A DNA stretch of 63,447 nucleotides, counting the filler, from an uncultured bacterium (GTDB lineage Bacteria; Hinthialibacterota; Hinthialibacteria; Hinthialibacterales; Hinthialibacteraceae), in assembly GCA_964449065.1 (NCBI GenBank). It is 3 parts of 3 records of this genome, joined end to end, with 100 filler letters (N's around TTAATTAATTAA, not from the genome) between each part and the next. Parts side by side here need not be neighbours in the genome. Positions count along the whole stretch, not along the records: positions 1 to 21,339 come from CAYVAZ010000046.1; 2 more parts are not named here. The stretch is one strand, 5' to 3'. Made by a program: the position numbers and the translations under genes. Below are positions 1 through 63,447 of this stretch, piece after piece. How positions within the stretch are numbered: the first letter of the stretch is position 1; every line of letters starts with the position of its first letter. The notes under the pieces were generated by a model, which was not told the origin of the DNA, made no database searches, and worked only from the letters and a program-made list of their open reading frames with translations.

Positions 1-70
1 AAACCTTAGCCTTAACAAGGGGGGGGACAACGGATAGCCAGCCGCCATTTTTTGATTGACAGACTACTAG
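1..70. repeat. Partial copy (right part) of CTAG-bounded MITE-like element, same family as 5297-5406
   Basis: CCTTAACAAGGGGGG..ACAACGGATAGCCAGCCG.CATTTTTTGATTGACAGA.TACTAG is near-identical to 5347-5406. Confidence 0.85.
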
Positions 71-102
71 ACTGTGACAGCGGACCTGTTTGATTCAGGA
101 TT

Positions 103-435
103 TTAAAGGGTTAATTCTTTTTCCGCGCCTTTCGCATTCATGGGAACAAAGCGCATTTCGATACGCTTGTCCAATGCATTCGCGATTTTACGCAGCATCG
201 GCAGAGAATGGCCTTCATAATCCGCATCTTCCAAACGTGAAATAACGGATTGTGTCGTTCCCGCCAGTTCGGCAAGTTCTGTCTGACTCAAACCGGCTTC
301 CTGCCGGGCGTTATAAATCATTTGCCCTACTATTAAATCTGTATAGGCTTCTTCTACCCCTTCTTCAAACTCCGGGTAGTTACCATGTTTTTTTCGGATA
401 TAGTCCAGTGCGTCTGTGCCTTTACTGTCTGTCAT
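103..435 (-). CDS. XRE-family HTH protein, HigA-like antitoxin
   Basis: ARQEAGLSQTELAELAGTTQSVISRLE HTH_3 signature; GGAG RBS; directly follows a RelE/Gp49-like remnant. Confidence 0.85.
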   Translation of the reverse strand: MTDSKGTDALDYIRKKHGNYPEFEEGVEEAYTDLIVGQMIYNARQEAGLSQTELAELAGTTQSVISRLEDADYEGHSLPMLRKIANALDKRIEMRFVPMNAKGAEKELTL

Positions 436-438
436 GGC

Positions 439-573
439 CTATTCTCCTTCCGTGAAGGTATGTTTCACCGGATCAGCCTCGTATATCTTCTTGCGCTCAA
501 TTGCCCGGTCAATCTCTATATCTGGAACCTTTTCCTCTTTAATGATTCCACGTGTTATAACAGTGACGTTCTG
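439..573 (-). pseudogene. C-terminal remnant of HigB/Gp49-like (RelE superfamily) toxin
   Basis: My translation QNVTVITRGIIKEEKVPDIEIDRAIERKKIYEADPVKHTFTEGE* resembles the Gp49-type C-terminus (H-G-x-x-K..P..EI..A..R); no ATG before the upstream in-frame TAG near 630; stop 3 bp before antitoxin ATG. Confidence 0.65.
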
Positions 574-723
574 ACAATTTGTTGAGGCACTGTTTCCGAT
601 ACAAAAAGAATTAAAATCGAATTTGTTCTAACCGATTGATGAAATGCCATGTGCGAATTACCATTCTATTTCAAAACTCGAGACGATCATTTTATTGATA
701 TCATTTAGGCGGTTACAAACTGA

Positions 724-2541
724 ATGTACATATTAGGTATTTCTGCATTTTATCATGACAGCGCGGCGTGTTTATTGAAAGATGGAGACATTGTGGCGGC
801 GGCGCAGGAAGAACGCTTTTCCCGCAAAAAGCATGATTCCGAATTTCCAACCCATGCCATTCAAGCGTGTTTGGATCATGCCGGCATCACCGGGCAGGAT
901 GTGGATCATGTGGCGTTTTATGATAAACCGTTCGTGAAATTCGAACGAATTTTAGAGACCTACCTCACGGTCGCTCCGGCGGGATTGCGATCGTTTATCA
1001 TGGCGATGCCGCTTTGGATGCATGAAAAGTTGTGGCTGCCGAAAGTGATTTCGGAAGCATTGGATTATGAAGGAAAGATATTGTTTGGCGATCACCATGA
1101 GAGCCATGCCGCCAGTGCGTATTATCCCTCTCCATTTAACGAAGCCGCGTTTTTAACGATTGATGGCGTGGGAGAATGGTCTACCACAACCTTTGGCCAC
1201 GCGCAGGGGAATGAGATTCACTTTTTGGGAGAGACGCAGTTTCCGCATTCGCTGGGGCTTTTGTATTCCGCTTTTACTTATTATACGGGATTCAAGGTGA
1301 ATTCAGGTGAATATAAGGTGATGGGGCTGGCGCCGTATGGCAACCCTACCTACGTTCAAACCATTTATGACGAATTGATTGATGTAAAAGAAGACGGTTC
1401 GTTTCGGCTGAATATGAAGTATTTCAATTATCTTTCCGGCCTGACGATGACCAACAGACGCTTTGACCGGTTGTTTGGCGGTCCGCCGCGGAAAAGCGAA
1501 ACGCTCCTCACACAGCGGGAGATGGATTTGGCGCGTTCGGTGCAAGTCGTAACCGAAGAAATTATGTTGAAGATGGCGAATCATGCGCAAAAAACAACCG
1601 GCTCGAAAAACCTTTGCCTGGCCGGTGGTGTCGCGCTGAACTGTGTTGCCAATGGACGCATTTTGCGTGAAGGACCGTTTGAGAATATTTGGATTCAGCC
1701 TGCCGCCGGTGACGCCGGCGGCGCGTTGGGTGTCGCGTTGAGTATTTACCACCGTTATCTCAATCATCCATTGCCCGAAAAGCACGGCAAAGACCGGATG
1801 AATGCCGCTTTAATCGGACCGCTAACAACCGATGAGGAATGCCAAGCGTATTTGGATGAATTGGGGGTCTCATACAAAGTGGTTGAAGAGGATCAATTGG
1901 GGAGGGAAACCGCCAAGCTGCTGGCGGGCGATCACGTGGTTGGATGGTTCCAAAACCGGATGGAGTTCGGGCCGCGCGCTTTGGGAGGGCGGAGTATTTT
2001 GGGAGACCCCCGGTCATCGACCATGCAGTCGCGAATGAATTTGAAGATTAAATTTCGCGAATCTTTTCGTCCTTTCGCACCCGTTGTGTTGCGCGAGAAG
2101 GTGCATGAGTATTTTGAGATGGATTGCGATTCTCCCTATATGCTTTTGGTGGCGCCGGTAAAAGAGGAACGCCGTATTCCGATGACGGAAGATCAGGAGA
2201 AATTATTTGGGATTGAAAAGCTTAATGTGCCGCGTTCGGATATTCCGGCGGTGACGCATGTGGATTATTCGGCGCGGGTACAGACGGTCACGCGGGAAGA
2301 TCATGGGCGGTATTATGATGTCGTAAAGGCGTTTGAAGAGTTGACGGGTTGCGCCGTGTTGGTCAACACTTCGTTCAACGTTCGGGGAGAACCGATTGTG
2401 GGGTCTCCGGAAAACGCCTATACCTGTTTTATGCGTACCGATATGGATTATTTGGTGTTGGGGCGCTGTATCTTGGATAAAAAAGAACAACCTGAATTGA
2501 AAGACGATACAGACTGGCGCAAGGAGTTTGAACTTGACTAG
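724..2541 (+). CDS. O-carbamoyltransferase, NodU/CmcH/SxtI family
   Basis: ILGISAFYHDSAA, EERFSRKKH, HHESHAASA, DGVGE, EFGPRALG, RESFRPFAP, NTSFN motifs. Confidence 0.95.
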   Translation: MYILGISAFYHDSAACLLKDGDIVAAAQEERFSRKKHDSEFPTHAIQACLDHAGITGQDVDHVAFYDKPFVKFERILETYLTVAPAGLRSFIMAMPLWMHEKLWLPKVISEALDYEGKILFGDHHESHAASAYYPSPFNEAAFLTIDGVGEWSTTTFGHAQGNEIHFLGETQFPHSLGLLYSAFTYYTGFKVNSGEYKVMGLAPYGNPTYVQTIYDELIDVKEDGSFRLNMKYFNYLSGLTMTNRRFDRLFGGPPRKSETLLTQREMDLARSVQVVTEEIMLKMANHAQKTTGSKNLCLAGGVALNCVANGRILREGPFENIWIQPAAGDAGGALGVALSIYHRYLNHPLPEKHGKDRMNAALIGPLTTDEECQAYLDELGVSYKVVEEDQLGRETAKLLAGDHVVGWFQNRMEFGPRALGGRSILGDPRSSTMQSRMNLKIKFRESFRPFAPVVLREKVHEYFEMDCDSPYMLLVAPVKEERRIPMTEDQEKLFGIEKLNVPRSDIPAVTHVDYSARVQTVTREDHGRYYDVVKAFEELTGCAVLVNTSFNVRGEPIVGSPENAYTCFMRTDMDYLVLGRCILDKKEQPELKDDTDWRKEFELD

Positions 2542-2971
2542 GATTGTTTACAAAGTTCCAGACAATACCGAATTGCGGAAATTCGGGATTGTTATGTTTA
2601 CCGCGTTGTTGGTATTGAGCGGTATTGTTACGCTGATCGGTTGGTGGTGGCACGGTACAATCGGGTGGAACAAGATCTATGTGCTGAACGGCATTGGGAT
2701 CGTGGTATTTTTGCTGCCGGGATTGATTTATCCTTCGGTGTTAAAACCGGTGCATAAATATTGGATGAAATTCGGTATGGCGCTGGGCTGGGTGAATGCC
2801 CGCATTATTTTGAGCCTGATTTGGTATTTGATCTTTACCCCGGTTTCGATATTTATGTGGATAATAGGCCGGGATATTTTGCACCGCAAACTGGATAAAG
2901 ACGCGAAGACCTACTGGATTGACCGCAGCAAAGAGGAAGTGAAGCCCAAGCATTTTGAACGGCAGTTTTAA
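2528..2971 (+). CDS. SxtJ-family membrane protein
   Basis: LRKFG N-terminus, WMKFGMALGWVNARIILSLIWYLIFTP, TYW, C-terminal FERQF; overlaps carbamoyltransferase stop. Confidence 0.85.
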   Translation: MNLTRIVYKVPDNTELRKFGIVMFTALLVLSGIVTLIGWWWHGTIGWNKIYVLNGIGIVVFLLPGLIYPSVLKPVHKYWMKFGMALGWVNARIILSLIWYLIFTPVSIFMWIIGRDILHRKLDKDAKTYWIDRSKEEVKPKHFERQF

Positions 2972-3030
2972 CTGTCATTATTTGGGATTGTGTTTATTAC
3001 ATGCTATCAACAGTTGTACCTTATTTCCTA

Positions 3031-3058
3031 TTGATATGATGTGTCAATCTATTATCGT
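3031..3058 (+). promoter_or_regulatory. Putative sigma70 promoter of ncRNA copy A
   Basis: TTGATA-16 nt-TATCGT; aligns without gaps (offset 490) to the promoter at 3521-3548. Confidence 0.5.
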
Positions 3059-3070
3059 TAATAACAGTAT

Positions 3071-3130
3071 ACCTGCCGAGCTTCTTTTTGGTTTCAAGCC
3101 AAAAACGCTTAAATGCGGCAGGGTTTTTTG
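3071..3130 (+). ncRNA. abiF-motif-like structured RNA, copy A (putative orphan RNA antitoxin)
   Basis: Outer stem CCTGCCG/CGGCAGG plus T-tract; GAGC/GCTT stem; inner TTTTTGGT/GCCAAAAA hairpin; 43/60 ungapped identity to 3561-3620 with compensatory changes. Confidence 0.75.
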
Positions 3131-3131
3131 T

Positions 3132-3331
3132 AACCGATGGGCTTTCCGAAAAATTGGCGGCAATGCCCAATTTGGATGGAATAATTCCAAAAGAAATATG
3201 GAATGTCCGCTTTCGGTATGACTGGTGGGCTACCGGACACAAGCCTTTCGGTTGGATTCAGGCTTGCACCCGCTTTGACATGAAGCGTAATCAAGGTTGT
3301 AAGAGTGTTGAGCCCACCCTACCAATATAAC
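3132..3331 (+). repeat. Direct repeat copy 1 (last 53 nt of abi gene plus downstream element)
   Basis: 3132-3315 identical to 4478-4661 (184 bp); after a 4-bp indel 3320-3331 equals 4662-4673. Confidence 0.95.
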
Positions 3332-3357
3332 GGACATTTTTTATTTCAAATGGAATA
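3183..3357 (+). mobile_element. MITE-like element family A (~175 bp), complete copy
   Basis: 27-bp imperfect terminal inverted repeats (3183-3209 vs 3331-3357, 20/27); internal GGTGGGCT/AGCCCACC stem ending CCCTAC; other copies at 4529-4673 and 57485-57660. Confidence 0.7.
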
Positions 3358-3489
3358 AGAAAGCCAGAATTATTCATTGATAGTATGGGATTCTTGCCTC
3401 TCTCTATAAATCTGAACCACACCCCCCGCCCTTTGAACCTCTTCGGTAGAGAGGTAACCCGCTTTCTACAGAAATGGGATTTTCAGAGA

Positions 3490-3517
3490 GATGCTACCGT
3501 TCAGATACTACCGTTCA
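3490..3517 (+). repeat. 14-bp tandem repeat x2 immediately upstream of the -35 box
   Basis: GATGCTACCGTTCA GATACTACCGTTCA. Confidence 0.7.
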
Positions 3518-3520
3518 GTA

Positions 3521-3548
3521 TTGACACGTTTTGCCGATACATTATGAT
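3521..3548 (+). promoter_or_regulatory. Sigma70-type promoter for ncRNA B and abiF
   Basis: TTGACA-16 nt-TATGAT, 12 nt upstream of the structured RNA stem. Confidence 0.7.
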
Positions 3549-3560
3549 TGTAAACAGCAC

Positions 3561-3620
3561 ACCCACCGAGCCTCTGTTTGGTTAACCGCCAATTACGCTT
3601 AATTCCGGTGGGTTTTTCTT
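3561..3620 (+). ncRNA. abiF-motif-like structured RNA, copy B (putative RNA antitoxin/leader with terminator)
   Basis: ACCCACCG/CGGTGGGT stem plus T-tract, GAGCCTCT and ACGCTT core, directly 5' of an Abi_2 gene. Confidence 0.8.
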
Positions 3621-3635
3621 TTCCAAGGGGACAGC

Positions 3636-4530
3636 ATGAGATACACAAAACACCCCCCTTACTTTTACCGAACAAACAGACTCGCTCATCAAACGCGGCT
3701 TCCTTGCGGACCGTGATGAACTCATCAACACATCAGAGCATATGAACTATTACCGTTTGAGCGAATATCTGTATCCGTTTCGCAATGCGGATAATGAAAC
3801 GTTTAAACCCGGAACAACATTTGAAATGATTTGGAGACGGTACACGTTTGACCGCCGGCTGCGTTTGCTGCTCTTGGATGCTATTGAACGAATTGAAATT
3901 TCCGTGCGAACCTTGTTAACCTATCATTTCAGCCATCAATACGGTGCGTTTGGACATACACGTCAAGCCAACCTGCCCAAGCTTGAACCGATGGAATATG
4001 CAAAGTGGTTAACCCAATTGCAAACGGAAACCGGACGCAGCCAAGAAATCTTCGTGAATCATTTCCAACAGAAATATGATGAGCATGAGCATTTACCTCT
4101 TTGGATGTTGTGTGAAGTGATGTCGTTCGGGTCTACGCTTACCTTCTTTAAAGGAACATCCCCTGAGATAAAACGCAAAATCGCCGAGCGCTACAAGATA
4201 CCGGATGAAGTGCTGCGGTCTTGGCTGCGGGCATTGAACGCGGTTCGAAACCTTTGTGCCCATCATGGACGTTTAATCGGCAGAGAGCTTGGATACAAAC
4301 CGCATATCCCCAACCGCCGGAAATACCCTGATTGGCATGAACCGGTATCGTTTACCAATAACCGGGTATTTGTCATCTTGACGATATGCCGGTATTTGAT
4401 GCGCCTCATTGCCCCGCAAAGCCGTTGGGCAGCGCTGTTGTTTGCCCTGCTGGACGAATACAAAGGGATACCGCGCGAACCGATGGGCTTTCCGAAAAAT
4501 TGGCGGCAATGCCCAATTTGGATGGAATAA
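3636..4530 (+). pseudogene. abiF: AbiF/AbiD (Abi_2, PF07751) HEPN ribonuclease toxin, +1 frameshift near start; intact frame 3742-4530
   Basis: NYYRLSEY, YTFDRRLR..IERIEI, LPLW..EVMSFG, HEPN R-x4-H in RNLCAHH (4246-4266); ATG 3636 with AAGGGG RBS gives MRYTKHP then continues PLTFTEQ..LIKRG only after removing one C from the C6 run 3653-3658. Confidence 0.85.
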
Positions 4531-4673
4531 TTCCAAAAGAAATATGGAATGTCCGCTTTCGGTATGACTGGTGGGCTACCGGACACAAGCCTTTCGGTTG
4601 GATTCAGGCTTGCACCCGCTTTGACATGAAGCGTAATCAAGGTTGTAAGAGTGTTGAGCCCTACCAATATAAC
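4478..4673 (+). repeat. Direct repeat copy 2; includes family A MITE copy lacking the right terminal repeat
   Basis: Matches 3132-3331; sequence after 4673 does not match the right inverted repeat of copy 1. Confidence 0.95.
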
Positions 4674-4701
4674 TGGTTAAATAAGCAAATGGTTAATTAT
4701 A

Positions 4702-5227
4702 ATGGAATATTTTGATTTCTATAAACAATTATATTTCCATGAAATAGATCGCAAATTCAAACTTGATCAAGCTTTGACTCAGCCAATTGATTTGAATACA
4801 ATTATCGGAGGAGCAATTTATATTTTTTGCCAAAGGTACATTTAGATTTTTATAGATCTCTGTCATGTTTCTATGATATCGTTGTATTGCTAGCCACAAT
4901 GTCTTGGTTGTTAACTATTTAATCCGATCACGCATTGTAGATTCATATGCATATTTGCCGGTCTATGAAATCAATGAGTATAAAAATAAGTTGTCTAGAT
5001 GGAATGAAGAGCAAAATTCGAATATAAAATTATCAAAGGTTGAAATTGATAATACGTTTGAAGAGTTCATGAATAAAATTTTTGTGGAATGTACAAATAA
5101 GAAATTTAAAAATAACAATAAGAAATCGGGTTATTTGCATCTGGCAACAAATTCTATTGTACATAACATGATATTTCTATTCTTTTTAGTGATATTTCAA
5201 TTTATAATAAATTTAAGAACACAATAA
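4702..5227 (+). pseudogene. AT-rich multi-pass membrane hypothetical, disrupted
   Basis: MEYFDFYKQLYFHEIDRKFKLDQALTQPI..IYIFCQRYI* (stop 4843-4845) then continues in another frame as ORF 4904-5227 ending in a hydrophobic helix. Confidence 0.55.
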
Positions 5228-5296
5228 TTGGAGTGCATGATGAGCGATAAAAATCAAGAACATTCGGATCAATCAACCACAACACAGAGTTCAAAA

Positions 5297-5406
5297 CTAG
5301 TACAGTGTCAACGTTTTATTGACGGGTGTCGATCCCCCCTAGCCCCCCTTAACAAGGGGGGGACAACGGATAGCCAGCCGTCATTTTTTGATTGACAGAG
5401 TACTAG
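5297..5406. mobile_element. CTAG-bounded MITE-like element (110 bp) with internal poly-C/poly-G REP hairpin
   Basis: 29-bp imperfect inverted ends CTAGTACAGTGTCAA..TGACGG / CCGTCA..TTGACAGAGTACTAG (20/29); core CCCCCCTT-AAC-AAGGGGGG. Confidence 0.75.
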
Positions 5407-5445
5407 AGCCTCCAAAACCGGTGTATATAAAGGAAGATAATACTC

Positions 5446-5742
5446 TTGGTAAAGAGAGTGGAAGTAAAGGCCGCTAAAGAAAAGAGAGTTAGGTTTGACC
5501 AGAACATGACGATTAAGTTTGACGAGTATTTACACAAAGTGTGCAAAGTGGAGTTTCGGTTTGGTGAAGGAACCGAAAAGACGATGTCGTATACCGGCAT
5601 GGTGGAGGCGGTGATCCGTGAGGGGGAGCAGGTTCCGCATTTGGTGCTGAACGCGCATTATGCCGGGCGGACCCAGATTGAGTTGGATGCGGTTGAATCG
5701 GTGGAAGAAGTGGGCGAAGACTACTTTGAAAAGCCGTCATGA
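5446..5742 (+). CDS. Hypothetical protein
   Basis: 98-aa ORF with AGGAAG upstream and protein-like composition; no family recognised. Confidence 0.55.
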   Translation: MVKRVEVKAAKEKRVRFDQNMTIKFDEYLHKVCKVEFRFGEGTEKTMSYTGMVEAVIREGEQVPHLVLNAHYAGRTQIELDAVESVEEVGEDYFEKPS

Positions 5743-6381
5743 TGACAATATGCTTTGCAACTTGGTTTTGATGCTGAGATTGTCCGCCAAAAGTTTGTTG
5801 AATTCTTCTTTTGTATCCACATCATACCACCCGGGCAAAATATCCATCGAAATGTGATGCTCTTTGGCATTCATCAGCGTTTGGTATAGCACCAAATTGG
5901 TTGACCATTCGATGTCTTGAAATAGTGACGTGCAGTTGCTTTTCATCCCGATGAGATAATATCCTCCGTCATTGCAAGGGCCGACCACGGTATCGTGATC
6001 TTCCAGTGACGCAATGGCTTCTTCAATATATTCTGATGGCAAATCGGGGCTGTCTGTACCCAACGCGATCACTTTGGCGTACTGTTGAAGTTGGGTTTGG
6101 AACCCGGTGGTAAGCCGTTGGCCCAAATCACCTTCGGGCTGGATGTCGTAAATAAATTGATGCCCCAGCCATTTCATGATTCTTTCTTTTTCTTCTTTGG
6201 GTGTACAATATACGATGCAATCGGTATGGGAAATTTTTTGATAACGCTGCATACATGTTTCGGCGAATAAGCGGTAGACGGCGGCTGCTTTTTGATCGCC
6301 GATAGAAACTGCCAGCCGGGTTTTCACTTGGCCGGGTTCGGGATATTTTACGAAGACAAGCAAAGCGGTTTTGGGATTCAT
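5737..6381 (-). CDS. TIGR04282/DUF2064 family glycosyltransferase-like protein
   Basis: FVKYPEPGQVKTRL, QPEGDLGQRL, LGTDSPDL, GPCNDGGYYLIG, YDVDT; start taken at MNPKT (6381). Confidence 0.9.
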   Translation of the reverse strand: MNPKTALLVFVKYPEPGQVKTRLAVSIGDQKAAAVYRLFAETCMQRYQKISHTDCIVYCTPKEEKERIMKWLGHQFIYDIQPEGDLGQRLTTGFQTQLQQYAKVIALGTDSPDLPSEYIEEAIASLEDHDTVVGPCNDGGYYLIGMKSNCTSLFQDIEWSTNLVLYQTLMNAKEHHISMDILPGWYDVDTKEEFNKLLADNLSIKTKLQSILSS

Positions 6382-6384
6382 TCT

Positions 6385-7326
6385 ATGACTCACAACTTTA
6401 AACCCATTTTTGTATGGATGACGATTATCATAAGCGGCTGTTGTTTCGGTTTTGTTCCGGCAGCCTTTGCTCAGCCGCGTGTGTTTCCGGAACAACCCAT
6501 CTTACTCGAACCTGCTAACGGTTCAACTATTTCATTGCCAAGTACCGGATCGACGGTGGCATTTCGATGGTCTTCCGTCATCGGGGCAACGCGATACGAA
6601 CTAAATTTTCGTATAGGCAACATCCCGCGCCCTCCTATTCAGACAACGGAAACATCGCTTGCAGTGCCATTGAATGTTGGCGCAACCAATCAAAATACGG
6701 TCGTGTTTTGGAGCGTGCGGGCCGGCGATGAAAGTGGATTCAGCACGCAGCCGGTGCAAACCGCATCGTTTATTGTTGCCGCCGCGACTGGAAGCATACC
6801 GACACCCAGCCCTACCCCCACTTCAACCATAAGGGTACTCAAATCACCCAAACTGTTGCAACCGGAAAACCGGGCGAATATTGAAGTGGCCACCGCGGTT
6901 ACGGGAATTGACTTTGATTGGAACGATCAACTCGGCGCGGATCAATTTATCTTAACGATCTACCGTGATAATGAAATCGAAAAGCAAATCCAGACTGGAT
7001 TGTCGAATGCCCCGCGTGTGAGTGTGCAGGAGTTGCGGGTGGCAGAGACCTTTCAGTGGGATGTAACCGCGATTCAAAACCGAACCGGCAGCCGAAAGAA
7101 GAGTGAACGCTTTTCGTTCACGATCGGCAATGGGTTTCTGCCGACTCCGACTCCAGTGCCGCAAAGGGTGGATTTCAACCAGGATCAGCGGGTTAGTGCT
7201 TTGGATGTCTATCTATTTTCCACATGGTTTTTGACCAATGCGCCGAACGGTGATTTGGATAATTCCGGGATACAAGACCGCAACGATCTATTGTTGTTTT
7301 TGGAATTGTTTGCCACGCGACAATAA
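6385..7326 (+). CDS. Secreted protein with two Ig/Fn3-like domains, Pro/Thr linkers and C-terminal dockerin-like EF-hand pair
   Basis: Signal peptide ending AFA; repeated P-x-LLxP-x-N..F-x-W; DFNQDQRVSALD and DLDNSGIQDRND Ca-binding loops. Confidence 0.75.
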   Translation: MTHNFKPIFVWMTIIISGCCFGFVPAAFAQPRVFPEQPILLEPANGSTISLPSTGSTVAFRWSSVIGATRYELNFRIGNIPRPPIQTTETSLAVPLNVGATNQNTVVFWSVRAGDESGFSTQPVQTASFIVAAATGSIPTPSPTPTSTIRVLKSPKLLQPENRANIEVATAVTGIDFDWNDQLGADQFILTIYRDNEIEKQIQTGLSNAPRVSVQELRVAETFQWDVTAIQNRTGSRKKSERFSFTIGNGFLPTPTPVPQRVDFNQDQRVSALDVYLFSTWFLTNAPNGDLDNSGIQDRNDLLLFLELFATRQ

Positions 7327-7336
7327 CGATTCCATG

Positions 7337-7430
7337 AGAGCAATTCAGGTTTGCGTAGAGGTACAATGTATACATGCACATACCGGCTAGAAGCCGGTGC
7401 TACCCGGCTATTCAACTCTGAAACGCTTTA
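7337..7430. repeat. MITE-like shell family B with ACCGGCTAGAAGCCGGTGCTAC REP cargo
   Basis: Left 23 nt match 22778-22800 (21/23); right 23 nt match 22868-22890 (19/23); lies between convergent genes. Confidence 0.75.
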
Positions 7431-7481
7431 AGCGGTCGCTTTGCCTTGATTTCGATTTTCTGTACAAGAATATTGGAAACT

Positions 7482-8102
7482 CTACAATTCTCCCCCTTCT
7501 TTCTCAAAAAATGACAACATACGTTCATAATCTTTTGGTGAATGGATGGTATGCAAAATCGCATCGCTCTCAACGGGGACATGAATAATTTGATCTTCAT
7601 GGCGTTGATAGATGCTGCGAACTGATTCATCGTCTTTCAATCCCGCTATCTCATCAAAATAGGCCTTTCCGATCAATGGTGGATGTCCACTTTTGTTTTG
7701 GTAGGAGGGAATGCAAATTGACATCTCGCCGGAATAAGCTTCCATTAGGACTTCAAAAATACCGGATGTGATTCGAGGACATTCCACTGGCAGCAAAAAG
7801 AATCCGCTTATATTCTTCGGCAATTCAAACAAACCGCACTGCACACTGGTGGTTCGTCCTTCTTGGTACCGTTCGTTGATCGAAAACGGAACTTCTTTTG
7901 GGATATAAGATAGGATATTTTCCGGCTCGTGTCCCAACACAACATGAGGGAGAATGGATTTTCTTTGCAAAAATGGGTTAGAAAGGATGTGTGAGAGAAT
8001 GTTTTTTCTTCCCAAGGGCAGCAATGGCATTGGGGTGTCCATCCAACTGGATTCTTCCGCTGCCAGGATCATGACGGCATATTGAAGGGGGTCCTCGTTC
8101 AT
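7482..8102 (-). CDS. MocA/MobA-like NTP transferase family protein with degenerate motifs
   Basis: ILAAxxSxxM, Y..G..TSVQCG, GHPPLI, I..P.DY; glycine loop altered. Confidence 0.8.
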   Translation of the reverse strand: MNEDPLQYAVMILAAEESSWMDTPMPLLPLGRKNILSHILSNPFLQRKSILPHVVLGHEPENILSYIPKEVPFSINERYQEGRTTSVQCGLFELPKNISGFFLLPVECPRITSGIFEVLMEAYSGEMSICIPSYQNKSGHPPLIGKAYFDEIAGLKDDESVRSIYQRHEDQIIHVPVESDAILHTIHSPKDYERMLSFFEKEGGEL

Positions 8103-9487
8103 AATAGATCACTCAGTAATGGAACCAATTCTTGAAATGGGATATCACGGGCGGCAATCACGCCTTCTTTGTCTATCACAATCATGACAGGAACCTGCTG
8201 AATTCCAAAGCGGAACGCGATGCCGCTTTTGGGGTAATTTTTATCCCACAGGGTGGTCATTTCAATTCCGGTTTGATCCAGATAGTGCCGCACGCTGTTT
8301 TTGTTGGTATCTAAGTTGATACCGATAAACTCAATTTTGTTGGGATTCAGTGTTTTCCGCAGGTCTTCCAAATCCAGCAGGGCATGTTCAGCTGGTTCCC
8401 ACCATAACGACCAAAACAACAAGACTCTTACTTTTTCTTTGTCGGGGCTAAATTTGTATTCTTCTCCGGAAAGGGTCTCTGCGGTAAAGGGGGAAACTTC
8501 CCAGCTGGGTAATGATTGCTGTAAGTTTTGATTGAGGCGTAGGTCATACCGGTGCATCAACACCAAATCTTTGGCTGCATCCCGCAAGATCGGCATGGGG
8601 GAGTTTTCGGAAAAATCGACCATCAGATCGATCAGTTCGGCCGCTTGATCGATTTTCAATTGTTTGAGTTGTTGTTGATAATCAAAAAACTTGGCGATTT
8701 CCTGACGAATGACCGGAAGGTGTTCATCCCGAAACCGGTTGGTTTGGTCTAAAGAGCATTCGATACGAAGGTCAGCATACGATGCGTCTGAACCATCTTG
8801 CATTTTTAACTGATACGCTGTGGCGGAATGTTGCGGAAGCTGGATGGAGGGGTTGTATATGATTTCGTGTTCTAAAAATTGCATGGAGATTTGCGGGGAG
8901 GATTGGATTGGAATTGGCCCTAAAAGGCTTGCCGCGATATTAAACCGGTTCTCCTCTACCGAATGAGGCTGCGCAAGCACGAAGAAATTTTCGGTGTGGA
9001 TTTGCTCATTATTGATGTGGATTGGGAGTGAAGTTTTTATTCGTTCCGATAATGGTATGGGGTCTTTCGGCAGAGGGGGAAAGTAGATCATCGGTGTCCA
9101 TCCGGTACCGAATTCCTCGGAAGTGGAAGGAATGGTAACCCGCCCGGTTTTTGGATTCCATTGCCAGTTGTAGGCAGAAATGTTTCCATACGGGGCTTCT
9201 ATGGTTTGGCCATCCAATGTGCGCCGCACCATTTTTGAAATACCGAGCAAGTTAGCCGTACCGGAATTCTCTACATCGACAACGATGAAGCGGGATTCAA
9301 TCACACGGGTGCTTTCTTCGGCAAACACCCCTTCCGACTGCAACTCAAAGGTCGCTGTGAAGATCAAATCCATACCGGCCTGCAAGTTATATTGCGGAAC
9401 CAATGTGTTGTCTTGCGCGGATATCATGCCTGGGAAACGAAAGGCAATCGCGAAAAGAACACCGGATAAAAATACGAATCGATTCAT
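8099..9487 (-). CDS. Secreted protein with C-terminal TlpA/AhpC-TSA thioredoxin-like domain lacking CxxC
   Basis: Signal peptide; LLFWSLWWEPA, FIGINLD, FGIQQVPVMIVIDKEG. Confidence 0.8.
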   Translation of the reverse strand: MNRFVFLSGVLFAIAFRFPGMISAQDNTLVPQYNLQAGMDLIFTATFELQSEGVFAEESTRVIESRFIVVDVENSGTANLLGISKMVRRTLDGQTIEAPYGNISAYNWQWNPKTGRVTIPSTSEEFGTGWTPMIYFPPLPKDPIPLSERIKTSLPIHINNEQIHTENFFVLAQPHSVEENRFNIAASLLGPIPIQSSPQISMQFLEHEIIYNPSIQLPQHSATAYQLKMQDGSDASYADLRIECSLDQTNRFRDEHLPVIRQEIAKFFDYQQQLKQLKIDQAAELIDLMVDFSENSPMPILRDAAKDLVLMHRYDLRLNQNLQQSLPSWEVSPFTAETLSGEEYKFSPDKEKVRVLLFWSLWWEPAEHALLDLEDLRKTLNPNKIEFIGINLDTNKNSVRHYLDQTGIEMTTLWDKNYPKSGIAFRFGIQQVPVMIVIDKEGVIAARDIPFQELVPLLSDLL

Positions 9488-9493
9488 GATAAA

Positions 9494-10204
9494 TCACATT
9501 TGGTGGAAGCGTTCCGGATTGCGGATGGTTCTCCACCACAATTTGAATATGGTATACAAAATCATGCTTCCCGCTTTCACACTTCCGCTAATGGTGCCGG
9601 AGATTTTTGATGTTCCAATCCGTTTGCGGTAGGAAACCGGGACTTCGCAACAATCTAACTTCATAATAGCCGCTTTGGTCTGCATTTCCACAGTCCAGCC
9701 ATAGGTTTGGTCTTCCATGTTCAATTTATTTAACGCTTTTTTTGTTACAGCGCGAAAGGGGCCGAGATCGGTAAACGTATAGCCGAATAAACGGTGGATT
9801 AAAAAACAGGCTAAGCGGTTGCCAAAATTGGCATGAACGGGAAGCGCACCCGACTCGCGATATCCCAATATTCGGGAACCGATTACCATATCTTTGCCTT
9901 GGGTAAGAATAGGATTCAAAACCAAGGGCATTTCGGAGGGATCGTCGCTGAAATCCGCGTCCACAAAAACAATCACATCGGCTTGGCTTGCTTCCGCGAT
10001 ACCGCGCAAACAGGCGTTGCCATACCCGCGCTGGGGTTCATGGATGACATGAGCGCCAGCCTGCCGGGCAAGTTCCGCGGTGGCATCGGTTGAAGCGTTG
10101 TCAACGACGATGATCCGGTCTATCCGGTCTTTTGGTATCGCCTGCATCACGTTTTCAATCGACTGTTCTTCATTGTATGCGGGAATGACAACTTCAATTC
10201 GCAT
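9494..10204 (-). CDS. GT2 glycosyltransferase (DPM1-like)
   Basis: VIPAYNEE, VDNASTD, GYGNAC, FVDAD, TDLGPFRA, YGWTVEMQ. Confidence 0.95.
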   Translation of the reverse strand: MRIEVVIPAYNEEQSIENVMQAIPKDRIDRIIVVDNASTDATAELARQAGAHVIHEPQRGYGNACLRGIAEASQADVIVFVDADFSDDPSEMPLVLNPILTQGKDMVIGSRILGYRESGALPVHANFGNRLACFLIHRLFGYTFTDLGPFRAVTKKALNKLNMEDQTYGWTVEMQTKAAIMKLDCCEVPVSYRKRIGTSKISGTISGSVKAGSMILYTIFKLWWRTIRNPERFHQM

Positions 10205-10207
10205 AGA

Positions 10208-11839
10208 TTAATCCTGTTGGGTTTCGTTAAAGCGGTAAAGCAGGATGGAATGCCCCACATGACCGATGGGTTCGTATTGTTCCAACCAATCAAAATAATA
10301 GGGAGAACGTTCATGAATTCGCTGCCGTATGGCCCAATGTATTCCGACGGCGACAAGACCGGTGGGGGGAGTTTGGATATGCTCTTTTCGCAATCGTTCC
10401 GCGTGGTATCCAAACGCGGGGGGATTGAGCATCCAGTTTGTCGCGACATAAAACGGTTCATTGGGATCTTGCGCTTGAACATCTTTTAAAGCCGCCAAAT
10501 CCTGCCCCCAATCGATGTTGGAATCATCTAAAATATAGTGCGCGTTATCAGGCCCACCGGCCGCTTCATTAAAGTATGCAAGATAATGAGGAGAAATCCA
10601 AATGGACGCGGCGGCATACCATAGCAAGAATACGGGAACAACCATTCCTCTTATCCGTCTATTTTCAATGAGGGCGGCTCTCCCTAAATAGAGAAATAGA
10701 AGTGGATAAAGCGGAAGAACATGCCGCAGACCGATGTTGACCCGGGTCAACATAGATGCGGCGATAATAAGGAGTATTGTTCCGGCGATTAGAATATCCG
10801 CTGTACCGTTCCAGCGTTGTTTGCACCAAATAAACGTGAAGATCAGCAGCCCAAATACAGCCAAGGGTGTTTTTACCAGGATCGCGACCAAATAGTAATA
10901 AAACCAGCCGGAGGTGGAATATTCGCCCAGTAGATAAAAGGCATAGTTGGTATGGGGCATTCCGGGAACAGGTTCACCGCCGGGGGTTTGCGTTGATTTA
11001 AAAATCACGTTTTCTAGTGTATCAAAATAGTAGAAAGAATTAAACGGGAAACCGTAAATAAACAATAAACAGATAAAAGCGCATCCAGTCATGACGGCCG
11101 GTATTACCGCGAATCGTTTTACCGGAATAGCAGACCAGGATTCATACCGCTTTCGTTCGGCGAGCAGCAATCCGGCTAATAATGGAAGAAATAAAAGAAT
11201 GGCAGTCACTTTTGCGGCGAGCGCGAGCCCAAATACCAATCCGGTAAGGATGAGAAGCCTACGGTTCGGATATAACCAATAGTTGTAGACCGCAAACAAA
11301 GAGGCGGCAAAGAAAAAACTGACGCCTAAGTCCATCGTGGCAAGCGAAGCATGAGCGAGGATATTGGGTGAGAATGTGTATAAAAATAATGAAATCAACG
11401 CGCCGTTTTGCCCATACAAATGTTTAGCCCAAACGTAAAGCAATGCCGCCAATCCGCATGAGAGTATAAGAATAGGAAGTCGTGCCAGCGTGGCTAGATA
11501 CCGCCAGTCGTTTTCTCCGCCTAGCAGCATTTCCCACCCGATCACGTAGCCTAACATGTTGCTTTCGAGAGTATCCCATTTATTTTGCTGAAGAGGGGGA
11601 AGATGGATGTCCGCCAATTGCAGCGGAATGCCCATGAGAAGGCGCAGCAGGGGGGGATGGGTTCGGTCTAAACGAAAATCACCGGTTTGAACGTAAATAT
11701 ATGCCGTTGAGATGTAGGAATATTCATCCGCCGTGGGAGCGGCATGGCGCAGCGCCATCCAACCCAAGCAAAAATGCAGGAGAATCAAACCGCATACGGT
11801 AAGTTTGAGCAAAAACCGAAGAGATAATGAGTCATACAC
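10208..11839 (-). CDS. GT-C (ArnT/PMT, GT39-like) membrane glycosyltransferase
   Basis: TADE, HPPL, SPNILAHA..TMD, GLRH.LP, YFNE..GG, DSNIDWGQDL; many TM helices. Confidence 0.9.
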   Translation of the reverse strand: MYDSLSLRFLLKLTVCGLILLHFCLGWMALRHAAPTADEYSYISTAYIYVQTGDFRLDRTHPPLLRLLMGIPLQLADIHLPPLQQNKWDTLESNMLGYVIGWEMLLGGENDWRYLATLARLPILILSCGLAALLYVWAKHLYGQNGALISLFLYTFSPNILAHASLATMDLGVSFFFAASLFAVYNYWLYPNRRLLILTGLVFGLALAAKVTAILLFLPLLAGLLLAERKRYESWSAIPVKRFAVIPAVMTGCAFICLLFIYGFPFNSFYYFDTLENVIFKSTQTPGGEPVPGMPHTNYAFYLLGEYSTSGWFYYYLVAILVKTPLAVFGLLIFTFIWCKQRWNGTADILIAGTILLIIAASMLTRVNIGLRHVLPLYPLLFLYLGRAALIENRRIRGMVVPVFLLWYAAASIWISPHYLAYFNEAAGGPDNAHYILDDSNIDWGQDLAALKDVQAQDPNEPFYVATNWMLNPPAFGYHAERLRKEHIQTPPTGLVAVGIHWAIRQRIHERSPYYFDWLEQYEPIGHVGHSILLYRFNETQQD

Positions 11840-11848
11840 GAAGTTATA

Positions 11849-12607
11849 TTATGTTGATTGTGGTTTTGTTTCCGGCAAAGCATGCGCCTTATTTTTCTGA
11901 AATAATAAAGAATATATGCATCCTACCACCGCCCCCAAAAATAAACCGTACAACAAAATGATGGTTGCTCCCGGAAGCAGAACACCGGCGAACTGTCCTT
12001 TATAAAAGTTATAATTTTCGTAGAGCTGTTGATAGGCGGGGGAAATGAAATTGCCTCCCACCACCGCGAGTACCACCAATATCGAATGAAAAATGCTGAT
12101 GACAATGGAATAGTTTAAAATATGTTCGGAAGAGATCCGCTTGTTCGGTAAGAGAATTTTGAAAAACAAAAACAATCCGCCAAACAAAACGAGATAAGGA
12201 ATTAAAATCATGCCGCGTAAATTATTGACTTTCAATTCAAAGATCCAATGCGGTGCATTGATCGTGGTGTAAAAATACGTGCCGACGCCGGCAACGCCGA
12301 CTTGGTCGAAATAAGAAGATTGAGGAATTACTCCTTCGTCCGGTTTCAGGGCAAACCGGTAAAATAAGGGGTAATACGGTACAAATCGAGGCTCTCCATT
12401 GGCTTGGATTGATTCTTCTCCTTGAAGAGGCAGAGATGGATAGCCGGTAGAATAAGCCCAAACGGTTGTGAGAACAAAGCCGGCAATAAATGTGAATAAT
12501 GAAGCGAGCAGGATTCGCGCCAAAACCGCCCCCGGCGACAAGGTTTGATCGCTGCCCGTATGCGGTCTTTTTGGAGTTGAATGTTCCGTTTGTGAAGCGG
12601 TTGCCAT
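11849..12607 (-). CDS. Hypothetical membrane protein
   Basis: 252-aa ORF in operon, about four hydrophobic segments. Confidence 0.75.
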   Translation of the reverse strand: MATASQTEHSTPKRPHTGSDQTLSPGAVLARILLASLFTFIAGFVLTTVWAYSTGYPSLPLQGEESIQANGEPRFVPYYPLFYRFALKPDEGVIPQSSYFDQVGVAGVGTYFYTTINAPHWIFELKVNNLRGMILIPYLVLFGGLFLFFKILLPNKRISSEHILNYSIVISIFHSILVVLAVVGGNFISPAYQQLYENYNFYKGQFAGVLLPGATIILLYGLFLGAVVGCIYSLLFQKNKAHALPETKPQST

Positions 12608-12683
12608 AGTGATTTTCCTCTTTAGTGGTCTTCAATATTGGGGTTCATTGTATGCTGATTGTAATAGCCGTATTCTCAATTTC

Positions 12684-13763
12684 CTACCCGTTTGGTTGCC
12701 GTATTTTCTTTTGAACGTTCTGTGTGACTGCATACCAATTCTCTGCGTGAATTTTCGCGATCAATTCCGGATGAGATTGAGTGGTTTCGGCCAACATGAC
12801 ATACGCGTTGCCAACCACCGGCGCCCAATGTTCAATGTTGAAACCGGGATAACTCTGCTTGATAGAAATTCGGGTCGGCGATTTCAAGTCGTATGAGGTT
12901 TCATCCCAGATTAAAACAGCCAGGTTGTCTGGATTGAAAACGCCATAGGGATAGTTGAATTCGATATGAATTAAATGAATATCGCTGGAACTTGTGCCGC
13001 TGGATCCGACCTGAAAGACCATTTTCTCTCCAAATGCCATTCGGGTTCCTGGCTGCGGACGTTGTTCAATGATCTTGTTCCATTGCGAAACTTCGGGTGT
13101 TGGAATGTATTTCACTTCCGGTTTGATTGCTATCGCATTTTGCAGTTCTATTTGTTGCAATACGTCTTCAATGGATTGTTCCATATAATTCGGCATCACA
13201 AATCCTTGCGGCATAGATCCAAGGCTAACCAGCAAATTGACTTGATTTCCATAGGATCGCTGTCTGCCGGGCAAAGGATCTTGCGCGATAATTCCCTTTT
13301 CCGGAATTCGCTCGTGATAAGCGGAGGCACGTTGTCCTACATCCAAACCGGCACTGCGCAATGTCAATACTGCTTCGTCCTCATACTGCCCCTTTACATC
13401 GGGAATTTCTAATTCCCGCGCGCCGGCGCTGATGGTAACGGTTACGGAGCGTTTTTTCTTTACGCGTTCGTTGGGCTGCGGCCGCTGTTCGACAATGATT
13501 CCCGGCTCAACATTTTGGTTGTAAATTTCTTCGATATCCGGATTGAGCCATAAATCGTGTTCCAAAAGCGTTTCCATGGCTTGGGCTTTGTTCATGCCGT
13601 ATACGCTGGGCACGGTGACTTCTTCTCCGGCAACCAGGTAATCCAGCAGATAATAGCCGGCGGCCGCCATCCCCGCCATCACCAATATGGTCATGATGAT
13701 GGTTGCCAGTAGATTCCAAACAATCACAAATATTCCAACGATAATACGCCAAATAAACCGCAC
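12684..13763 (-). CDS. Membrane-anchored protein with three PASTA domains
   Basis: VPSVYG, IPDVKG and MPNYME repeats each with Q.P.P; N-terminal TM; GTG start inferred. Confidence 0.9.
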   Translation of the reverse strand: MRFIWRIIVGIFVIVWNLLATIIMTILVMAGMAAAGYYLLDYLVAGEEVTVPSVYGMNKAQAMETLLEHDLWLNPDIEEIYNQNVEPGIIVEQRPQPNERVKKKRSVTVTISAGARELEIPDVKGQYEDEAVLTLRSAGLDVGQRASAYHERIPEKGIIAQDPLPGRQRSYGNQVNLLVSLGSMPQGFVMPNYMEQSIEDVLQQIELQNAIAIKPEVKYIPTPEVSQWNKIIEQRPQPGTRMAFGEKMVFQVGSSGTSSSDIHLIHIEFNYPYGVFNPDNLAVLIWDETSYDLKSPTRISIKQSYPGFNIEHWAPVVGNAYVMLAETTQSHPELIAKIHAENWYAVTQNVQKKIRQPNG

Positions 13764-13779
13764 GTTATTTTCCCGTATG

Positions 13780-15126
13780 TTATGTTTCTGTATGTTGTAA
13801 CCGCGCACAAAAGGCACCGTCAGTTTGTGTGGATGGCGGGAATGCTGTAAACCATCCCTTTGGATGTACCCTGCTGTGCCACGGTGATGGTATTGACGTT
13901 CTTATGTCATCTAACTGAAACGATTCATGTTCATGGAGGAAACGCTCAATTATGAGTTCATTTTCTTTTGGGGATAAGGTGCATGTTGAATAGACGATGC
14001 ATCCACCCGGCTTAAGTTTCATGAAAACATGATTTAACAGCTGGTACGCTGTTTCGCCAAGATGTTCTGAATCTTGCGGTTGCAGACGCCAGCGCAAGTC
14101 CGGGTTGCGGCGGAACGTGCCCCAGCCGGTGCAGGGGACATCCAACAATATGGCGTCAAAGTTAGAAAATTCAGGTGGGAGTGTATCCTGCAGGGGGTTG
14201 CATACCAGCGGATGGATGCAGTCGAGAGTAAGAAACTCTTGTAGATTTTTCAACTTCTCTAACCGCTTGGCGCTTTTGTCTGAGGCGATAATCGTGCCTT
14301 CATTCGACATGAGGTCGGCTAGATGAAACGTTTTCCCACCGGGAGCGGCACACACATCCCAAATTTTCCAGCCCGGCTTTGGATTGAGAACCGCTGCCGG
14401 TATGGTCATCACCGGATCTTGAACCACCCACATTTTGTTTTGCAGAAGGGCATGTGTGGGGAGTGAATTGTCCAGTGTAATCATGTTTTGTAAGACGGGG
14501 TGTAAAGAATATTCTATCTTTTCGCCCGCTAACAATTGCTTCGCTTCATCCATACTGCCGCGAACGCGGAGGGATAATGGGGCTTGGGTATTGTTAAAGC
14601 GGCAGAGTTTTTCTGTATCTTGATTCCCCCAGATGCGTTGCCATTCTTTGATGATCCACTCCGGATGGGAGTGTTCAATGGCTAGATACCGTAAAATATT
14701 TTCATCTCTTTGCGGATAATTTATGGTATGTTTTTCGCGGATCAGATTCCGTAAGATGCCGTTCACCGCGTTGCTGAGACCGGCGGCCTGGTTCGCTTTG
14801 GCTAAATTCACGGCATCCGAGACCACGGCGTGAGAAGGCACCCGGTCTAAGTATAAGATTTGATAGGCGGATAATTCCAGAATCCGTTGGATTTTTGGGG
14901 GAAGTTTTTCATAGTTTTTGGCGAATTGTTTCAGCGTGAATGTAATTTTGCCGAAATGGCGGCAGGTGCCGGAGATGATTTCGCGGGCGAGGGCGCGGTC
15001 ATTGTGTTGGATGGCTGCCGGTTCAAAGGTTTCAAGCGATTCATCGAGTAAACGGCCATGTGTCAGCACATCGTGCAAAACGTTGAACGCAAAATCGCGC
15101 GCGGGTGAGATGGTTGGTTTCGGCAT
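13780..15126 (-). CDS. rsmB: 16S rRNA m5C967 methyltransferase
   Basis: NusB-like N-terminus, SHPEW, DVCAAPGGK, LLDVPCTG, YSTCT. Confidence 0.95.
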   Translation of the reverse strand: MPKPTISPARDFAFNVLHDVLTHGRLLDESLETFEPAAIQHNDRALAREIISGTCRHFGKITFTLKQFAKNYEKLPPKIQRILELSAYQILYLDRVPSHAVVSDAVNLAKANQAAGLSNAVNGILRNLIREKHTINYPQRDENILRYLAIEHSHPEWIIKEWQRIWGNQDTEKLCRFNNTQAPLSLRVRGSMDEAKQLLAGEKIEYSLHPVLQNMITLDNSLPTHALLQNKMWVVQDPVMTIPAAVLNPKPGWKIWDVCAAPGGKTFHLADLMSNEGTIIASDKSAKRLEKLKNLQEFLTLDCIHPLVCNPLQDTLPPEFSNFDAILLDVPCTGWGTFRRNPDLRWRLQPQDSEHLGETAYQLLNHVFMKLKPGGCIVYSTCTLSPKENELIIERFLHEHESFQLDDIRTSIPSPWHSRVHPKGWFTAFPPSTQTDGAFCARLQHTET

Positions 15127-15149
15127 AATGAAAACATGGTATAAACCGA

Positions 15150-15183
15150 AAAGAAAAAGCCCAGGTCTAACGTGACCCGGGCT
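15150..15183 (-). terminator. Intrinsic terminator after zinc peptidase gene
   Basis: Minus strand AGCCCGGGTC-loop-GACCTGGGCT followed by TTTTCTTTT. Confidence 0.65.
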
Positions 15184-15205
15184 GTTTGTGTGTATTTGTT
15201 GTTAT

Positions 15206-15913
15206 CTATTCATCCCGGTTGCCCAAGAGGATCATGGCTAAATACAAGAACTGAATGATCGCGCCTAAAGCCGCGGCGATATAAGTCATCGCGGCCGCGT
15301 TCAACACCTTTTTTGTGTTGCCGTACTCTTCTTGGTTTATGATACCGTTTTGCGACAACACAGCCATGGCGCGGTTGCTGGCGTCAAATTCAACCGGAAG
15401 TGTAATCAAGGCAAAGAATACCCCAGTTGAATAAAGCGCTAAGCCGATAAAAGCCAGCCAAAAGCTACCGCCGCTAAAACCACCGAGTAACAACCCGGCC
15501 ATGATGATCCACATGCCCATGGTGGATGTTACATTAACCAGAGGGACAATGCCACTTCGCAAGCGCAAGGGGCCATAGTTTTCTTTGTCTTGGATGGCAT
15601 GGCCGGCTTCGTGTGCCGCTACGCCAACGGCAGAAACAGACATGCTGTCATAAACAGGTTGAGAAAGCCGCAGCACTTTATTGCTTGGATCGTAATGGTC
15701 AGTTAAATTGCCCTGCACCCGTTCAACAACCACATTGTGCAAACCGTTCATATCCAGGATGGAACGCGCGGTTTGCGCGCCGGTCATACGGCGGCGAATG
15801 GGAACTTCGCTAAAGCGCCGAAACGTGGCTTGAACGTTCTGACTGGCCAGCCCCATTATCGCCATAGCAATGAGTGACACGATCATGAAACCAAAATCCG
15901 GAACGAAAAACAT
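15206..15913 (-). CDS. YugP-like neutral zinc metallopeptidase (membrane)
   Basis: LTDHYDP, VAAHEAGHA, TLPVEFDASNRA, AAAMTY; GAGGT RBS. Confidence 0.92.
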   Translation of the reverse strand: MFFVPDFGFMIVSLIAMAIMGLASQNVQATFRRFSEVPIRRRMTGAQTARSILDMNGLHNVVVERVQGNLTDHYDPSNKVLRLSQPVYDSMSVSAVGVAAHEAGHAIQDKENYGPLRLRSGIVPLVNVTSTMGMWIIMAGLLLGGFSGGSFWLAFIGLALYSTGVFFALITLPVEFDASNRAMAVLSQNGIINQEEYGNTKKVLNAAAMTYIAAALGAIIQFLYLAMILLGNRDE

Positions 15914-16169
15914 TTTTACCTCTTTCCACCACAAAATTTTTGTGTACAGAAAATTTTAAAACTTAATCAAGCAGTTTTTGTACCATAATACGATTGATTT
16001 CCTGTTTCGTATCGGGACTGGCAAAGATAACGGTAAAATATACCCAAATATTTCGCACATTTCCAGTCGATTTCACTAAATTATACGGAAACTTCTACAC
16101 AATATTTTGCCAATACTTTATAAATACCGGATAAAACCTGCCAAAACGGCACAACTTTCAGTGGTATTG

Positions 16170-17549
16170 TCATCCGAAACTACGTTTTTTACCTTCTTTA
16201 TTTACCACCTCTTGTTTATCGCTGTCCCAATAAACGGTTTCTTTGTGTTCATACGCGATGACAGACATGATGCAGGTCACTGCTTCAACAAAGGCTTCGT
16301 CTTCGTTGCATTTGGGTTTGTTGCGGGTGTGGACGCATTGAATGAAGTCTTCCATGTGTGTGGGCTGTTCCGGCGTGGCTTCGGGATCAAATGACTTCAT
16401 CGGTTCATCTTCAGAGAGTTTGCCGGATTCCAAATCCGCTTGATAGCGTTCGGAGGTGGATTCGGGATAGGCGTTGTAACCGGTTTGTGTGACTTTAAGC
16501 AAGGCGTCCTTGCCGCGAATTTCCAAGTCATCCGTGTTGAGCCCCATGTTCATACTGTTAAAGGTTGAAGAGAATAATAAAGATAGCCCGCGCGAGGGAT
16601 ATTCCAGAACGGTATTCCAAGTATCCGGCGCTTCGCGGCCGTCTTTTAGCAAATTGTTGAAGCCGGAGGTGGTTGCCGATTCTGGAATGCCCAGCCGGAT
16701 GACATGATTGGCAAAGTCAAAGGCGTGGGATTGCAGGTCGCCGGCGATGCCGGTGCCGTAATCCCAATAGCAGCGCCAATGCCAGAAGCGTTCCATAGTG
16801 AAGGGATTCAGCGGGGCGTCTCCCAGCCATGCCTTCCAATCTAAGTTGTTGCGGACATCGGATTCATCCGGGCGTTGATATTGGCTGTAACCGCCATACC
16901 AGCGCCATTCGGCTTTGGAACGTGGGCGGTTGCGAAAGCAGCCGGTGCGGACGAAGGTGATTTCACCCAGTATTCCGGATTGAACAACATCCCGTGCCTG
17001 CAATGCAGCCGTGCTGGCGCGTTGCTGATGCCCCAACTGCATGACGGTATTGTTGTCTTTGATGGCTTTCAGCATTTTTTTGGCTTCGGGAACGGTTCGG
17101 GTCCAGCATTTTTCAATGTAGATATCTTTTCCGGCATTAGCGGCTGCCATCAACATACTGGAATGCTGGTGATCCGGTGTGGAGATCACGACGGCATCGA
17201 TATCTTTGTCATTCAACATTTCTTCAAAATGTTTATAGGCTTTTGCTTTGGGGTTGGCGCTGAGTTTTAACCCGGTTTGCAAATGCGGTTCATATACGTC
17301 GCATATTGCAATGACCTGAGCGCCCGGTGTGCCGGGGCGGTCTTTTGCGGGTTCTCCGGCGACATCGGTCACCAATTGGCTGCCGCGCACGCCGATGCCG
17401 GCATGACCGACGTTAACGACGTCGTTTGGTTTATGGGATGCGGACCATACAGCGGGCGCTTGCGCGAAGGCTGCTATTGCCGCGGCTGTGCTACTGGACT
17501 GTTTGAGAAAATCGCGCCGGGAACGGCTGGATATAAAACGGTTTGTCAT
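16170..17549 (-). CDS. Tat-exported Gfo/Idh/MocA oxidoreductase
   Basis: SRRDFLK Tat motif, GIGVRG, STPDHQH, YIEKC, WRCYWDYGTG; GGAGGA RBS. Confidence 0.93.
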   Translation of the reverse strand: MTNRFISSRSRRDFLKQSSSTAAAIAAFAQAPAVWSASHKPNDVVNVGHAGIGVRGSQLVTDVAGEPAKDRPGTPGAQVIAICDVYEPHLQTGLKLSANPKAKAYKHFEEMLNDKDIDAVVISTPDHQHSSMLMAAANAGKDIYIEKCWTRTVPEAKKMLKAIKDNNTVMQLGHQQRASTAALQARDVVQSGILGEITFVRTGCFRNRPRSKAEWRWYGGYSQYQRPDESDVRNNLDWKAWLGDAPLNPFTMERFWHWRCYWDYGTGIAGDLQSHAFDFANHVIRLGIPESATTSGFNNLLKDGREAPDTWNTVLEYPSRGLSLLFSSTFNSMNMGLNTDDLEIRGKDALLKVTQTGYNAYPESTSERYQADLESGKLSEDEPMKSFDPEATPEQPTHMEDFIQCVHTRNKPKCNEDEAFVEAVTCIMSVIAYEHKETVYWDSDKQEVVNKEGKKRSFG

Positions 17550-17956
17550 GTTGATCCTCCATAATCGGTTTGGCTTCACGCAAGATTCAACACGTGAAAT
17601 TGTTGGGGTTGTATACGCAATTTTAAGTTGTAAAGATCATCCAATCAATGTAACGAAGTTTTATAAATAGAGAAAATAGTACGGAAATGGATTTTTTTGT
17701 TTATTTTTTTTAAAACTACACTATAATTGAGATGTACCGAAGATACGCTCTGTACAAAAGCAGAATAGAACCATTTGGTTTGCACGGGATGAAAAATCGT
17801 TGGGAGTGGTTGATTTAACCTCATTTCCCGTATAAAGTTATGGGACTAGATATCTGTATTCGCCGGCTTACATCTGTTGAAGTGTCATCCGGTATCATGA
17901 TATAGAATCTAAGTATATTTATTTTATGATTTTCAGCCCGAACGTTTGGAAAATCG

Positions 17957-19981
17957 TTGGAGGAACAAATGCTTAAACGTTTGATCGATTGCCGCAGAGG
18001 TGGGTATGTGTTTGGTATGTTGTCTTTGCTTATGGTTTGTGTGTTTCCCGCCATAAGTGGGGCTGAACATGTATTGAGCACGAAAGAAAACAAAAAAATG
18101 ATGGGCGCGTTTCATATACCGGCTCAAATCCTGCTGGTATCTCAAGTGGAAACGCCACCCGAGACACCGGTCGAGACGCCGACAAATACACCGGTTCCGC
18201 CAACCAATACACCGGTACCGCCGACGAATACGCCAACACCGGCGGAGACGCCCGTTGAAACGCCGGTAGAAACACCGACCAACACGCCGGTTCCGCCAAC
18301 CAACACACCGATTCCGCCTACAAACACACCGTTACCCGATACGCCGACTGCAACACCTACGGCTGAAACTCCGGTAACACCGCCTAATTTGACACTGATT
18401 GTGCCGGATACGGTTGCGGTAAACCAGGAATTTACCTTACAGATTGATATTGCCGATGCGGTGGATGTTCAGGCTTTTGGGTTTGATATCGTTCCATCCA
18501 ACAACAATGTCTCGTTTGTGAGTGTGGATAACGCGGGCACCTTAACACAGGATTTCTTCTTCTTGCAGGCAACCCAACGCGCCAATGGTGCGGTTCGTGT
18601 GGGAGCCGCGGGTGGGTTTGAGTCGGTTAATGGTGCAGGTACATTGTTGAACGTCGTGTTCAGCGCCGTCAGCGAAGGCCAAACCACCTTTGATGTGACC
18701 AATTTGTTGGATGAGTTAAGCAATGCTACATTCAATCCAGTAACGATTCAGGTGGAAGGTGAAACTCCGACGGCGACACCGGTTCCACCCACGGCGACAC
18801 CGGTACCGCCTTCTCCCACACCGGAAACCCCTGTAGACGATACGCCGACTCCAGTACCGCCGTCACCGACACCGGAAACCCCGGGCGCGACACCGACACC
18901 GGATATCCCAACAGCAACGCCGGTGCCGCCTACAGCCACACCGACACCGTTTGTGTTTGAAAACTCCTTCCAAGGTGTGTCATTGCTTGACGGTTTTGGT
19001 GGTATCCACGAATTGGGTGATATTGTTGGGTTCTTTGATTTGAACCAAAACGGTGTGTTGGATGACCCGAATTCATCTAAAGTGATTCTCCCTTATTTCG
19101 CTGGACGGGATACCTATCGCGATATTGAAGTTTACATTGAAAATGAAGGTACTCCTGATGCCAATATTAAAGCGGTTGCCGGTATGACCGGGCGGGGCAG
19201 AATCTTCTCCGCGGAGATATTGGAAACACCCGGTGGAGCACTTGTTCCTTCTCTGAACTTCCTACCGGGATTGCAAAGAACTTTTGATTCCCCCGAAGCT
19301 GTACGCGGTATTGAATTTATCAACGGGGCTCAAGGTTATGTTGTCCTCTTTAATGATGGACGAATTCAGCGAGTGGATGTGTCGGATGAAGCCGGTGTGC
19401 AGGCCAATCGGACTATAATTCAAAACTCGATTGTTGACCCATTGCGTTCACCTGCCGTCGATATTGAAGTTTTAAGCAGTGATGAAGCGACCGTGTCCGG
19501 TTACACATTGGATGCAAGAGGCCGAATTCGTGCATTTGGCGGTGCGCCTGAGTTGGTTGGCGTTCCTGTATCTCCCAACCCGATCTTTACCGATATGGAA
19601 CTTCTACGGTTGCCGGATCAAACCATCGCGGTAGTGGCGGATGTAGCAGGCAGTTTCTTCACCGCAGCCGAAGACGGTGCTGAGGTTCCGGATATTCCGG
19701 TCCCGCAGTTAGGGTTTAACGCTGAGAATTTCCTGCTTGATTTGGAAGTTCAAATCGATCCAAGTATCGAAGCCTTTAACGGAATCGGTGTAATGGCCAT
19801 TACCCGAATCGGTTCCGTTCACACATCTGGCGCGATTGACTTCTTCTTAACCTCAGACGGGTTAACCCGCCGTTCCGATGTGGAAGTGGTTGAAAGTGTT
19901 GAAGGGATACCCTTTATTCAGTTAGGGTTCTTTGGATTGGATATTGTACGTGACCTTGAGTTGTATATCATCGGTCAATAA
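17957..19981 (+). CDS. Secreted Pro/Thr-rich protein with cohesin-like domain and C-terminal repeat (propeller-like) region
   Basis: Signal peptide; PTNTPVP repeats; V.V...F.L.I.I....DVQAFGFDI..G.GTLLNVVF pattern at ~18385-18760; LLDGFGGIH/TLDARGRI repeats. Confidence 0.8.
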   Translation: MEEQMLKRLIDCRRGGYVFGMLSLLMVCVFPAISGAEHVLSTKENKKMMGAFHIPAQILLVSQVETPPETPVETPTNTPVPPTNTPVPPTNTPTPAETPVETPVETPTNTPVPPTNTPIPPTNTPLPDTPTATPTAETPVTPPNLTLIVPDTVAVNQEFTLQIDIADAVDVQAFGFDIVPSNNNVSFVSVDNAGTLTQDFFFLQATQRANGAVRVGAAGGFESVNGAGTLLNVVFSAVSEGQTTFDVTNLLDELSNATFNPVTIQVEGETPTATPVPPTATPVPPSPTPETPVDDTPTPVPPSPTPETPGATPTPDIPTATPVPPTATPTPFVFENSFQGVSLLDGFGGIHELGDIVGFFDLNQNGVLDDPNSSKVILPYFAGRDTYRDIEVYIENEGTPDANIKAVAGMTGRGRIFSAEILETPGGALVPSLNFLPGLQRTFDSPEAVRGIEFINGAQGYVVLFNDGRIQRVDVSDEAGVQANRTIIQNSIVDPLRSPAVDIEVLSSDEATVSGYTLDARGRIRAFGGAPELVGVPVSPNPIFTDMELLRLPDQTIAVVADVAGSFFTAAEDGAEVPDIPVPQLGFNAENFLLDLEVQIDPSIEAFNGIGVMAITRIGSVHTSGAIDFFLTSDGLTRRSDVEVVESVEGIPFIQLGFFGLDIVRDLELYIIGQ

Positions 19982-20001
19982 AATTTCTCAATAAGATTCC
20001 C

Positions 20002-20034
20002 AAAAGGGGGGTGGCGTTTGTCATCCCCTTTTTT
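20002..20034 (+). terminator. Intrinsic terminator
   Basis: AAAAGGGGGGTGGC-GTTT-GTCATCCCCTTTTTT. Confidence 0.7.
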
Positions 20035-20065
20035 GTTATATCCCTTTTGTAATAGGATAGATTTT

Positions 20066-21142
20066 ATGAAACTCAAAGAATTCATCACACGAATAGAACA
20101 CGCGGTTCCACCCGCATGGGCGTTGCCGGATGACCCCATTGGATTGCAGATCGGTGATCCATCACAGGATGTAAAGCGGGTATTTGTTTCGCTGGAAATG
20201 AATTCGCAGCGTATGAAGTTGGCCGCGAAGAAAAAATGCGATTTGTTGCTGCTACATCACCCTCTTATTTTTCGTCCTTTGAAGAAGATATGTGAGAATG
20301 ATCCGGTGCAGCGCCTGGTTCGGGAGATTATCCGTCATGATATGGCCTGTTATGGGATGCACACCAATGTTGATCTTCATCCGGAAGGCATGGCAAAGGT
20401 ATGGGCGCAAAAATTGGGATGCAAAGACTTCTATTGCTTGGCCCCCAAACCGCAGGCGGAGCAGTTGAAATTGGTGACCTTTGTTACCAAAGAACATACC
20501 CATTTGGTTCGGGAAGCATTATCCAATGCCGGGGCCGGGCATATCGGCGATTATTCTATGTGTTCGTATACCTTGCAGGGGATGGGGTCATTTCAAGGCT
20601 CGGAACACACCAATCCGTTTGTAGGGAAAGCGGGTCAATTTGAGATGGAACCGGAAGAACGGCTGGAAATGGTGCTGCCAAAGCATAGGCAGCGTGCCGT
20701 GATTCAAGCGTTATATAAAGTACACCCGTATGAAGAACCGGCGTATGACCTCTATCCGTTAGAAAACGTGCGCGGATTGGAGCAAGCGGCTTGGATTGCT
20801 GATTTCGGCAAAAAACTTTCTTGGAACGAATTTGAACAGCGTATTCACAATAGCATTAAAGGAATACCCCATATCACAAGCGTGCGTCCGGATACCAAAA
20901 AGAAGATTAAGACCATCGCCATTTCTACCGGAAGCGGGAGTTCGTTTTTGCCGGTTGTTGCAGGATTGGATGTGGATTGTTATTTGACTGGAGAGATGGG
21001 ATACCACGTGCAGTGGGAAGCGAAAGAGCGGGGATTGAACGTCGCGTTAGTCGGGCATGATTACAGCGAATCGATGTTTCCGGAAACGGTTGTCAAGATT
21101 TTGAAGCCATACATAACTGAAGTGGAATGGGTATTGGATTAA
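20066..21142 (+). CDS. Nif3-like dinuclear metal-centre protein with PII-like insert (YqfO type)
   Basis: D..GLQIG, HHPLIF, HTN.D, KLVTFV, GAG.IG.Y, HPYEEPAYD, GH..SE. Confidence 0.93.
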   Translation: MKLKEFITRIEHAVPPAWALPDDPIGLQIGDPSQDVKRVFVSLEMNSQRMKLAAKKKCDLLLLHHPLIFRPLKKICENDPVQRLVREIIRHDMACYGMHTNVDLHPEGMAKVWAQKLGCKDFYCLAPKPQAEQLKLVTFVTKEHTHLVREALSNAGAGHIGDYSMCSYTLQGMGSFQGSEHTNPFVGKAGQFEMEPEERLEMVLPKHRQRAVIQALYKVHPYEEPAYDLYPLENVRGLEQAAWIADFGKKLSWNEFEQRIHNSIKGIPHITSVRPDTKKKIKTIAISTGSGSSFLPVVAGLDVDCYLTGEMGYHVQWEAKERGLNVALVGHDYSESMFPETVVKILKPYITEVEWVLD

Positions 21143-21339
21143 TCACTCATGTTACGCAATCAATGATTGTCTAGTGCATGAAAAATGGTTTTTGTTGTGA
21201 GCCAACTATTCTAAGTCGAACGCAGTGTCTATCGTCTTCTCCCTTTGGGAGAAGATAAGAGATGAGGGCGATGAGAGCGATTGCTCCCCATGACGCAGTC
21301 GCGTAATTAGAGGTTTATTCCTCCCGAACCCTCACCCCG
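21143..21339. repeat. Family C long-inverted-repeat element, left arm with internal REP-like hairpins
   Basis: 21143-21233 is the near-exact reverse complement of 21440-21530 and 42853-42943; interior CTTCTCCC/GGGAGAAG and CCCTCACCCCG. Confidence 0.85.
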
Positions 21340-21439
21340 NNNNNNNNNNNNNNNNNNNNNNNNNNNNNNNNNNNNNNNNNNNNTTAATTAATTAANNNNN
21401 NNNNNNNNNNNNNNNNNNNNNNNNNNNNNNNNNNNNNNN
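21340..21439. other. Assembly gap with artificial TTAATTAATTAA linker
   Basis: N-run, all-frame stop linker, N-run. Confidence 0.98.
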
Positions 21440-21530
21440 GATAGACACTGCGTTTGACTGAGAATAGTTGGCTCACAACAAAAACCATTTTTCACGCAAT
21501 CGTCAATCATGGATTGCGTAACATCAGTTA
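21440..21530. repeat. Family C element, right arm
   Basis: Ends GATTGCGTAACATCAGTTA; inverted relative to 21143-21233. Confidence 0.85.
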
Positions 21531-21660
21531 CTTAATATGGATTATAACAAAATCATCGTGATAAACCACATTAAAATTCTTGCATTGCTGCAGGAATCAA
21601 ATTGACTACGAATAACTTTAAATATATAACTGAACAGAATGAAAGATTGAATGGAAATAA

Positions 21661-22617
21661 ATGAAAACCATTCCTGCTATCCTATACGTGTGGATGATTG
21701 TTTTGCTGATTCCCTACGCCTACACGCAATTCTGCGTGACCTATGATGATGTGTATGGCTGGGATTATGCCGCCTATGTTCATGCCGCGCTGTATGTCGC
21801 GGATGGTGCGTCTCCTTACAATGAAAGCTTATACATTTATCCGCCGACACTGGCGATACTTATAGTGCCATTCACATACCTCAGCCGGGATACCGGCTTT
21901 GCGGTTTGGACGGTCGTCAGCCTGATAGCCTACATTTATGCGGTTTCCCGCGCGGTAAAATGCGGAACAAAAACCAGAGTGACGAGTCATGACTGATGAA
22001 TACAAAAACTCTTCACTTATCACTCGTCACTCTTCACTGTTTTTAACATGTTACGTGATCCCAGAATATTCTGCTCTCTAGCGATCATCCTCTTTTGGTT
22101 CCCGGTGTATGAATCACTTCATCAGGGGCAAATCACCTTGGTGCTTACGGCGATGTTGGCGGCCTCTATTCATCGGGAACCTTTCTGGCGGGGATTGCTG
22201 GCCGGACTTGTTACCGCCATCAAACCCACGTTTGGACTTCTGATTCCCTTTATGGCTTATTTGTTCGGGGGGCGTTGTCTTTTAGGGGTGATTACCGGGC
22301 TCATTCCAGCGCTTTTGGCTTGGAGCTGGTTTGTTGAGTATGTGATGATGTTCCCCACAATTGCCCGGCATGACTTTTTGCTTCCCTCACCCGCGGGCTT
22401 GATTGGAGTGATTCCAAGCGCGCTAATCAGCTGCTTTGTATGTGCTGTTATCGTATGGAAGGTGAAAGAAACAGAATGGGCGTATCTGCTGGTGATTGGC
22501 GTGGTATCTATCGGGACGGCGTTGTGGGTGCATAGTTATACGCCGGTCATATTGCCGGTTTTGTATGGATTAAACCGGTTTTGGAAAGAATCAGAAAATG
22601 ATAAGAATCAGGAATAG
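21661..22617 (+). pseudogene. GT87/DUF2029-like membrane glycosyltransferase split into 21661-21996 and 22048-22617
   Basis: D...Y..AA..G.SPY..YIYPP in the first part, GQ..L..IKP in the second; same frame, separated by TGA TGA inside a heptamer palindrome. Confidence 0.75.
21976..22040. repeat. Inverted heptamer repeat cluster
   Basis: AGTGACG AGTCATG ACTGATG .. TCACTTA TCACTCG TCACTCT TCACTGT; AGAGTGACGAGT pairs with ACTCGTCACTCT. Confidence 0.8.
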
Positions 22618-22777
22618 ATGTTGTTACGCGGGAAACTCACGATGCTGTGATTGACGCCGGCCAACCCTCGCTTGGAAATTTGTTTCGAAGGACAGATGTC
22701 GTTGTTTCTCCCCTATACATAGATTGGTCGGGAAGTTCGAATAGGCCGTTTGTTCTCAAAAAACATTTCTTGTCCTT

Positions 22778-22890
22778 AGAGTAATTCAGGTTTGTGTAGA
22801 TAGAAAGAGATCGTCTTTGATCCCCCTTACCCCCCTTCATAAGGGGGGCAACAACGACAGGTCCTTTCTATCCAACTCTGAAATGCGCTA
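22778..22890. repeat. MITE-like shell family B with poly-C/poly-G REP cargo
   Basis: Ends match 7337-7430; interior TCCCCCTTACCCCCCTT-CAT-AAGGGGGG flanked by GATAGAAAG/CTTTCTATC. Confidence 0.75.
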
Positions 22891-22990
22891 AAGGACTACA
22901 TTGAAGCATTGGGGGGAATAGAAATACATGGTGTATTCCCAGAAAATAAAATCATCAATATAGTTCATCCCAATAAATAAAGGTATAAAC

Positions 22991-23806
22991 CTACCAACCG
23001 CCGCTGGCGCCTCCGCCTCCGGACATGCCGCCGCCAAAACCGCCCCCGCCGCCGAAGCTTCCGCCGCCAAAACCGCCGACGAATTGTGAGCCGCCGCCCC
23101 AATGGCTGCGCCGTCCGCCGCTATTCATCAGCATCAACAGAAGCATTAACCGGGGATGTTTCACGAACATATAGATAAAGAAGATCATCCCCAATATGCC
23201 CATGATGGACTGAAAAAAGCCGCCGCCGCGGTCCTGGGAGGACGCCCTTCTCTGCTGCTGGGCCTGTGATTCTTGGATTTGAAACTCGCTCAGGGGGATA
23301 TTCTTTTGCTCGGCAATCCGGGCAACCAGAGCAATGCTTAAATCTTCCAGCCCTTGGCCGTAATTGTCCGCCCGGAAAAAATCGGGTAGGATATTTCGGC
23401 CCAAGCTGGATGCCACCGCATCGGGGATGACACCCTCTAAACCGTAACCCACTTCGATGCGCCAGCGGCGTTCGTCAATCGCCACCAAAACCAACAGGCC
23501 GTTGTCTTGATCTTGTTGGCCGATGCCCCAGCTTTCAAACAGGTCAACCGCGGTTTCTTCGATGCTGGCAAAGCCGCGGTCTTCATAACTTTGGATGGTA
23601 ACGACGGCAAGTTCATCCTGTGTCACTTCTTCCAACTTCTTGGCCAGCGCATTAATGCGATTTTCATTGTTCTGTGAAATAACGTTGGCGAAGTCGGATA
23701 CATGGTTAATGGGCTCTTCCCATTCGCTCTGCGCGCCGGACAGGCTGATAAAGAGAAAAAGGACACAAATCTGTGTTAGGTATTGGATCAATCGATTCGT
23801 CATCAT
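22991..23806 (-). CDS. TPM-domain protein (YgcG-like)
   Basis: VSDFANVI, WGIG....DNGLL, RIEVGYGLEG.IPD, Gly-rich tail ending GGGGASGGW. Confidence 0.93.
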   Translation of the reverse strand: MMTNRLIQYLTQICVLFLFISLSGAQSEWEEPINHVSDFANVISQNNENRINALAKKLEEVTQDELAVVTIQSYEDRGFASIEETAVDLFESWGIGQQDQDNGLLVLVAIDERRWRIEVGYGLEGVIPDAVASSLGRNILPDFFRADNYGQGLEDLSIALVARIAEQKNIPLSEFQIQESQAQQQRRASSQDRGGGFFQSIMGILGMIFFIYMFVKHPRLMLLLMLMNSGGRRSHWGGGSQFVGGFGGGSFGGGGGFGGGMSGGGGASGGW

Positions 23807-24564
23807 GATTTTGTTTGCCAGCGGTCTACAACTGTTGATAATTCCAGCAGCACATCCGCCATTTCCCCGTAGGTCGCGAGCGCCTGCGCTTTCTCGATCG
23901 GCATTTGTTTTTGGTGATGTGCCCATACTGTTCGCAGTACATCGATGGAGAAATCGGTGTTTTCATCCAACTTGGCGATAACATCTTTTGTGACTTTGGG
24001 CGGTTGTTCCGCCTCTTCGTCCAAAAAGCGCAGCAAATTACGCAAGACCGGCACCAAATCAACCAGCGCGCCGGTTAAAATCTCCAGCAGCACTTTGGGC
24101 TGGTCTCCGGTTTCCATATACATTTCGCGCAGGCGGATGAGTTTGCCTTTGATTTGCTCTTCAATCTTCAGGCGCAAATATTCCATGGGAATGCGCAAAT
24201 CCTGAACCCGGTTGGTCTCTCCATACACATGCAGATGCTTTTCTTTAATCTCGATAAATTCCAGCGGAAAGGTATCGGTCGAGCGCTCCAATGTTTCAAC
24301 GGATAAACATAGCGGAGCAATCACCCCGTTTTTGAGATGAGGTTTCACAAGCGGCTGCAACTCTTTGGCACGGGGAAAGTGGAATGAATCAAACAAAATC
24401 AGCGCTTGAATGGTGGATTGCTTGGGTACATAATCGTCCGTCACCACATCGCCGTATAGATAGATGGAATCGACATTCTCTTTAAACTGTCCGGTTATTT
24501 TATTCAGCAGCGGCTTCATCCACTCTTTGGCCTGTGGATGGATGGTATCAATGTTTTGCAGCAT
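23803..24564 (-). CDS. Nucleotidyltransferase-like protein of the type found in lemA-TPM operons
   Basis: SIYLYGD, S.D.FPLEF, LR..IE...KGKLIRLR; ATGA overlap with TPM gene. Confidence 0.75.
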   Translation of the reverse strand: MLQNIDTIHPQAKEWMKPLLNKITGQFKENVDSIYLYGDVVTDDYVPKQSTIQALILFDSFHFPRAKELQPLVKPHLKNGVIAPLCLSVETLERSTDTFPLEFIEIKEKHLHVYGETNRVQDLRIPMEYLRLKIEEQIKGKLIRLREMYMETGDQPKVLLEILTGALVDLVPVLRNLLRFLDEEAEQPPKVTKDVIAKLDENTDFSIDVLRTVWAHHQKQMPIEKAQALATYGEMADVLLELSTVVDRWQTKS

Positions 24565-24757
24565 CGTGAACTCCAGCAATATGTTGAATAGTATTGATCA
24601 ACAATGCATAGTATATAACCGCTCTCAACATTCCCAATAGACACATCTCCAATAGGATAAGGAGCCAATCTATATAAGCAATCCACGAAATCTAAAGAAT
24701 TGTATGCCATAATTTGACCATAAAATTCTGTTGATGGCTGAACGCTACAGGTAACTC

Positions 24758-26083
24758 ATGAACGATCTTCAAAACCAACTCAAAAACCGTCCTCTCAAGC
24801 GTGAACTGGGTTTGTTTGATGCCGTGTTGATGGGTCTGGGCTCGATATTGGGGACGGGTATTTTTGTCAGCATCGGTCTGGCGGCAGGGGTAGCAGGCCC
24901 ATCCGTGATTTTCGCCATTGTTGTTGCCGCGATGGTGGCCGCGTGCAATGCCCTGTCTTCTGCCCAACTGGCAGCCGCGCATCCGGTGAGCGGCGGAACC
25001 TATGAATACGGCTATCAATTTCTGACGCCTTCTTTAGGCTTTACAGCAGGCTGGATGTTCCTATGGGCAAAATCGGCCTCGGCAGCAACCGCGGCACTTG
25101 GTTTTGCAGGTTATATTTCGGCGTTGACCGGAAACGAAACGATTCCGCACGTGCTGTTAGCGACCCTTACGGTTATCAGTTTTACCGCAATCGTTCTTTC
25201 CGGAATCCGCCGGTCGAGCCGTATCAACATCACGATTGTATCGATCACGATTCTTTCGCTTATCGTTTTTGTCATCACGGCGGCATGGTTTCATTGGACA
25301 AATGAAACCGCAGACGTATTGCTTCCGTTTTTTCGCGGAGATACTTTCGGGCCGAAGGCGCACAACCTGTTTCATGCCGGCGCGTTGATGTTTGTTGCGT
25401 TTACCGGATACGGCCGAATCGCAACGTTGGCAGAGGAGGTCGAACACCCCCAACGCACAATTCCCCGCGCCATTCTCGCTACCTTAATCGTATCCGCTCT
25501 TCTCTATGTTTTGGTAGCCTACACAGCAATCCGCGCGGTTGGTGCGGACTTTTTGTCTCACGCGGCAAAGAATTCTGCCGCGCCGCTTGAACTGGCGGCA
25601 CGCGAATTCGGGTTTCCGTTCGTCCCGTGGCTAGTCACGATTGGCGCGGTGGCGGCCATGCTGGGGGTGTTGCTCAATTTGATTCTTGGTCTATCACGGG
25701 TTCTGCTTGCCATGGGACGCCGCCGTGATATACCCAACGCGTTCGCTCAACTGGACCGCGAAGAAAAAACCCCTTGGATTGCCGTGCTCGCAACCGGAAT
25801 TCTAATCGCTGCGATTACAGGGTTGGGCAGCGTAAAAACAACGTGGAGTTTTAGTGCCTTTACCGTACTGATTTATTACGCCATCACAAACGCATCCGCT
25901 CTTGCGTTACCGATACATCAGCAACTGTTTCCCAAATGGATCGCGGCTTTGGGCTTAATCTCATGTTTGTTTCTTGCGTTTTGGGTAGAATGGTATTTTT
26001 GGCTGATTGGACTGATTCTCATACTCATTGGTTTGATATGGAAATATCTCTGGAATTCTTTAACCCATGGAGTTTATGAGTAA
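24758..26083 (+). CDS. APC-family amino acid permease
   Basis: GLGSILGTGIF, P.SGG.YEY, F.AFTGYGRIATLAEE; ~12 TM. Confidence 0.93.
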   Translation: MNDLQNQLKNRPLKRELGLFDAVLMGLGSILGTGIFVSIGLAAGVAGPSVIFAIVVAAMVAACNALSSAQLAAAHPVSGGTYEYGYQFLTPSLGFTAGWMFLWAKSASAATAALGFAGYISALTGNETIPHVLLATLTVISFTAIVLSGIRRSSRINITIVSITILSLIVFVITAAWFHWTNETADVLLPFFRGDTFGPKAHNLFHAGALMFVAFTGYGRIATLAEEVEHPQRTIPRAILATLIVSALLYVLVAYTAIRAVGADFLSHAAKNSAAPLELAAREFGFPFVPWLVTIGAVAAMLGVLLNLILGLSRVLLAMGRRRDIPNAFAQLDREEKTPWIAVLATGILIAAITGLGSVKTTWSFSAFTVLIYYAITNASALALPIHQQLFPKWIAALGLISCLFLAFWVEWYFWLIGLILILIGLIWKYLWNSLTHGVYE

Positions 26084-26260
26084 CGTCAACCAAGTGGTCC
26101 GGCAAATGTTCAGCAAAAAAAAACGGTACCGAAACATTTTCGTTTAGACATTTAAAAAACGGCGGGGATTATTTCATTTTATGCTACCGTTTGATTTGAT
26201 TCAATCGTTTACCTATAATACCATATCAACTGGGCAAAATCTGTTAACCAAGAGGCTTTC

Positions 26261-28735
26261 ATGAGCGAAGCATTAAACGTCAATCATTCTGAAACCGCAA
26301 CGAGTGATGGAAACAAACAACCTCGTAAGATCAACCGCCGCATTTTTCTGTACATCGCAATCTTGTTCGCGGTTTGCTTTTATCTCTACAACCCGTTTAA
26401 GCCGCCGGCTTTTAAGACCAAAAAGAAACTGGTCATCTTGGGATTTGACGGCACCGACCCGGATTTGGTCAACCAATGGTTAGACGAACTGCCTAACCTG
26501 CGCCACTTGAAAAAAAATGGCGGCTTTCAAAAACTGCAAAGTTGCTACCCGCCAGAATCCCCGGTAGCCTGGTCTTGCTTTGCGGTAGGGGGCAACCCCG
26601 GCCGGCATGGCGTGTTTGACTTTCTGCGCCGGCCATCGGGAACCTACAGCCCCAGCGTGGAAGCCTTCGTCAAACGCCAGTATGCCGAGTTCATGTTTAA
26701 GACCATCCCCGTGCAGATGCCCAAAGCCATCCAACGCCGCGGCGGTACCGCCTTTTGGGATGTACTCAGCGATGCCGGTGTGCGCACCACCATGATCGAA
26801 GTACCGGTCACCTTCCCGCCGCCCAAACTCAGTTACGGCCGCTCGCTTTCGGGATTGGGCGTTCCCGATATCCGCGGGCAGCAAGCCACCTTTCACCACT
26901 TTGTTTATGAAGAAGAATCAGACGCGGACCGGCCCAACGAAACCACCTTCGGCGGCAAACTGGTACAATTAGAACGCAATGAGGATGTGTATTCCGGCGT
27001 GATCTGGGGGCCCAACGATCCTGTTATTGATGATGAGCGCCACAACAAAGAAGCCGAAAAACTGGAACTCTACCTCTCTTGGTACGAGTGGCAAACACAT
27101 ATCTATACCAAACAAGGCAGCCATGTATCGGATGAACAGAAACTTTCGTTAAGCGATTCGTTGAACATCAATGTTTATGGCGTGATGGCCTATAGCGGAT
27201 ATTTAGAAGATCTCAGCATTGAAAAACGCGCCGACCGCATTCGCGAGTACATCAAAAACGCTACACCTTATGTAAAAGAAGATGGCGCAAGCACCAGCGA
27301 GGCCCGCGAAAACATCGCACGCATCACCAAGCAACTCATCAAAGTCAAACAAGAAATCTCTCAGCTCAGCAAGCCCATTAAACAGAAAGTCACGTTTAAG
27401 TTGCTGGGCAATAATCAAGTTGAGATCGCAGTCGGCAGCGATGTGCAGACTGTAGACCTGCTGAAATGGAGCGGCTGGTTTACCGTCTACTTCCCGGTGA
27501 TGACGCTGATCAAAGCACAGGCCATCTGCCGCTTCTATCCGCAGGAACTCAAACCCCACTCGGTCAAAATCTACATGACCTCGCCGGATATCGACCCGCG
27601 AAACCCGATCTTACCGGTTTCGCATCCCAAAAGCTACTCACAGGATTTGGCCGAGTGGCTGGAACAACCCTACAAAACCCGCGGCTGGGCCGCCGAAACC
27701 CACGCTCTCAAAGACGGCCAGTTGGAAGAAGACGGCTTTATTGAAGACCTCAACTTCATCATGGATTTGCGTGAAAAGAAACTCTTCGAAACCTGGGACC
27801 GCACGTTCAACAACGTATTTATCTCGGTGTTCTCGGCCACCGACCGGGTGGCGCACATGTTCTACCGCATGATCGACAAAGGCCATCCCATGCACGACAC
27901 CGCCAAAGCCAACAAATACAAAGACACCATGAAGAACATCTACAAGCGCATGGATACCATCGTCGGCAAAATGCTGAACAAGATTGAGAACGAACCGGAT
28001 ACCACGCTGCTGGTCATGTCGGATCACGGCTTTTCTTCCTGGCGCTATCAGGTGCACATCAATACTTGGCTGTACAAACACGGATTTTTGACGATTAAAG
28101 GCCAATTGGTAGATTCAAATATGAAGTTGGATGACTTAATGAAGGGGCAGTCAGATGAGTTTTTTGAGTATGTCGATTGGCGCAACACCAAAGCCTATTC
28201 GCTGGGATTGGGGCAAATCTACATTAACCTGGAAGGCCGTGAACCGTTGGGTATCGTCAAGCCTGAAGATTATCAAAGCGTTTGTGACGGCATTGCCGAA
28301 GAGATGACAAAACTGCGCGATCATCGGGACATTACCCCATTCAAAGTAATTGAGGATGACCCGCACAAAGATTTAGGAGGGCATCCGGTCGTGCATTTTG
28401 TCAAACACCGCTCGGAAATTTGGAAAGGCGATTATGCCGATGACGCGCATGACTGCCCCGATCTGCAAGTGGGCTTTTACCCCGGCTACCGTGTCTCGTG
28501 GCAGACGTGTTTGGGCGGCATCTCTACCGGAGAGGTTATCGAAGACAATCTGGAAACCTGGAGCGGTGACCATTGCAGCCTCTCGCCGGATTATGTGCCG
28601 GGTATGGTCTTCAGCAACCGCCAACTGCAAAATAATCCCTCTATCTACGACTTTGCGCCAACCGTGCTGGAGCACTTCGGCCTTACCAAACCCACAGAGA
28701 TGGAAGGGAAAAATCTTCTCGCGGGACGCCAGTGA
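26261..28735 (+). CDS. Alkaline phosphatase superfamily (nucleotide pyrophosphatase/phosphodiesterase), membrane-anchored
   Basis: LGFDGTD, PPESPVAWS..G.NPG.HGVFDF, DRVAH, MSDHGF, WSGDH. Confidence 0.9.
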   Translation: MSEALNVNHSETATSDGNKQPRKINRRIFLYIAILFAVCFYLYNPFKPPAFKTKKKLVILGFDGTDPDLVNQWLDELPNLRHLKKNGGFQKLQSCYPPESPVAWSCFAVGGNPGRHGVFDFLRRPSGTYSPSVEAFVKRQYAEFMFKTIPVQMPKAIQRRGGTAFWDVLSDAGVRTTMIEVPVTFPPPKLSYGRSLSGLGVPDIRGQQATFHHFVYEEESDADRPNETTFGGKLVQLERNEDVYSGVIWGPNDPVIDDERHNKEAEKLELYLSWYEWQTHIYTKQGSHVSDEQKLSLSDSLNINVYGVMAYSGYLEDLSIEKRADRIREYIKNATPYVKEDGASTSEARENIARITKQLIKVKQEISQLSKPIKQKVTFKLLGNNQVEIAVGSDVQTVDLLKWSGWFTVYFPVMTLIKAQAICRFYPQELKPHSVKIYMTSPDIDPRNPILPVSHPKSYSQDLAEWLEQPYKTRGWAAETHALKDGQLEEDGFIEDLNFIMDLREKKLFETWDRTFNNVFISVFSATDRVAHMFYRMIDKGHPMHDTAKANKYKDTMKNIYKRMDTIVGKMLNKIENEPDTTLLVMSDHGFSSWRYQVHINTWLYKHGFLTIKGQLVDSNMKLDDLMKGQSDEFFEYVDWRNTKAYSLGLGQIYINLEGREPLGIVKPEDYQSVCDGIAEEMTKLRDHRDITPFKVIEDDPHKDLGGHPVVHFVKHRSEIWKGDYADDAHDCPDLQVGFYPGYRVSWQTCLGGISTGEVIEDNLETWSGDHCSLSPDYVPGMVFSNRQLQNNPSIYDFAPTVLEHFGLTKPTEMEGKNLLAGRQ

Positions 28736-28787
28736 GCGACGGGCCGCCGGGGGGCAATGCCATTGACTTATGAAATCTTATTAACGT

Positions 28788-28846
28788 GTAGGGGTAACCC
28801 CCAGTGGTTACCCCAAAGCAGGGCAGCCGCGGGGAGCGGCCCCCAC
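28788..28846. repeat. GTAG-type REP doublet
   Basis: GTAGGGGTAACC-CCCAGT-GGTTACCCC followed by inverted partner GGGCAGCCGCGGGGAGCGGCCCCCAC. Confidence 0.75.
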
Positions 28847-29078
28847 AATATTGAGACAATGTATAAATAACATTTTCACCGCAACTCGGTATAATACCAA
28901 TCTGCATATAAAAAATCTGTGATCTCTCACGCAACCTTACGGGATAATGAAATTGTATGGCGGGTTCAAAGCGAAACGTAGCCCACCATGACCATCTCTG
29001 CTTACTCGATTTTAACCAACATTCTTTACAAAGGAGAAAAACACATAGACCAAACATCCTTTCGTTGTTGAAAGACCG

Positions 29079-30827
29079 CTAAGCCGTTGGCACAACCACA
29101 TCATCACTTGGCGTGGTGCCTTTGTCTTCATGTGTGTCATCCAAGGTTGAAATGGGAGGTCGTTGATCGAATTTCGGTTGTTTCATGAAATAGTAAATCC
29201 CAAATACCGTCAAGAAAATACCTTCCAAAATCAAATAACCGGTAACATACCATCCGCCGCCGGAACCGAAGCCGTAGCTGTGCAGTCCTTTACCCAGCAC
29301 GAAGTTGACGCCGTACCAGGTCATGATGATAAGTTGAAAGCCGATGATGGTACAGATCGCGGTGCCGATGATCTTGATCCATCCGGTGAAGCGGGCGTGT
29401 AAGATTGCCATATAACCGAGCAGAGAGATGAGCGCCCAGGTTTCTTTGGGGTCCCAGCCCCAGAAACGTCCCCATGATTCGGCGGCCCACACGCCGCCCA
29501 AAATGGTGCCCGCAGCGAGCAGTACGGTCCCGAGTTGAATCACACGGTACATAAAGTTGAAGATGGTTTTAATTAACGCCCGATTGATCGTTTTAAAGAA
29601 ATACAATCCTAAAACAGCGTGAGCCAATCCCGTTGCAAGAGCGAACGCGCTGTAACTGATGACGATGGTCATCACGTGGATGATGAGCCAGTAGTTGCTG
29701 CGCAGCACAGGGACGAGGGGTTCGATGTTGGAGTCAAAGGGCATGAGGTCGGCCATAACGAAGAGCACAAAGCCGACACCGGATGCCACTGCCGTAAACC
29801 AGCGCTGACGGTAGATCAGTTCGTATATGAGTGCAAAGAACAGCACGCCCCACGCCACAAAGATTACCGATTCATACATGTTCGAAACCGGCGGACGTCC
29901 CGCGATCATCCAGCGTATTACCAGCCCATAAGTGGAAAGCGCGAAACCGAGGATAAAGAGACCGGTTCCAGCCCAGGCGAACTTGCGGTTCTTGAGGCCG
30001 ATGGCGGTCATCATAACTAAGAACGCAAGCAAAAAGACGATCCAAGACCACATGAAGGGGCGGACCGAGTTGTAGGTTAACTCGCGATTGATTTCGGTTT
30101 GGGTAGGATAGATCTCCAGGTTGAGGCTGGATACCGCTTGTTTTAATGCCACGCTGGCAGCGGTGAAGGCTTGCGCGTCGTTTTCCTGCACGGCGTGGAT
30201 GACATCATGAAACGCGGTATCGAATTTATCTTGGGTGGCTTGATCGTACATGGTGGCGTTGTGCACGGTGTACCAGTCTGCTTCTTCATGGCTTAACTCT
30301 CCCGGCGGGGGTGGAACGAGAAAGAGGGTGTTGCCGCTCATCAGGTTTTGATAATTGATGACGCGGTGCATGACTTCACCCACTTTGTTTTCCATCAGGT
30401 TCAGGTCCATATCCTGATTTTGTTTGCGCATGACCTCCGTAGTGAGCTGCTCAAACATTGGACTTGACATCAGCTTGTTGTAGGAAAAGTGTTTTTGTGA
30501 AGGATCAAAGCCCAAGACTTCTTTGAGGCCGATGTGATCCACCAAAATTATATTGGCGTCCTTAAACTCTGGAAACGCCATGATTGCCAATACATAGGCG
30601 GTGGGGTCTATACCTTTAAAGGTCCAGCGGCCGGTAATGGTTTCGATGTATTTGCCGGAGAATGATTCCAACGGTTTTAAGCGCCCGTTATCGAGAACGG
30701 CGATACTATTGAGGGTTTCTAAATCGAAATGATCCGGCGGTTGTACCGGATAGTCATAGACATCCCCTGTGGATGCCAAGGGCATTAAGAGTAAAGCCAG
30801 CATTAAAAAAAGACCCGTGCGTTTCAT
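29079..30827 (-). CDS. ccsA: Cytochrome c biogenesis system II protein CcsA/ResC
   Basis: NGRLKP, PPVSNMYES, WLIIHV, WAAESWGRFWGWDPKETW, GLHSYG. Confidence 0.95.
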   Translation of the reverse strand: MKRTGLFLMLALLLMPLASTGDVYDYPVQPPDHFDLETLNSIAVLDNGRLKPLESFSGKYIETITGRWTFKGIDPTAYVLAIMAFPEFKDANIILVDHIGLKEVLGFDPSQKHFSYNKLMSSPMFEQLTTEVMRKQNQDMDLNLMENKVGEVMHRVINYQNLMSGNTLFLVPPPPGELSHEEADWYTVHNATMYDQATQDKFDTAFHDVIHAVQENDAQAFTAASVALKQAVSSLNLEIYPTQTEINRELTYNSVRPFMWSWIVFLLAFLVMMTAIGLKNRKFAWAGTGLFILGFALSTYGLVIRWMIAGRPPVSNMYESVIFVAWGVLFFALIYELIYRQRWFTAVASGVGFVLFVMADLMPFDSNIEPLVPVLRSNYWLIIHVMTIVISYSAFALATGLAHAVLGLYFFKTINRALIKTIFNFMYRVIQLGTVLLAAGTILGGVWAAESWGRFWGWDPKETWALISLLGYMAILHARFTGWIKIIGTAICTIIGFQLIIMTWYGVNFVLGKGLHSYGFGSGGGWYVTGYLILEGIFLTVFGIYYFMKQPKFDQRPPISTLDDTHEDKGTTPSDDVVVPTA

Positions 30828-30879
30828 GTATCTCTCCTTGTTTGTCATCGACTACAGATTGTTGGTTATTTTGCTTTAT

Positions 30880-31000
30880 CGCTCCCCCAAGCCCCTTTTA
30901 AATGAGGAAGCATTTCTTTTTATAGGATGCGGCGCATAAGAGGCGGCGCACTGCCTGTATCCCCTTTCGTAAGGGGAGGCCGTAGGAACCGGGGGGGCGC
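30880..31000. repeat. Degenerate poly-C/poly-G REP doublet between the ccs genes
   Basis: CTCCCCCAAGCCCCTTT..; CCCCTTTCGTAAGGGG..GGGGGGG; central TGCGGCGC/GCGGCGCA. Confidence 0.55.
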
Positions 31001-31020
31001 CTTGTGCCTCAACGAACTTT

Positions 31021-32832
31021 TTAAAAGTCGATTTCCTTTTTATCCGGGAAATAAAGCTTTCTGGACATGTAGAAGATAATCATTCCGGCAATCATGACAA
31101 TGGAGCCCACATAGATGGTGATGGTGCCGGGCGCTCTTGCCACACTAAAAATCGAGATATCCGGACGGCCGTTTTCGCCTTCGATGTAGCTGGCTTGATA
31201 CACGGCGTATCCGTTGTGGTAAAGAGGGTGGTTCATGTAGACCATCTGTTCCCGCTCAATGTCTTTGGTCGGGTCGCGCATGATGACATCACTCTCAAAG
31301 CGCTGCGGCCGGTTGGTACCGGGGTAGCGGGGGGCGCGAAAATCGATCAGCTGAAGACTGAACCCGACCGGAACCTTTCGCTGCCCAAATTCAACGATGC
31401 AACTTGTACCGCCGACTCGAAGACTCTTGGGACGGTTGTAGGAAACAAAATCAGACACACTATCTCCGTTGTGTTCCAAACGGACTTCCACCAACGGATT
31501 GTTATGCGGCTGGGTGCCGGTGTTGCCGGCGTCTTCTACTTTTTGCGACATGCGGGCTTGCAGGTAGAGTTGGCCAACCTCCATCATCACGCCAGCCCAA
31601 GTGGTGTCGAAGGGCTCTCCGGCTTTGACATCCCCATGGGCGATTTTGCCCGCGGTGTTTTGGGCGATATAATGCAGAGTGTTATCCGGCAATAGGTACA
31701 ATTCAACCCGGTTTTGGTTGGAAATGGCATCCACTTCCGGAAGCGGGTAAGAAAACTCCACAGAAAAATCGTACAGCACTTCCTGCTTGCTGTGGAAAGA
31801 ACCGAGTTCCGGAAATAGCGCAAATGGCAAGTGTTCTTCTGTACCTTCGGGGCCGGTCAGTTCAAACTTTGCAGCTGGATTCAGGGGTTTATCCGGCTCG
31901 TTTTTGAGATCGTTTTCAACGATATACGCCCGTGGAATGAACTCAATCAAACGGACTGTGTAGTCTTCCCCTTCGTAGTGAAAAGTGGCTGGGGAATTTA
32001 TGATATCATCGATCTGGACTACGCCGGCAATATCCCCGGAAGGCGTTTTGAACGTAAGCGAACCGTTGCCGGCGGCTTCTTCTTCAACGGCCGGGGTTTG
32101 TTTGCGGGCTGTGATTTGTTCAATCTCATTCATTGTGGCCTGGCCCATAAAGGCGACTTTCGCCACGCTTAAATCCATTTCCCGGCGGTTGGGGATTTCG
32201 GAAAACAACCAATCCTGGAAGGGTTGCGGGGCATTGGGCGCTACGACAGAAACCTGCACGGCTGGGTTTATCTGCGGTCCATCATTGGTTACAACTTCTC
32301 TCATGCGCGGATCGAAGACATAGCGCTCAACATAGCATTTGATGCCGGTATCGCCGACGGGATAAACCACTTCTTTGTCTTCGGGGATGGGCGAGTCTAT
32401 AAACCAGGGTTTAAACTCCTGCTTCACGCCCATTTGGGGGACATCAACGGATAGTAGAATATCGTTGGGAATTAGCATATAACTTTGTTGTTGGCCTTCT
32501 TCCAGCATAATTTGGCCTTCGATACCGAACTTACGGTTAATCATGCTGCCGAACAGAATGATGAGAATGCCTGCGTGGGTGATCACAAAACCGGTGTGCT
32601 TTTTCTTCCACGGGTAGCGGCTGAGGGCGGCACAGGCTACGTTCAGCCCGATGAAGAAGATGAGCAGGTCAAACCACGTGGTGCTATAGATGTGCTTTTG
32701 TGCCAGTTCGGTTGTGTATTCGGCTTCATAGAAAGTGGCATAAGATAACAGGGCGGCAAATACAGCAAGATTGATGACCGCCAGTTTGATGGAAGCGCAA
32801 AAATTGAAGATGGAATTTAAGACGTTTTTCAC
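31021..32832 (-). CDS. resB: Cytochrome c biogenesis system II protein ResB/Ccs1
   Basis: ASIKLAV, Y...WF, GFVITHAG, large periplasmic domain, MNHPL..GY..YQASY, C-terminal TM; upstream of ccsA. Confidence 0.88.
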   Translation of the reverse strand: MKNVLNSIFNFCASIKLAVINLAVFAALLSYATFYEAEYTTELAQKHIYSTTWFDLLIFFIGLNVACAALSRYPWKKKHTGFVITHAGILIILFGSMINRKFGIEGQIMLEEGQQQSYMLIPNDILLSVDVPQMGVKQEFKPWFIDSPIPEDKEVVYPVGDTGIKCYVERYVFDPRMREVVTNDGPQINPAVQVSVVAPNAPQPFQDWLFSEIPNRREMDLSVAKVAFMGQATMNEIEQITARKQTPAVEEEAAGNGSLTFKTPSGDIAGVVQIDDIINSPATFHYEGEDYTVRLIEFIPRAYIVENDLKNEPDKPLNPAAKFELTGPEGTEEHLPFALFPELGSFHSKQEVLYDFSVEFSYPLPEVDAISNQNRVELYLLPDNTLHYIAQNTAGKIAHGDVKAGEPFDTTWAGVMMEVGQLYLQARMSQKVEDAGNTGTQPHNNPLVEVRLEHNGDSVSDFVSYNRPKSLRVGGTSCIVEFGQRKVPVGFSLQLIDFRAPRYPGTNRPQRFESDVIMRDPTKDIEREQMVYMNHPLYHNGYAVYQASYIEGENGRPDISIFSVARAPGTITIYVGSIVMIAGMIIFYMSRKLYFPDKKEIDF

Positions 32833-32960
32833 GATAGCCTCTTTTTTGTACCGGTTTCAATTCACCAATTTACGATAAGTTTATCCAAAGTATATCTATC
32901 TTGTCGAATTTCATAAGTTTACTGGACAATATTTTTTTTGAGAATGGAAATCCATAAAAA

Positions 32961-34088
32961 ATGCCCCGAATTTGGACGTATTCCGATACTGGAGACCGTG
33001 GTTACGGCTTATTTAAGCGAAGAATCTTTCAGGAGCTGCACAAAGAAAATTGGGCAACCGGTCTTGCAGAAGCGCCTTTGCTGGAGCCGAAATCGAAAGA
33101 CATTTTGCGGCAACGTTTGTTGGATTACTCTCCCGATTGGATTTTCTTGATCAACCAATCTGCTGAACAGTTATATGAATATCTTAACATTCCGGCAAAT
33201 CAACGCCCCTTATCTTGCAAAAAGATCGTTTGGTATTTAGATAATCCCCGGTTTTTTATCCAACAACCGTTTGAACCAACTGAATACGTGTTTTGTTTTG
33301 ATGAAACGTATTTGCATTGGCTGGAACCGTTCTGCTCTCATCCACCGCGATTTTTGTCGCTTGCTTCGGATCAGTTTCAGCCGGGAAAGTTCAATCCCAA
33401 ATTTGCTTGCGATGTTTCGTTTGTGGGGGGAGTGATTGATCAATCCAAACGGCGCGGCCAACTTAGCCTGGAAATGGTGGGGTACATCCAGCGGCTGGTG
33501 GAAGAAAAACTCAAAAACCGCTCGAAGACGTTTGAAGAACTGGCGCGAATCCACCCCATTGCGGAAGGCAAAGTCATCAACATCAACGCGGATGTATCGC
33601 ACTATTTGTATTGGGAAGCAAATAACTTGTACCGTATCCGTACGCTGGAAGCATTGCAGGATTATAACTTGAAAATTTATGGCAATGAGGATTGGGAACT
33701 CTTGCTGCAAGGATCGCCGTTATTCAACCGGTTTCATGGCAGGGTGGATCCTAAAACGGAACTGCCCGATATTTTTGTTTCATCCAAAATCAATCTGAAC
33801 ATCCACAGTATCCAATGTTTGGGTAGTTTGAATCAGCGGGATTTTAACGCGCCGGTTTGTGGAGGATTTTTGCTGTCAGACTGGGTTCCGGCAGCGGGAA
33901 AATATTTTGTTCCGGGCAAAGAAGCCGTGTTCTACAGCGGCGAAATAAACTTATTACGTAAAATTGATTATTATTTGGAGCATGAAGAAGAGAAGGCAGA
34001 GATCATTCGGGCAGGGAAGCAGTGCGTGTTGGACAAACATACGTATACGAACCGGGTCGAATATCTGTTAGAACGCTTGCCGCTTTAA
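32961..34088 (+). CDS. CgeB-like glycosyltransferase
   Basis: DVSFVG, SSKINLN, N.R.F....CGGFLL, HTY..R. Confidence 0.88.
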   Translation: MPRIWTYSDTGDRGYGLFKRRIFQELHKENWATGLAEAPLLEPKSKDILRQRLLDYSPDWIFLINQSAEQLYEYLNIPANQRPLSCKKIVWYLDNPRFFIQQPFEPTEYVFCFDETYLHWLEPFCSHPPRFLSLASDQFQPGKFNPKFACDVSFVGGVIDQSKRRGQLSLEMVGYIQRLVEEKLKNRSKTFEELARIHPIAEGKVININADVSHYLYWEANNLYRIRTLEALQDYNLKIYGNEDWELLLQGSPLFNRFHGRVDPKTELPDIFVSSKINLNIHSIQCLGSLNQRDFNAPVCGGFLLSDWVPAAGKYFVPGKEAVFYSGEINLLRKIDYYLEHEEEKAEIIRAGKQCVLDKHTYTNRVEYLLERLPL

Positions 34089-34747
34089 ACGTTGATCACC
34101 ACAGGATGGGGCAATGCATCCAGTTGCGGAAGCCATTCGGTTATATGTTCGGAATATTGGATGGAGAACAAGTTGATGTGAGATGCGGGGATATGATCCG
34201 GAATTTTGCATGCATGGCCGATAGATAGAGAAACTTCGATGCCTATGTTTATTGATTGCGAACCGGTTTTTGGGCGAATGGTTTCAATGGAAGAATCGTT
34301 TATGCCCCTCAACGTAACCGGAATCTCCAAATCGGACGCGTAAGCAATGGCCTCTTTCAACAAGGGCAGCACGTCTTCTGGAATGCGGTCCTGTTCGGTT
34401 ACGATCAACCGGAAACGGCCGCATCCCGTATAGCCCGCCATATCGATCCAGCCGTTCAGCAGCGATAACTCTTCTCCTTTTCTATCAAACAATATGGTTG
34501 TTGAGAGAGGGACGGAAATGATGCCTAGTCGATATCCATTCTGTTCCAACTGATCCATGAACCGGTCTATATGATCCACCGGCGGGTTGTCGCTAAAAAG
34601 GCCGGGATGACCATGCCGTTCCACCGGCAAATCAAGCGCGGTTTGATACGGATGAAATGATTCATCCCGCAACAATGGTTGCAGAGATTCCAGCCATTTG
34701 TTTGGCTCACCGAGAGGGGTAGCCGATGTGGAAACAATCAAATTCAT
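34085..34747 (-). CDS. Hypothetical protein, possible degenerate xylose-isomerase-like TIM barrel
   Basis: WIDMAGYTGC..R..and YA....I.V.L pattern; metal ligands not evident. Confidence 0.55.
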   Translation of the reverse strand: MNLIVSTSATPLGEPNKWLESLQPLLRDESFHPYQTALDLPVERHGHPGLFSDNPPVDHIDRFMDQLEQNGYRLGIISVPLSTTILFDRKGEELSLLNGWIDMAGYTGCGRFRLIVTEQDRIPEDVLPLLKEAIAYASDLEIPVTLRGINDSSIETIRPKTGSQSINIGIEVSLSIGHACKIPDHIPASHINLFSIQYSEHITEWLPQLDALPHPVVINV

Positions 34748-34761
34748 GGAGATTCTTCAAT

Positions 34762-35187
34762 TTATTCTTCGCTAAAATCCGAAATTTCAGGAACGTTGTA
34801 AAACGCGGGCTGATAACTCTCTGCTGCAGGGTCTTTTTGAACGGTTTGCTTTTCGGTTTCTTCCAGCACAATATCGTTGATGGCTTCATGAAACTCAAAC
34901 CAATCCTGTTTCTTTAACATGGTTAACAGAAAGCGTAAATTCCCCGTGGCTTTGGCGACCGTTAGTTTCTTGCTGTCCGCGTTCAATGTACCGGCCAATT
35001 GCAAAAGCGGCTGGAGAATAGAGTAACTGCCCGCCTTTGAAAATCCCAGTTCCAAAACAATTCTTTTGTTTTGCTTTAGGGCATTTTGAAAAATAATATG
35101 CAGGCTGTCTACATCAAACTTCGTAAATTCGCCGCTCAAGCGAATGAGCAGCAAAGAGCCGATCACTTTCTCTTCCACATTCATCAA
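34762..35187 (-). CDS. STAS-like (anti-sigma antagonist fold) protein
   Basis: LIRLSGEF, IVLEL, final F......; phospho-Ser DSSG motif degenerate. Confidence 0.6.
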   Translation of the reverse strand: MMNVEEKVIGSLLLIRLSGEFTKFDVDSLHIIFQNALKQNKRIVLELGFSKAGSYSILQPLLQLAGTLNADSKKLTVAKATGNLRFLLTMLKKQDWFEFHEAINDIVLEETEKQTVQKDPAAESYQPAFYNVPEISDFSEE

Positions 35188-35347
35188 AAACTCGAATCCA
35201 TCCCCCCCGTGCGCATTGGGCGGCAGCGGCTATGATTGACTAACGGACTTTAATAGGCTTAATCGTACGGCCAAAAGATTATAACATAACTTTTTTTGCT
35301 GTTGTACGTTTTGTGTTGATAAACGAAATCTTACAAGGAAATAATTT

Positions 35348-37819
35348 ATGCGGTATTGCTTATTGGGTTCTTTCTTGTTTGTTCTTACGCATATCACGCT
35401 TGCTCAATCCGTGCAGGAATTGGTAAGCCAGGGGTCGGAGGCGTTTAATCAGCGGGATCATGTGACCGCATTGTATTACTTAGACCGCGCCCTAAGTCAT
35501 GAGGAATGGGATGCCTACAGCGGCAAAATGGATGTCTTTACCAAGATGGCGTATATTGAAGAAAGCGAAGGCCATTTTGAAGAAGCCGCCCGTCATTACC
35601 GCGACGCCCTGCGTACCCTGCCTGATACCGATGAAGAAAATCGCCTGCGGCTAGAGCAATACTACAAAACCCGCTATGCCAACACGCTGGATCGTTCCGG
35701 TTACTACCAAGCGGCAGAAACGATTTATTGGGATTTGTATGAAAAAGCCGATCTTTCTTCGAAAATACAACTGATTCAGCGGATCACAGAAAATTACGCC
35801 TATCAGGATATTACCACCCAGCAAATGAACCGGCTGCATGAAGAAATTGTTTCGCTGAATATCAATGCGTTGGGATGGGGATTGGCTGACTTGTATCGCA
35901 TTCAGGGCGATTATGATAAAGCCTATGAAATCTTTGACCAAATTTGGAGGACCACCCTTCCGCAGGCGGTCGATAACTATTTAGCCCTGGCAGAAGTTTA
36001 TGATCAAACCGAACGATTGGATTCGTTGGTCGAAGAAATCAAAGCCAATTTCAGTGCGTCACCCAAATCCATCGAACTGTATCTCTTGCTGAAGGGATAC
36101 CAAAACCAAAGTGAAGAGGCATTAGAAGAGTTGGAGCATTATTTGCGCTTGCTGCAATCCGGTCCCGCCATCGATGCAGGCGCATTGGTTGGCGCGGTCG
36201 AAAATCAACTGTTGGTTTCTTGGATCGAGATGATTGAAACAAACCGGAGTGTGGAAGCCGCAACCCAAAAAGTGCGGCAAATTGTCGATACCAATCCGAT
36301 GGATTTGGAATGGCGAAAACGGCTTTCGAATCTGTATTTGAAACAAGACAGGCAAGATCAAGCCGTGCGACTTTGGCTGGACTGGTTTCAATCGGATCAG
36401 TCCAATCCGTTTCAGCAGCTCAACGCGGTTGAGCAGATTTACCGCTTGGGATCGACAGAAAAAGCCCTGGAATTGTTTGAACGGCTGGAAGAAACCATTC
36501 CACCTTCGTTAAAACACATTGAAGCGAAATCGGCTTTGGAATTGGGATTGTATGACCAAGCCATATCCTCCTTCCAAATCGCTTCCATTTCCGCCAACGT
36601 CAATCCTTCCGGCATCACCAACATGATTTTGGAACACGCCAACACGCTGGTCGATCCGAAGCCGATGATGTCGTTGTTGGTCAAAGCGGCCAGCGGCAAC
36701 GCGTTTGATCAAACGCCAGTATGGCTGCGCGAAGCCTTAATTGAAAGCGGTGTGAAATACGGATTGCAAGAAGAAATCAATCAGATGTTGGGGCAGGATT
36801 CAAGCGGCCAATGGAAGTTTTATATCGCTGGCGCCGCCCAAAAATACGGACGAACCGATTGGGCGCGGTCGCTCTTGGAATCGGTCCCGCAAGAAAGTAT
36901 GCTGCGGCATGCCGCGGAAGAAAATTATATTGAACTGATTGGCGACAATCCTTCCATACCCAGCCAGCGCGAAGCAGCCGATTTGCTGCGGCCTGCCATC
37001 GCAGACATTATAGACGTAACAGACTCATTGGATTTATCAAAAGGCCAGCAACACAAGCTGTTTGAATATATGGATTACCGGTTGAATGCCTTTGAGCCGG
37101 GAGAAGCGTTAAAGGCTATCCGTTTAATTGAATCTTCCACTCCTTACAAACAGAAGAAATTAAGCGCGGCGGAAAAAGAACACCTATTTCTGAACCGCGC
37201 CAGAGCGCTGACTCAATTGGCTTCATTCGAGCCCGCGCTTGCGTTGTTGGATCAAATCGAACAGGTTCCCTACCGTTCGCAGGCGGAATTTTTGCAAGCG
37301 AAGATATGGCTGGCATTGAAAGAGTTAGAAAAAGCCGATCCGATTTTGCAATCGTTGGTGATTGACCGCAGCGATTGGCGGATGTCAAACAATGCGCTTT
37401 CGTATTTGGTGGCAATGGCCCCACTGGTGGGAGAACCGATGTCGGAATTTTTTACCCTGCAATCGTATCTTTTGCAGGGACGCTATAAAGAAGCGTTTCC
37501 CATCCTTCGGAGTTTGGCCGTCTCGCAATATGAGACCGATACGGAAGACTGGGCGCGCTATCAGGTCGGTGAACTCAAAGCCCGGATGGGCGATTGGGAA
37601 GGAGCGGTGGACGAATGGAAGCGCCTTCTTTTAGAAGTAGAACATCCTGTGTATCATGGCCTGATCCAATATCAATTCACCCGTTTGCCTTCGGAAGCAA
37701 GCGGTTTGGTGGAAAGCGCGTCGCACCGGCAAGAATTAATGGCCGAATTTCCCGACACGCTATTTAGTGATTTGACTCGGATCGAAACGGAAGAACGATT
37801 GAAAGGATTGACTCCATGA
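35348..37819 (+). CDS. Secreted TPR-repeat protein
   Basis: Signal peptide; multiple G.Y..A...Y helical repeats. Confidence 0.85.
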   Translation: MRYCLLGSFLFVLTHITLAQSVQELVSQGSEAFNQRDHVTALYYLDRALSHEEWDAYSGKMDVFTKMAYIEESEGHFEEAARHYRDALRTLPDTDEENRLRLEQYYKTRYANTLDRSGYYQAAETIYWDLYEKADLSSKIQLIQRITENYAYQDITTQQMNRLHEEIVSLNINALGWGLADLYRIQGDYDKAYEIFDQIWRTTLPQAVDNYLALAEVYDQTERLDSLVEEIKANFSASPKSIELYLLLKGYQNQSEEALEELEHYLRLLQSGPAIDAGALVGAVENQLLVSWIEMIETNRSVEAATQKVRQIVDTNPMDLEWRKRLSNLYLKQDRQDQAVRLWLDWFQSDQSNPFQQLNAVEQIYRLGSTEKALELFERLEETIPPSLKHIEAKSALELGLYDQAISSFQIASISANVNPSGITNMILEHANTLVDPKPMMSLLVKAASGNAFDQTPVWLREALIESGVKYGLQEEINQMLGQDSSGQWKFYIAGAAQKYGRTDWARSLLESVPQESMLRHAAEENYIELIGDNPSIPSQREAADLLRPAIADIIDVTDSLDLSKGQQHKLFEYMDYRLNAFEPGEALKAIRLIESSTPYKQKKLSAAEKEHLFLNRARALTQLASFEPALALLDQIEQVPYRSQAEFLQAKIWLALKELEKADPILQSLVIDRSDWRMSNNALSYLVAMAPLVGEPMSEFFTLQSYLLQGRYKEAFPILRSLAVSQYETDTEDWARYQVGELKARMGDWEGAVDEWKRLLLEVEHPVYHGLIQYQFTRLPSEASGLVESASHRQELMAEFPDTLFSDLTRIETEERLKGLTP

Positions 37820-38406
37820 ATCAAGACGCCGCAACATTTCCCATGCAGGAACAGGCAAAAAAAGAACCCCGGGGGATTCTCTTTGGGTTGGAAATATGGG
37901 AGATCGCCGTGATTGCCCTGTCGATCTTTTTGATTCTGTTCGTGGCCATTCCCAACTACTTTGGCGCGCTCTCCATGATGCGGGGGCAGGAGTGTTCACG
38001 CCGGTTGTTGCTGGTGGCGAATTCGCTGAAATACTTGGCCGTGCAAAACCAGGTCAAACCGGGCGAAAAAATTTGTGAACCGTTGGAACTCAATCAAACG
38101 TTAGACCTTGCCCAAGGCGCGCTAAAAATCGAAGGAAGCATGGAATATGTGCCGGCGTTTTTCCGGTATGGAACCGAACCGGACTGCTCGGACGGGGGCG
38201 ATTTTAATGTGAATTTTTATTTAGGCGAAGACGGTGAAATCGTTCCACCCACATGCAATCGGTTTGATGAGATCGGTGCGGATTATTGCCGGGAACACAA
38301 CATGCACTTCTGCGATATGTCGCAAGTCGATGGCGTTTTGACGGAAGAACAGGAAAACGCGAAAACGGGAACGCAAGAAGAGCCGGACCAACCGGCTGAA
38401 GAATAA
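37816..38406 (+). CDS. Pilin/pseudopilin-like protein
   Basis: G-LEIWE followed by hydrophobic helix ending AIPNY, then C..L; Cys-rich C-terminus. Confidence 0.65.
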   Translation: MNQDAATFPMQEQAKKEPRGILFGLEIWEIAVIALSIFLILFVAIPNYFGALSMMRGQECSRRLLLVANSLKYLAVQNQVKPGEKICEPLELNQTLDLAQGALKIEGSMEYVPAFFRYGTEPDCSDGGDFNVNFYLGEDGEIVPPTCNRFDEIGADYCREHNMHFCDMSQVDGVLTEEQENAKTGTQEEPDQPAEE

Positions 38407-38439
38407 TACGCATACCATATCAACATAACCGGCAAGATC

Positions 38440-39858
38440 ATGGCTGTAATATTAGTTGCTGATGACGAAGCAAAATTCCGCAAAATCTTAACCCTCACCT
38501 TAATGGAAGAAGGGCATGAAATCTTAGAAGCCGGAGACGCGGAAGAAGCCATACGGATTATCAAGCAATCCACCGTTAGCTTGGCGATCACCGATTTGCG
38601 GATGCCGGGCGGCGGCGGCATGGCCGTGTTGGAAGCGGTTCAAAAAGCCAACTATTACATTCCCATCATTATTCTCACCGCCTACGGAACCATCGAAAAT
38701 GCCGTCGAAACCTTAAAGCGCGGCGCCCATGACTATCTGTTAAAACCCTGCGATTTAGAAGAATTAAAACTGAGTGTGCGGAAAGCATTGCAAATGCAGC
38801 ACCTGGAAATGGAGAACCTGTATTTGCGCAATGAATTGGATGTACGCTATGGCAGCAGCATCTTGATGGGAAACTCTCCCGCCATTTCGCAAGTGCAAGA
38901 ATCCATCAAACGGATCGCAGCCAGCGATGGTTGTGTGCTGATTCGGGGCGAAACCGGAACGGGGAAAGAATTGGCTGCCCGCGCCGTTCATAAACAAAGC
39001 CCCCGCGCCTCGCAGCCGTTTGTGACCGTTAAGTGTTCTTCCACCCCGGCGGATTTATTGGATGTAGAACTGTTTGGAAAAGTTCGCAACGTTCGGGTGC
39101 CGAGTTCGTCTACGACGTCCGGCAAATTTGAATTGGCCGGACAAGGAACCATTTTTTTGGATGAAATCGGTGGAATCCCGCCGCGGTTGCAGGGGCGGCT
39201 GCTGCGGGCGATCGAGGAGCGCGAGATCGAACCGGTAGGCGGTTCCAGAAGCCACAAAATTCACGCGCGGATTATTGCCGGTACCAGTTCGGACTTAGAA
39301 GAAAAAGTGCGGAAAGATGAATTCCGCTCGGATTTGTATTTCCGCTTGAATGTGCTTCCCATCTCAATACCACCCTTACGGGAACGAAAAGAAGATATCC
39401 CCGCGTTGATCAATCACTTCATTCGCCTGAAATCGGATAACCGGCCGAATGTGCAATTTTCCCCCAAAGATTTGGAACCCTTGACGCGCTATCATTGGCC
39501 CGGAAATGTGCGGGAACTGGAAAATATGGTGGAACGCGCAGTAGTACTGGGCACAACGGATATGAGTGTGTTGATGCCCACCATGCACCCGCCGATGTCC
39601 CAGGCTTCGCAAATGCAGTTTCACGCCAAAGAGCTAATGGGATTAACCTACAAAGAAGCCAAAAAATATGTGCTGGATGACTTTGAACAACGGTATTTTT
39701 CTTCCTTGCTTAGTCAAACCGGCGGCAATGTTTCACGCGCGGCCGAAAAAGCGAAAATTCACCGGAAGAATATGCATGTGAAATTGAACGAACTTGAACT
39801 GGATCCCAAACAGTTTTCTCAACCGGATGAAGGTTCGGAGACTTCTTCAAACGGTTGA
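38440..39858 (+). CDS. NtrC-family response regulator (REC-AAA+-Fis HTH) lacking GAFTGA
   Basis: ADDE, TDLRMP, GETGTGKE, FLDEIG, FRSDLYFRL, WPGNVRELEN, GNVSRAA. Confidence 0.93.
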   Translation: MAVILVADDEAKFRKILTLTLMEEGHEILEAGDAEEAIRIIKQSTVSLAITDLRMPGGGGMAVLEAVQKANYYIPIIILTAYGTIENAVETLKRGAHDYLLKPCDLEELKLSVRKALQMQHLEMENLYLRNELDVRYGSSILMGNSPAISQVQESIKRIAASDGCVLIRGETGTGKELAARAVHKQSPRASQPFVTVKCSSTPADLLDVELFGKVRNVRVPSSSTTSGKFELAGQGTIFLDEIGGIPPRLQGRLLRAIEEREIEPVGGSRSHKIHARIIAGTSSDLEEKVRKDEFRSDLYFRLNVLPISIPPLRERKEDIPALINHFIRLKSDNRPNVQFSPKDLEPLTRYHWPGNVRELENMVERAVVLGTTDMSVLMPTMHPPMSQASQMQFHAKELMGLTYKEAKKYVLDDFEQRYFSSLLSQTGGNVSRAAEKAKIHRKNMHVKLNELELDPKQFSQPDEGSETSSNG

Positions 39859-40535
39859 TGCTCATCAAACACCGGCTTAACAATAACCCTCACCGTTGAA
39901 CCGTCGCTGGGGAGTTCTTTTTCTTTGGCCATAAAGGTTTGGCGGTCTTTGGCTTGGTCGCGTATGGTGTAGGCGGCGTTGCTGGTTCGGCCGCCGGGGC
40001 AGGAAAACAGGCAGGTTACGCATCCCGATTCCCAAACCGAGATCAATTCTTCGTGACCGCCGAAGCGGATTTGAAAATCGGACGGAGATGCGTCTGCAAA
40101 CAACTCATACGCCGGTTTGTATTCTTGCTCCCATTGCACAAAAATATCCAAGGGTGTACCTTCGACGTTTTGATCCGGCGCGTCGGATTGGGGATTGTTG
40201 CGTTCATCCCAAGCGGCTGTGGTTAGATTGTTGCCGGGAACGGCGCCCAAGGCTTCCAGGCCGGATAAAATTTGATGATCCGGAACTTCGGTGTTGATGA
40301 GCGCTTTCTTCGCGTTGCTGCCGCCGCTATACACGATAAAGTGATGGCCTTTGACGCGGTCGGAGCGGGTATTGTAGCGGTGGGGATAGATTTTTCCGGC
40401 GAAGGTGATTTGGGTGTTGGCAAGATCAATCTGCAAGGTGTTGGGGTCCTCTTGTACACAACCGGCGGTAATCATGGTATAAATAACCAGCACAGCGATT
40501 GTGTGGAATTGAAATCGATGTCGGATGGTTTTCAT
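39819..40535 (-). CDS. YdjY-like lipoprotein
   Basis: Lipobox ITAGC; H.IV..GG.N...A, GA.PGNN, GCVTCLFSCPGG. Confidence 0.75.
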   Translation of the reverse strand: MKTIRHRFQFHTIAVLVIYTMITAGCVQEDPNTLQIDLANTQITFAGKIYPHRYNTRSDRVKGHHFIVYSGGSNAKKALINTEVPDHQILSGLEALGAVPGNNLTTAAWDERNNPQSDAPDQNVEGTPLDIFVQWEQEYKPAYELFADASPSDFQIRFGGHEELISVWESGCVTCLFSCPGGRTSNAAYTIRDQAKDRQTFMAKEKELPSDGSTVRVIVKPVFDEHQPFEEVSEPSSG

Positions 40536-40546
40536 TTGTAAATCTC

Positions 40547-41905
40547 ATGAATCAAAAATGGAATGCGCTCAAACTACCCTTAGCTGTCACGCTGCTTTCG
40601 ATTGCTATCTTAACACTGTTTATCGGAAAAAAGCACGGTTACACCGTGGATGCGAATGCCTCGTTCGCGATTACGCAAGCGATGGCCGCCACGGGCAACC
40701 CGTTTCCGGAGACCGCGGTGAAGCAGGGGTATTTGTACTCGATTATTTATCTCCCGTTCTACTTCCTTGCTCAGCCGCTTCATGTACTGTTGCCCGATGT
40801 TCCACTTGAGCACTTGCAGCGCAAAATGCTGTGTTGGATGAACACGGTGTTCGCCGCACTAACGGCGGGCGTGATGTGCCGCCTGCTTCGGACGCTCGGT
40901 TATTCGAAATTGGTGCAAAGTGTATTGCCGCTTTTTTTTGTATTCAGTACGCTTGCGTTTACCTATGCCCGCTATGATTATAATAAATCTCTTGCCATGT
41001 TTCTATTGCTTTCATGTCTTCATTTTATCATTACCTATTTGATAAACCAAAACAAATCCCGCTTATTATTCAGCGGACTATTTCTAGCGGTATTGGTATG
41101 CATTCGGCTGGAAATGGGGATCATTGTTTTGCCTTTTTTGTATGCCCTCTTTCAAAACAAGAGCTTGAAATCCTCCGCTTTTCTATTGGTTCCATTTTCA
41201 TTCGGTGTGCTGTTTGTGTTTGGATACAACGTCATCTATTGGCAGGCAGAATTATCTGGGGGCTATGAGGGGTCGTTTACTCTCAATCCTATCCCCGCGA
41301 TAGCCGGCGTTCTATTCTCTCCCGGAAAGAGTTTGTTTGTGTTTAATCCGGCGCTGTTGTTGGTGCCGCTGACCATCCGCTTTTTTTGGCAGCGGCATGC
41401 AACTCCGGTGAAAACAGCATGGTTGGGGACGGTAGGTATTTTGTTTTTTCTGTATTGCTTTTGGGGCAATTGGTGGGGAGGCTGGGGCTATGGCGCGCGG
41501 CACTTTATGCCGTTGATCCCTTTGATGATGCTGCCGCTGGCCGAGTGTTTTTTGGGGGAAGGCAGGCGTTTATTGATCCCCCTATTGGTGTTGGCCGGCA
41601 TTGGTGTGATTGTCCAGTTTGTAGGGGCGGCGATCGCGTTTCATGATGTGATCAACACGTTAATGCGCAATGGATTTACCGAGCAGCAGCTGATATGGGA
41701 ACCGCTGCTGATTCCCGTGTTTCAGCACGTGCGGTTTATGCAGGCTATCCCGTTGCCAAATTGGGATTTCGCGGTTGTATCCCTCTATAATCACCATCCG
41801 CCAATCGTGGCTTTTATGGTAATAAGCATTGCAATCGCCTTGAGCGGTGTACTTATTTTTTGGATATACAAACAGATTACAAATGAATCAGACAATATCG
41901 AATAG
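40547..41905 (+). CDS. GT-C-like multi-pass membrane protein
   Basis: LFSPGKSLF.FNP, WWGGWGYGARH..P motifs; many TM. Confidence 0.8.
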   Translation: MNQKWNALKLPLAVTLLSIAILTLFIGKKHGYTVDANASFAITQAMAATGNPFPETAVKQGYLYSIIYLPFYFLAQPLHVLLPDVPLEHLQRKMLCWMNTVFAALTAGVMCRLLRTLGYSKLVQSVLPLFFVFSTLAFTYARYDYNKSLAMFLLLSCLHFIITYLINQNKSRLLFSGLFLAVLVCIRLEMGIIVLPFLYALFQNKSLKSSAFLLVPFSFGVLFVFGYNVIYWQAELSGGYEGSFTLNPIPAIAGVLFSPGKSLFVFNPALLLVPLTIRFFWQRHATPVKTAWLGTVGILFFLYCFWGNWWGGWGYGARHFMPLIPLMMLPLAECFLGEGRRLLIPLLVLAGIGVIVQFVGAAIAFHDVINTLMRNGFTEQQLIWEPLLIPVFQHVRFMQAIPLPNWDFAVVSLYNHHPPIVAFMVISIAIALSGVLIFWIYKQITNESDNIE

Positions 41906-42743
41906 CCCGCACTATTTAATCATCGCGCACGGCAGCCGTTCGGAGAAATGGAACGGGGCGATACATGAATTTGTTAAACAAATTCAGCAAGTAAACGAAC
42001 AAAACGGGCCGGCATTCGGCAATATATCTTGCTGCTATTTGGAACACGCCGAGCCTTCGATACCGGCCGCATTGCAGGCGTTGTCTCAGTCAGAACAACA
42101 TGTGATTGCGATACCGTTTTTTTTGGCGCCGGGGGTGCATGTGCAGCGGGATGTACCGGAGTTGGTAAAAGAAGCGGGAAAAATGGTGCGGCAGGATGGA
42201 GAGTATATTCATGTAAAAATAGACCGGGCCGATGTGCATCTGATACCGCATTTTGCCGAAGCGGAGTTGTTGGCGGAGAATGCGGTTCACCGCCTGAAAC
42301 AAAGAACGCCGGGGACGGATACCGGTTTGGTATTGGTGTATTATGGCTCGAAGCGGTATCCGGGCATTTGGAACGCGCTCATGCGGGATGTGGAATCAAA
42401 AATTAAACAGCAATTAGACACAATTCAAATCCGCAGTGTATATGCCGGTGATTCCGTGGATTTTTCTCCCCAGCCGTTGGTGGATGCGATGAACGCGCTG
42501 GAAAAATCTTGCAGTCAACTTGTCATTTTACCGATGTTGATTGCGGTTGGGGTGATCCAAACAGAAGTGGTTCCCAAAGCGTTAGAACAGGCAAATGTCC
42601 AAGCGCAGGTGATTTCCCCGCAGGATTCGATCCTACCGGATGCGGAATTGGCGCAACGGATTTGGCGGCATGGGGTATCCTATTTAAGTAACTCACGTTA
42701 CGCACTACATTATGATATGCCCGTTTTTCTAATCGTTCGCTGA
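41883..42743 (+). CDS. CbiX/SirB-type chelatase-like protein
   Basis: IAHGSR, YLEHAEPSI, PFFLAPGVHVQRDVP; second domain lacks the His; 3' end runs into a repeat next to the gap. Confidence 0.8.
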   Translation: MNQTISNSPHYLIIAHGSRSEKWNGAIHEFVKQIQQVNEQNGPAFGNISCCYLEHAEPSIPAALQALSQSEQHVIAIPFFLAPGVHVQRDVPELVKEAGKMVRQDGEYIHVKIDRADVHLIPHFAEAELLAENAVHRLKQRTPGTDTGLVLVYYGSKRYPGIWNALMRDVESKIKQQLDTIQIRSVYAGDSVDFSPQPLVDAMNALEKSCSQLVILPMLIAVGVIQTEVVPKALEQANVQAQVISPQDSILPDAELAQRIWRHGVSYLSNSRYALHYDMPVFLIVR

Positions 42744-42843
42744 NNNNNNNNNNNNNNNNNNNNNNNNNNNNNNNNNNNNNNNNNNNNTTAATTAATTAAN
42801 NNNNNNNNNNNNNNNNNNNNNNNNNNNNNNNNNNNNNNNNNNN
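42744..42843. other. Assembly gap with artificial TTAATTAATTAA linker
   Basis: N-run, linker, N-run. Confidence 0.98.
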
Positions 42844-42943
42844 GGAGAAGACGATAGACACTGCGTTTGACTGAGAATAGTTGGCTCACAACAAAAACTA
42901 TTTTTCAAGCAATCGTCAATCATTGATTGCGTAACATCAGTTA
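42844..42943. repeat. Family C element, right arm
   Basis: Near-identical to 21440-21530. Confidence 0.88.
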
Positions 42944-42944
42944 T

Positions 42945-45557
42945 TTAATACAATTTCCCGGTAATTTCCAATAGGCTTTTTTGCCCTTCCCAATAGTGGG
43001 GATACTCTTCCAACAATTCCAACAACTCTTTCTTTGCTTTATTTTTTTCTTCCGCCTTTCGCAGCAGCGACACCCGTTCCATGCGGTGTTCGATGGCATA
43101 TTGCGGTTCCAAATAGATTCTCTTCTTTACTACGTCTGCCGCCTTTGAATAGTTACCGGTATGATCCAACGCCCGTTGATACAAGTTCAATATTTCTTCA
43201 TCAAAGGGGTCAATCCCTATCGCCCAATCGCAAACCCGCGCTATCTTCTCCCATTCTTCATCTTGAATCAAAAGCCCGATCAATTTCTTTCCGGCAGGAT
43301 AATAGGCCGGCTCATAATCCATGATCTTCCATAAGGTCTCTTCCCGTTTCCCGGGCTGATCCGATTGTTCATAAACGCCGGCTAATAAAACCAATGGAGA
43401 CATCGATCCCGTCAGTTCCGGGAACAACTCATGCGCTTCTTGCAGCAACGTCTCCGCTTCTTTCCACTGTTCATCCTCCATCGCGGTAAGCGCGGTTTTC
43501 ATCGTATTCGTAAAGGGAGAATCCAAATCAAACCAGGATGTCTGTTGCTCCCGGTGGCGCTCAACGATCTCCATCACATCTTTGTTTTCATGATCTTCTT
43601 CCGGAACATCGGGGATATTATCCAAAATAGACAGACGATTTATTAAATACTCATGAAACGCGCCATTCACTTCATCCACCGTTTTCTCCGCGCCATCCGC
43701 CAGCGCCTTTGGAGTCTTTTTACCCATCCCTATGGCATCCAAAGCGGAATTCAACGCGCCCATTCCATACGCATCCACATAAAACCGTGCAAACTCACCG
43801 GATAAAAAGTATCCCAGTTGGATGTGATTGGATGTCTTCGGCTGCGTAAACATTAACTCCAACTCAACCATGCCGGGCAAATCATCCCGGTCGATAATCG
43901 CCTTATACGATGGATCCAATTTCTGTCCGAATGCCTTCGAATATTCCGTCTCCTCATATACCGATATCCCTTCCGATAACCAACGCGGCATCCGGTTATT
44001 GGTTTTTTGCAGCGTGATGACATGCACAAACTCATGCCACAAAACCGATCGCCAGTTCATACTGTGTTTCGGCCGTGCCGTGGGCGAATCCATCGTCACC
44101 AAATGTCCGAAACATATTCCCATAAACCCGATGCTTCCGGGCAGGCCGACCGACCGCACCATGAAATCATCATGGTGATCAAATATTTCTATATAAACCG
44201 GAGTCTCCAATTCAATCTCGTATTTCTTCTGATAGGTTTTGTAGGCATTCATCAGTAACGAAATCACTTCATCCTCTAAAAACGGTGTCTCTTGCTTTGG
44301 CATCTTTATCACGAACGGTCCGGCTTCAATTGTCTGATAAGTTTTTAATGTATCCAGCAATTCCAGCATGTTATAAACTTGCACATTAAATGGATCCTTC
44401 TCAAACACGATATCCAATTGTTCTTTTCCTGCGTCAGCCTTGCCCAAGCGCATCAAAGCCATCGCATACAGTTCCCTTGCTTCCAAATCATCCGGGTTAA
44501 TCTCCAACGCTTTCTTCTGCCATTCCGCTGCTTCTTGAAAACGGTATTTCTGCGTGGCCATCTCACCCACCGCCCGGTAGGCGCCCGAATAAACCGGATT
44601 AAAGTTCAATATCCGCTTCTGCGTGCTTTCCATTTCCTCAAACTCATCTCGCAAAAAATGAGCCGAAGCCTTTAACGACAGCACTTCCAACTGATTCGGA
44701 TTCACCGCAAGTACCTGATTGATCCTCGCTAATGCTTCTTCCTCTTCCCCGGATTCTAACTGCCGCGCGATCAGCAAAGCGTTCCCCTTATAGTTCATCG
44801 GGTTAATTTCTAACAGATCGGTGATGGTTTTTTGCGCGCGCGGATCCCCGCTGGCGAGGTAACATTCCGCCAAGCCGGCCAGGGCATTTTGATTTTTCTC
44901 ATGCAAGGCTAAGGCCTGAACAAAATAATCCTCCGCCAAAGCATAATCGCCTTTGCTCAACGCCAATTCCCCGGCACCTACATACCCTTTTTGAAAACTC
45001 GGAAAGCTCTCAATCAGATTGGAGTAAAAGGAAGACAATAAGACTTTTGGATTTTCACCTTGCAGTTCTGAAACCTTTGCAATCGCGGCCACATTATCTC
45101 CCCGGTAATAAAAATACCAGCGAAACTGCGCTTCCGTCATCGCCCGGTCTAACAATTCGTTGGACCGGTCCATCTCGCCCTTATATTGATGAAACTGCGC
45201 CAATCGCAACGTGGATGCCGGTTCCCGCACCCGGTTGGCCAAAACTTCCATATCTTCGATGGCGCCATCAATGTCTCCGGTCAAAAACTTCAGCTGAGAC
45301 CGGTCATCCAGCCATTGCAAATAGCGGTAGGCTTTGATTCGTTCCAAATCTTCCCGAGAATCGATTAGACTCTCCAAAATTTCCAGAGCGTCTCTATAGT
45401 GGCCTTGTTCCCATTTGTCTTTGTATTGCTGGGTTATCTCATTGATTTCACTGATCTGAGAATAACTCAATCTTGGACAGAGTGATACAACACATACTGA
45501 AAGGATAAAATAACATAGAAATTCTATGAACGAATTTGGTTTTCTTCTCATACACAA
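42945..45557 (-). CDS. TPR protein with gluzincin (peptidase MA-like) domain
   Basis: Signal peptide, TPRs, VLWHEFVHV..PRWLSEGIS. Confidence 0.88.
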   Translation of the reverse strand: MCMRRKPNSFIEFLCYFILSVCVVSLCPRLSYSQISEINEITQQYKDKWEQGHYRDALEILESLIDSREDLERIKAYRYLQWLDDRSQLKFLTGDIDGAIEDMEVLANRVREPASTLRLAQFHQYKGEMDRSNELLDRAMTEAQFRWYFYYRGDNVAAIAKVSELQGENPKVLLSSFYSNLIESFPSFQKGYVGAGELALSKGDYALAEDYFVQALALHEKNQNALAGLAECYLASGDPRAQKTITDLLEINPMNYKGNALLIARQLESGEEEEALARINQVLAVNPNQLEVLSLKASAHFLRDEFEEMESTQKRILNFNPVYSGAYRAVGEMATQKYRFQEAAEWQKKALEINPDDLEARELYAMALMRLGKADAGKEQLDIVFEKDPFNVQVYNMLELLDTLKTYQTIEAGPFVIKMPKQETPFLEDEVISLLMNAYKTYQKKYEIELETPVYIEIFDHHDDFMVRSVGLPGSIGFMGICFGHLVTMDSPTARPKHSMNWRSVLWHEFVHVITLQKTNNRMPRWLSEGISVYEETEYSKAFGQKLDPSYKAIIDRDDLPGMVELELMFTQPKTSNHIQLGYFLSGEFARFYVDAYGMGALNSALDAIGMGKKTPKALADGAEKTVDEVNGAFHEYLINRLSILDNIPDVPEEDHENKDVMEIVERHREQQTSWFDLDSPFTNTMKTALTAMEDEQWKEAETLLQEAHELFPELTGSMSPLVLLAGVYEQSDQPGKREETLWKIMDYEPAYYPAGKKLIGLLIQDEEWEKIARVCDWAIGIDPFDEEILNLYQRALDHTGNYSKAADVVKKRIYLEPQYAIEHRMERVSLLRKAEEKNKAKKELLELLEEYPHYWEGQKSLLEITGKLY

Positions 45558-45611
45558 TCCCGATCAATTTGTTCTAGCTTATCATAATCATAATCTAAAA
45601 TCCAAAAAATA

Positions 45612-45649
45612 CAAAAGAAAAGCCTCTGAGTACAAAGTCTCAAAGGCTT
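45612..45649 (-). terminator. Possible intrinsic terminator after DUF4914 gene
   Basis: AAGCCT.TGAG/CTCA.AGGCTT stem followed on the minus strand by T-rich run. Confidence 0.45.
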
Positions 45650-45751
45650 GGAAAAATGTTTCATATTGACCGGTATTTTTTGCATCAATAAAAAAAACAA
45701 TTTCAAAAATGAGTTTCAAAAAATCATTTCATCCCTAATCTCTAATCCCCA

Positions 45752-47683
45752 TCATTCCATCGTTGTTTCTTTCTTAATCGGATTAAACTGCTCAAAATCC
45801 TGCACGGTTCCGTCATCCAACACGCACTGAATGATCTCTTTACCGATGGAATCCAAATCTGGACTTTCCAAATACGGTTGCAATTCCTGCTTAAAGAAAT
45901 CTGTCAACATCTTCGCGCCGGCATCATAACCGGTCAATCCGACTTCATCCTGCGTGTGCACCTGTAAAAACCAGTTGCCGATTTGCGCCCCTTCAAACAA
46001 AATACTTGTGAGGGTGTATCCCAATATTGGACAACGTGAATTTACCAACTGATCTTCCCGAAAACGAACACCGCCGCGTCTTGCCAAATAATCGCGGGCG
46101 ATCCATTGCGGCATAAAGCCGACCTTCCATGCACCAACATGCTGGTTCGGTGTTAGTGTGTACCCCGTGCTGGGTGTATTCCAAATCTGCCGCAATAACA
46201 GGTTGGCCTGGTCGACCCGGCGTCCCGTCGCGAACGGCCAATACGATCCCACCCCTTCGCTGCTCATCCCTTGTGAATCCGTAATGCTGGGGTTGGAAAA
46301 CCCACGGGGAGAAACCATCCGCCATACCCAAGCCAGTGAAGGTGGCAAAATATGCAGAATTCCTAATATCCCATAGGAAGGTTCTTCACGCGTACAGGGA
46401 GGCGTGCGTAATCCGAAACTGCGAATATCTACCCGTACCGGATTGTTCACGATATTCGGCATCATCCGCCGCGGCAAGATCACGCGGGGATTGGGACAGC
46501 GTTTTCCCGGCTCATCTTCAATATGCTCCCAAATCAAACATGTTGCATTTTCATGCGCCTCCATATTCAAAAAGATGATCGGTTCCGGCGGATTGGTGCA
46601 CAACCGTTCATAATTCGGATCGGTGCCGTATTTATCGATATGATTGACCCGCAAAAACCACGCGCTTTCCGCATCCGTTATCACCAAGCGTTTTGCCCCT
46701 TTTTGATACGATGGATGACACAACGCCATATCGTCGGTCACTGGCCTCAGGTCACAGTTTTGCGTTAAAGTAAGATAACGCCGCTTGCCATTCACTATAT
46801 TGTCACCCAAGATCAACCGGCCGTCATGCTCGCGGTGCGGGTGTTCCAGCATCTCGCTTTTTCCACTGCCGCTGGCCCCTTCGTGCATAATGGTCACAAC
46901 ATTATCGTACGGTGTAACAACCTGCACGGTTGACCCATGGGCGGTCAACCAACCTTCATCTTCCCCAATGGTTAGCAAAATCCCATACACACCTTTTTTC
47001 GCGCTCGGCCCCGGATACAAATTCAACGAAAACACTTCATGCAATTCATCCAGGCGGTTGTGAACGACAATCTGCCTCCCTTCACAATGCGTATGGCGGA
47101 ACGGCGGCGCCACATAGATAATGGCACGTGGTTTGAATCCATCCGGGATATCCACGGTCGCGATCATCCCCTGCAAATCGGCCAGCCCCGCCGCGAAAAA
47201 CGCCGCGTTTTTCGGGCAAACCATCATCGCGTCATACCCAACGTGTTCACTCGCCTCTCCTCCCGCGGTGAAAGGTATCAGGATTAAATCCTGCGTTTGC
47301 AGCCAATCCAACACTTCTTGACGGATGGGAGCGAATGGTTTGTCAAACCGGTCTTTATAACGGGGTTTGTCCGATGGATCGTCATCCGCAATCAACATGC
47401 AATCCGGATCCCGGCGCCGCATATACGGTTCCGGATAGTTCACTGCCACTCCGTTTTTGCAACGAATCACCGTCGCTTCGTTGACCAATCCTTTTCCGGC
47501 GACTTCAAATTCAACTTCAAGCCTTGTTTTGCCTGCCCCGCCTAATGACAGATCAATCAATTCTTGACGGTCCTTGGGAATCTCAACACTCTTCGCCGAA
47601 TCCAACATTGTCTTCACTTCTTCTGGCAATACAAAGGATAACCAAATAGATGCTGTTGTGTTAACCAAAACAATACCCTCCAT
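45752..47683 (-). CDS. DUF4914-family protein (PEP carboxykinase-like P-loop fold)
   Basis: KNG..VNY.E.YMRRRDP, YPGPSAKKG, HEGASGSGKSE, DDMA, CPNPRV. Confidence 0.85.
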   Translation of the reverse strand: MEGIVLVNTTASIWLSFVLPEEVKTMLDSAKSVEIPKDRQELIDLSLGGAGKTRLEVEFEVAGKGLVNEATVIRCKNGVAVNYPEPYMRRRDPDCMLIADDDPSDKPRYKDRFDKPFAPIRQEVLDWLQTQDLILIPFTAGGEASEHVGYDAMMVCPKNAAFFAAGLADLQGMIATVDIPDGFKPRAIIYVAPPFRHTHCEGRQIVVHNRLDELHEVFSLNLYPGPSAKKGVYGILLTIGEDEGWLTAHGSTVQVVTPYDNVVTIMHEGASGSGKSEMLEHPHREHDGRLILGDNIVNGKRRYLTLTQNCDLRPVTDDMALCHPSYQKGAKRLVITDAESAWFLRVNHIDKYGTDPNYERLCTNPPEPIIFLNMEAHENATCLIWEHIEDEPGKRCPNPRVILPRRMMPNIVNNPVRVDIRSFGLRTPPCTREEPSYGILGILHILPPSLAWVWRMVSPRGFSNPSITDSQGMSSEGVGSYWPFATGRRVDQANLLLRQIWNTPSTGYTLTPNQHVGAWKVGFMPQWIARDYLARRGGVRFREDQLVNSRCPILGYTLTSILFEGAQIGNWFLQVHTQDEVGLTGYDAGAKMLTDFFKQELQPYLESPDLDSIGKEIIQCVLDDGTVQDFEQFNPIKKETTME

Positions 47684-47868
47684 CGTTTTTGTAAGATAAA
47701 TCGTTCGTGACTGGTTTTAAAATTGCCTGTCTACGGTTCCATTCTACACGAAGTGCTTCAATGGGAAAATGGTTAATTCAGGTACAACTTGATCATCCTC
47801 TTTCTTTTTCTACGGAATACCAGCGCTGATCCAAACAAAAATAATTTATACTATTTCGAAAAAATTGC

Positions 47869-47896
47869 TTGACGCCCCGCCAAAACTGTGTAAAGT
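47869..47896 (+). promoter_or_regulatory. Putative sigma70 promoter of HU gene
   Basis: TTGACG-16 nt-TAAAGT; AAGGAG RBS downstream. Confidence 0.45.
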
Positions 47897-47948
47897 ATCC
47901 CAAAGTTAAATTACACTTAATTTAATTTACTGTTAAAGGAGCATACTT

Positions 47949-48248
47949 ATGAGCGTAGCAGTGAAAAAGCCAATGACAAAAAGCCAACTGGTTACCCACT
48001 TGGCCGAAAAAGTCGGAGTCACAAAAAAACAAGTCAGTGAGTTGTTCGATGAACTGGCTGCGGTTGGGTACAAAGAGGCCAAAAAAGGCTTCACCGTTCC
48101 AGGGTTTGGCAAGTTGGTTTTGGTAAAACGTAAAGCCCGAAAAGGCCGTAACCCAGCAACCGGCGAAGAAATTAAAATCCCCGCAAAAACGGTTGTTAAG
48201 TTCCGAATTGCAAAAGCATGCAAAGACGGTGTCTTAGGAACCAAGTAG
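47949..48248 (+). CDS. hup: HU-family DNA-binding protein
   Basis: MTKSQL, GFGK, RKGRNPATGEEIKIPAK..KF. Confidence 0.95.
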   Translation: MSVAVKKPMTKSQLVTHLAEKVGVTKKQVSELFDELAAVGYKEAKKGFTVPGFGKLVLVKRKARKGRNPATGEEIKIPAKTVVKFRIAKACKDGVLGTK

Positions 48249-48308
48249 TTTCGTAAAGACATTTTTTTTATGTATCATCCCGTTTGATTGTTTTAGACTT
48301 ATAAGGGG

Positions 48309-48333
48309 AGGGGCGTGTCTACGCCCCTTTTTT
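48309..48333 (+). terminator. Intrinsic terminator after HU
   Basis: AGGGGCGT-GTCT-ACGCCCCT-TTTTT. Confidence 0.8.
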
Positions 48334-48570
48334 ATTTTCCTATTTGCAACAAGACCTACTGGACCAGAATATGGCGTAACGTCAGTCAATCGTATTTGGA
48401 AAACCGGTAATATTATATTGTGTTTTCAAACCCGAATTTCCCTTTCGTTAGCCTTACTTCCATGATCCACTTCCTTCTGGAATTTCAATTCTAACAGATT
48501 TCTAATTTAGACATTGTAAATTCCGACTACAATACCATTGATATTCATGCGTCAAAATAATTGAATAAAC

Positions 48571-49659
48571 TTGAAAGGAACCATAGTGACAAAATATAGT
48601 TTGTTCTATGCACTCATTTTTTTTCACACGACCCTTACCTTTGCTTCAGAGATCAGCCTTTTGCAAGCATTCCATATCGCGGAAATCTACACCGCCCGAG
48701 TTGTCGATCATTATTCCATCCAACCCTACAACGGCGAAGATCATTATGTGCTCGAAGTTCCTGCGGAGAAATCACGCAAATTTGTATGGGTTCACAAACA
48801 AAACGGTCGCGTCGCGAAAATCAAATCTCTCGCGGGCGGCAAAACCTCTCTTGATTATCAATGGCCCGGTATTAAAGTCGTAGCCCATCGCGGCGGTGTT
48901 GGCCTGGGTGTTCCCGAAAATACCCTCCCTGCTATTCAAAAAGCAATTGCTATCGGAGCCCAACTCATCGAAATCGATATCCGCGAAACCAAAGACGGCC
49001 ATCTCATCCTCATGCATGATGAAACCGTCGACCGCACCACCAACGGCAGCGGCCGCGTCGATCAAATGACTCTGGAACAAATCCGTAAACTGGATGCAGG
49101 TTCCTGGCACAGCGAAGTGTTCAAGGGCACCAAAGTTCCAACGCTGGAAGAAGCGCTTGAATTGATGAAAGGAAAAATCGACCCGGATTTAGACTTCAAA
49201 GAAGGCAGCGTTGAAAAACTGGTTGCGGTTGTCAACAAAATCGGCATCGCCGGCCAATGCACCCATGCAGGTTCTTTCGAACGCAACCGCCAAATCCAGC
49301 AACTCGAACCCAATATCTTCATCCGCCCCACCATCAGCAAAACCGCGGATATCGCCGAAACCATCCGCACCCTATGGCCGCCACTGCTAAACATGAATTG
49401 GCAAGCGGTTACAGAAGAAAATATCCGCCGCACCCACATCCTCGGTTCAACAGCCTTCGTAAACTGTCTTGCCTCCGCCGACACTCTCTTATACGCTGAA
49501 ATGGCCGCGAAAGCAGGCGCCGATTACATCCAAACCGATTACCCCGATAAAGTGATTGAACTCTTAAAGGATATGGGACTGATGTATGACAAAAACAAAG
49601 ATATCACCGGACGCATTTATCCGTTAGCAAACCGTGAACTCGGTTACCCTCTTCGGTAA
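48571..49659 (+). CDS. Glycerophosphodiester phosphodiesterase with N-terminal extension
   Basis: AHRG, PENT, EIDI..TKDG...LMHD, DRTT, PTLEE, IQTDYP. Confidence 0.92.
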   Translation: MKGTIVTKYSLFYALIFFHTTLTFASEISLLQAFHIAEIYTARVVDHYSIQPYNGEDHYVLEVPAEKSRKFVWVHKQNGRVAKIKSLAGGKTSLDYQWPGIKVVAHRGGVGLGVPENTLPAIQKAIAIGAQLIEIDIRETKDGHLILMHDETVDRTTNGSGRVDQMTLEQIRKLDAGSWHSEVFKGTKVPTLEEALELMKGKIDPDLDFKEGSVEKLVAVVNKIGIAGQCTHAGSFERNRQIQQLEPNIFIRPTISKTADIAETIRTLWPPLLNMNWQAVTEENIRRTHILGSTAFVNCLASADTLLYAEMAAKAGADYIQTDYPDKVIELLKDMGLMYDKNKDITGRIYPLANRELGYPLR

Positions 49660-49660
49660 T

Positions 49661-49799
49661 TAACGATACTCCGGCAAAAAGTAAAATGGACAATAACACG
49701 ATGGCGTATATTGTGGAGCAGGCATCTTGCCCGCATAGTATATAGTAGCAAGTTGGAAGCCTGCACTACAATAATTGACTTTTTACCGGCTCGTCATTA
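49661..49799. repeat. MITE-like shell with REP doublet between convergent stop codons
   Basis: Inverted ends 49661-49682 / 49778-49799 (16/22); inner ATTGTGGAGCAGGC..GCCTGCACTACAAT. Confidence 0.65.
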
Positions 49800-50483
49800 A
49801 TTGCTAAGCGTCTCGCTCTTTTCATACGCTTGTTGCCGGATAGAAAAATCCCGATCTGTCGTCATCATCCATTGGTCAAATTCAAAACCGTCTTCCCGCA
49901 TCGAAAACTGGATGGTATGAATGCCGGGTTCCTTGATTTCCAAAAAGATTTTATACGGCTCGCCGCAATGGTTTTCTTGCGTACGTTGTTTGCTCTCCCA
50001 ACGCCAAGAATTTTTCCCTTCACACCACTGCATCCGCTGACCCGATTCCGGCCACTCACCGTTCAGTCCCACATGAATCCCATTGTCTTCAGTGGTAGTA
50101 GAATACGCTCTCACCCATACGTAATATCTGCCAGGCGTTTGGATTTGTACTGGATAACTCAATACCCCAATCGTACCAGGCTCATTCGAAAAATTCTCCC
50201 CACGAATTAATTGGTTATCATGCGTACGGCGGGTATCAGGCAAAATCTCCAAATACGCTTTTCCACTCGCCGTCTCAAAATGCGGCGCATCCCCATCCGG
50301 CTCCACTTCTGGCACCGACCCCTCCGTGACTACATACCATTTTCTTACATCGTCCTTCTCTTGTTTCAAAAAATGTTCCGCTTCCACAACAACCTGTCCG
50401 TTTGTCTCGACAAAAACCGGTTCATCCGCTTGCGCAGATATACCAAAATACAAAGTCAGCAGGAACAAAAACCGATATCCCAT
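49797..50483 (-). CDS. Secreted beta-sandwich (CBM/GH115 C-terminal-like) protein
   Basis: Signal peptide; F.E..G.VV.EAE, G.YYVWVR, H.....MREDG.EFD. Confidence 0.7.
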   Translation of the reverse strand: MGYRFLFLLTLYFGISAQADEPVFVETNGQVVVEAEHFLKQEKDDVRKWYVVTEGSVPEVEPDGDAPHFETASGKAYLEILPDTRRTHDNQLIRGENFSNEPGTIGVLSYPVQIQTPGRYYVWVRAYSTTTEDNGIHVGLNGEWPESGQRMQWCEGKNSWRWESKQRTQENHCGEPYKIFLEIKEPGIHTIQFSMREDGFEFDQWMMTTDRDFSIRQQAYEKSETLSN

Positions 50484-50516
50484 CGTATCTCCCTTGCATA
50501 ATTACACGGTTTCAAC

Positions 50517-52022
50517 TCACAATTGCACGCATACCGCTTTCTTTTCCGTATACAAATTCAAGACATCGTGTCCCATCTCTCTTCCCCAACCGGATTGTTT
50601 ATATCCGCCAAACGGCAAAGAGGCATCAAAAATGTTATAGCAATTAATCCAGACAGTACCCGCGCGAATTTGAGACGCCAGCCGGTGCGCTTTACTGATA
50701 TCCTTGCTCCAAATTCCGGCTGCCAGTCCATAAATCGATTCATTCGCCGCTACTTGAATCTCTTCCATATTTTTAAACGGCATGGCGGTTACAACCGGAC
50801 CAAAGATTTCTTCTTGCACAACTTTCATGTTGGAATCGGTGTTGGTTAACACGGTCGGTTCCACAAAATAGCCTTGTTCTCCATACCGTTTTCCACCACA
50901 AACCGCTTCTGCGCCTTCATTTCGGCCCGCGTCCAAATAGCCGCATACCCGGTTCAATTGTTCATCCGAAACCAACGGCCCCATATCGGTATCCTCATTC
51001 ATTCCAGGCCCTAGTTTAATTTGCTTCGCCGCGTCCGCGACTCCATTCACGACATCATCAAACACGGAATCCTCTACATACAAACGGGAACCGGCGCAGC
51101 AGCATTGACCATGATTAAAAAAGATCGCGTTGGCAGCCCCGGCAACAGCCGCGTCCATGTCCGCGTCCTTAAAAACTACATTGGGAGATTTTCCGCCCAA
51201 TTCCAAAGTCACTTTCTTCAAATCGTTCGAAGCCGCCTGCACAATCTTTCGTCCCACTTCCGTTGATCCGGTAAACGCGACTTTATCCACTCCCGGATGA
51301 GCAGCCAAGGCGGCACCCGCCGTCTCACCATAACCGGGAACAATATTCACGACCCCATCAGGCAGCCCGGCTTCGCACATTATTTCACCCAACCGAATAG
51401 CCGAAAGCGGTGTTTGTTCAGCCGGTTTTAACACCACACAATTGCCGGCAGCCAAAGCCGGGCCCAGCTTCCACGCTGCCATAAGCAATGGAAAGTTCCA
51501 CGGAATAATTTGTCCCACCACCCCGACCGGTTCCCGCTGAGTATAGGCTAAAAATTTTGAACCGGGCGCGTACGGAACTGAAATCGGGATGGTATTCCCT
51601 TCCAATTTCGTCGCCCAGCCAGCCATATAACGAAATAGATCGACTGCCAAAGGCACATCTGCGGCACGGGCAACCGCTAAAGGTTTGCCATTGTCCAATG
51701 ACTCCAATTCCGCGAATTCTTCTAAATGCTGCTCGATTAAATCGCCGATTTTCCAAACAATTTTTCCGCGCTCAGAAGAGGTGAAATCTTTCCAGGGGCC
51801 GTTTTCAAAAGCGTTGCGCGCCGCGGTGACCGCTTTCTCAATATCCTCTTTCTCTCCTTCGGCAACACGCGCGATCTCATTGCCTGTTGCCGGATCATAA
51901 ACCGGAAAGGTTTTTCCGGATGATGCGTTAATCCACTCTCCATTGATCAACATCTTTTTCGGTGACGCAATAAAATTTTGAACACTTGAATCCAACGCAT
52001 AATCGATTGGGGCACTAACCAT
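50517..52022 (-). CDS. NAD-dependent aldehyde dehydrogenase
   Basis: PWNFP, FTGSTEVG, LELGGKSP, GQCCCAG, EEIFGPV, PFGGYKQSG. Confidence 0.97.
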   Translation of the reverse strand: MVSAPIDYALDSSVQNFIASPKKMLINGEWINASSGKTFPVYDPATGNEIARVAEGEKEDIEKAVTAARNAFENGPWKDFTSSERGKIVWKIGDLIEQHLEEFAELESLDNGKPLAVARAADVPLAVDLFRYMAGWATKLEGNTIPISVPYAPGSKFLAYTQREPVGVVGQIIPWNFPLLMAAWKLGPALAAGNCVVLKPAEQTPLSAIRLGEIMCEAGLPDGVVNIVPGYGETAGAALAAHPGVDKVAFTGSTEVGRKIVQAASNDLKKVTLELGGKSPNVVFKDADMDAAVAGAANAIFFNHGQCCCAGSRLYVEDSVFDDVVNGVADAAKQIKLGPGMNEDTDMGPLVSDEQLNRVCGYLDAGRNEGAEAVCGGKRYGEQGYFVEPTVLTNTDSNMKVVQEEIFGPVVTAMPFKNMEEIQVAANESIYGLAAGIWSKDISKAHRLASQIRAGTVWINCYNIFDASLPFGGYKQSGWGREMGHDVLNLYTEKKAVCVQL

Positions 52023-52120
52023 GATTCTCCTCCTCAAGCATCTTCAACATCTTCGATACATAATCAATAACATCTTTTCATAGTTGTATATCGTTTGTCA
52101 ATCGAATCATGAAGATTTGG

Positions 52121-52339
52121 TTACGGTTTCTGAATCGAATCTTTCATCCTGATATCCGCGCCGTTAAACTCCTCTGAATCGGTATAATACAAGGCGGATG
52201 CGTCAATATTATATTTGATGGTATGCTCTTGGATCTTCCGAACCGGCTCAATGGACTCCAATATCGGAGCAACCCAAAAAACAAACACCCCAATCCCAAC
52301 AATAAAAAACGCTAACGGAAATACTTTCTTGTATAACAT
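52121..52339 (-). CDS. Small membrane protein downstream of YeiH-type exporter
   Basis: One TM helix then IDASALYYTD. Confidence 0.6.
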   Translation of the reverse strand: MLYKKVFPLAFFIVGIGVFVFWVAPILESIEPVRKIQEHTIKYNIDASALYYTDSEEFNGADIRMKDSIQKP

Positions 52340-52380
52340 TTTATATAACGTGCAATATTCAAAAGAATGACAACTCATCC

Positions 52381-52408
52381 TATTCTCTATTCTCTATTCT
52401 CTAATCCC
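52381..52408. repeat. Heptamer tandem repeat (TATTCTC)x3 plus degenerate unit
   Basis: TATTCTC TATTCTC TATTCTC TAATCCC. Confidence 0.8.
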
Positions 52409-54159
52409 TATATTCTCGCCGTAATATCCGGGAAAATCAGATAGAACATGATATACGCCATGATCAGTGTTAAAATCAAATTCAATGTTTGGCCGCATAC
52501 ATATAAGATCAACGGTTTGCCGCCGACAAAATATTTTTTTAACTCTCGAAAGTCGGTTGCCAAACCGATACTCACAAACGCCAGGCAAAAGAACCATCCC
52601 CGAAAGTTCTTGGTAAATCCGCGAATTACCCCGTTATCAATCAGCGTATACCCAACATCGCTGCCCAGCCATTGATACAATGCCGACATCACAATCGAAG
52701 CGCCAATAAATCCAATCACAAACTTCGGGAACCGGTACCAGATTTCCCAAGCGCTTACATCCGTTCCTGCTTTCCGTTCCACATAATAACACCAATACAG
52801 CGCGACACAAAACGCGATTAAGCCAATCAAAATATTCTGAATCATCTTAATCGTTGCCGCGACATACAACGCTTTGTCACTTAAAAACGCTCCGGCCGCG
52901 GCCACCGCTCCGGTTGCGTCAACCGTCCCGCCGATCCATGCCCCGCCCAAAACATGATCCATCCCCAAAGCCAGGATCACATTCGGCAGCACAATCATCA
53001 TAATCGATGTAAATACCAGCGACATTCCAACCGCGAGGGTCAATTCTTCCTTCTTCGCTTTACATGCCGCCGCGGTCGCAATCGCCGCCGAGACCCCGCA
53101 TACCGACATATCCGCGGATACTGTGATATTCAGTGTCTTCGATTGAATCTTCAGAATATGCTGTCCAAACCAATAAGTGCTGACCAACACCACTGGAGTC
53201 ACCACCCATGCCACAAATATACCGGGAACACCGATCGATAAAATCTTTCCAAACAATATCTCCGCGCCTAATATCACCAATCCGGTCTTAATGTAATATT
53301 CCGTCTGCACCGCGGGCATCACCCATCGCGGCGTACCAATGGTATTGCTGATCATCAGGCCAAACACAATCGCCCATGCCGCATAGCCAATCCCCAACGC
53401 CTTCATCGTCGCTTGGGCGGAAAACAAATACGCCAGCACCGCGATCAAAAACACAAACACAAATCCTTGGCAGAACCGGGGAAAAGAACGCCCCATGCCA
53501 AACGTTCCCACCCCAAACAAGACCATAAAAAACACACCCAATCCAATCATATAAGGGAGGTGGTTATAACCCTTAACTTCCGCCCTCTTTTTGAATGAAG
53601 CTTCCGTGCTTTTTGCCTCCCTCCACTCTTGGATAGCCGCCGCCGCGTCTTGATTCAGTGACTCATTCTCAAAATCCGCCGCGCGTGCTCCGTTCTCAGC
53701 AACACGCGCTTGCTGCAGAAGATTCTGTGTCCGTTCCTGCGCTTCCACGTATTTCTCTTGGGCAGTCTGTATCGCTTCACTATCGGGATCAGGGGTATAA
53801 ACAAAGGCCTTTACCGGGTTTTGCTTCCAAGTTGAAGGAGTCCCCAACCATTTCGAAAGTTCATTCCCGATATCGCTGTCCGAAGCCTTCAACTTGGCTT
53901 TCGCGTCACTCGCTTGATACCAAGCAATCGTCTTAAACGCAGCCTCTTCCGTCTCTTGCCGCATGGCCGCGTTGGACTCCGCTATCGTTGCCCGCATTCC
54001 ATCCGGCGCTTGGTTAAAAAATATCAGCACCCCGCAAGCGATGATCAATCCACCCAGCCAAACCGCCCAATAATCCTCTGTCTTGTATAATTCAGACCAT
54101 TTGCCTTGAATGGATTCAGAATGTACTCCATCTTTTTTTCTTTCATTTTCATTCATCAA
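52408..54159 (-). CDS. YeiH / putative sulfate exporter family transporter (long form)
   Basis: EDYWAVW, EYYIKTGLV, SVCGVSAAIA, GGTVDATG, RFPKFV. Confidence 0.92.
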   Translation of the reverse strand: MMNENERKKDGVHSESIQGKWSELYKTEDYWAVWLGGLIIACGVLIFFNQAPDGMRATIAESNAAMRQETEEAAFKTIAWYQASDAKAKLKASDSDIGNELSKWLGTPSTWKQNPVKAFVYTPDPDSEAIQTAQEKYVEAQERTQNLLQQARVAENGARAADFENESLNQDAAAAIQEWREAKSTEASFKKRAEVKGYNHLPYMIGLGVFFMVLFGVGTFGMGRSFPRFCQGFVFVFLIAVLAYLFSAQATMKALGIGYAAWAIVFGLMISNTIGTPRWVMPAVQTEYYIKTGLVILGAEILFGKILSIGVPGIFVAWVVTPVVLVSTYWFGQHILKIQSKTLNITVSADMSVCGVSAAIATAAACKAKKEELTLAVGMSLVFTSIMMIVLPNVILALGMDHVLGGAWIGGTVDATGAVAAAGAFLSDKALYVAATIKMIQNILIGLIAFCVALYWCYYVERKAGTDVSAWEIWYRFPKFVIGFIGASIVMSALYQWLGSDVGYTLIDNGVIRGFTKNFRGWFFCLAFVSIGLATDFRELKKYFVGGKPLILYVCGQTLNLILTLIMAYIMFYLIFPDITARI

Positions 54160-54271
54160 AATACCCTACCCACATATTTTAAGCCATTTCTATTTTTGTG
54201 AATATTTCACATTTGGGAAGAGCCAGAATAAGCTCATACCAATTGAACTATTTTGTTAGATGCTAAATTTA

Positions 54272-54331
54272 CTAAGTCAAACGCAAGACCTAACGTCTTC
54301 TTCGTTTTGAGAAGATAAGAGATGAGGGTGA
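54272..54331 (+). repeat. Degenerate internal fragment of family C element
   Basis: CTAAGTCAAACGCA..CGTCTTCT..GAGAAGATAAGAGATGAGGG matches 21211-21269. Confidence 0.75.
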
Positions 54332-54445
54332 ACAGAGAATAGCGAAACCTAGTCCTCCCCCCGCTTCTTGACATCCATTAACTCGATATTTACCGTGTTT
54401 TATGACTTGATGATCCATTGCCAATTATATTCAGGGGAAACCACC

Positions 54446-55963
54446 ATGCCGCAACAAATCCTTCTTGCCATCGATATCGGCGCCACCAGCGTCAAAACCG
54501 GAGCGTATTCCTTCAAGGGAAAACTTCACGCCGTCGAATCAGCGCTTAACGGCCCCAAACCGCAGCCCGACTCCCCCCCTGAGTGGCGCATCTGGGATGT
54601 TGAAGAAATGTGGCAATCCATCTGCCAATGCTCGCAAACGGTTATATCGAAATTGGATAACGCGGAAATCAAAGGAATCGCCGTAACCGGCTTTGGCACC
54701 GACGGCCTCCCCATGGCCAAAGACGGCACCATCCTCTACCCCTGCATCAGTTGGCACTGCACCCGCACCGTCCCCCAATCCAAACGCGTCGCCGAAACCA
54801 TCGACGCTAAAGAACTCTACCGCATCACCGGATACCACAACTACCCCATCAACACTCTCAACCGCTTCCTCTGGCTGCAAGAAAACGCCCCCGATGCACT
54901 CGAAAATGCCGACTACTTTCTACACGTGCAGGATTACATCGTCTACAAACTCACCGGCATCTTCAGCACCGAATGCACCATGGTCTCCACCGAAATGACG
55001 ATGGATGTCTCCCAGCGAACTTGGTCAAAACCGCTGTTGGAAAAATTCGGCCTCTCCACCCATTTCCTCAGCCCCCTGTATGAATCCGGCAGCCCGGTCG
55101 GCCCGGTCACTTCCAAAGCCGCGCAACAATCCGGCATCCCCGCGGGCAGCATGGTCGTCACCGGAGGACACGACACCGAAATGGCCATCCTCGGGGCCGG
55201 GATCGATTCACCCGAAACCTTTCTCGATATCAACGGTACTTGGGAAATTCTCATGGCGGTCACCGACCGCGTCGCCCCTGCCGATGAAGACTTCGGCTGC
55301 GGGCTTGATTGGGAATGCCACGCCATCCCCGGCTGGTGGAACTGCCAAGCCCTCATGCTCGCCGGAGGTGTCATCGAATGGATACGCGATCAGTTCTACC
55401 GCAATGAAAACGAAGCCTACACAGCCATGATGGCTGAAGCCGAACGCTCCCCCCTCGGCGGCAACAACCTCGCCATCATCCCCGCGTTTGTACGCGGCAT
55501 GGGACCGTCACAGGCCTATGATCCCTCCGGGGCCATCTTGGGAATCACCACCCAAATCACCCGCGAGGATATCGCCCGCGCGACATTTGAATGCCTGAGT
55601 TATCAGTTTTATCAGCAGATTGAAAACATCGAACGCAGTTTGGGAACCAAAGCCAAATCCGTGCGCGTCACCGGAGGCGGGCAAAAGAATCCCTTCTGGA
55701 TGCGGATGAAAGCCGATGTCAGCGGCCGCGCCCTGGATGTCTTGCAGGACGTCGAATCCACCATGCTCGGAGCCGCCATCCTCGCGGGCCTCGGCGCCGG
55801 AGTCTACAATAACTTGGAAGAAGCCCTAAACACCATCCAAATCCCCACCGAAACCATCGAACCCAACATGGATTTACATAAGCAATATCAAGACAGATAT
55901 CACAACGTAGTATCCAAACTCCCACTACAGATGGAGAATGTCTTTTCAACCCTCTTGAAGTGA
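54446..55963 (+). CDS. FGGY-family carbohydrate kinase
   Basis: AIDIGATS.K, ISW...RT, GGHD, GTWE, GGG..N..W...KAD, GAAILAG. Confidence 0.93.
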   Translation: MPQQILLAIDIGATSVKTGAYSFKGKLHAVESALNGPKPQPDSPPEWRIWDVEEMWQSICQCSQTVISKLDNAEIKGIAVTGFGTDGLPMAKDGTILYPCISWHCTRTVPQSKRVAETIDAKELYRITGYHNYPINTLNRFLWLQENAPDALENADYFLHVQDYIVYKLTGIFSTECTMVSTEMTMDVSQRTWSKPLLEKFGLSTHFLSPLYESGSPVGPVTSKAAQQSGIPAGSMVVTGGHDTEMAILGAGIDSPETFLDINGTWEILMAVTDRVAPADEDFGCGLDWECHAIPGWWNCQALMLAGGVIEWIRDQFYRNENEAYTAMMAEAERSPLGGNNLAIIPAFVRGMGPSQAYDPSGAILGITTQITREDIARATFECLSYQFYQQIENIERSLGTKAKSVRVTGGGQKNPFWMRMKADVSGRALDVLQDVESTMLGAAILAGLGAGVYNNLEEALNTIQIPTETIEPNMDLHKQYQDRYHNVVSKLPLQMENVFSTLLK

Positions 55964-56145
55964 AATATGGTTTATTTTATTGTAAAATATGAAGATGAAA
56001 CGTTTTGATATTAAAACAACAGGAAAGCAGTTGATTTTATATTGAAATATATTGAAATTATGTATTCTTTTTTCAATCAAAATGTCCGTACCAGTATATT
56101 GCAATCGTGTTATAATAGAGATTGAGAATGAATAAGGGTAAAAAA

Positions 56146-56343
56146 ATGACAAAAAAATCGACCCCATCAAAAAACGGTTTCAGTTCAAGTGACATTAAGA
56201 ATAAAGTGAGTGAAAATCTCTGTTCCGAAACACATGAAAAAGAAAAACGTCAATTCAAAGAAGAGTTTGATTCACTGAAAAAATATGTTGAAAGCGAATA
56301 TGAAAATGGGGCCAAAATTACAAAGCACAAAATATCTTTATGA
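56146..56343 (+). CDS. Small AT-rich hypothetical protein overlapping next gene
   Basis: AAGGG RBS then MTKKSTPSK..GAKITKHKISL. Confidence 0.55.
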   Translation: MTKKSTPSKNGFSSSDIKNKVSENLCSETHEKEKRQFKEEFDSLKKYVESEYENGAKITKHKISL

Positions 56344-57142
56344 TTTTCTATATGTTGATAAAACAAGAGTATCCTCCTACTTATCTCAGTTAAATACAGA
56401 AGGATCAATTACAAATCTTTCAACCCAATCAAGCACCGTAATGCAGAAAGATCATTCTGATCAATCAGATGCATCTGTAAATGCTGCGCTTGCCAAAGGA
56501 TCATTATCTCAAACGGAGAAAGACAGTAAAACAGTTTCCCGTATGATCCAGAAACAGTTTGATCCACAATGGGTTTTACCTGTAACAGTATTAGACGGTT
56601 TAGATGAACAAGAATACATCCAAAAGGAAATTCAATCTGCCAGAATAGGACAGATTGTTTTAGTTACTGGAAAATTATTTCTTGTTGACACAAGAGGCAT
56701 TAAAGAATTATGGAAACCTATATTAGGGTATACAAAAAAACAAAATAGAACAATTAAAAAGAAAACTCATAAAGATCAGGAACTTGAAATTGGAGCTCAA
56801 TATCTTCAAAACGCACCACACATGATACAATCTATGCTAGTCACAAATAACGAAAACAAAATTTGGTTTATTTTGAATCCTGATTTTATGTCAATTCCTG
56901 CTGAAGAAATTGCTATGAAATACGGTACACATATATCAGGGGAATGGTATTGTCTTGGTGTATTAGATATAAAAAAGAATGATCATTCCACAGAAGATAA
57001 TGTCCCAAAAATTGTAGGCGAAATGGACGATTTGACTTTTGCATTAAAGACAGCAAATTTTGAATTGAAAAAGTTGCTTGGATGCCCTTTGGATTCAAAT
57101 GCTATTACACCAATCATGGTTTTTAGAAAAATAGAACAATGA
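56306..57142 (+). CDS. AT-rich hypothetical protein (DF.Y.D..R..S...Q family)
   Basis: Long open frame in AT-rich DNA; YDFLYVDKTRVSSYLSQL, G.W..LG.LD, TP...FR. Confidence 0.8.
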   Translation: MGPKLQSTKYLYDFLYVDKTRVSSYLSQLNTEGSITNLSTQSSTVMQKDHSDQSDASVNAALAKGSLSQTEKDSKTVSRMIQKQFDPQWVLPVTVLDGLDEQEYIQKEIQSARIGQIVLVTGKLFLVDTRGIKELWKPILGYTKKQNRTIKKKTHKDQELEIGAQYLQNAPHMIQSMLVTNNENKIWFILNPDFMSIPAEEIAMKYGTHISGEWYCLGVLDIKKNDHSTEDNVPKIVGEMDDLTFALKTANFELKKLLGCPLDSNAITPIMVFRKIEQ

Positions 57143-57161
57143 TATTTAGTTCATATTAAAT

Positions 57162-57482
57162 TTACCCCACCACACAAATCGAACCATACCCATCCCTCCG
57201 CCCCTTCGGGGTTATTTTCATACGGATGTTCTGATCCAGTTTCATCAACCATTGTATCAACTTATCAAAGGTAAACCGGTCAATATCGGCATGGTTCAAC
57301 CCGGTTATATTCACCTGGCTTGCCCCCAAATATTGAGCCGCCTGGGTTTGGATCAGGTTTCGCTCACCAAGAATCTTGATAATCCGCACCACAATATCAG
57401 CCTCCGCCTTCATTTCTTCGGCATTCTCAAATCCAAGATCGGCAAAAATATTCCCACAACTCTCCGTAAAGTGTCTTTCCAC
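57162..57482 (-). CDS. XRE/HTH_37 antitoxin-type regulator, orphan
   Basis: ESCGNIFADLG, Q.QAA..LG.SQ, F..D.L; GTG start abuts MITE end. Confidence 0.8.
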   Translation of the reverse strand: MERHFTESCGNIFADLGFENAEEMKAEADIVVRIIKILGERNLIQTQAAQYLGASQVNITGLNHADIDRFTFDKLIQWLMKLDQNIRMKITPKGRRDGYGSICVVG

Positions 57483-57484
57483 CT

Positions 57485-57660
57485 TATATCGATTGAAATG
57501 AAAAATGTACGTTATCATTGTAGGGTGGGCTCAACACTGATTTTACTAGAAATACGCATTATGTAAAAGCGGGAGTAAGTCTAAGTTGTATCACAATACT
57601 TATCTCCGGTAGCCCACCAGTCGTACCGAAAGCGGACATTCATTTTTCTTTTGGCATTAT
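57485..57660 (-). mobile_element. MITE-like element family A, diverged inverted copy
   Basis: Reverse complement has AATGTCCGCTTTCGGTACGACTGGTGGGCTACCGGA..GTGTTGAGCCCACCCTAC and both terminal repeats of 3183-3357. Confidence 0.85.
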
Positions 57661-57698
57661 ACATTCCTTCCATTTCACAATCCGATCAAATGTTCGCT

Positions 57699-57724
57699 CC
57701 GGGTAGCATCGGCTTCCAGCCGGT
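57699..57724. repeat. GTAG-type REP hairpin
   Basis: CCGGGTAGCATCGGCTTCCAGCCGGT, 24/26 to the reverse complement of 7382-7407. Confidence 0.75.
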
Positions 57725-57911
57725 CAGTCAATCGATATAAATATGTCAAATACAATATATTTGTCAATAAGATTTTCAATGTATATCCGTCGTATACCCC
57801 AACGGGGTTACATATCATAGCCCAGGGCAACGCTCAAGAAGAGGAAGCGATACTCTGCCCCAATCAACCACATCGATGTACAATGCCCACAAAAAAACCA
57901 AGGAGCCCAAA

Positions 57912-58226
57912 ATGTACATCGTAGCAGTACACGTCCACGTCAAACCCGAACACGTCGAAGACTTCAAAACCGCCATCTTCCAAAACCACGAAGGCACCCG
58001 CGGCGAGCCCGGCAACCTGCGCTTTGATGTCCTGCAAGACCGCGAAGACCCCAACCGCTTCTTCCTCTATGAGGTCTACGAATCCGAAGAAGCCTTCAAA
58101 GCCCATCAGCAAACCGAACACTACCTCCATTGGCGCGAAACCGTTCAAGATTGGATGGCCGAAAAACGCGTCGGCAAACGCTACATCAACCTCATGCCCA
58201 GCGACGAAAACTTCCCCGCCGGATAA
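57912..58226 (+). CDS. ABM-domain protein, LsrG-like
   Basis: V.VHVKPE, EPGNLRFDVLQ, F.LYEVY, H..T.HY..WRETV..WM; AAGGAG RBS. Confidence 0.85.
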   Translation: MYIVAVHVHVKPEHVEDFKTAIFQNHEGTRGEPGNLRFDVLQDREDPNRFFLYEVYESEEAFKAHQQTEHYLHWRETVQDWMAEKRVGKRYINLMPSDENFPAG

Positions 58227-58288
58227 AACGGATTGGGGAGAGGTTTACTGAACGGAACAAATGTCATGAAATACAATGCAGGGCTCAT

Positions 58289-60052
58289 TCACTTCGCCGC
58301 CGCAAACGCGTCCTGCAAGAAACGCTTCAATCCCGTGTACCGCCCCCGGATGCGGTTGTTCTTGACCGCCTTCTCCAGCGCCATCTTATTGCCGATCAAC
58401 ACCACCAACTGCTTCCCTCTACTCACCGCCGTATAAAGCAAGTTTCGCTGCAACATAATTCCATGCCGCAAATCCAGCGGCATCACCACCGCGGGATATT
58501 CGCTTCCCTGCGACTTATGCACCGTCATCGCGTATGCCAACGAAGTGTTTTCTAACTCATGCCATTCATACTCCACCATCCGCCCTTCAAAATCACACTT
58601 CACTTCCCCCTTTTTCCGGTTGGCGGATACCACAAACCCGATATCCCCGTTAAAAATATCCTTGCCGTAATCGTTTCTCGTTTGCATAATCTTGTCCCCC
58701 ACATTAAAGCGGTAGAACGGCGCTTTATACTGTACACTTTCTGTGTTGAGCCTTTGCTGCAGTTCTTCGTTCATCAATTCCACGCCGATTCCCCGCTTCA
58801 GCATCGGCGTCAATACTTGAATATCCCGCTTGGCGTCCAGTCCAAACTGCTTCGGAATCCGCTCCAGCACCATCTCCAGCACCGCCGCCTGCATATCCGC
58901 GGGTTTTACTTTTGAAATGAAGAAGAAGTCCTGCCCTTTCTCAAGCCCCGCGCCATCCGTCTCCGGCAGTTCCCCCTCATTGATGCGCTTGGCATTGACC
59001 GAGATCAAACTCCCTTCGCTTTGCCTGTAAATCTCTTGCAGACGAACCGTCTTGAACAATCGGCTCTCAATCAAATCATGCAGCACGTTCCCCGCCCCGA
59101 CAGACGGCAATTGATCCACATCCCCCACAATCAGCATATGGCAGGATGGCGGCAATGCTTCCAACAGGTTTGCCATCAATTCGGTATCCACCATCGACGA
59201 TTCATCAATGACCACCAAATCGGTTTGCAGCGGCCGCCGCGCATTGCGCCGGAACGATTGCGTGGTGAGATCATACTCCAATGCCCGGTGAATGGTAAAC
59301 GCCTTCTCTCCTGTACTTTCCGAAAGCCGCCGCGCCGCACGACCGGTTGGCGCCATCAGTTTGATACGCGCGCGCTTCTTCTTCCACAAAATGATCGCCC
59401 CAAGGATTATGGTCGTCTTTCCTGTCCCCGGCCCGCCGGTAATAATCATCATTTTATGCTCCAGCGATGCCCGTATCGCGTTCATCTGCTCTTTCGCCAG
59501 CGTCTTTCCCAGCGTCCCCTCAACCTCTTCCATTTCCCGCGCTGTCGGAGCAACCAAAGCCATACTAGACGGCGCATGATAAATCTGTGCCAGCAATTCC
59601 GCCGCCGTCAGTTCCGCCGCGTAATTCTTTCGCAAGTACACCGCCCGCGTTTCATTCCATTCGGATGTTTTTACTTCCCGCTTGTCTTGCAGCGATGCCA
59701 CCGCGCGCTGTGTATCCAGTTCATCTTCATGATTCAAATACCGCGATACAGTATTACGCAATTCCTCTTCGGGTAAAAACGTATGCCCATCGTTCATCCC
59801 CATCATTAACGCGCACCGCACCGCCCCCCGCACCCGCAATGGAGAATCCTCCGCCACTCCGATTTTGGCGGCGAATTGCTCCATTTGCTGCCAGGTTAAC
59901 CGTTCCTGAAGCGTCAATAATAAATACGGGTCTTCCCGGATGATCAGCGGGGCATCATACCCAAACCGGTAATAACACCGTTCCGCCAATCCGCCGGTCA
60001 CTCCCATCTCTTTCAGTTGCTTCACTACCCCGCCTTTGGTTCTCGCCGCCAT
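58289..60052 (-). CDS. recD2: RecD2-like SF1B helicase, N-terminally short
   Basis: DPY.L, TGGPGTGKTT, APTGRAA, DESSM, GDVDQLPSVG, YAMTVHKSQGSE, YTAVSR. Confidence 0.9.
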   Translation of the reverse strand: MAARTKGGVVKQLKEMGVTGGLAERCYYRFGYDAPLIIREDPYLLLTLQERLTWQQMEQFAAKIGVAEDSPLRVRGAVRCALMMGMNDGHTFLPEEELRNTVSRYLNHEDELDTQRAVASLQDKREVKTSEWNETRAVYLRKNYAAELTAAELLAQIYHAPSSMALVAPTAREMEEVEGTLGKTLAKEQMNAIRASLEHKMMIITGGPGTGKTTIILGAIILWKKKRARIKLMAPTGRAARRLSESTGEKAFTIHRALEYDLTTQSFRRNARRPLQTDLVVIDESSMVDTELMANLLEALPPSCHMLIVGDVDQLPSVGAGNVLHDLIESRLFKTVRLQEIYRQSEGSLISVNAKRINEGELPETDGAGLEKGQDFFFISKVKPADMQAAVLEMVLERIPKQFGLDAKRDIQVLTPMLKRGIGVELMNEELQQRLNTESVQYKAPFYRFNVGDKIMQTRNDYGKDIFNGDIGFVVSANRKKGEVKCDFEGRMVEYEWHELENTSLAYAMTVHKSQGSEYPAVVMPLDLRHGIMLQRNLLYTAVSRGKQLVVLIGNKMALEKAVKNNRIRGRYTGLKRFLQDAFAAAK

Positions 60053-60130
60053 ACGATCTTATCCACCTTCGAATCTTCGCCGCATCGTAGTATTCTGTTT
60101 CTGGAACAATCATACATGAAGGAGCAGGTC

Positions 60131-60982
60131 ATGAAACTGATTCGGTTTGGCATCCCCGGCAACGAAAAACCCGGCCTCATCAACGAAAACGGTGACTGGC
60201 TGGATGCATCCGATCAGGTGCGCGATTACGACGAAGATTTTTTCTCGAACGACGGCCTTATCAGTTTCAGCAATTGGATCAAAGCGAATATCGATGATCT
60301 CCCCATCGTAGACAAAAACCTGCGTCTCGGTTCACCTGTAGCCCGTCCCAGCAAACTCATCTGCATCGGCCTGAACTACTCTGACCACGCCAAGGAAACC
60401 GGAGCCGAACCGCCCGCCGAACCCGTACTCTTTATGAAATCTTCCACCGCGTTATGCGGCCCGTTCGACAACATCGAGATCCCCCGCAACTCTCAAAAAA
60501 CCGATTGGGAAGTGGAACTCGCCTTCGTCATCGGCAACCAAGCCAAATACATCAGCGAAGATACTGCCGAAAAACACATCGCCGGATACGCCGTCATGAA
60601 CGACATCAGCGAACGCGAGTTTCAAATCGAACGCTGCGGACAGTGGGTCAAAGGCAAAAGCCACGATACCTTCGCCCCCATGGGCCCTTACCTCGCCACC
60701 AAAGATGAAATCGAAGATGTTGCCAATTTGGATATGTACATGAACGTAAACGGCGAGCGCCGCCAAACCGGCAGCACCAGCACCATGATCTTCAAACCAT
60801 CTTATCTTGTTTATTACATCAGCCAGTTCATGACCCTCCTGCCCGGCGACATCATCACCACCGGCACCCCTCCCGGCGTCGGTATGGGAATGAAACCGCC
60901 CACCTACCTCAAAGAAGGCGACACCATGCAACTCGGCATCACCGGATTGGGTGAGCAAAAACAAACGACTGTAAACCCGTAA
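60131..60982 (+). CDS. Fumarylacetoacetate hydrolase family protein
   Basis: CIGLNY.DH, DWEVEL, ND.SER, W.KGKS, TGTPPGVG. Confidence 0.95.
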   Translation: MKLIRFGIPGNEKPGLINENGDWLDASDQVRDYDEDFFSNDGLISFSNWIKANIDDLPIVDKNLRLGSPVARPSKLICIGLNYSDHAKETGAEPPAEPVLFMKSSTALCGPFDNIEIPRNSQKTDWEVELAFVIGNQAKYISEDTAEKHIAGYAVMNDISEREFQIERCGQWVKGKSHDTFAPMGPYLATKDEIEDVANLDMYMNVNGERRQTGSTSTMIFKPSYLVYYISQFMTLLPGDIITTGTPPGVGMGMKPPTYLKEGDTMQLGITGLGEQKQTTVNP

Positions 60983-61210
60983 CTAAATTTCCATTATAAA
61001 TGAGTTTTCTGAGGCTGGGGTATTCTTCGAATTGTTCTTGTAAAATTCGAAGTATGAACAACAATAGGAACATCAAACCGAAGTGTCCATCGGAATGGTT
61101 TGATATCTACAATCTCTTTAACGAAATCAATAATAACAAAAACGTGCAAAGACACAACGTATGCCCTTGTACTGTTAGTCCTTTCATTGTAGATCCTTAC
61201 ACGATCCAGA

Positions 61211-61963
61211 TTAATACAACGACCAACCGCTTACATCGGAACCACCGGACGCGGCGGTCTCTTCAAATAAAGTCTGCATTTCTTCCGGAGTCAAAGCGTT
61301 GTCATAAATACGGATATCGTCTTTTAACCCGTTCCATTCCCGTTGAATGTCACCGCCGTTGTTCCACGCACCTATATTTGGATTGAGAGAGAAATCAAAG
61401 AAAGGAGGAATTGCTGTCGGTTCTTGAATTCCTTCTTCAACACCGTCATAGTACACGGAAAAGAGAAAATCGATCAATGTACCGGAAAACGCGATATGAT
61501 GCCATTCACCCACAGGAATCACCGTCGTTCCAACCACGTCGCCGCTGCCGCCATTGATCCCAATATTGACCACTCCATTATTCATTTTTAGGTGAACTCC
61601 ACCCTGAGCCCAATCCGTATTCAAACCGCCGGAAAAGGCTTCTCCACTGATATCAACATTTGTGTAAACCCACATGGAAATTGTGAGTTCATCCAGCAAA
61701 TCAAATCCATTATCAATAAAATCTTGCGGGCTCAACGAAATAATATCATCATCCCCGTCAAAACTTGCCACATTGCCTCGTACACTATCAGAAACAATTG
61801 TTGTGTCCCCTTGCGGTGTGCCGTGAATGCCATTTCCGCTGCTGTCCTCAAAATTTCCTTCGAACTCCAAATGAACAATCAGATCCGCTTGAACAATATT
61901 CCCCGAAACTCCCGTTAAAACAAGCGCAGCTGCCATCGCAAATATTAAATAACTCTTCTTCAT
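61211..61963 (-). CDS. Secreted LamG-like jellyroll protein
   Basis: Signal peptide, DSSGNG.HG, FDG.DD, T...WV, WHHIA, G..DDIRIYD.AL; tail SDVSGWSLY. Confidence 0.9.
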   Translation of the reverse strand: MKKSYLIFAMAAALVLTGVSGNIVQADLIVHLEFEGNFEDSSGNGIHGTPQGDTTIVSDSVRGNVASFDGDDDIISLSPQDFIDNGFDLLDELTISMWVYTNVDISGEAFSGGLNTDWAQGGVHLKMNNGVVNIGINGGSGDVVGTTVIPVGEWHHIAFSGTLIDFLFSVYYDGVEEGIQEPTAIPPFFDFSLNPNIGAWNNGGDIQREWNGLKDDIRIYDNALTPEEMQTLFEETAASGGSDVSGWSLY

Positions 61964-62154
61964 CTGTATTTCCTCCAATACGTAAAAATATATTGTATCG
62001 ATACTTCGATCATTTTTACTATTTCAGAATCCATATAGATAGTCAAGAGGATATTTTTTATCTTGTTAAATTAATTCTCATTATTCTTTCTACTTTTTGA
62101 GATAAAATGATGCTTTATCTTCACGAAATAAAGTCAAAAAAAAACGTATATTAT

Positions 62155-63219
62155 ATGGAACGAAAATCTTTACTAACTTCCAAATCTTCCCTTATTTTCA
62201 TCTTTGGTGCCGCCGCTATTGTTATTCTGTTTTATGTCTATTCGGCGCAACAAGAGGCACGCTTTCTCGTCCGTCACCCCAAGGGCGTCATGGGAACATC
62301 CTGCACCATCGCCGCCCGATCAAATCTGCGAACCAATGCACAAGTAGACGCGGCATTGCAAAAAACGGAAACTCGTATTCGTGAAATCGAAGCCAAAATG
62401 AGCAATTGGATCGACATGTCTGAAATTTCCCGCTTCAACCGCGGTGAATCCATTCAACTTTCTCATGATACACTCACCATCTTGCAAACCGCTTTTGACA
62501 GCTACCAACAAACAAACGGTGCTTTTGATATCACCTGCCGCCCGCTCATCGAACTTTGGACACAACACAGTGAAACCGGAGAAATGCCAACGGATGATGA
62601 GATACAGGAAGCACGCCGGGAATCACATTGGAATCAATTTGAATGGAGAGACTCAAACATCATCCGTACAGAAAAAGCGGCAAGAGTGGATTTAGGCGGT
62701 ATAGCCAAAGGATACGCTATCGATAAAGCCATCGCGGTTCAGCAAGAACATGGAATCACATCCGGCATGGTCGATATCGGCGGCGATCTGCGGTATTTTG
62801 ATTCCACCGGTAACAAACCGTTAACCGTGGATATCAAGCATCCGTTTCAAGAAGGCACCATCGCTCAAATAGAAATCATGAATGCAGCCGTTTGCACCAG
62901 CGGCAATTATGCACGGTTTATCGAAATCAACGGCAAACGCTACAGCCACATTATCGACCCTCGAACCGGAATACCGTCCGACATTGTTCCATCCGTCACC
63001 ATCCTTGCGGAAAATGCCTTGCAAGGAGATATTTGGGCTACTGCCATCAGCGTGTTAGGAGAAGATGGATTGACGCTTTTACCGGAAGGCGTGGAAGCAT
63101 TTTTGATCTTGGGTAGCAGAGAAGAATCAGCCTATATCTGCACCAAAGGGTTTCAAACGAAATTGGTTGAACCGTTTCCGCGGGAACTTCATCTTTGGGT
63201 ACCCAGCAATCAAGAATAA
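62155..63219 (+). CDS. apbE: FAD:protein FMN transferase
   Basis: MGT, SEISRFN, GAFDIT, DLGGIAKGYA.D, GGD, TSGNY, YSHIIDPRTG. Confidence 0.95.
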   Translation: MERKSLLTSKSSLIFIFGAAAIVILFYVYSAQQEARFLVRHPKGVMGTSCTIAARSNLRTNAQVDAALQKTETRIREIEAKMSNWIDMSEISRFNRGESIQLSHDTLTILQTAFDSYQQTNGAFDITCRPLIELWTQHSETGEMPTDDEIQEARRESHWNQFEWRDSNIIRTEKAARVDLGGIAKGYAIDKAIAVQQEHGITSGMVDIGGDLRYFDSTGNKPLTVDIKHPFQEGTIAQIEIMNAAVCTSGNYARFIEINGKRYSHIIDPRTGIPSDIVPSVTILAENALQGDIWATAISVLGEDGLTLLPEGVEAFLILGSREESAYICTKGFQTKLVEPFPRELHLWVPSNQE

Positions 63220-63447
63220 TCAAAGCGTAATACCATTTTCAAATAGAAAAGTTCACGATGAATGACGGAACGGAAAATAGTATTCATTATAGTACAGGCA
63301 TCTTGCCTGGAAAGCATTTGGAAGAGATGTCCGATGCAAGGAGGACAAAGAGGGTGTGAAGAGAACCATAAACCATAAAGATTCAACCGGTTTTAAAGAA
63401 GTATTTTCCTTGGCAATCAAACGAAGCAATCTGTTAAGCCGTTTTGA

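Follow-up and report, generated by a model that had tools for sequence, protein, structure and literature searches.

AbiF is a HEPN RNase that is neutralised by a cis-encoded non-coding RNA, AbiFr; in the solved structure (8VZ6) the AbiF dimer binds one RNA per monomer, and AbiF has been proposed as the ancestor of Cas13 (PMC12737573, in the part of that paper available). The RCd22 RNA of C. difficile carries two abiF motifs and, according to the available portion of the report, acts in cis as well as in trans (bioRxiv 10.1101/2025.04.15.648962; PMC12373285); duplication of the abiF motif as a step towards RNA arrays has already been proposed there for RCd22. The cyanophage S-CREM1 has an abiF RNA that scores 51.6 bits, and three phage genomes are present in Rfam (PMC9964418, again in the part available).

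Here we analyse two abiF-type RNA units, called copy A and copy B below, that lie 490 nt apart on one strand of a metagenome-assembled genome (MAG). By the window we mean the whole 63,447-nt stretch of DNA that was analysed; its positions 1-21,339 are contig C46 of the MAG, which consists of 515 contigs and is 86.7% complete. The stretch is partly present, as Logan contigs (k=31), in three runs of one microbial-mat study, all of DNA and none of RNA, and these contigs indicate that the source held several strains or paralogues at 3-7x depth. The account that the sequence best supports is that the genome would hold AbiF modules at several stages of decay, with rearrangement associated with a MITE-like repeat. 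No report of chromosomal orphan abiF RNAs was found in the literature searched; the primary AbiF-Cas13 paper, reportedly that of Zilberzwige-Tal et al., may cover them. Phages are known to carry toxin-less decoys of a comparable kind, the pseudo-ToxI RNAs, against ToxIN.

Two abiF-type RNA units on one strand

Positions 3001-3130 align without gaps to positions 3491-3620, and 79 of the 130 positions are identical. The 62,600 other ungapped placements in the window give a mean of 33.0 identities (sd 5.1) and a best of 57, and the gapless match at an offset of 490 that the initial annotation had described is therefore well outside this background. The 60-nt stretch at 3065-3124, which had been put forward as the RNA, is identical to copy B at 43 positions, just as had been counted. 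Each copy also has the -35- and -10-like hexamers ascribed to it, on the plus strand: TTGATA-16 nt-TATCGT at 3031-3058 in copy A (9/12 match) and TTGACA-16 nt-TATGAT at 3521-3548 in copy B (11/12 match), the two sites being in register at the same offset. A promoter scan returned four sites overall where 3.6 would be expected, so the hexamers alone are not significant; what carries weight is their register with the RNA.

The RNA cores lie at 3072-3122 (copy A) and 3562-3612 (copy B), both on the plus strand. When each is folded alone they take a common shape: a 7-bp outer stem (P1), a 3-bp inner stem (P2), a further hairpin (P3), a 3' bulge of 6 nt and, after P1, a T-run. In copy A the helices are formed by 3072-3078/3116-3122 (P1), 3079-3081/3107-3109 (P2) and 3085-3093/3097-3105 (P3), the 3' bulge occupies 3110-3115, and the terminator-like T-run, GTTTTTTG, is read from the sequence at 3123-3130 on the same strand, in a layout that is common to all 17 aligned homologues described below. 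Copy A is structurally perfect, with all 7+3+9 pairs intact. The minimum free energy is -22.0 kcal/mol for copy A (z -3.1) and -19.5 kcal/mol for copy B (z -2.9). Between the outer stems, CCTGCCG/CGGCAGG in A and CCCACCG/CGGTGGG in B, there are two double changes, which agrees with the compensatory changes noticed earlier, and the loop start and the bulge are conserved between the copies. With the fold, the hexamers and the T-run all present, copy A is what it had been taken for, a real second promoter-RNA-terminator unit of the abiF type.

The only Rfam matches in 2980-3660 are copies A and B, both to the abiF family RF03085: copy A scores 22.9 bits (E 0.15 for the 681 nt searched) and copy B 23.7 bits (E 0.092). 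Both show the consensus structure of the family, namely a 6-bp P1, a 3-bp P2, an asymmetric 3' bulge and CUCU at the loop start, and the cmscan alignment of each runs over model positions 1-37 with all pairs standard. The abiF identity of the two copies thus holds in that both match the Rfam model from end to end, and falls short in that neither reaches its gathering cut-off of 37 bits. The shortfall is due to a loop insert of 20-21 nt where the model has 6-7 nt. A search of the whole genome with RF03085 gave no match at E <= 10, because the bit scores of the copies are insufficient for an E-value at genome scale. Gene-linked units of the clade likewise stay below the cut-off (24 bits at the locus in the same-family genome G009, 27 bits at locus L020), and a distant homologue, L022, passes it at 40 bits. 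Weak matching to the model is characteristic of the clade and does not set copies A and B apart.

Covariation was assessed on an alignment of 17 units, four from this genome, nine from genome-contig loci and four from genomes of the same family. Standard pairing is found in 86.5% of the pairing cells, as against 70.5% in shuffles, and in 9 of the 14 pairs both partners vary. The covariation score of 0.330 compares with 0.112 in shuffles and was reached by none of 500, and sliding the 3' partner to other registers leaves at most 49% pairing; the counts for P2 are lowered by MAFFT having placed P2 of four actinobacterial rows one column off. The homologues therefore supply the covariance support that the stem proposed at the outset called for. 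Searched with R1, a covariance model made from the same alignment, the whole genome yields exactly four units: copy B (70.2 bits), a unit on contig C369 that we call B' (60.7 bits), copy A (58.0 bits; E 4.6e-14) and a unit on contig C228 that we call A' (53.8 bits). Copy B is followed by an Abi_2 gene that starts at 3636, 23 nt beyond the end of P1, and copy A has no such gene directly downstream.

The toxin gene, its copied end and the joint with copy A

The Abi_2/AbiF toxin gene behind copy B, gene B, extends from 3636 to 4530 on the plus strand (Pfam Abi_2, E 2.2e-55). The protein it would encode (P0001) matches the solved PbAbiF (PDB 8VZ6_A, E 6.3e-47), with R203 and H208 of the HEPN R-x4-H motif aligned to R210 and H215 of that structure. 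The ATG at 3636 has a Shine-Dalgarno-like AAGGGG upstream and opens frame 0, which ends after 26 codons; the rest of the gene, 3640-4530, is in frame +1. The frame is broken at codon 7 by one extra C in a run of six (3653-3658). A homologue in G009 (67% identical in nucleotides, 69% in amino acids) reads MRYTKPHLTFKEQ in one frame, and the C is extra both relative to this homologue (MRYTKPHLTF) and relative to a five-C allele in run X2. The six Cs themselves are confirmed by X2 record 13, a Logan contig with 0 differences. The five-C allele is that of X2 record 12 (also Logan), which matches the RNA of copy B with two differences and is in frame onward when translated by hand; its presence implies that the community contains intact relatives.

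Gene B itself is probably dead. A +1 slippage on CCC-C may bypass the frameshift, in which case expression of the gene would be low at best. The initial annotation had allowed the locus at most one toxin: as an upper bound this stands, and with gene B frameshifted so early the actual count is probably zero.

Copy A meets its gene fragment at 3131/3132. What follows is the last 53 nt of an Abi_2 gene (3132-3184, plus strand), including the stop codon TAA at 3182-3184, and it is 100% identical to 4478-4530; in the protein search this remnant appears as 16 codons at C46:3131-3181, 94% identical to residues 280-296 of P0001. That the RNA is joined directly to the end of an abi gene had been seen before, and the match is exact. 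To this we can add that the identity does not stop with the gene: it runs on for 131 nt into a dispersed repeat, so that 3132-3315 equals 4478-4661 on the same strand at 184 of 184 positions, stop codon included, with 15 nt more matching after a 4-nt indel. The second copy of this exact repeat thus comprises the end of gene B and the left 131 nt of the dispersed element.

The element is MITE-like, about 177 nt long, and has terminal inverted repeats. Its first copy in the window spans 3182-3358, ends that were set (to about these positions) by alignment with six other copies, and the abi stop codon sits at its left terminus; the second spans 4528-4709, lacks 4 nt of the first and diverges from it over the right ~45 nt. 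The genome has at least 37 other places with this repeat, at 72-98% identity, among the 40 of 88 candidates that were scored. Both window copies have the same unusual terminal variant, and they are identical on the left and strongly divergent on the right. Such a mosaic suggests that the second copy came about by duplication or gene conversion, rather than that the element inserted twice independently. The spacer between the two units (3359-3520, plus strand) contains a tandem 14-nt repeat at 3489-3516 (family D6), and from 3452 onward the DNA is homologous (92%) to that upstream of B' on C369.

Two Logan contigs bear on whether the joint is real. X1 record 1 (504 nt) covers 2900-3161 with 0 differences and reaches 30 nt past 3131/3132; we read its end as the place at which a k=31 graph is forced to branch. 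Record 9 of X2, a contig of 493 nt, spans 2900-3192, shows 11 differences and one gap, and reaches 61 nt past the junction. The concern that the junction might be an assembly chimera is removed by this bridging in independent contigs from two runs and two strains, and for the same reason the orphan state of copy A does not depend on the MAG assembler. We would be most surprised if the junction proved artefactual. The 490-nt adjacency of A and B depends on the route that the assembler took through a repeat with many copies in the genome. Contigs of k=31 cannot cross 184 nt of exact identity, and there is an appreciable, if minor, chance that the adjacency is wrong.

Six of the 53 positions of the remnant (3142, 3148, 3149 and 3158-3160) are different in the X2 strain. 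Read by hand in the abi frame, these are two synonymous third-position changes, one K-to-E change and three changes within one R-to-I codon; the 131 nt upstream of the remnant have a single difference in that strain. It follows that the remnant is not always identical to the end of gene B. It may once have been a diverged gene end which, in the window strain, was overwritten by the B copy or was collapsed by the assembler. In the present assembly it is a 100% copy of the gene B end together with the MITE-like repeat, and the idea that it is the decayed end of copy A's own toxin does not hold for it as it stands. Copy A of the X2 strain is affected as well, by G3107T, which disrupts a P2 pair, and by the loss of 1 nt from the bulge (single contig, depth 4.4).

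Units elsewhere in the genome, in relatives and in phage contigs

The A' unit is 85% identical to copy A over 100 nt and is followed, within ~30 nt, by the 5' part of an Abi_2 gene that is 52% identical to gene B over 83 residues and runs off the contig end after 82 codons. In this gene a TAG stands two codons ahead of the conserved KPPLTF and a start codon in frame is lacking; the A' RNA has lost P2. Since an A-type RNA here stands before an Abi_2 gene of its own, the A-type RNAs have a separate toxin lineage. In the B' unit (92% over 209 nt) two pairs of P1 are broken, and the family fold is gone; its gene continues on contig C105 and in X1 record 4, where it is cut after ~100 codons and adjoins ndk. 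Copies A and B, which had been viewed as a diverging duplicate pair, are not such a pair but belong to two lineages, each with another representative in the genome, A' before a divergent toxin gene and B' before a truncated one.

A protein search of the genome found one full-length Abi_2 frame (B), the A' and B' fragments, the 16-codon remnant and one weak match of 24 residues. None of the four abiF RNA units in the assembly has a demonstrably intact toxin. A metagenome scan with a 25-nt stretch of copy A P3 gave three chance matches, without the outer stem or Abi_2, and no intact A-type locus. As to the surroundings of these units, A' comes after an Rfam tRNA match of 36.8 bits that overlaps N bases on C228, and ARAGORN reports no tRNA at the C228 or C369 loci. 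A T-arm-like stretch can be seen by eye on C369.

The search with R1 covered 35 genomes of the phylum, including this one, and searches at class and phylum level gave no locus beyond those of the family search. At E <= 1e-5 the RNA is found in 8 of the 35 genomes, all in the window's family: the other 34 genomes hold 8 units at 7 loci, in addition to the four units here. Eight weaker places in the relatives (24-29 bits), without Abi_2 nearby, were left out of these counts as possible false positives. By tblastn, Abi_2 lies beside the RNA at four of the seven loci (in G009, G017, G001 and G013) and is absent beside it at three (in G014, G002 and G011); toxin loss is recurrent. The orphan unit of G014 is followed by an NTase_sub_bind (HEPN) gene (Pfam E 5.5e-18), that of G002 by a palindromic element and a Y1 transposase, and that of G011 by the same kind of palindromic element, where the contig ends after a further 270 nt; the three units have mutually unrelated flanks. 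The orphans score 50-60 bits against 53-67 bits for the gene-linked units and show no visible decay. In the synteny comparison, carbamoyltransferase and SxtJ-like genes are kept in seven relatives, and the ORFs downstream in the window are absent within the ~1-1.5 kb examined in them, so that there is no definable empty site.

An Abi_2 gene is directly downstream of the RNA in 10 of 11 genome-contig loci, as it is at copy B. The initial annotation had suggested a survey of related genomes for abiF loci with more than one RNA. A same-family locus, G017:C64, has two units 148 nt apart and then one intact Abi_2 gene, its distal unit having a 26-nt exact stretch in common with copy B; locus L025 of Gordonibacter sp. 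(LT827128.1) likewise has a pair of units, at a distance of 114 nt, before one intact gene. We found no description of these two loci in the abiF literature consulted. A scan of viral contigs with the RNA pattern gave three matches, two adjoining a head-closure gene and one lying between portal and DNA methyltransferase genes. No Abi_2 match occurs in any of the three records, which are fragments (CheckV completeness 2-10%).

Origin of copy A and comparison with described systems

On balance we think it probable that copy A derives from a separate, A-type AbiF module of type III, as the antitoxin left over once the toxin had been deleted, and that it is not a working partner of B. Its description as an orphan RNA antitoxin was apt, in that only the 53-nt 3' remnant, and no toxin gene, comes after it. 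Signs of decay are seen in all four abiF modules: the frameshift of B, the gene and RNA damage of both A' and B', and the changes in copy A of the X2 strain. The genome would once have carried several AbiF modules, in each of which the toxin was hit first and the RNA unit drifted afterwards, since loss of the RNA first would presumably be lethal. In the A-type module, the deletion would have begun right behind the terminator and ended 53 nt short of the stop codon, and the 184-nt exact repeat could have arisen later, by gene conversion or duplication of the end of gene B and its MITE over an older remnant. Copy A may still be transcribed from its own promoter to its own terminator, as an RNA of ~60 nt that is predicted to have no cognate toxin.

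Several observations sit less comfortably with the leftover origin. The fold of copy A is perfect, its hexamers are kept and it is more intact than A' or B', all of which would also fit selection for a free RNA; the orphans of G014, G002 and G011 score like gene-linked units, without visible decay. An intact A-type toxin could sit in unassembled DNA, given the incompleteness of the MAG and an A' gene that runs off its contig. Gene B is perhaps not dead, considering the possible slippage, and the decay signs in copy A of the X2 strain come from one low-depth contig.

The strongest competing reading takes copy A to be a free-standing antitoxin, maintained after the loss of its own toxin because it neutralises AbiF in trans, whether the leaky product of gene B, an incoming mobile AbiF or the paralogues. 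We regard this as unlikely, while giving it serious weight. It draws on the perfect fold and promoter-like hexamers of copy A and on the loop start and bulge that A and B have in common. It also draws on the relatives, where three of the seven loci are toxin-less yet score as the gene-linked ones do, with unrelated flanks that imply independent losses, and on the three viral matches, all in phage structural or methylase contexts with no Abi_2 match in their records. Trans action is moreover reported for RCd22 in C. difficile, in the part of the preprint available (10.1101/2025.04.15.648962). However, intact structure is equally expected after a recent toxin loss, A' and B' are visibly degenerating, and in the X2 strain copy A has lost a base pair and a bulge nucleotide. 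Any cross-reactivity of A-type RNA with B-type toxin would be putative, with B 52% identical to the A'-linked toxin over the 83 residues compared, and the viral records are so fragmentary that Abi_2 could sit elsewhere in those phages. That copy A neutralises a foreign AbiF is possible, as a putative role. A broader form of the proposal, in which abiF RNAs are kept as trans-acting anti-AbiF decoys that serve chromosomal anti-addiction and phage counter-defence and make up a functional class of their own, seems to us improbable.

A functional two-RNA locus, in which both copies serve the single B toxin and the remnant and MITE were inserted between them later, is in our judgement quite improbable. 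Precedent exists in the paired units of G017, where the distal one shares its 26-nt stretch with copy B, and of Gordonibacter, and the AbiF dimer takes one RNA per monomer (PMC12737573). Against this, A-type and B-type units each occur alone elsewhere in the genome, A' with its own divergent toxin, and the toxin 3' remnant right after copy A shows that a gene was once there; this separate occurrence of the lineages and the gene scar make the shared-toxin arrangement less likely than a leftover unit. Gene B is, in addition, frameshifted, and the adjacency of the two copies hangs on the assembly path discussed above. That the arrangement is an assembly artefact, with either the 3131/3132 junction or the A-repeat-B link made by the assembler, is as a whole very improbable. 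In its favour are a MAG with several strains or paralogues at low depth and an exact repeat that contains a widely dispersed MITE; moreover, the X1 contigs, among those shown, match 3476-3922 in variant form only (21 and 12 differences) and the A side exactly, with X2 the reverse, which would fit the joining of two strains inside the repeat. But the junction is present in the k=31 contigs of both runs, exactly in one and as a variant strain in the other, and the strain pattern is weak because contigs show presence and not absence. Of the two links, the adjacency of A and B is the less secure, as said above.

If copy A is only a scar, the locus illustrates clearly how an RNA-antitoxin module decays, in that the toxin goes before the RNA. 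It would also show that MITEs and gene conversion can make scars resemble designed arrangements, which calls for caution in scans for steps from AbiF to Cas13 arrays. If instead the decoy reading is true, the toxin-less units, at three of the seven loci in relatives and in all three viral matches, would be a distinct functional class; either way, such units turn up repeatedly, both within this small phylum and among phage fragments. The two-unit loci with an intact toxin, in G017 and Gordonibacter, offer natural material for studying cross-protection by AbiF RNAs and the loading of two RNAs on one dimer.

Set beside RF03085/AbiFr and 8VZ6, the window copies have in common a 6-7 bp outer stem, a 3-bp inner stem, a loop that opens with the conserved CUCU and a 3' bulge of 6 nt, as well as a promoter-like site of their own, a T-run and, for copy B, an Abi_2 gene directly downstream. 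They differ in the 20-21 nt extra hairpin P3 in the loop and in scoring below the cut-off, and from the AbiF module as a whole in that copy A has no toxin gene and the gene of copy B is frameshifted. With RCd22, from a phage-borne AbiF system of C. difficile, the locus shares the presence of more than one abiF motif. In RCd22, so far as the available part of its description goes, the two motifs are 19 nt apart in one transcript, before an intact toxin gene, whereas the window has two separate promoter-terminator units of two lineages, 490 nt apart, which are separated by a gene remnant and a MITE and lack an intact toxin. ToxI-like arrays are tandem, head-to-tail and made as one precursor that the toxin processes, which is not the arrangement found here, where each unit has a promoter-like site and a T-run. 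The suggestion in the initial annotation that the locus is an early step towards an RNA repeat array gains no support from it: the units are separate, with a gene remnant and a MITE between, and both two-motif abiF RNAs and the array-step idea are already published, for RCd22.

The loci closest in layout are those of G017:C64 and Gordonibacter L025, which also have two divergent promoter-RNA-terminator units in tandem on one strand; they differ in that the units are only 114-148 nt apart, with nothing gene-like between them and an intact Abi_2 gene after them. Finally, copy A resembles the abiF sRNA of S-CREM1, as far as the available description of that RNA goes, and the pseudo-ToxI RNAs in being an antitoxin-type RNA without a toxin, but those RNAs are found in phages, whereas copy A is chromosomal and carries a deletion scar.

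Toxin genes linked to the RNA units

The Abi_2 gene (abi) that follows copy B, the second of the two abiF-type RNA units in the window, is out of frame with its own ATG owing to a run of six C residues (C6) at 3653-3658. In a closely related unit on a contig from X2, a DNA sequencing run of a microbial-mat study, the corresponding run is C5 and the gene start, which is somewhat different, is in frame. We speculate that +1 slippage could occur at the CCC-C context of the window run. Another Abi_2 gene, linked to the A' unit elsewhere in the same genome (contig C228, locus L009), has an ATA at the position of its relatives' ATG (2120-2160). This ATA lies in a different frame from the conserved KPPLTF stretch, two codons 5' of which there is a TAG, and the gene is probably another inactivated toxin gene.

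Repeats and flanking DNA

Just 5' of the copy B -35 hexamer lies a tandem 14-nt direct repeat (AGATGCTACCGTTC / AGATACTACCGTTC; 3489-3516), which is found also 5' of B', the own-genome unit on contig C369 (locus L011, 4545-4575), and could serve as a binding site for a regulator. A conserved segment of about 100 nt 5' of the promoters is common to A' (L009, 1860-1990) and B' (L011, 4430-4530), shortly preceded in both cases by a tRNA or tRNA-like sequence; this segment may belong to a mobile unit or be a scar left by integration.

The abi stop codon directly adjoins a MITE-like element of about 177 nt with terminal inverted repeats of about 26 nt. Two copies lie in the window (3182-3358 and 4528-4709) and the element occurs in at least 37 other places in the genome (for example, loci L003-L008), with 72-98% identity; an Rfam scan of window positions 1-12000 gave no match to it at E <= 1. 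Beyond the abi locus, an AT-rich segment (4700-5300) has a G+C content of 26-30%, compared with 44-50% in its surroundings, and may be foreign DNA. Of the ORFs in this segment, which include a smaller one at 4702-4845, the one scanned (4904-5227) had no Pfam match. A C-rich/G-rich palindromic element follows at 5297-5399, with a 91% repeat on contig C448 of the same genome; it is REP-like, because its core of about 30 nt recurs at many places in the relatives G002, G003 and G018.

abiF-type RNAs in other settings

In the relative G014 (contig C81, locus L044), an intact abiF-type RNA unit lies at 1501-1558, after the end of a type I methylase-like gene. An NTase_sub_bind (HEPN) gene and its probable nucleotidyltransferase partner stand 3' of the RNA in place of Abi_2, which represents either a cargo swap behind a retained RNA or a new HEPN partner for it. 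Viral contigs also carry abiF-type RNAs (L061, 2501-2542; L063, 2241-2282; L062, 2043-2089), either beside a head-closure gene or with a portal gene on one side and a DNA methyltransferase gene on the other. No Abi_2 match was found in these three records, which are phage fragments 2-10% complete, and their RNAs are candidate phage-borne antitoxin decoys.

Two units also occur together on contig C64 of the relative G017 (L037/L043), with a spacing of 148 nt, and in Gordonibacter (LT827128.1; L025, 1316-1487), with a spacing of 114 nt. In both, which belong to two unrelated phyla, one intact Abi_2 gene follows two divergent promoter-RNA-terminator units, and these are true two-unit loci.
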